This document shows positions 1-25,196 of a stretch of DNA of 25,196 bases, piece after piece. The number at the start of each line of letters is the position of its first letter. Position 1 is the stretch's first letter. Source of the DNA: Pseudomonadota bacterium (GTDB lineage: Bacteria; Pseudomonadota; Alphaproteobacteria; Rhizobiales; JACESI01); contig JBCBTO010000001.1 of assembly GCA_039818625.1 (NCBI GenBank), forward strand, positions 1-25,196, read 5' to 3'. The position numbers and the translations under genes were made by a program. The notes under the pieces are model-generated. The model did not search any database and was not told the origin of the DNA. It saw only the letters and a program-made list of their open reading frames with translations.

Positions 1-493
1 AACTGGACCAGCCGTCTTCCGGTGCGATCATAATGAGAACACCGATGAAGCCCACGATAACCGCTGACCAGCGTCTGATGCCGACGGTCTCTTTTAAGAA
101 GAGGATCGCGAGAATGGTGATGAACATCGTTTTTGAGAAGCCGATCGCCGTCGCCTCAGACAGTGGCAAGTGGATGAAGGCCGAAAAGCCGAGGATCATT
201 GCCGTCGTCGCCGCGATGACACGAAGGGCCTGGAGGTCCGGGCGTTTTGTGCGCAAGGAACCCGGCAGCCCGCGCCAGATAACCGGGGCGACGATCAGCG
301 CCATGACGAGTTGTCGGAAGAACAGAATTTCCACAATCGGCAAGCGCGATCCGATCACCTTGATGACGACTACCATCAACGAGAACAGAAGAGCTGCAAG
401 CAGCATCCACAAGCCGCCGCGCACATTGCCATTGAGGCTTTGCCACCGGCTCAGTAAACCATTGGCTGATAAAATGGATTGTCGGTGGACCAT
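1..493 (-). CDS. EamA/DMT-family inner-membrane transporter, 3' part outside the window
   Basis: Not in the ORF track because it runs off the left edge. Manual translation from the ATG at 493 gives MVHRQSILSANGLLSRWQSLNGNVRGGLWMLLAALLFSLMVVVIKVIG...EILFFRQLV...LPLSEATAIGFSKTMFITILAILFLKETVGIRRWSAVIVGFIGVLIMIAP. It has multiple TM helices and typical EamA motifs (LPL.EATAI, FLKE.VG.RRW). Confidence 0.88.
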   Translation of the reverse strand, partial: MVHRQSILSANGLLSRWQSLNGNVRGGLWMLLAALLFSLMVVVIKVIGSRLPIVEILFFRQLVMALIVAPVIWRGLPGSLRTKRPDLQALRVIAATTAMILGFSAFIHLPLSEATAIGFSKTMFITILAILFLKETVGIRRWSAVIVGFIGVLIMIAPEDGWSS

Positions 494-627
494 GGCGCAG
501 GTTTGCGGGAAAATGCCGCCTGCGTCAAACTTAACGTGTTGTCGGTGCCGTAAAAGACGATAGGTTTCTCCTTGCGGGTGCGCTACAGCAAACAATCCCA
601 CATCTCCAAATCGACGAGGGTTCTGCG

Positions 628-2946
628 ATGAACGATATGTCACCAATCAAGTTCGGCGCTAAGGGCGGTATCGGCGCCGCGGTCAAGCGGAAGGAAGACG
701 CCGCTTTTGTGACCGGGGCGGGACGCTATACGGATGACGTTCAGCCGGACGGAGCCCTTGTCGGATATGTCCTGCGGTCCGGCTATGCCCATGCGCAGTT
801 CTCCATCGGCTCTCTCGATGATGCTAAAGCGGTTGCAGGTGTGCATCTCATCCTAACCCATGAGGATGTGAAAGATCTCGGTGACATCCCGTGCCTTGTT
901 CCGCTTGGAAAGAACGCTGACGGCGAGAGCTACAAGCAGCCGGCGCGCCCCGTTCTCGCAAAGGATATCGTTCGTTATGTGGGTGATCCGATTGCGTTCA
1001 TCGTTGCCGACAGCAAGAACATCGCGTCTGATGCTGCGGAACTGATCGAGATCGACTATGAACCGCTCGATGCTGTGGTTGGTGCCGAAGAGGCGCTTGC
1101 CGATGGTGCACCTGCCGTCTGGCCGGGCTATGGCGCGCGCAACATCGCGGCAGAATCCCGCGTGGGCGAGAAAGCGGCAACTGAGGCAGCCCTTGCCGCA
1201 GCCGACCGGGTTGTCGAGTTCAAGATCATCAACAATCGGCTTGTCTGTAATTACATGGAACCACGCGGCTGTGTGGTGGAATACGACGTCGATGATGATC
1301 TTTTGACCATGACGCTCGGAACCCAAGGGGTGCACAGTATTCAGACAACGCTTTGCGATCAGATTCTGAAGATCGACAGGTCGAATATGCGCGTGATCAC
1401 ACCCGATGTCGGCGGTGGTTTTGGCACGAAGAATTTCATGTATCAGGAGTATCCGCTTTGTGCGGTGGCTGCGCGCGCGCTGACGCAGCCAGTAAAATGG
1501 ATATCTGACCGCACCGAGCATTTCATGACGGATGCCCACGGGCGCGATAACATCTCAACCGCTCGGCTTGGCCTTGATGCGAATGGCAAGTTCGTTGCGC
1601 TCGATGTTGAAATTCTCGCCGATATGGGCGCGTATCTCTCCGAGTTCTCAACGATTATTCCGTGGTTTGGGGCGTCCATGGCGACGGGTGTTTACGACAT
1701 TCCGGTTCTCCATGCCCATGTTACTTGTATCTATACGAACACGGCGCCGACGGATGCGTATCGCGGTGCGGGGCGGCCCGAAGCGGCTTACTTGCTGGAG
1801 CGGCTCGTCAACTATGCAGCTGGTGAAATCGGTATGGATGCGAATGAACTCCGCCGGATCAATTTCATAAAGCCAGAGCAGTTTCCCTACAAAACGCCTG
1901 CCGGTCGAAAATACGATGTGGGCGAGTTTGATGGCCACCTGACCCGCGCGATGGACGTTGCTGAGTGGGATGCCTTCGGCGTGCGGCGTTCTGAAAGCGA
2001 GGCTGCAGGCAAGCTGCGCGGCATCGGTCTTGCGACCTATATTGAAGCATGCGCCTTTGCCGGATCGGAACCTGCGAAGATCGATCTCAATGACGACGGA
2101 TCGGTGACGCTTTACATCGGTACTCAGTCTACGGGTCAGGGCCACATGACGGCCTATGCGCAGTTCATCTCCGCTCAACTCGATCTTGATGTGGATCGTA
2201 TACACGTCCGTCAAGGGGACACCAACGAGCTTGAAAACGGTGGCGGCACGGGCGGTTCGCGATCAATCCCAATCGGTGGCGTGTCCGTCGACCGCGCTGC
2301 CTCCGATCTCGGTGAAAAGATCAAGGAAATCGCCTCGGATAAACTGGAAGTCGCCGCGGGCGATCTCGAACTCATCAACGGCAATGTGCAGGTTGTTGGA
2401 ACCGATAAGTCCATCACGTTTTCCGATGTCGCTGCGGCAAGTGAGGACATCGTCACGGGCATTGGCGAGATCAAGCAGGATGAGGCCACTTACCCGAACG
2501 GTACCCATATCTGCGAGTTGGAAGTCGATCCTGAAACCGGGACGGTGGACATTGTGCGATACACGGTGGTCGATGACTTCGGCGTAACTGTCAATCCCTT
2601 GCTCCTCGCGGGCCAGGTCCATGGCGGCATCGTCCAAGGCGTCGGTCAGGCGCTGCATGAGCGTACCGTTTATGACGACGGCGGGCAGCTTCTGTCCGCG
2701 AGTTTCATGGATTACGGCATGCCACGAGCAGATGATATTCCAAACTTCCATTTTGAAACCCGTAATGTGCCATCGACGACGAATGCGCTTGGCATTAAAG
2801 GGGCCGGGGAGGCAGGATCGATCGGTTCGTGTCCCGCGGTCATGAACGCGCTCGTCGACGCGCTCAACCACACCTATGGAATCAAGCACATTGATATGCC
2901 CGCGCTTCCGGAAACCGTCTGGTCGGCCATCAAGGCAGCTGAGTGA
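628..2946 (+). CDS. Xanthine dehydrogenase-family molybdopterin-binding large subunit (CoxL/CutL-like, form II type)
   Basis: 772 aa. N-terminal KRKED...TGAGRYTDD, DVGGGFG, active-site loop AYRGAGR (form II; true CO dehydrogenase form I has AYXCSFR), QGHMT, GQVHGGIVQGVGQAL, KGAGEAG. Confidence 0.9.
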   Translation: MNDMSPIKFGAKGGIGAAVKRKEDAAFVTGAGRYTDDVQPDGALVGYVLRSGYAHAQFSIGSLDDAKAVAGVHLILTHEDVKDLGDIPCLVPLGKNADGESYKQPARPVLAKDIVRYVGDPIAFIVADSKNIASDAAELIEIDYEPLDAVVGAEEALADGAPAVWPGYGARNIAAESRVGEKAATEAALAAADRVVEFKIINNRLVCNYMEPRGCVVEYDVDDDLLTMTLGTQGVHSIQTTLCDQILKIDRSNMRVITPDVGGGFGTKNFMYQEYPLCAVAARALTQPVKWISDRTEHFMTDAHGRDNISTARLGLDANGKFVALDVEILADMGAYLSEFSTIIPWFGASMATGVYDIPVLHAHVTCIYTNTAPTDAYRGAGRPEAAYLLERLVNYAAGEIGMDANELRRINFIKPEQFPYKTPAGRKYDVGEFDGHLTRAMDVAEWDAFGVRRSESEAAGKLRGIGLATYIEACAFAGSEPAKIDLNDDGSVTLYIGTQSTGQGHMTAYAQFISAQLDLDVDRIHVRQGDTNELENGGGTGGSRSIPIGGVSVDRAASDLGEKIKEIASDKLEVAAGDLELINGNVQVVGTDKSITFSDVAAASEDIVTGIGEIKQDEATYPNGTHICELEVDPETGTVDIVRYTVVDDFGVTVNPLLLAGQVHGGIVQGVGQALHERTVYDDGGQLLSASFMDYGMPRADDIPNFHFETRNVPSTTNALGIKGAGEAGSIGSCPAVMNALVDALNHTYGIKHIDMPALPETVWSAIKAAE

Positions 2947-2970
2947 CGTTTGGCAGGTGACGGTGATCTC

Positions 2971-3783
2971 ATGACGTCGATTGCGGTCACCATCGCCGGG
3001 TCCGACTCCGGCGGCGGAGCTGGTATTCAGGCCGATCTCAAGACGTTTTCGGCGCTTGGGGTTTACGGGGCGAGCGTGATCACGGCGCTGACCGCGCAGA
3101 ACACCCTCGGCGTTCATGGAATACACACCGTCCCAGCCGATTTTGTGAGCGTTCAGATGGATGCTGTCTTCTCTGATCTTTCCGTCGGCTCGGTCAAAGT
3201 CGGGATGCTCTCGCAGGCTGATGTCATTGACGTCGTCGTCGAGGGTTTGGAGAAGCACAATGCTAAAAACATCGTGCTTGATCCCGTGATGGTGGCGACC
3301 TCTGGCGATCCACTGCTTGATCAGGATGCGGTTTCGGGATTGGTAACACGCCTTTTTCCAAAAGCGTCACTGGTTACCCCAAACCTGCAAGAAGCGGCGT
3401 ATCTCTTGAAAGACGCGGTCGCGACAGGTGAGGCTGAGATGGAGCGTCAGGCTGAGGCGCTCCTCACCCTCGGCGCTCAGGCCGTGCTTTTGAAAGGTGG
3501 ACACGGCACCGGTGATGAGGCGGCCGATCTTTATCTCGCTCCCGACAAGCGGATCTGGTTTCGCGCACCTCGCATCGCGACGGATAACACCCATGGTACA
3601 GGTTGCACCCTATCATCCGCCATTGCCGCCGGTCTTGCCAAGGAGTGGCCGCTCAGGATTGCCATTGAAAATGCCAAGTCTTACGTGACCTCAGCTATTG
3701 AAGGAGCGAGAGAACTCACCATCGGTGAGGGCTCGGGTCCCACTCATCACTTCCACGCACTTTGGGGACGTGAAGCCTGGTGA
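2971..3783 (+). CDS. thiD: Hydroxymethylpyrimidine/phosphomethylpyrimidine kinase
   Basis: TIAGSDSGGGAGIQADLKTF, ITALTAQNT, VLDPVMVATSG, TPNLQEA, LKGGH, THGTGCTLSSAIAA. The ATG at 2971 is preferred to the TTG at 2950. Confidence 0.93.
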   Translation: MTSIAVTIAGSDSGGGAGIQADLKTFSALGVYGASVITALTAQNTLGVHGIHTVPADFVSVQMDAVFSDLSVGSVKVGMLSQADVIDVVVEGLEKHNAKNIVLDPVMVATSGDPLLDQDAVSGLVTRLFPKASLVTPNLQEAAYLLKDAVATGEAEMERQAEALLTLGAQAVLLKGGHGTGDEAADLYLAPDKRIWFRAPRIATDNTHGTGCTLSSAIAAGLAKEWPLRIAIENAKSYVTSAIEGARELTIGEGSGPTHHFHALWGREAW

Positions 3784-4173
3784 ACACTCGATTCGATGAT
3801 GTTTAGATCGTTGAATTGATGGTGATTTTCATAGAGTTCGGTTCACCTCACCTTGAGAAGTGTGACAAAACCGCGACACCGTATGGAAAATAAGTGTCGT
3901 TCGTTTTGCCTTTGCTTTGGGGCTGCAAATCGAACTTTTCCATGAAAAGTGCTCCGCGAACTTTCTTAAGTGATTGAAAACGTTATGATCCACAATCATT
4001 TCAACGTTCAGTATGCGTGTCCGCCTTTATTTGAACGCAGTTCATGTCTTCGAGGATGTTGTTTAGCTGAAAGTGGTGTGCAGATTACGTTTGGGTAAGT
4101 TTATTTGGCGAACGGTAAGTTGATGGTAGTTTATCATCGATCAATTTTATGTCGCCTGGGAGGGCCAACAATA

Positions 4174-5532
4174 ATGAAGTGGGCAACGTCCAAAAAAACA
4201 CTTGCTCTGTTCGCTGCAACTGCATCCGTGACAGCAATCATGGCTCAATCGGCGCAAGGGGCCGCTTTTGCTCTGCGCGAACAAAGCGCTGCCGGTCAAG
4301 GATCGTCCTTCGCCGGTATTGGCGCGTCTAGCGAAGCGCTGAGTGCTTTCTTCTTCAATCCAGCTTCGATCACAAACCACGAAGGCTTGAATTTTGAAGG
4401 CAATTTGGCTGTGGTTCTTCCGTTCACCGATGCGACAACGACCGCGGATCCACTTACGGCTGCTGGTGTGACGGGTGCGACCGGCTTCCCGCTCGCCGCC
4501 CTGCCAACTACCGACAACATCGGTAAAGAGGCGCTGGTTCCAGCATCCTATGCGACGTACCAGTTCAATGAGAAAATTTGGTTCGGCCTTGCTGTGAATG
4601 CGCCCTTTGGGCTCGGCACGCGCGCAGATCAAGGCCGTCTTGAATCGCTCAGTTCGGCTGAGTTCAGCGCAATCACCGTGAATATTCAGCCAACTATCGC
4701 CTACAAGTTCAACGAACGCTTCTCAATCGCTGTTGGTGCTCAAGCCCAGTATATTGAAGTTGAGCAATCTGTTAATACCCTCACGGGTGGTGCGAACGAG
4801 CTCAATGCGACCGGTTGGAGCGGTGGTGTCATTCTCGGCGCTACCTTCAAACCGACGGACAGTACGACGATTGGTCTTGGATATCGGTCCCAACAGACTG
4901 TTGATCTTGAAGGCGACCTCACTCTTATTCAGCCATCGGCTGCAGCTGGTGGTTTACCGTTCAATCCGGTTGTGGACGCCCAGGCGGAATTAGCCCTTCC
5001 AGATATCGTAAACCTCAGTCTTCGCCAGGAAATTGGTGACAAGTTCGCTTTGCTCGGTACGTTTTCGTGGGAAAACTGGAGCCGACTTCAGGAAGTCGAT
5101 GTTGTTTCAGCTGGGCTCTCTGCCTCAACAGGGGTGCCTTTCCCGGCTGCGCAGTTCGACTTTAACTATGAAGACTCATTCTTCTTCTCTGTTGGCGGTG
5201 AATACGACGCATCCGAGCATCTGACCTTGCGGGCTGGTATTGCCTATGAAACATCTCCCACCAATGATGAGGATCGTTCCCTGGCGCTGCCTGATAACAA
5301 CCGCCTCTGGGTCTCGACTGGCGGCACGTTCCGCTTGAACGATCACATGGGAGCCGACTTTGGGTTCACTTGGATCCGGGTGGAGGGTGACACGCCGGTC
5401 AACAACAATTTCCAGGCGGCTGACACCATCTCAGGCGCCGCGCTGGGAGCGTTGGGCGGAGCCGAAATCGCGTCCGGTACAGCCGACTCAAACGTTTTCA
5501 TCTTCAGCGTGGCCTCGCGCATCAAGTTCTGA
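4174..5532 (+). CDS. fadL: OmpP1/FadL/TodX-family outer-membrane hydrophobic-compound (long-chain fatty acid) channel
   Basis: GGGAGG RBS at 4158-4163 before the ATG at 4174. Signal peptide ends in AQG-A; hatch motif AAFALREQSAAGQG.SFAG; FFNPA; amphipathic beta-strands; RAGIAYE..P; LPDNNR.W.S.G; C-terminal Phe. Confidence 0.9.
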   Translation: MKWATSKKTLALFAATASVTAIMAQSAQGAAFALREQSAAGQGSSFAGIGASSEALSAFFFNPASITNHEGLNFEGNLAVVLPFTDATTTADPLTAAGVTGATGFPLAALPTTDNIGKEALVPASYATYQFNEKIWFGLAVNAPFGLGTRADQGRLESLSSAEFSAITVNIQPTIAYKFNERFSIAVGAQAQYIEVEQSVNTLTGGANELNATGWSGGVILGATFKPTDSTTIGLGYRSQQTVDLEGDLTLIQPSAAAGGLPFNPVVDAQAELALPDIVNLSLRQEIGDKFALLGTFSWENWSRLQEVDVVSAGLSASTGVPFPAAQFDFNYEDSFFFSVGGEYDASEHLTLRAGIAYETSPTNDEDRSLALPDNNRLWVSTGGTFRLNDHMGADFGFTWIRVEGDTPVNNNFQAADTISGAALGALGGAEIASGTADSNVFIFSVASRIKF

Positions 5533-5552
5533 GTATTGATCCATACATGCCC

Positions 5553-5581
5553 AAAAAAGCCGGTCACCGACCGGCTTTTTT
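5553..5581. terminator. Bidirectional intrinsic terminator between convergent fadL and SDR genes
   Basis: AAAAAAGCCGGTC-ACC-GACCGGCTTTTTT is a perfect 13-bp inverted repeat with A/T tracts on both sides. Confidence 0.88.
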
Positions 5582-5613
5582 CTTTTTGTGCTGAGTGTTC
5601 GTGGGAGCGTGTT

Positions 5614-6393
5614 TTAAAAGGCACCATTAAAGAGGCCACCATCAATAAGGATGTTCTGTCCCGTGATGTATCCCGCGTGATCGGAGCAAAGAAACGCGCA
5701 GGTCTTGCCAAACTCTTCCGCATTGCCGAAGCGTTGCGCTGGAATTTCCTCGCGCTGTTTTTGAGCAGCCGTGTCAAAATCCACACCGGCGGCCTTCGCT
5801 GAGCCTGCAATACCGCCGCGCAACCGATCCGTGTCCATCTTTCCAGGCAGGAGATTGTTCACCGTAACGTTGTGCTGTGTGAAGGTGCGGCAAACGCCGG
5901 CCATAAAACCCGTCAACCCGGCGCGCGCGCCCGATGAGAGATCAAGCCCCTCAATCGGCATTTTGACGGACAGCGACGTGATGTTCACAATCCGACCGAA
6001 GCCACGTTCCACCATCCCATCGATCACCGCCTGAATGAGTTCGATTGGGGTGATCATGTTTTGTATGGCGCCATCGACCATCGCCTCGCGGGAGAGTTCC
6101 TTGTAGGATCGTCTCGGCGGACCGCCATTGTTGTTGACGAGGATATCGGGGTCTGGGCATGCGGCGAGTAGTAAAGCCTGACCCTCCGGTGTGCTGACGT
6201 CAGCGGCCACTGGAAGGATCGTCGCGCCGGTTGCCTCTCGGATTTCGTCGGCCGTTTTACTTAAGATGTCGTCTGACCTGCCGTTGATGACGACGGTGCA
6301 GCCTTCTGACGCGAGCGCTTCAGCACAACCGCGCCCCAAACCTTTGCTCGATGCGCAGACGATTGCCTTGCGACCGCTTAAACCCAAATCCAT
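5614..6393 (-). CDS. Short-chain dehydrogenase/reductase (3-oxoacyl-ACP reductase-like, atypical catalytic motif)
   Basis: MDLGLSGRKAIVCASSKGLG (Rossmann motif), DILVNNNGGP, GRIVNITS, TVNNLLPG, FLCSDHAGYITGQNILIDGG. A GGAGGGAG RBS (minus strand, 6399-6406) supports the start at 6393. Confidence 0.88.
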   Translation of the reverse strand: MDLGLSGRKAIVCASSKGLGRGCAEALASEGCTVVINGRSDDILSKTADEIREATGATILPVAADVSTPEGQALLLAACPDPDILVNNNGGPPRRSYKELSREAMVDGAIQNMITPIELIQAVIDGMVERGFGRIVNITSLSVKMPIEGLDLSSGARAGLTGFMAGVCRTFTQHNVTVNNLLPGKMDTDRLRGGIAGSAKAAGVDFDTAAQKQREEIPAQRFGNAEEFGKTCAFLCSDHAGYITGQNILIDGGLFNGAF

Positions 6394-6467
6394 TGTGACT
6401 CCCTCCATTTTAGATTATTAGTCGGCAAAAAGATATTCTGGTAAAACCTTCGCGACGCCTCCTTGAA

Positions 6468-6485
6468 TTGTCACAAATCTGAGAC
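6468..6485 (+). promoter_or_regulatory. Putative Pho box (PhoB site) upstream of plcP
   Basis: TTGTCAC-AAAT-CTGAGAC: two CTGTCA(T/C)-like heptamers on an 11-bp period with an AT-rich 4-bp spacer, 67 bp before a plcP homologue. plcP is an established PhoB-regulon gene in alphaproteobacteria. Confidence 0.6.
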
Positions 6486-6552
6486 AAGACTCTGTCAAGA
6501 GCACCGCACGGAAACGGGCTTTGGGTCATAAATCAAAAACGATGGCTTTGTC

Positions 6553-7383
6553 ATGGATAATCAACCAGAAAATAGGCACTTCCGCACTTTGTTTATTTCA
6601 GACATCCATTTGGGTAGCCGGGGATGTCAGGCCGAGTACCTGCTAGATTTCTTGCGCTTTCATAATGCCGAACGGATATTCCTCGTCGGCGATATCGTTG
6701 ATGGATGGCGGCTCAAAAAGAGCTGGTACTGGCCACAGAAGCACAACGATGTGGTTCAGAAGCTCTTGCGCCTCGGGCGTAAAGGAGCGGAGCTTATCTA
6801 TCTGCCAGGCAATCATGATGAGTTCTTACGGGATTATCTCGGAACCCATTTCGGCGGTGTGAAAATCGTCGATCGCTATGTGCATGAGACGGCGGACAAG
6901 CGTCGCTTTCTGGTTATTCACGGTGATCAGTTTGATGTGGTCGTGCGTCACCACAAGTGGCTCGCGTTCCTCGGCGACAATGCCTATGTCTTCGCCATCA
7001 AGATCAATACGTATTTAAACCGCATTCGCCGGGCTATGGGGCTGTCATATTGGTCGTTGTCCGCATGGGCAAAGATGAAGGTGAAAAACGCGGTTAGTTT
7101 CATCGGTGAGTATGAAAAAGCGTTGTGTACTGAAGCCGAACGCGGCGGAGTAGATGGCGTGATCTGTGGTCATATCCATCACGCGATTATGCACGACAAA
7201 TTTGGTATCGAGTACGTCAACACGGGTGACTGGGTGGAAAGCTGCACCGCCGTAGCTGAACACCATGACGGGACGCTTGAGATTATTCGCTGGACGGAAA
7301 TCAAGAAGCCATCTGCGCTCGGTGAAACCGAGAGTGATGTCGAAGATGATGCATTTGGGGCCGGGGGACGGGTTGCCGCCTAG
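6553..7383 (+). CDS. plcP: PlcP-type metallophosphoesterase (intracellular phospholipase C for P-starvation lipid remodelling; often auto-annotated as UDP-2,3-diacylglucosamine hydrolase)
   Basis: Calcineurin-like motifs SDIHLG, GDIVDGW, GNHDE, HGDQFD, CGHIH, NTGDWVES. PlcP-typical segments WYWPQ.HNDVVQKLLR and YWSLSAWAK.KVK.AV.FI. Directly followed by an agt-like GT4 gene. Confidence 0.85.
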   Translation: MDNQPENRHFRTLFISDIHLGSRGCQAEYLLDFLRFHNAERIFLVGDIVDGWRLKKSWYWPQKHNDVVQKLLRLGRKGAELIYLPGNHDEFLRDYLGTHFGGVKIVDRYVHETADKRRFLVIHGDQFDVVVRHHKWLAFLGDNAYVFAIKINTYLNRIRRAMGLSYWSLSAWAKMKVKNAVSFIGEYEKALCTEAERGGVDGVICGHIHHAIMHDKFGIEYVNTGDWVESCTAVAEHHDGTLEIIRWTEIKKPSALGETESDVEDDAFGAGGRVAA

Positions 7384-7423
7384 GCGCTTGTTCCGTGGGT
7401 GAAAATCTGGAAGATTATCTGCC

Positions 7424-8452
7424 ATGAAAATCGTGATCGTGACAGATGCATGGTATCCGCAGATCAATGGTGTTGTGCGCACCCTTGAGCGCACCTGTAC
7501 GGAACTTCAAAAGGCCGGTCACGAGGTTAAGCTGATATCGCCTGAGGGCTTCTATACGTTTCCGTGTCCCACTTACCCGGAAATTCGCCTGTCGATCGCT
7601 GTTGCATCGACACTCGCACCTGAAATCGACGCCTTCGCGCCTGATCACGTTCATATTGCAACTGAAGCGACGCTGGGGATGGCGGCGCGGCGCTATTGTC
7701 TGTCGCAGGGCATTGCCTTCACGACCAGCTATCATACCCGGTTTCCGGAGTATATTTCGGCGCGTTTTCCAATCCCCGAGCGGTGGATGTATGCGTATCT
7801 GCGCAATTTCCACAATTTTGGACGCGGTTGTATGGTCGCTACGCCTTCGCTCAGGCGCGAGCTTGAGGCGCAAGGTTTTACGAATTTGTTGATGTGGTCC
7901 AGGGGGGTCGACGCCTCCTTCTACCATCCCGATAAAAAGATCGATCTTGGCTTTGAGGGCCCTGTACAGCTTTATGTGGGCAGGGTTGCTGTTGAAAAAA
8001 ACATCGATTCCTTCCTGTCCTGCGAAACGCCGGGAACGAAGGTCGTTGTCGGCGATGGGCCGGCGCGCGAAGACTTGCAAAAGCGGTTTCCTGACGCGAA
8101 ATTTCTCGGCGCCAAAACGGGTGAGGCGTTGGCCGCAGTCTATGCTTCGGCGGATGTCTTCGTCTTTCCAAGCAAAACGGATACGTTTGGCATCGTGATG
8201 CTGGAAGCCCTTGCGAGCGGAGTCCCCGTCGCGGCTTACCCGGTGATGGGGCCTGCTGATGTGATTGGTGAGCGGCGGGATATCGGCGTTCTTGACAATA
8301 ACCTCACAAACGCGATTGAAACTGCGTTGTCTTGTGACCGTGATGCCTGCCGTTTGTTCGCTGAAGAGCGGTCCTGGGCTGCGACCGCGCAATTGTTCAT
8401 CGACAATATCAAGAGCGTGAGACCAGCGCTTACCGAACAGCTTGCGGCGTGA
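7424..8452 (+). CDS. agt: GT4 glycosyltransferase, Agt-like (monoglucosyl/glucuronosyl-diacylglycerol synthase)
   Basis: VTDAWYPQINGVVRT, CPTYPEIRLS, HIATE, TTSYHTRFPEY, WSRGVD, VGRVAVEKNI, VGDGP, FVFPSKTDTFG..MLEALASGVPVAA (GT4 E-X7-E-like region). Resembles the rhizobial Agt family as recalled; gene context with plcP supports this. Confidence 0.82.
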   Translation: MKIVIVTDAWYPQINGVVRTLERTCTELQKAGHEVKLISPEGFYTFPCPTYPEIRLSIAVASTLAPEIDAFAPDHVHIATEATLGMAARRYCLSQGIAFTTSYHTRFPEYISARFPIPERWMYAYLRNFHNFGRGCMVATPSLRRELEAQGFTNLLMWSRGVDASFYHPDKKIDLGFEGPVQLYVGRVAVEKNIDSFLSCETPGTKVVVGDGPAREDLQKRFPDAKFLGAKTGEALAAVYASADVFVFPSKTDTFGIVMLEALASGVPVAAYPVMGPADVIGERRDIGVLDNNLTNAIETALSCDRDACRLFAEERSWAATAQLFIDNIKSVRPALTEQLAA

Positions 8453-8476
8453 TCTCGATCGTGACACGCTCTCTTC

Positions 8477-9496
8477 ATGGAAAAGCTCCCCACATATGAT
8501 GACGTGCTCGCGGCTGACCAACGGATCAGCGGTGATGTCGTGCGCACGCCTCTTCTGCGTTCGGATCTTCTTGATAACCTGACCGGCGGCACGGTTTTTC
8601 TGAAGGCGGAAAACCTCCAGCATACCGGGTCCTTTAAGTTTCGCGGTGCCACGAATGCGATCAAGGCGCATCTCGAAACGGGGGATGCCGTCAATGCAAC
8701 TGGTGTTATTGCGTGTTCGTCGGGCAACCATGCGCAGGGCGTGGCTGAGGCGTCGCGTATCGCAGGTATTTCAGCCACCATCGTCATGCCGAGTGATGCC
8801 CCGTCCATCAAGGTCGAGCGGACCCGTCGATCCGGGGCGGATATTCTGTTTTACGACCGATCCGTTGAGGATCGCGAGGTGGTGACGGAACAGCATCAAG
8901 AGCGCCTCAAAGCTCAGTTGGTGCATCCCTATAACGATCCTTACGTGGTTGCGGGGCAGGGGACGTGCGGGCTTGAGGCAGCTGACCAACTTCAAGCAAA
9001 AGGACTTGAACCGGATCATGTGCTTGTTTGCACTGGCGGTGGCGGTTTGTCAGCCGGGATATTTCTTGTGATGCAAGACCGCTTTCCGTCAGCCCAGTTT
9101 CACACTGTGGAACCGGAGGGTTTCGACGACTACCGCCGGTCACTGGAGGCTGGTGAGCGCCTCACCAACAAGGCGACAGTGGGCTCGCTGTGTGATGCGA
9201 TCCTGACGCCAATGCCGGGTGTGTTGAGCTTTGCGATTTTAAACGGTGGGGCCTCGACACCTCTCGTCGTCAGTGACAAAGCAGCGCTCGATGCGGTTGC
9301 CTTTGCCTTTCATGAACTCAAGGTCATTGTTGAACCTGGCGGTGCCGTTACGCTCGCAGCGCTCCTCACCGGCCAGTTGGATGTGCGCGGTAAAGTTACA
9401 CTGGCAACCCTTTCGGGAGGCAATATCGACCCGGAGATTTTTGCAAAGGCGATCAGTGGTTACGCGCCCGTTTCAGGTGAAACGGTGTTACCCTAG
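8477..9496 (+). CDS. PLP-dependent threonine/serine dehydratase family protein (no ACT domain)
   Basis: LKAENLQHTGSFKFRGA (PLP lysine), SSGNHAQGVA, HPYND..V.AGQGT, GGGGL, EPGGA, LSGGN. At 339 aa it lacks the IlvA regulatory C-terminus. Confidence 0.88.
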   Translation: MEKLPTYDDVLAADQRISGDVVRTPLLRSDLLDNLTGGTVFLKAENLQHTGSFKFRGATNAIKAHLETGDAVNATGVIACSSGNHAQGVAEASRIAGISATIVMPSDAPSIKVERTRRSGADILFYDRSVEDREVVTEQHQERLKAQLVHPYNDPYVVAGQGTCGLEAADQLQAKGLEPDHVLVCTGGGGLSAGIFLVMQDRFPSAQFHTVEPEGFDDYRRSLEAGERLTNKATVGSLCDAILTPMPGVLSFAILNGGASTPLVVSDKAALDAVAFAFHELKVIVEPGGAVTLAALLTGQLDVRGKVTLATLSGGNIDPEIFAKAISGYAPVSGETVLP

Positions 9497-10602
9497 CCGA
9501 AAAGTGCGATGCGGGTTGAAAGCGGGATTGTTTCTTCGTCGCTTTCTTCCAACGTGATCGTGGTGTCGTCTGAATGCCTTGGATCAGCTGGCTCTTCGAC
9601 CCGATCAGCTGTTTTCTCGTCCGATAGATGCGTTTCTGCCGGGGGAGCTTCTGTCTTTACGGGCTCTTCTGCCGCGATTTCGAGCGGTTCAAGAGTTTCG
9701 GACGAAGTCTGTTCGGCTTCATCGTCCTCAATTTCATCGTAGATGTCATCGAGCTCGAAATGCTCATCATCGATCAGGAATGGCTTGTCATCGTCATTGC
9801 CGTCTGCAAGGCCGTCACCGCCGCCCCATTCGATCTGGAAGACTTCCTCCGATGGGTCGGCAAACGCGTAGTCCTGCATCATCATCGTATCGATTTCGGA
9901 CTGCTCTTTCGCCTGGCCCGGAAGAGCCGGGCCGTTCAGCAAGCCCGCATCTTCCTCGCGGGCGCGAGCGGTCGGCTCATAGGTGGTGAGGTCTTGCTCC
10001 CCCCACACCTCGACCATTGATTTCAAGCGGCTTTCCATGAAGGAGATGACTTGCACGACTTTGCGCAGGCGTTGACCGGTGACATCCTGGAACGAACAGG
10101 CCGTGTAGATTTCCGTTGCCAGCTGATCGAGGGTTTCGCACTCGGTCTCCTGGGCTCCGGCTTCGCGCATTTCCCATGCGGTTTCCTGCACCTTTTCAGC
10201 GGCGGCAAGGATGCTTGACGTTGCTGTCTCCGTCTCGTCGATGACCGCATCAAGCTCGTTGGTCGCGTCCATCATGCGCGTCGTACCATCGGCGCGCCGT
10301 GTGTCGGCTATCTCATATTTGATCTGGTCGATCGTCTGCGTCATGTCGACAATGTCCAGACGCATCTGCAAGACGTCGGGCGGCTCGTGCTCGCTTGAGA
10401 TATAGCTTTTCAAGCCCTCAATGGCATGGAGAACGCGATCCGTATCCGAAACCCGGTTGCGCTTTGCATATTCAGCGAGAAACCACCGACCGCGAGCCGT
10501 TTCCATAACGGCCTCTTCTATCGCGCGGTAGTCTTCTTCGTTAATGTTGTCGGGTTGGATGATATCCGGCATGCGGGGGGCCCGGCTGTTGTTTTCGTCC
10601 AT
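9493..10602 (-). CDS. Alphaproteobacterial CheZ-like protein phosphatase with an N-terminal extra domain and acidic tail
   Basis: ELDAVIDETETATSSILAAAE and EIYTACSFQDVTGQRLRKV (CheZ D-x3-Q catalytic motif), then GLLNGPALPG...QSEID. The start could also be the ATG at 10572. Confidence 0.72.
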   Translation of the reverse strand: MDENNSRAPRMPDIIQPDNINEEDYRAIEEAVMETARGRWFLAEYAKRNRVSDTDRVLHAIEGLKSYISSEHEPPDVLQMRLDIVDMTQTIDQIKYEIADTRRADGTTRMMDATNELDAVIDETETATSSILAAAEKVQETAWEMREAGAQETECETLDQLATEIYTACSFQDVTGQRLRKVVQVISFMESRLKSMVEVWGEQDLTTYEPTARAREEDAGLLNGPALPGQAKEQSEIDTMMMQDYAFADPSEEVFQIEWGGGDGLADGNDDDKPFLIDDEHFELDDIYDEIEDDEAEQTSSETLEPLEIAAEEPVKTEAPPAETHLSDEKTADRVEEPADPRHSDDTTITLEESDEETIPLSTRIALFG

Positions 10603-10662
10603 TTACGAACAAAAAAGTTTATGAAGTGTAGTCATATTATTGATTCGGTAGAAAATAATCGC

Positions 10663-11835
10663 ATGGTTTCCTCCCCAATCCGCGTTTCATTATTTGTGGG
10701 GGTGGTGTTTTTAAGCCTTGGAATATACCTGCCGTTCTTCCCATTGTGGCTGAAATCCCAACTATACTCTCCATCTGAGATTGCAATATTGCTCGCGATA
10801 CCACTTTTAGTGCGCGTCCTGCTGACCCCGCTTGCCACCGCTGCTGTCGGGCGGGCTCGAGAAAGGCGAGGGGTTGCGGTTGTCTATTGCTTCCTGTCCC
10901 TCGTGTTCTTTGCCGCGCTCGCCCTTGACTTCGGGTTTTGGTCGACGGCCATCGCGCTCGGGCTCTTCGGTGTCTTCTGGCATGCGCTGATTCCCATAGG
11001 CGATTCTTTTGCGCTCACCGAGGTGCGTCAGCATCAGGCGAACTATGGGACAATCCGACTTTGGGGCTCCGTCAGTTTCATTCTCGCCAATCTTGGAGCC
11101 GGGATTTTGATCGCGCAATATGCCGAGACCCCAGGATGGGTGATCTTCGTCGTCATCTGCGCCGCACTCGCCGGTGCCACCGCGAGTGCTTTTGCCTTGC
11201 CGCGCTATGGCTTGCCTGCGTCTGAACGGCCGAAAACTGATATTCCGATCTGGTTTGACCTCAAGCGGTTCCTCGTTGATCGCCGGTTCCTCCTCATCGC
11301 GCTCAGCGGTGGGTTCACCCAAGCCTCACACGCCATGCTTTATAGTTTCGGCACGCTTTTGTGGGTGGAGCGCGGCTATACACTGCGGGAAATCGGCATT
11401 TTCTGGGCCGTCGGTGTGCTCGCCGAAATTGTGTTGTTCACACAGGCGCGCGGGCTCTTCTCGAAAATCGGCCCTGCCCTGCTTCTTGCCATCGGCGGTT
11501 TGGCCGGTGCCCTGCGATGGGTTTTGCATGACGACGTTGATGGTTTTTATCTCATCGTCGCTTTGCAAATGCTGCATGGGCTTTCCTTCGGCGCGACACA
11601 TCTCGGCAATCAAGCTTTCATAGCGGCACATGTGAGCGAAGACGATACGCCGTCGGCCCAAGGGGCGCTGGTCTTCGTAAGCGGATTGATCATGGCCTTG
11701 TTTACGATGGCGTCCGGCCTTCTCTACGCTCAGTTTGGAAGCCAGGCGTTCATGGCCATGTCGATCACCTGCCTTTGCGGACTCGCAGCCCTGTTCCTCC
11801 TGCGTTATCCCCACAAGGCCCGGTCCGCCGGGTGA
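10663..11835 (+). CDS. MFS permease (HcaT/MFS_1_like)
   Basis: About 12 hydrophobic helices; GIYLPFFPLWLK, NYGTIRLWGSVSF, IFWAVGVLAEIVLF, LQMLHGLSFGA.HLG. The ATG at 10663 is preferred because the longer ORF would overlap the divergent cheZ-like gene. Confidence 0.85.
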   Translation: MVSSPIRVSLFVGVVFLSLGIYLPFFPLWLKSQLYSPSEIAILLAIPLLVRVLLTPLATAAVGRARERRGVAVVYCFLSLVFFAALALDFGFWSTAIALGLFGVFWHALIPIGDSFALTEVRQHQANYGTIRLWGSVSFILANLGAGILIAQYAETPGWVIFVVICAALAGATASAFALPRYGLPASERPKTDIPIWFDLKRFLVDRRFLLIALSGGFTQASHAMLYSFGTLLWVERGYTLREIGIFWAVGVLAEIVLFTQARGLFSKIGPALLLAIGGLAGALRWVLHDDVDGFYLIVALQMLHGLSFGATHLGNQAFIAAHVSEDDTPSAQGALVFVSGLIMALFTMASGLLYAQFGSQAFMAMSITCLCGLAALFLLRYPHKARSAG

Positions 11836-12788
11836 ATCGTGCTGCCATCAAAGGTGAGGGCATGGTCGCAATCCTCTGCGAGCAGGAGGGGGCCATCCAA
11901 ATCGACCCACTCGGCACCTTGTGCGATCATAAGCGCGGGGGCCATGGCGAGCGATGATGCCACCATGCAGCCGACCATGATGATGAGACCATGCTCACGG
12001 GCTTCCTCGCATAAGGCAATTGCCTCGGTCAGACCGCCCGTCTTGTCGAGTTTCACATTGACCGCATCATACCGTGCGGCCACGTGGGCCAATTCTTGCC
12101 GGGTGTGAATGCTCTCATCCGCGCAAAGCGGGATGGGTGATTTGATCTCCAAAAGCGCGTCGTCGTCACCAGCGGGAAGGGGTTGTTCAATCAGCCCGAC
12201 CTTGGCATTGATGCAGGCGGTGAGGTGGTCGTCCCATTGGTCGCTGGTCCAGCCCTCGTTGGCGTCCACGATGAGTTTTGCGTCAGGTGAGCCACGCCTC
12301 ACGGCTTCCAGCCGGTCCGCATCTCCGTCACCGCCGAGCTTGATTTTCAACACCGGTCGGTGGGATGCGGCGCGCGCCGCCTCAAACATGATATCCGGCG
12401 TGTCGAGACTCAGGGTGAAGGCGGTCTCCACAGGGCTCAGGGCGATGGATATCCTATCAGCCACTGGGGTTCCTGTTTGCTTTGCCGTGAAATCGTGAAA
12501 GGCGCAGTCGAGCGCGTTGCGGGCAGCGCCCGGCGGTAGAGCGGTTTGCAAAGCGCCCGCATCAGCCAGTGAATCCGGGTGTTTTGCAACGGTTTCGAGT
12601 TGTTCCAGCACACTTTCAACACTCTCGCCATATCTTGGATAAGGCGTGCATTCACCACGGCCAATATGGGTGCCGTCAGACAATTCTGCGATCACCGTGT
12701 CCGCTGCCGTCTTCACGCCGCGAGAAATGCGGAACGGCTTGGCGAGAGGCCAGTTTTGCGCTTTGGCCGTGAGACTTAAGGACGGCAT
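11805..12788 (-). CDS. dgcA: Enolase-superfamily L-Ala-D/L-Glu epimerase / N-acetyl-D-Glu racemase DgcA-like
   Basis: PFRISRG, GRGECTPYPRYGES, GAARNALDCA, catalytic K-x-K (LKIKLG), metal ligands DANE, EQP and ADES, NVKLDKTGGL, DLDGPLLL. Confidence 0.85.
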   Translation of the reverse strand: MPSLSLTAKAQNWPLAKPFRISRGVKTAADTVIAELSDGTHIGRGECTPYPRYGESVESVLEQLETVAKHPDSLADAGALQTALPPGAARNALDCAFHDFTAKQTGTPVADRISIALSPVETAFTLSLDTPDIMFEAARAASHRPVLKIKLGGDGDADRLEAVRRGSPDAKLIVDANEGWTSDQWDDHLTACINAKVGLIEQPLPAGDDDALLEIKSPIPLCADESIHTRQELAHVAARYDAVNVKLDKTGGLTEAIALCEEAREHGLIIMVGCMVASSLAMAPALMIAQGAEWVDLDGPLLLAEDCDHALTFDGSTIHPADRALWG

Positions 12789-12959
12789 CTGTTTCTCCTC
12801 AGAGGATAAGTTCCCCGCTTTCTAACGGTTCATAGAAACGCGATAAACCTCCCTGCGGCCAAAAAGCGATCCTGATTGCTGCGGATCGGGGCCGCAGTCA
12901 GCGGTGGGGCGTTTAGAAAAGTGGGTGAAGACCCGGCAAGTTGTTGTATAACGCTTTTC

Positions 12960-14105
12960 ATGGATGCGCGTGTTGAAGATTCCGCTGGGCGGATTGTCTC
13001 CAATGACCGATTGGGCGAAAGCGAACAGTTTTCCGCCATCGGACAATGGGTGATCGGTTACGCAAGCCTCATTCAAACCCATATCGAGAGTTTGCCCGAA
13101 CCGATGGCTGAGCGCATTGCAATCTCGCTTGCCGACATCGATGCCCTCGACACGTCGGGTGCGTGGTTGCTGTTCAAACTCAAGGACAGATGGGAGGCGA
13201 GCGGAACTGTCGTGTCTTTCGTTCGCCCGAGTGAGGAACATATCGTATTGTTGAGCGCGATCAGCGATGCGGCGGCTGAGGTGCGCAAGATCGAACCCGA
13301 ACGCGGGACCGGTGAGACGCTCGTCCAGTTCCTGGTCAATCGCTGCACGGCCGCCTGGGACGATGCGCTGCGGCTCCTGTCGCTCATGGGCGCGCTCCTC
13401 TCCACGTTCTTCAAACGCATGGTCACATGGGAGTGGCGCTTTGCCGCCATCGTCACCCATATGATGCGCACCGGACTTACGGCTGTGCCGATCATCGTTT
13501 TAATGTCGTTCGTCATCGGCGCAATTGTCGCCCAGCAAGGGGCCTATCAGCTCAGCTTTTACGGTGCGGACATCATGGCGGTTGACCTCGTCGCCGTTCT
13601 CGTCACGCGGGACATGGGTGTTCTTTTGACCGCGATCATGGTGGCGGGGCGATCTGGCTCCGCTTACACCGCCGAAATCGGATCGATGCGGATGCGCGAG
13701 GAAATCGACGCGCTTAAGGTCATCGGCCTCGATCCGGTCGATGTTCTGATTTTTCCGCGTATTGCGGGGCTCATTCTCGTGTTGCCGCTACTCACAATCA
13801 TCGCCGATTATGCCTCGCTCCTCGGCGCGCAGCTTGCGCTGTGGCTTTACATCGACATGTCATGGCAGATTTTTGTGGAGCGGGCGCGGGATGCGACGCC
13901 GCTGTCCTATTTCCTGATGGGCGTGGTGAAAGCCCCGTTCATGGCACTGATCATCGGCCTCATCGCCATGTCGGAGGGGCTGAAAGTGTCCGGCAGTTCC
14001 GAATCGCTTTCGAAGCACACGACGATTGCGGTGGTGAAATCAATCTTCATGGTTATCGTGATTGATGGCGTTTTCGCCGTGATTTCGGCCAATCTCGGAT
14101 ATTGA
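12960..14105 (+). CDS. mlaE: MlaE-family ABC permease with an N-terminal STAS (MlaB-like) domain
   Basis: N-terminal ..IDALDTSGAWLL (STAS). Permease motifs G..AVPII.LMSFVIG, RDMGVLLTAIMVAGRSGSAYTAEIGSMRMREEIDAL, VVKSIF.VI..D. The ATG at 12960 is preferred. Confidence 0.9.
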   Translation: MDARVEDSAGRIVSNDRLGESEQFSAIGQWVIGYASLIQTHIESLPEPMAERIAISLADIDALDTSGAWLLFKLKDRWEASGTVVSFVRPSEEHIVLLSAISDAAAEVRKIEPERGTGETLVQFLVNRCTAAWDDALRLLSLMGALLSTFFKRMVTWEWRFAAIVTHMMRTGLTAVPIIVLMSFVIGAIVAQQGAYQLSFYGADIMAVDLVAVLVTRDMGVLLTAIMVAGRSGSAYTAEIGSMRMREEIDALKVIGLDPVDVLIFPRIAGLILVLPLLTIIADYASLLGAQLALWLYIDMSWQIFVERARDATPLSYFLMGVVKAPFMALIIGLIAMSEGLKVSGSSESLSKHTTIAVVKSIFMVIVIDGVFAVISANLGY

Positions 14106-14135
14106 TGATCACGCGAGAAGAAAGGTTCAGACGCC

Positions 14136-14924
14136 TTGGTTGCGCTTGAAGTTGCCCCGGTACAAGACAAGCGGCCCGTCATCCAGGTGGAGGGATTGAC
14201 GGTCGGTTTTGGCGATGTCGTCATTCTGGAAAACCTCGCGCTCGATGTTTATGAGGGTGAAATCCTGGGCGTTGTCGGTGCGTCCGGTACGGGCAAATCC
14301 GTGCTCATGCGGTCCATTCTGGGGCTTAATCAAAAGCGCAGTGGCGTCGTACGCATACTCGGAACTGACTATGACAAGGCCAGCGAAGAACAATGCCAGC
14401 TGATTGACCAAAAGCTCGGTGTCCTGTTCCAGCATGGTGCGCTGTTTTCATCGCTCACGGTGATGCAGAACATTCAGGTGCCGATGCGCGAGTATCTTTC
14501 GCTCGATCAGAAGCTGATGGATGAGCTCGCATTGATGAAAATGGAGCTCGTCGGTCTCGCCCTTGACGCCGCGCATAAGTTCCCGTCGGAACTCTCGGGA
14601 GGTATGATCAAGCGGGCAGGACTGGCGCGCGCGCTCGCGATCGATCCATCCGTGATTTTTCTCGATGAGCCCACATCCGGGCTTGATCCAATCGGGGCGG
14701 AGGAGTTCGATCAACTCACGCTCAACCTTCGCGATACGCTCGGTGTGACCGTATTCATGGTAACCCATGACCTCGACAGTCTTTTCACGACCTGTGACAG
14801 AATTGCCGTTCTTGGCCAAAAACGCGTGTTGATCGCAGGCCGTATGGAAGAAATGCTTGAATTCGACGATCCGTGGGTGAATGCCTATTTTAATGGGGAA
14901 AGGGGTCGTCGGGCGCATAATTGA
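14136..14924 (+). CDS. mlaF: MlaF-family ABC ATPase
   Basis: Walker A GASGTGKS, Q-loop LFQ.GALF, signature LSGGM, Walker B IFLDEPT.GLDP, H-loop THD. TTG start with AAAGG upstream. Confidence 0.92.
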   Translation: MVALEVAPVQDKRPVIQVEGLTVGFGDVVILENLALDVYEGEILGVVGASGTGKSVLMRSILGLNQKRSGVVRILGTDYDKASEEQCQLIDQKLGVLFQHGALFSSLTVMQNIQVPMREYLSLDQKLMDELALMKMELVGLALDAAHKFPSELSGGMIKRAGLARALAIDPSVIFLDEPTSGLDPIGAEEFDQLTLNLRDTLGVTVFMVTHDLDSLFTTCDRIAVLGQKRVLIAGRMEEMLEFDDPWVNAYFNGERGRRAHN

Positions 14925-14950
14925 CCCGCCGCCTTTGTTATCAAAGCTTT

Positions 14951-16687
14951 ATGGAAACACGCGCGAATTACATTGCCATTGGACTTTTTGCGATCGCCGT
15001 TCTGGTAGCGGGCTTTGTGTTCGTCCTATGGCTGGAGCGGTTTGGCGAAAACAGCTCGTCGCGGGACATCAACCTCGTCATTCCAGGCAGCGCCTCGGGC
15101 CTCGCACGGGGAAGTCCAGTCCTGTTCAACGGGCTTCGCGTTGGCAGCGTTACGCTTGTGGAGTTTGATAAAACGAATCCGGGCAATGTTAAAGCCAATC
15201 TCCAGATCAATTCCGACGTACCCTTGCGCGCGGATACCAAAGTCAGCATCGCAAGCCAGCCTTTGACGGGCCTTGCCAGCGTGTCCCTCCTCGGTGGGAC
15301 TGTCGACGCGCAACCGCTGCTACAGCTCGATGATACGCCGGAGTTGCGTGCGACTACGTCCTCGCTGCAGGGTACGATTGATGAGGCGGCTGCGACCGTC
15401 AAAGCCGCCAATCTTGTCCTGACGCGCGTCAATAATTTGCTCGACAGCAATATCGGGTCGATCAACAACACGGTGAACAATGTCGAGGCGTTCACCAACG
15501 CGCTCGCAAGCAACGCGGACAACATTGATTCCTTGCTGCAGAACGTCGCCGATGCCTCGCAGTCTATCGGTGAATTGAGCAAGACCGTGTCGGCGGTCTC
15601 AGGTGACATTGAAGCGGTTGTGAAGGCGGTGGAGCCTGAAACCGTGAAGACGACGCTAGAAAATGTCGAGGTCATCACGACAAACTTCGCCAAGAGCTCT
15701 GAGCGTATCGATGAAATCGCGGTAGATGCCAAGGCGACGCTCAAGAACTTTGCCAAGCTTTCGGAGGACGTGAACGGCACGCTTTCCAAAGTCGATGGCC
15801 TTGTAAGTGCTGTCGATCCGGCGCGCATCAGCAGCGTCGTGGCAAGCGCGGACACGCTGCTCTCGTCGATTGATCCCGCTTCCGTTTCAACCACGCTCGG
15901 CAATGTGGAAAAAATCACCACCGATTTTGCCAACACCACGGACGACTTCGACCGCATCGTCGGCAATGTCGATCGTGTTGTGACCGATCTTTCGCTCTTT
16001 TCAAGCGGGCTCAACACGACGGTCACAAGCGTCAATGCGCTCGTTGCCCGCGTTGATGGCGATCAACTCGAACGCACGCTTGAGAATGTTGAGACATTCA
16101 CCGGGAGCCTGAACTCGACGCTGAAGGAGGTGGATACCCTCGTCGGCGCGCTTGATGCTGAGCGGGTGAATGCGCTCATTTCAAATCTTGAGTCATTTGC
16201 AGGTAAGCTGAACAGCACCGGTGATGAGATTGATGCCATCCTTGCAAGCGCGAAAGACGCAACCGACGATGTCGCAGTTTTCACCGAAAGCTTGTCGGGC
16301 AATAAGGAAAACATCGACAAGATCGTCGCCGATGCGACTGTCATCTCCGACCGTCTGAAAACGACGACCCTGAGCCTCAACAGCATTCTCGGCCGGGTGG
16401 ACGGGCTTGTCGATGCCGATGGGCGCAGCTTCATCGTTGAGGCGACGGATGCGGCGAAGGCCATTCGTCAGATTTCGGAAAGTTTTCAGGCGCGTGCAGA
16501 CACCATTTCGCAAGGGCTGGAACGCTTTTCGACGCGTGGGCTTGGTGATATCGAGGCGTTGATTAGCCAAAGCAGACAAGCTGTCGCGCGCATTGAAGGA
16601 TTGGTACGCGGTCTTGAGAGCAACCCGACGCAGTTTTTGCTTGGCGGAGGCAAAAAAGTTCCAGAATATCGCCGCCAGCGGCGCTGA
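14951..16687 (+). CDS. mlaD: MCE (MlaD-family) protein with a single MCE domain and a very long repeat-containing helical C-terminus (578 aa)
   Basis: METRANYIAIGLF + TM helix; MCE domain (SASGLARGSPVLFNGLRVGSV...DT.VSIASQPLTGLASVSL.GG); roughly 430 aa of amphipathic helix; C-terminal LESNPTQFLLGG. Confidence 0.88.
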   Translation: METRANYIAIGLFAIAVLVAGFVFVLWLERFGENSSSRDINLVIPGSASGLARGSPVLFNGLRVGSVTLVEFDKTNPGNVKANLQINSDVPLRADTKVSIASQPLTGLASVSLLGGTVDAQPLLQLDDTPELRATTSSLQGTIDEAAATVKAANLVLTRVNNLLDSNIGSINNTVNNVEAFTNALASNADNIDSLLQNVADASQSIGELSKTVSAVSGDIEAVVKAVEPETVKTTLENVEVITTNFAKSSERIDEIAVDAKATLKNFAKLSEDVNGTLSKVDGLVSAVDPARISSVVASADTLLSSIDPASVSTTLGNVEKITTDFANTTDDFDRIVGNVDRVVTDLSLFSSGLNTTVTSVNALVARVDGDQLERTLENVETFTGSLNSTLKEVDTLVGALDAERVNALISNLESFAGKLNSTGDEIDAILASAKDATDDVAVFTESLSGNKENIDKIVADATVISDRLKTTTLSLNSILGRVDGLVDADGRSFIVEATDAAKAIRQISESFQARADTISQGLERFSTRGLGDIEALISQSRQAVARIEGLVRGLESNPTQFLLGGGKKVPEYRRQRR

Positions 16688-16754
16688 AGGTTTGGTTGCC
16701 AGGAGAAGAATCAGCGCATGGTTGAAAGATTACGGTTTTGGGGCCGTGTGAGCG

Positions 16755-17375
16755 GTGCTTTTGGGGCGTAGACGGGTGATTAGACGTATTTGCAAAGGAC
16801 TGGGCCTTTCTGTCGCGGCACTTGCGCTTGCAAGCTGCGCGATTGTTGCGCCACCTCCTGCGCCGGACGTTTACAATCTCACCATCGATGATGGCTTCCA
16901 AAGCGTGTCGGGCGGTACCCGCAGTCAGCTTTTGATCACTGAGCCGAAAGTGTTGAGTTCACTCGACAACAACCGCATTGTCATCAAGCCCAATCCCTCG
17001 CAGATCGCTTTTTTCGGTGGTGTGGAATGGGCAGACCGTGTTCCGCGGCTGGTTCAGCTTCATCTGAGTAGGGCGTTTTCCACCACCGGTAAGGCGCGGG
17101 CCGTGGGCTTGCCCGGTGACGGGCTCATCATTGATCATCAACTGCTCTTCGACCTCAGGGCGTTTCAAATTGAACAGACCGGCTCGTCGTTTGAAGCTGT
17201 TGTCGAGATCGCGGTGCGCATTTTGAACGACCGGAATGGTCGGGTGATTGCGACGGAGACTTTCTCTTCAAGCGTGCCCACATCCGACGATCCTGTCGCG
17301 GCAGTGAATGCCCTCAACGAGGCCATGAATGCCGTGGCGGATGATCTCGTGCGTTGGGTTTTCGCACGCATCTGA
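16755..17375 (+). CDS. ABC-type transport auxiliary lipoprotein (PqiC-like)
   Basis: Basic N-terminus, hydrophobic core and lipobox LASC (Cys codon 16836-16838); LLITEP..LSSLDNNRIV, EWADRVPRLVQ, LLFDLRAFQ. The start is uncertain (GTG 16755 or 16776). Confidence 0.82.
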   Translation: MLLGRRRVIRRICKGLGLSVAALALASCAIVAPPPAPDVYNLTIDDGFQSVSGGTRSQLLITEPKVLSSLDNNRIVIKPNPSQIAFFGGVEWADRVPRLVQLHLSRAFSTTGKARAVGLPGDGLIIDHQLLFDLRAFQIEQTGSSFEAVVEIAVRILNDRNGRVIATETFSSSVPTSDDPVAAVNALNEAMNAVADDLVRWVFARI

Positions 17376-17408
17376 GTTTCAGTGTTGTCGGCTAACTTAC
17401 AAAGCAAG

Positions 17409-17430
17409 ACGGCGACACGAGGGTCGCCGT
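17409..17430 (-). terminator. Hairpin, probable intrinsic terminator of rgsE/gpr in the convergent gap
   Basis: ACGGCGAC-ACGAGG-GTCGCCGT (8-bp stem), followed on the minus strand by CTTGCTTT. Confidence 0.55.
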
Positions 17431-17458
17431 TGAAATGCTTCATCAGTGTGAGCTTCGA

Positions 17459-20400
17459 TCAGTCGAAGCGTCCACTTGCTTGTGCGAGCATGGTGTAGAC
17501 GCGGCCCGCATCGGAATTCAGGTAGTTTTCCGATTGGCGGTTGTCGGGATCGTTGCGTGAGACCTCAAACATCAGAAGTTCGAAGTCGGCAATGTAGCGG
17601 TCCACGATGCTTGCAAAACCATTGGATGCCCGGTAGTTCGCACGGATTTCGTCGCGCAACTGCCTGCTTTCCAAGGTGCGCAGGCGTTGGGTGAAGACGC
17701 TGCGTTCACCGCGCTGGTAACGTTCCCACAATTCCACGGCTGCATCGCGGTCGACAATGCGGGCGATATCCACGGACAGCGAGTAGAGCGATTCAATGAT
17801 GTGTTCTGCCGAGCGCTGAACAGGTTGAGAGCGCTGCTCCTCAACGGTGCGCGGGCTTGTTTCATCGGTTGAGGCTCGCCGCAGCAGGTCTTTCACCCAT
17901 CCGCCGTCATTGCCATTGTCACGACGTATGGCTGGTTGTTCGCGGCGTTGCAGATTTGGGGCCGGGCGCTGAGGCGCGGGCTGGAAGGCAGGGGAGGTGC
18001 TGTAGGTGTCGTTTTCCTCCGCCGCAAGCTTTGCCGTTTCTTCGATGATGTCGAGCGATGGCTCGTCCTGATCCGCCTGCGACTGCAGCGCCAGACTATC
18101 CAGATTTTGGATAGGGTTGGTTGGCTGCACCGGACGCGTTGGGCGTTGTGGCGCGGGGGCGCGGGTCTCTTCAACTGGTGGTGTCTGTGCTTGGACGGGC
18201 GCTCGCGCCGGTGCCTGGGCGGTTTGCTGATAAGCAGGATTGCTCGCTGGCCGTGGCGATGTTCTTCGCTCGACCGCAGGGGCTGCCTCCGCCTGCACCT
18301 GTGTCGGCTGAACTGGCGCGGGCTGAACAGGGGCAGCTTGGGCTGCACGACGCGGCGCGCTTTCCTGCAATGCCGTGGCGGCTCGTGCTGGTGCCGGTGC
18401 AGTCGCAGCTGGAGCCGGGCGTGCGCGTTGTTTGTTGACGATTTCGCTCAAGTCATTGAGCGCGCGCACCTGCTCGCTCACAAGGCGGCGCATGGCGGCG
18501 GTGCTTTCTTTCGTCTCTTCCGGGAGGTCGAACACGCCGCGCTTGATTTCGTTGCGGGTCGCCTGAAGATCTGATTGGATCTGCCCAGCCACCCTGCGCA
18601 TTTCTTCCGAAGCTTCGGAGAACCGCTCGGTTGCTTCAACCACCGCCTCATTCAGCTGTGCGTTCGCACCGGCTCGCAATTCGTTCAGACGGTTCGTCAC
18701 ATCTTCCGATGCCTGGCGCGCGGTCGAGGCTAGGCCGGTACTGATCAATTGCGCGCGTTCTTCGGTCTGTTTGATGGTATCGCCCATCATGGTCGAGAAA
18801 GACCGCAAGAGCTGTTCGATGTCTGCGCTCTTGGCGACAAGGCCTTGAGAGAGGACCTCGATCATGTTTTGGCGCTCTTCCACCGTGGTGTCGATGGTGC
18901 GGCCTGCATCGTTCAACATGTTGGCCGCTTCGACGAGGGCATTCGATTGGCCGGCAAATCGATTTGCAAGAAGGCCCGTATCGCGGATTGTGGTCTCGGA
19001 GAGTTCGCGCAGTTTCTCGATTTCACCCGCCAGGAAGTTGTTGGCAATGCCGGTTTCATCGGCGCTGCGTGAGATCGCATCACGCAATTGCAGGGACCGG
19101 CTCGTCAGACCGCTTTCGATGGTTGCGAGATTTTTATCCGCATCGGCAAGGGCGGCCTTCAGGTCGCTGTTGGTTCCGTGTAAACGGCCGAGGACGGTGT
19201 TGACCTCATTGGCGAGCTGTTGACGGGTTTCCTCGATCAGCGTGTTGGCACTGTCCATTTGGTCGCGCATGGACGTAATGAGTTGCATTCCCTGGGTCTG
19301 CATCGCATCGACGACTGCGCGGCTGGTGCGTGTGACGCCTGACGTGATTTCGGCACCCTTGGTCTCCAGGGCCTCGACCGCAGCCTGGCTCGTGGCATCA
19401 ACACCGGAGACGATGTCGGCCGTTCTGGTTTCCAGGGCGTTGACAACTGCCTGACCGGTCGCATTGACGCTTGATGTGATCTCGGCGCCTCGGGACTGCA
19501 GAGCGTCGAGGACCGCGCGGCTGGTGGTGTTGACGCTGGACGTGACTTGAGTGCCCGTCTTTTCGAGCGCTTGGACCATGTTTTGGCCATCGGCGTTGAA
19601 AAGGTTGCTCAATGCATCTGTGCGATCGCGCAGCATGTCTTCGATGTTTGAGGCCCGCTCCATCAGCGTTTGCTCTGAAAGCGCCGTGCTCGACTTCAAC
19701 ATGGCGTCGACATTGCGGGCGCGGTCTTCGAGCGTTTTTTCCATGTGGAGCGTGGAGCTCTCCAAGGTGTTGCGCAATTCTTCCGCATTTGTGGAGATGG
19801 TTTGCGCGGTCTCGGAGGCCGATGCACGGATGCCGGTTGTAAGCCCGGTCAGGGCGCGGATGAGAGTTTGACCCGCCTCATGGGTTTTCGATGCGAAGGT
19901 GCTCGCCGCATCATCCGCCGCCATGATGAGGTTGGCGCTCGAATTGTCCGAGATTTCCGCGATCTTGCGGTGGGCCTCTTCCGCGTCATTCACAAGGCGC
20001 GTGCTCGCATCGACGATGTGGTTTTCGACGAGGTCTTCCATGCGCTTCGCTTTGGTGTCGAGGAGGCCGACGACATCGGATACAGAGGTGCCAAGGGAGA
20101 CGTTGATCTCCTTCGTCTTTTCAGACAAGGCGTCCATAATTTCAGCGGACTGCGCGCCGAGCCGGTCCGACATGCCCGTGAGGCGCGTCGTCAGGTTGTC
20201 AGCCAGATCATCCGACTGTTTGCTGAGCGCCTCGTTGACGACGTTGAACCTCGTGTCGATGGACGTGGTGAGCTCTTCCTGACCGGCCGCGAATGTGTTG
20301 GCGAGGTCTCTCGTGCGTTCAACGAGTGTCTCGCCGATCTGGCGCGCCCGGCTATCCAGAGCCTCATCGATCGTTTCAACGCGTTTGCCGATTTCGTCGG

Positions 20401-22948
20401 AGATCGCTTGCGAGCGCGCACTCAGGTTATTCGATGCGCCTTCCAGCTTGTCTTGGAGGTTGACCGAGATTTCATCTGCGCGGGCTGCGAGGCCATCGGC
20501 CGCGGTAGACATGCGCTCATCAATGGATTTCGTCACGCCGTCAAGCCGGGTTTCCAAGGTCGTGTCGATGTCTGCAACGCGTTTTTTGAAAACGGCATCC
20601 ATTTCTTCGACCCGCTCGCCGAGCAGTTCGGTCAGCGTGTCGCCCTTTTCACCTACGACGTTGTTGATCTTGATGAGGCGATCATCGATATCACCGCGCA
20701 GCGCATCGGTCTTGTCTTCGAGGTTTTTGATAAGGTCGATGCCTGCCTGCGCCACCGCTTTATTCAGCTTGTCGTTGCGGATTGACAGGGCCTGCGCCAC
20801 CTTCTCACCCACATTGGCAATGTTCTCGCCGATGTTGATCGTTTGCGTAGAGAAGGTGTCGTTGACATGGTTGACGGCATTGTCGATGTCGCCCACGAAG
20901 GATGCAGCGCGGTCTTTCAGAATATCGGCGACGGCCTGACCGGATTTTTCAATCCGTCCTGCGAGCGCATCGCCATCTTCCGTAACGAGTTTTTCAATCT
21001 TGTTGGTGGTGTCAAAGAGATTTTCGGCAAGTGCCGTGCCCTTGTCCGTGATGCTGTCTGCGACGCGTGTGCCGACTTCGTCGAGGCGGTCGGTGATGGT
21101 CGTGCCGCGCAGGGACAGATCAACCACCATGGCATTGGTCGTTGTCTTCATTTGCTCGGTGATTTCACCGGCTTGTGTTGCGAGTGCGTCGGTGATCGAT
21201 GAACCGGTGACGCGCAATTCATCTGTGAGGCTTGAACTCATAGTGCTGAGTTCGCCAGTGAGGGACGCTCCCATGCCTTGCAACTCGGACGTCAGCGCTG
21301 TGCCCGTGCCCCGAAGCTCGTCAGTGAGGGAGGAGCCGGTCGTTTGGAGCGTGTCTGAAAGGTTGGTTCCAGTCGCCTGGAGGTTCTCCATAAGCGAGCC
21401 GCCCGTTGCCTTTAATTCCTCGGTCAAGGACGTGCCGGTCGCGTGGATCGTATCCGTCAGCGTGATGCCGGTCGAGCTCAAGGTTTCCGTCAGGGTCGAG
21501 CCGGTGGTCTGGATCGCGTCAGTTAGCGATGTTCCGGCATGTTGGAGACGGTCGGTGAGGGCGGTGCCTTGGGTCGTCAGGTTGGATGTGATTTGATCAC
21601 CCTGGGTGACAATAGCGTCCGTGATCGAAGAGCCCGTGGTCTGGAGCGTTTCGGTCAGGACCGATCCCTGCGCCGTCAAGTTCTGTGTGATCTCGCTGCC
21701 GGTAAGGGACAATGTTTCCGTAATCGCGTGCGAGCGCTCGGTCAACGCATCGCGCAAGGCGTTTCCAACCTTGGCGAGGTTGGTGGCGACCTGATTGCCC
21801 TGGGACGAGATCGTATCAGTCACCTCAGCGCCGGTCGCGGCCAGATTTCCGGTCAGAGTCTGGCTCGCCTCTTCGAGTGATGTCCGCATGTCATTGCCAA
21901 CAAGCGAGAGGCGTTCAACAGCGTCAGCACCGGTGCTTGTGAGGCGGGTCACCAAGTCCGCGCCATGGTCCGTCAGCGTGGCGATCAGATTTTCGCCAGC
22001 ATTGTTCATTTCAGATGTCAGTTTTTCCGTGTTCACTCCAACGGATTGACTGATTTCCTCACCTGCGTGGCGCATGCGTTCGGTTGCGTCGTTCAAATTG
22101 ACGGTCACGCTCTCACTCAACTGGGTGAGATCGTGGCCAAGATCTTCGCGGGCTGCGACCAGCGATGTGCTGAGACGGTCCGCATTGTTGACGATGGCCT
22201 CGCGCTGGCTGATGAGATCATCAATGAGCCCCCGGATGCGCAGTTCATTGTCCGAGTAGGAGCGCTCAAGCGACAGCATCTCATTGTGGACGAGGACTTC
22301 AAGTTCGCTCGCGCGGGCAAGCACGCGCTCCACTCCATCTCCCATCGCAGCCACTTCACGGCGTACGGCCTGACCAACGGTCACGACGGAATCGGTTGCG
22401 ATGTCTTCGGGTTCAGCAAGGCGCAATGCCACTTCAGACATGGAATTTGCCGCGAGGCGCATTTCCTGCGCGCGCCAGAAGAAGCCGGCCATCGTGAAAA
22501 ACAGAAGGATCGGGACGACGGTAGCGACGGCCCAAATGACCGTGGATGGTTCATTGAAGAAAGACCATCCCTGCTCAAGCGAGTTCAAATTCGCGCCGAA
22601 GAAACGGTTGCCCAAAAAGAGCGATCCGCCGAGCCAGATGACCGTGACCGCGAGCGCGATCCAAAACGGTGTCGAGGATGGACGCCGCTGCAGGCTGAAC
22701 AGAATATTGCCGATGGATTTGCGATCATCATTGGCGGGCGCTTTTTTCGCAGCCTTCGCCAGAGGCTGGTCGTCGCCATCACTGACGTCTTGTGTCGTGT
22801 CTTCAGTTGCTTGCTTCTCAAGATCGAAATGCAAGGTGTCCGGCACCTCATTGGCAGGGCCGCCGAAGTCGATTTTCAGGGCTTCTTCAACAGCATCAAT
22901 CGCAGCCTGAGCGGGATCCTTCTCGGAGACTTTGAGTTTTTTTGCCAT
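17459..22948 (-). CDS. rgsE: RgsE / Growth Pole Ring (GPR)-like apolipoprotein-repeat polar scaffold protein, 1829 aa
   Basis: N-terminal DPAQAAIDAVEEALKIDF; two TM helices (FWIALAVTVIWLGGSLFLG; VIWAVATVVPILLFFTMAGFFW); AVRREVAAMGDGVERVLARASELEVLVHNEM.SLERSYSDNELRIR.L; long 11-mer helical repeats; Pro/Ala/Gln linker; C-terminal GGWVKDLLRRAS and LWERYQRGER.VF...Y..DFE.L...GRVYTMLAQASGR, as recalled for rhizobial RgsE/GPR. Confidence 0.85.
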   Translation of the reverse strand: MAKKLKVSEKDPAQAAIDAVEEALKIDFGGPANEVPDTLHFDLEKQATEDTTQDVSDGDDQPLAKAAKKAPANDDRKSIGNILFSLQRRPSSTPFWIALAVTVIWLGGSLFLGNRFFGANLNSLEQGWSFFNEPSTVIWAVATVVPILLFFTMAGFFWRAQEMRLAANSMSEVALRLAEPEDIATDSVVTVGQAVRREVAAMGDGVERVLARASELEVLVHNEMLSLERSYSDNELRIRGLIDDLISQREAIVNNADRLSTSLVAAREDLGHDLTQLSESVTVNLNDATERMRHAGEEISQSVGVNTEKLTSEMNNAGENLIATLTDHGADLVTRLTSTGADAVERLSLVGNDMRTSLEEASQTLTGNLAATGAEVTDTISSQGNQVATNLAKVGNALRDALTERSHAITETLSLTGSEITQNLTAQGSVLTETLQTTGSSITDAIVTQGDQITSNLTTQGTALTDRLQHAGTSLTDAIQTTGSTLTETLSSTGITLTDTIHATGTSLTEELKATGGSLMENLQATGTNLSDTLQTTGSSLTDELRGTGTALTSELQGMGASLTGELSTMSSSLTDELRVTGSSITDALATQAGEITEQMKTTTNAMVVDLSLRGTTITDRLDEVGTRVADSITDKGTALAENLFDTTNKIEKLVTEDGDALAGRIEKSGQAVADILKDRAASFVGDIDNAVNHVNDTFSTQTINIGENIANVGEKVAQALSIRNDKLNKAVAQAGIDLIKNLEDKTDALRGDIDDRLIKINNVVGEKGDTLTELLGERVEEMDAVFKKRVADIDTTLETRLDGVTKSIDERMSTAADGLAARADEISVNLQDKLEGASNNLSARSQAISDEIGKRVETIDEALDSRARQIGETLVERTRDLANTFAAGQEELTTSIDTRFNVVNEALSKQSDDLADNLTTRLTGMSDRLGAQSAEIMDALSEKTKEINVSLGTSVSDVVGLLDTKAKRMEDLVENHIVDASTRLVNDAEEAHRKIAEISDNSSANLIMAADDAASTFASKTHEAGQTLIRALTGLTTGIRASASETAQTISTNAEELRNTLESSTLHMEKTLEDRARNVDAMLKSSTALSEQTLMERASNIEDMLRDRTDALSNLFNADGQNMVQALEKTGTQVTSSVNTTSRAVLDALQSRGAEITSSVNATGQAVVNALETRTADIVSGVDATSQAAVEALETKGAEITSGVTRTSRAVVDAMQTQGMQLITSMRDQMDSANTLIEETRQQLANEVNTVLGRLHGTNSDLKAALADADKNLATIESGLTSRSLQLRDAISRSADETGIANNFLAGEIEKLRELSETTIRDTGLLANRFAGQSNALVEAANMLNDAGRTIDTTVEERQNMIEVLSQGLVAKSADIEQLLRSFSTMMGDTIKQTEERAQLISTGLASTARQASEDVTNRLNELRAGANAQLNEAVVEATERFSEASEEMRRVAGQIQSDLQATRNEIKRGVFDLPEETKESTAAMRRLVSEQVRALNDLSEIVNKQRARPAPAATAPAPARAATALQESAPRRAAQAAPVQPAPVQPTQVQAEAAPAVERRTSPRPASNPAYQQTAQAPARAPVQAQTPPVEETRAPAPQRPTRPVQPTNPIQNLDSLALQSQADQDEPSLDIIEETAKLAAEENDTYSTSPAFQPAPQRPAPNLQRREQPAIRRDNGNDGGWVKDLLRRASTDETSPRTVEEQRSQPVQRSAEHIIESLYSLSVDIARIVDRDAAVELWERYQRGERSVFTQRLRTLESRQLRDEIRANYRASNGFASIVDRYIADFELLMFEVSRNDPDNRQSENYLNSDAGRVYTMLAQASGRFD
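19250..19579 (-). repeat. Five in-frame 22-aa (66-bp) tandem repeats in rgsE/gpr
   Basis: MVQALEKTGTQVTSSVNTTSRA / VLDALQSRGAEITSSVNATGQA / VVNALETRTADIVSGVDATSQA / AVEALETKGAEITSGVTRTSRA / VVDAMQTQGMQLITSMRDQMDS. Confidence 0.9.
21131..21724 (-). repeat. Eighteen in-frame 11-aa (33-bp) Thr/Gly/Ser-rich tandem repeats in rgsE/gpr (aa 409-606)
   Basis: Consensus [LI]T[DE]xLxxTG[ST][SA], e.g. LTETLQTTGSS, LTDAIQTTGST, LTEELKATGGS, LSDTLQTTGSS, LTDELRVTGSS. Confidence 0.92.
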
Positions 22949-23190
22949 ACTCTTTTACGCCCTACACAATGTGTCTCGTGGTGACGCAAGGCCACCTAAC
23001 AGTTTCACGGGTCTACCAAAAGTTTGCTTTTGAGTCATCGAACGCAACTATCGATGGTTAAGATCGGCATGGTTCTTTCCGTCGAATTGCAGAAAGTCTT
23101 CCTATTTCGCCAACATGTCTCACCCGCATCGCATAGCTGTGCTCGGCTGCATAAAAAGCACCTAGCACCTAGACTGCCGCGAAAAGCACA

Positions 23191-23205
23191 TTAACCTTTT
23201 GTTAA
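23191..23205. promoter_or_regulatory. CtrA binding site (perfect TTAA-N7-TTAA)
   Basis: TTAA-CCTTTTG-TTAA in the divergent rgsE/Hpt intergenic region. One-mismatch sites lie at 23256-23270 (TTAA-N7-TTCA) and 23383-23397 (TTAA-N7-TTAG). Confidence 0.75.
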
Positions 23206-23442
23206 TCGGTTGAAAACTCTCTCAACCAAAAGCCCCCAATTGATCGTTTTTATGGTTAACGCCATGTTCATGTTCGATCACTTACGCTTCTTTGGAGTGT
23301 ATGAGCGCGGGAGAGGCCATTTACGCTCTGATCACCAAAATAACAGATGACCAGCGGAATGGGAGGCTGAGGGTCGCCAGTGTTAAGCCGGTGTTAGCGG
23401 GTGGGTGCCATGCTTTCACCAGATAACCGAAAGGTACTTGAA

Positions 23443-23823
23443 ATGGCCACGGCTGCGCTTCCTGTGCAAAACCGCACAGATATCTTGGGCGATGTCGATC
23501 ATCGACCCATCGACCTCGTCCATCTCGCAAAACAGACGCTTGGCAATCGTTCGCTTGAGAATGAAGTCTTGCGGCTCTTTCTGACGCAATCAGACATTTA
23601 TCTTGATCGCGTGCACAATGCGTGTTCCCGCGAAGACCGTTTTGCGGCCGTCCATACCATTAAAGGGTCGGCGCGCAATATCGGCGCATGGGATGTGGCC
23701 GATGCGGCGGAGACGCTTGAAAAGGCAGCTGCAGACAATTGCGGCGGCGAGGTAAAAGGTCTCGAAACAGCGCTTGTCGAAACCCGGATGTTCATTCGCT
23801 CCATCCTCGACGAGCCGCAGTAA
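23443..23823 (+). CDS. Single-domain histidine phosphotransfer (Hpt) protein
   Basis: PIDLVHLAKQTLGNRSLENEVLRLF...AVHTIKGSARNIGA (Hpt H-x-x-K-G motif). AAAGG upstream of the ATG at 23443; an alternative ATG is at 23410. Confidence 0.88.
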   Translation: MATAALPVQNRTDILGDVDHRPIDLVHLAKQTLGNRSLENEVLRLFLTQSDIYLDRVHNACSREDRFAAVHTIKGSARNIGAWDVADAAETLEKAAADNCGGEVKGLETALVETRMFIRSILDEPQ

Positions 23824-23878
23824 GTCAAAATCTTCAAGCGGAGCCTGGAGGTCGCCTGCAGCCGGGTGTCGTTCGTGA

Positions 23879-24295
<417 letters not shown>

Positions 24296-24423
24296 GGGTA
24301 TTCTTGCCCATCGCAGGACGTCTTTGGGAAATGTGATTGACCATTTCTTCCTGATCTCGCGACATTTATTCGTTTGTCAGGTAGATGACGCACCATGTAT
24401 ACGCGATGACCGAAGCGAGATGA

Positions 24424-25196
<773 letters not shown>

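Follow-up and report, generated by a model that had tools for sequence, protein, structure and literature searches.

How is the helical needle of an MCE protein put together, and is its length matched to the width of the periplasm? The question is raised by a 578-residue MCE protein encoded in a 25,196-nucleotide stretch of DNA (the window), for which the original prediction had proposed that modules were added by internal duplication to lengthen a hydrophobic tunnel, such that module number may track periplasm width across species.

An mpc operon

The gene is mpcD, which encodes the MCE subunit of the Mpc (Mla-Pqi chimeric) trans-envelope lipid transporter. It is the third member of an operon (12876-17375, forward strand) whose genes specify, in order, a permease, an ATPase, the MCE protein and a PqiC-like lipoprotein (Pfam families MlaE, ABC_tran, MlaD and ABC_trans_aux), and the same four-gene order is seen in the relatives L100/L101, L016 and L102. 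The host of mpcD is an uncultured marine member of the Hyphomicrobiales.

mpcE, 12876-14105, forward strand: MlaE-type ABC permease with an N-terminal STAS-like extension; open reading frame taken from the TTG at 12876
mpcF, 14136-14924, forward strand: MlaF-like ABC ATPase (Pfam ABC_tran, E = 7.5e-29)
mpcD, 14951-16687 (stop codon included), forward strand: 578-aa MCE protein, ATG at 14951
mpcA, 16755-17375, forward strand: PqiC-like outer-membrane lipoprotein (Pfam ABC_trans_aux, PF03886, E = 2.4e-19)

MpcE matches Pfam MlaE over residues 193-403 (E = 3.6e-65) and the NCBIfam MlaE family (E = 5e-62). Its 190-aa N-terminal extension gives matches at residues 65-127 to STAS (E = 0.0024) and STAS_2 (E = 0.0037), both below the Pfam cut-offs, and the Acuticoccus orthologue scores 28.2 bits for STAS_2 (E = 2e-6), short of the 29.2-bit cut-off. 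The best NCBIfam match of MpcF is MlaF (PRK11831; E = 3.9e-49, below the equivalog cut-off). MpcD itself matches Pfam MlaD at residues 47-114 (E = 9e-14) and the MCE family TIGR00996 (E = 3.4e-25), and is laid out as a transmembrane helix (residues 7-32), a single MCE domain (residues ~37-135) and a helical needle (residues 138-564). In precomputed Pfam the protein and all of its listed homologues carry PF28544, "Helical_needle", a family in a newer Pfam. The N-terminus of MpcA bears a lipobox (...ALALASC).

The mpcD gene is the one MCE gene of the operon and the only one found in the host genome, which is 57% complete. Neither MlaC nor MlaA is encoded inside the operon; a MlaC-family gene is present elsewhere in the host genome, and MlaA was not found in that 57%-complete assembly.

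A lattice of helical repeats

The original prediction drew attention to two adjoining units, A (15629-15868, residues 227-306) and B (15869-16108, residues 307-386), as an 80-aa tandem duplication. The two do align without a gap over 240 bp; they share 25 of the 80 residues and score 121 with BLOSUM62. Indeed, 80 is the best self-offset anywhere in MpcD (score 123), and 200 shuffles of the helical region gave a mean best score of 25.6, a standard deviation of 7 and a maximum of 51, by which statistics the repeat is significant. The two motifs that had each been reported to occur four times were likewise found at the strings quoted: by regular expression, motif 1 matches exactly four times (residues 274, 354, 387 and 476), as does motif 2 (residues 228, 308, 369 and 402), against an expectation of 0.0 for each in 2000 shuffles.

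The offset of 80 residues is thus real, but the true units are of 29 and 61 residues. Self-matches (28-aa window) are significant across residues 164-488, beyond the coordinates first noted, at offsets of 19, 33, 61, 66, 80, 94, 113, 115, 141, 202, 235 and 263; 80 aa is therefore one spacing in a more extensive lattice whose modules are shorter. The element from which it is built is a helical repeat of 29 aa, represented by the consensus of an iterated module HMM, VARTVANVETFTQALADNSDRIDGILADA, and usually paired into a 61-aa super-module. MpcD has nine clear matches to this HMM (171-199, 207-227, 232-260, 261-288, 312-340, 340-357, 374-399, 406-434 and 437-462) and three weak ones (481-488 and 507-520, with a marginal match at 293-302). 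A basic unit of 80 aa was rejected, 80 being the sum of a 61-aa super-module and a 19-aa linker:

needle region, 15362-16642 (residues 138-564), forward strand: about 12 copies of the 29-aa helical repeat
super-module copy A, 15629-15814 (residues 227-288, ~61 aa), forward strand: first part of unit A (super-module HMM, E = 1e-37)
linker between the copies, 15815-15868 (residues 289-306, DPARISSVVASADTLLSS), forward strand: partial module that turns the 61-aa period into 80 aa
super-module copy B, 15869-16054 (residues 307-368), forward strand: second copy (super-module HMM, E = 5e-37)

At the DNA level units A and B are 47% identical, and identity at third codon positions is 26%, the random level. 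The duplication is therefore old. A recent DNA duplication or an assembly artefact was considered and rejected on the basis of the third-codon identity and of Tandem Repeats Finder, which reported no repeat.

Recurrent gain and loss of modules

A survey of 120 homologues revealed that MpcD proteins vary by whole modules of about 29 aa, total length being equal to 29.4 times the number of modules plus 361 (r = 0.875). The module HMM is less sensitive in distant genera, where counts are lower bounds (r = 0.46 for the named set as compared to 0.875 for the near set). The commonest spacing between modules was 61 aa, which was observed 110 times in the 120 homologues. Relatives of 483-490 aa lack exactly one block, represented by a gap over residues 253-333 of our MpcD (alignment A2), and have a single strong copy of the super-module. 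Among relatives that have both copies, the offset from A to B is 73, 80, 87 or 94 aa, that is, 61 plus 12, 19, 26 or 33, in steps of 7. Peaks in the spectrum of insertions and deletions fell at 7, 14, 21, 28, 40, 61, 101 and 141 aa (counts that are not phylogenetically independent).

Long and short forms are interleaved on the core tree, with at least four gains or losses on well-supported branches. The identity between A and B also differs from lineage to lineage, being 33% at the amino acid level in the MpcD of the window as compared to 60% (67% at the nucleotide level) in the P0005 lineage. A tree of the 57-aa units (A, B and single copies) had long branches and is compatible both with independent duplications and with a single ancient duplication that losses and gene conversion later modified. 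Duplication-driven modularity of the needle, as had been predicted, is supported.

The range of lengths is wide. Among 401 genomes of the order, 308 yielded an MpcD open frame, with lengths between 362 and 1333 aa; the open frames of Acuticoccus measure 903 to 2174 aa. One Acuticoccus gene of 2166 codons is intact and lies inside a complete mpcEFDA operon; its product has about 2000 helical residues arranged in 96-aa super-repeats.

Predicted structure and conserved ends

An AlphaFold2 (AF2) model of the MpcD monomer has pLDDT values above 90 for the transmembrane helix and the MCE domain, followed by helices over residues 138-564 with breaks at 225-229, 251-252, 288-289, 306-308, 354-356, 366-370, 398-402, 451 and 486-491. 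Together with the Pfam matches and the module HMM, the model agrees with the earlier description of an MCE protein whose long C-terminus is helical and made of kink-separated motifs. Confidence over the needle is low (pLDDT 36-70; pTM 0.35), and the monomer fold has no power to separate a straight needle from one that folds back. Needle geometry from the AF2 monomer and Foldseek was rejected, superpositions on Mce1 chains having rmsd values of 28-50 Å. The hydrophobic periodicity is 3.55-3.6 over the entire needle region, an amphipathic pattern that is compatible with a tunnel and does not decide for one. In the model the C-terminus is helical, ending in a short tail and without beta-strands.

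C-terminal tail, 16622-16684, forward strand: NPTQFLLGGGKKVPEYRRQRR, conserved; likely docking peptide for the lipoprotein ring

The pattern ...NP.Q/R.. GG...P.Y...RR is kept in this tail from 483-aa to 2166-aa orthologues, and the form ...GGxxVPEYxxxRR is conserved across length classes. By analogy, the tail is likely to be a docking peptide for the MpcA ring.

The nearest solved relative by sequence is PDB 13hr (E = 1.6e-32), a 312-aa "Mce/MlaD domain-containing protein" that we take to be PA3213. It matches residues 1-244 and 477-568 of our MpcD, residues 477-568 being aligned with PA3213 residues 216-306. Our MpcD looks like the PA3213 scaffold enlarged by repeat modules, about 266 residues in all, inserted between the conserved ends. 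In Pseudomonas aeruginosa, PA3211-PA3214 have the same four-gene architecture as the operon of the window, and the PA3213 needle and the PA3214 octamer have been described by Giacometti et al. (JBC 2026; PMC13631591). PA3213 has a single MCE ring, a modular helical needle and a C-terminal peptide by which it attaches to a PqiC-like ring, all of which are predicted for our MpcD as well; residues 306-312 of PA3213 bind an outer-membrane-facing groove on PA3214 (PMC13631591). It differs in being only 312 aa long, with a needle of ~166 residues.

A further close parallel is MpcEFDA of Brucella abortus, also of the order Hyphomicrobiales (Lannoy et al., EMBO J 2025; PMC12436622). Its operon has the four-gene architecture of ours, with a permease described as STAS-MlaE, a MlaF ATPase, a PqiC-like lipoprotein and a protein that has one MCE domain and an extended helical C-terminus made of repeats. 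Going by its description, Brucella MpcD is 331 aa long, as compared to 578 aa here, a difference of about 250 helical residues, and Brucella, as reported, differs from our host in the matter of the MlaC-family gene (PMC12436622).

A third parallel is Mce1 of Mycobacterium smegmatis (PDB 8fed, 8fee and 8fef), in whose subunits helical motifs likewise recur with kinks between them; each repeat forms a six-helix-bundle module, and the modules stack into a hydrophobic tube (Chen et al. 2023; PMC9882608). Our MpcD family profile matches Mce1B (E = 8e-15) as well as Mce1C, D and E in their needle parts, and Pfam Mce4_CUP1 also matches. Unlike the system of the window, Mce1 is a heterohexamer with eight modules, a beta-barrel portal and no PqiC-like lipoprotein (PMC9882608); the six paralogous MCE genes and beta-barrel portal of the Mce1 type are not features of our locus, where MpcD, with its 12 or more repeats and its presumed docking tail, is expected to be homohexameric. 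Escherichia coli PqiB/PqiC has in common with MpcD the MCE fold and a helical needle, which in Pqi threads the PqiC ring, but PqiB contains three tandem MCE domains and is partnered by PqiA in place of an ABC transporter, whereas MpcD has one MCE domain and MlaE/MlaF-type partners encoded upstream. Finally, E. coli Mla has the MCE fold and a MlaFE-type ABC transporter, but the helix at the C-terminus of its MlaD is short and MlaD depends on MlaC and MlaA, whereas the C-terminal region of our MpcD is ~440 aa long.

Needle length and the periplasm

How much needle does it take to cross the periplasm? The PA3213 needle of 166 aa is a rod of ~170 Å (179-200 Å in models; PMC13631591). In Veillonella parvula, ~150 helical residues correspond to ~23.5 nm, and the measured periplasm is 24.2 nm (PMC10665443), and the 331-aa Brucella MpcD has a model ~250 Å long (PMC12436622). 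In the measured systems, ~150-170 helical residues are enough to span the periplasm. If straight, and at the 1.0-1.2 Å per residue of the PA3213 calibration, the 427-residue needle of our MpcD would measure ~430-510 Å, or roughly 2 to 2.5 times the length of those needles for which spanning of a periplasm has been shown or modelled.

We consider it the most probable reading, though by no means a certain one, that the locus specifies an Mpc transporter with a needle of duplicated modules that is labile in length and whose extra length is absorbed by curvature, obliquity or flexibility. By homology, six copies of MpcD would form an MCE ring on an MpcE2F2 ABC transporter, their C-terminal helices would be stacked module by module as six-helix bundles around a hydrophobic tunnel, and their tails would engage, at the outer membrane, a ring of eight MpcA subunits. 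Over its ~427 residues the needle comprises about 12 copies of the 29-aa repeat, mostly paired as 61-aa super-modules, with units A and B representing an old tandem duplication of one super-module together with its 19-aa linker. Family members have repeatedly acquired or shed such blocks, with step sizes of 7, 40, 61 and 101 aa, a pattern that would arise most simply by unequal recombination or slippage between repeats with helical phase kept. The extra length would most likely be absorbed by bending of the needle, by a slanted course or by flexibility at the kinks.

An unlikely alternative is that the extra modules fold back in an antiparallel manner, as hairpins or three-helix units of the spectrin or apolipoprotein kind, and thicken, decorate or gate a needle whose end-to-end length stays near the periplasm width. 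This arrangement would remove the length problem, and the helix-breaking D-P and D-G motifs between modules, the super-repeats of 61 (21 + 40) and 96 aa, which are compatible with multi-helix units, and weak matches to the Pfam families Spectrin, Apolipoprotein, MCPsignal and DUF948 all point in its direction. Such spectrin-like matches are, however, low-scoring and typical of any amphipathic repeat. Moreover, the rod seen by electron microscopy for the 166 residues of PA3213 agrees with helices that do not fold back (PMC13631591), Mce1 is built of parallel stacked six-helix modules with kinks between them (PMC9882608), and Lannoy et al. counted folded-over helices in multimer predictions as a failure (PMC12436622). 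The ~2000 helical residues of the longest form would also be far too long even as three-helix units.

Lannoy et al. described a "repeat coiled-coil" needle with large length variation in Hyphomicrobiales and suggested that needle length is perhaps linked to periplasm width or to needle angle (PMC12436622). The first of these ideas, which the original prediction shares, would have a straight, perpendicular needle whose module number is selected to equal the periplasm width of each species. Lengths vary in steps of whole modules, conservation of the two ends implies continued engagement of both membranes, and the short systems do agree with measured periplasm widths (PMC10665443, PMC13631591 and PMC12436622). 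But a straight needle of 427 residues would require a periplasm of ~43-51 nm and the 2166-aa Acuticoccus form one of ~200 nm. In addition, MpcD length differs by hundreds of residues between congeneric species and by 73-94 aa between sister lineages, with the recurrent gains and losses noted above. As an indirect ruler we used TolC, which was 468-492 aa long in five genomes in which MpcD ranged from 362 to 1330 aa, that is, by a factor of 3.6. TolA gave ambiguous matches that were below the cut-off in three of the five genomes, and a second MCE protein such as PqiB was not available as an internal ruler, MpcD being the sole MCE gene in the long- and short-MpcD genomes examined. MpcD lengths run from 362 to 2166 residues, and a simple match to periplasm width is therefore unlikely. 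We conclude that needle length is evolutionarily labile and that its tracking of periplasm width is disfavored, and we regard a width-matched needle as decidedly improbable.

Least probable of all, and by our estimate barely credible, is that the repeat region is an apolipoprotein-like lipid belt or lateral periplasmic scaffold, with a conduit formed by the first and last modules only: the long forms have Apolipoprotein-family matches, their extreme lengths are hard to square with a strut, and mpcD adjoins a homologue of the apolipoprotein-like GPR/RgsE in the host lineage, but that neighbor, kept within the host family, is absent beside mpcD in five genomes of other families, and the repeats are homologous to those of the Mce1 needle, with the family profile matching Mce1 chains and Mce4_CUP1 scoring 79.5 bits in the 2166-aa form.

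Over-long needles as a natural series

The reading that we prefer, a stacked needle labile in length, has a bolder extension, which we put forward tentatively and at somewhat less than even probability. MpcD needles may not be perpendicular struts at all; if their modules stack as in Mce1 and PA3213, they would be conduits 50-200 nm long that, through oblique, curved, lateral or other assembly, connect a pump in the inner membrane with a remote site in the outer membrane.

The needle had been put forward as undescribed biology, which it is not: the Mpc system, its repeat needle, the length variation and the idea of a link to width are all found in PMC12436622, and stacked modules in PMC9882608. 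The MpcD of the window is an ordinary member of a known system, with the puzzle of over-long needles, and the window by itself adds little to the system, repeats and length variation already published. The family pattern is another matter. Its length quanta of 7, 40, 61 and 101 aa, its recurrent gain and loss of modules and its intact needles of up to 2166 aa with both ends kept constitute a natural series for how MCE needles assemble, one that could test straight, periplasm-matched tunnels against flexible, over-long conduits.

An Mpc Operon

The repeats lie in an open reading frame on the + strand (window 14921–16687) whose product, MpcD (the query below), has 578 residues if, as is likely, the ATG at 14951 is the start (N-terminus METRANY...). 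Pfam and NCBIfam assignments place the gene third in a four-gene operon, mpcEFDA, all of it on the + strand:

12876–14105, + strand: MlaE permease (MlaE E = 3.6e-65) with a weak N-terminal STAS match (Pfam, NCBIfam)
14136–14924, + strand: MlaF-like ABC ATPase (Pfam and NCBIfam)
14951–16687, + strand: protein with a single MlaD/MCE domain, at residues 47–114 (Pfam, NCBIfam)
16755–17375, + strand: ABC_trans_aux (PqiC-like) protein with an N-terminal lipobox, ...ALALASC (Pfam/NCBIfam)

This operon is the Mpc (Mla–Pqi chimeric) system as in Brucella abortus, and the query gene belongs to an already known kind of system. In Brucella, MpcE (STAS + MlaE), MpcF, MpcD (331 aa) and MpcA (PqiC-like) were recovered as a single complex by pull-down, mpc mutants are changed in envelope stress resistance and in the lipid composition of outer-membrane vesicles, and the C-terminus of MpcD has already been termed a "repeat coiled-coil" domain; the same paper points to wide length variation among Hyphomicrobiales and to a possible tie with periplasm width or needle angle (PMC12436622). 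MlaC has been reported missing from Brucella. An MlaC-family (PF05494) gene is present on another contig of the source genome (G000:C20:10919–11392, − strand; E = 1e-19, 219-aa open frame). Neither MlaA nor an MCE gene besides that for MpcD was found in this genome, whose assembly is 57% complete.

The operon is set in a conserved order of genes (CheZ-like, MFS transporter, MR_MLE enolase-superfamily gene, mpcEFDA, GPR-like gene, Hpt and Fer2) that the window (9493–12788) shares with L100 and L101, loci of relatives known from metagenomes only. Convergent on mpcA across an 83-bp gap is the gene (17459–22948, − strand) for an 1829-aa protein. Its N-terminal region has two hydrophobic segments; some 1200 residues of Apolipoprotein A1/A4/E-type repeats come next (nine stretches; Pfam E = 7e-63), then a proline-rich spacer, and the C-terminal domain is conserved. 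The protein resembles GPR/RgsE, which belongs to the growth pole ring in Agrobacterium and Sinorhizobium (PMC8262873). The GPR-like gene also adjoins mpc within the same family, in L016 (1444-aa homologue) and in L100/L101 (1714 aa); the adjacency was absent from all five genomes of other families examined, in which the homologue lies elsewhere.

An Old Duplication Built from Smaller Modules

The original prediction was that the needle, the helical C-terminal region of MpcD, contains two tandem units of 80 residues. These units, A and B (15629–15868 and 15869–16108), do align gap-free over 240 bp, with 25 of 80 residues identical and a BLOSUM62 score of 121. The repeat is also significant: the best offset of the whole protein against itself is 80 (score 123), whereas 200 shuffles of the helical region only gave a mean best score of 25.6 and a maximum of 51. 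DNA identity between the units is 47% (26% at third codon positions), and Tandem Repeats Finder reported no repeats. The duplication is real and old. Both recurring motifs that had been described were found exactly four times each, where they had been placed, and in none of 2000 shuffles.

Significant self-matches (28-aa window) link residues 164–488, at offsets that include 19, 33, 61, 80, 94, 113–115, 141, 202, 235 and 263. A profile seeded from six N-[VL]-E-x-[FI]-[TA] sites and then iterated over homologues yielded a module of 29 aa (consensus VARTVANVETFTQALADNSDRIDGILADA), present in residues 171–520 as nine clear and three weak copies. Spacing between modules in 120 homologues was most commonly 61 aa (110 cases), with 21, 30–32 and 39–40 aa next in frequency; the working unit of the family is therefore a 61-aa super-module. 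Thus, the 80-aa unit is real as a tandem repeat but is composite, consisting of a super-module (residues 227–288) and a 19-aa partial module (DPARISSVVASADTLLSS).

Within the needle (window 14951–16687 and homologues), most small indels are multiples of seven residues; for example, the query has the 7-aa insertion NALVARV at residues 362–368, the 483-aa class has lost 7 aa, and linkers measure 12, 19, 26 or 33 aa.

Gain and Loss of Modules

The nearest relatives are uncultured marine Hyphomicrobiales. In a nine-sequence alignment, proteins of 483–490 aa (51–58% identical to the query) have one super-module, whereas proteins of 563–584 aa have two, the gap in the former corresponding to query residues 253–333; modules were evidently added by internal duplication, as predicted. 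Across relatives, copies A and B of the super-module are offset by 73, 80, 87 or 94 aa; these values equal 61 plus 12, 19, 26 or 33 aa and rise by heptads. A core tree restricted to conserved sequence (the first 226 and last 190 residues) intermingles long and short forms and, on its well-supported branches alone, requires at least four gains or losses. Copies A and B are 33% identical in the query (DNA 47%) and 60% identical in the lineage of the relative P0005 (DNA 67%, third positions 47%). Hence, the copies are either of different age by lineage or homogenised in some, a choice on which a tree of the 57-aa unit is weak. Orthologues vary in length by modules, MpcD gaining 29.4 aa per detected module among homologues (r = 0.875). 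Gap sizes in pairs more than 50% identical cluster at 7, 14, 21, 28, 40, 61, 101 and 141 aa, a pattern that is qualitative because gap counts are phylogenetically non-independent.

Structure of the Needle

An AlphaFold2 monomer, with an alignment of 75 homologues as input, shows a confident transmembrane helix (7–32) and MCE beta-domain (pLDDT above 90), followed at low confidence by nearly unbroken helix (138–564) with breaks at 225–229, 251–252, 288–289, 306–308, 354–356, 366–370, 398–402, 451 and 486–491. Hydrophobicity has a coherent period of 3.55–3.6 residues across the entire 423-aa helical region. PF28544 ("Helical_needle", in a newer Pfam release) is precomputed on the query and on all listed relatives.

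The family profile matches needle parts of Mce1B, C, D and E. Mce1 has eight kink-separated helical repeats per subunit, each making one six-helix bundle in a stack that forms a hydrophobic tube (PMC9882608); the "kink-helix motifs" of the original prediction thus acquire a structural meaning. P. aeruginosa PA3211–PA3214 has the same architecture as the Mpc operon. Its periplasmic sub-complex measures about 230 Å, and by cryo-EM PA3213 forms a rod of about 170 Å whose tip is encircled by an octameric lipoprotein ring; the last seven PA3213 residues dock on the ring face toward the outer membrane, and the EM map shows a curved needle that seems to rotate and tilt within the ring (PMC13631591). 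The closest solved sequence, PDB 13hr (a 312-aa "Mce/MlaD domain-containing protein"), which we take to be PA3213, aligns with query residues 1–244 and then 477–568. Given matches at both ends, the query looks like the same scaffold with some 266 residues of added modules between conserved ends.

Needle Length and Periplasm Width

In PA3213, 166 helical residues make a rod of 170–200 Å (PMC13631591); in V. parvula about 150 residues span 23.5 nm in a periplasm measured at 24.2 nm (PMC10665443); and the 331-aa Brucella MpcD reaches about 250 Å (PMC12436622). At 1.0–1.2 Å per residue, the 427-residue needle of the query would extend about 430–510 Å. The gene was present in 308 of 401 genomes sampled from the order, with open frames of 362–1333 aa; named Roseibium species have 541–667 aa (match length), and close relatives on the core tree differ by 73–94 aa, with repeated gain and loss. 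Acuticoccus (16 genomes) has frames of 903–2174 aa. The longest (L102:3207–9704, − strand) proved on checking to encode an intact 2166-aa MpcD with a normal transmembrane helix and MCE start, a 96-aa super-repeat from end to end and a normal tail (...NPSRVLFGGSDAPRYRPQRR), in a complete operon (STAS-MlaE, MlaF, PqiC-like). If straight, its needle would be about 200 nm long. A second Acuticoccus locus (L103:2690–7552, + strand) encodes an intact 1620-aa MpcD with the 96-aa super-repeat, normal N- and C-termini and a complete mpcEFDA. Both proteins greatly exceed what a straight strut spanning the periplasm would need. At a further locus, L104:1865–4573 (+ strand; genome G406), a 900-aa MpcD-like frame with an aberrant tail precedes a 599-aa frame in another phase, probably reflecting a frameshift or assembly error within a longer gene.

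Canonical TolC (468–492 aa, end-to-end model match) is found in five genomes whose MpcD proteins have 362, 371, 834, 1038 and 1330 aa, which suggests conventional trans-envelope dimensions in these five. TolA was uninformative in the genomes checked, and a second MCE protein, which could have provided an internal ruler, is absent from all five. Four indirect results, from calibration, range, close relatives and TolC, therefore argue against the idea that module number tracks periplasm width. The original idea of modular lengthening is partly right as a mechanism of origin, but length tuned to the periplasm is probably wrong as a rule; nor is such lengthening, with possible tuning, a new hypothesis, since it has already been published.

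A Proposed Jointed Conduit

By homology, six MpcD chains would form an MCE ring on MpcE2F2, stacked six-helix modules would create a hydrophobic tunnel, and the conserved C-terminal tails may keep the ring of MpcA in place at the outer membrane. With the A/B duplication the needle would gain roughly one super-module and a linker. Unequal exchange or slippage between repeats could produce the length changes, which would persist if helical phase is kept; this would explain quanta of 7, 40, 61 and 101 aa. The needle greatly exceeds the length required, and for this reason we favour an over-long and jointed conduit that is curved or oblique over a ruler; the main alternative is that the extra modules pack by fold-back. 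The one point that deserves specialist notice is to be found beyond the window: the extreme, quantised length plasticity of MpcD, which reaches 2166 aa.
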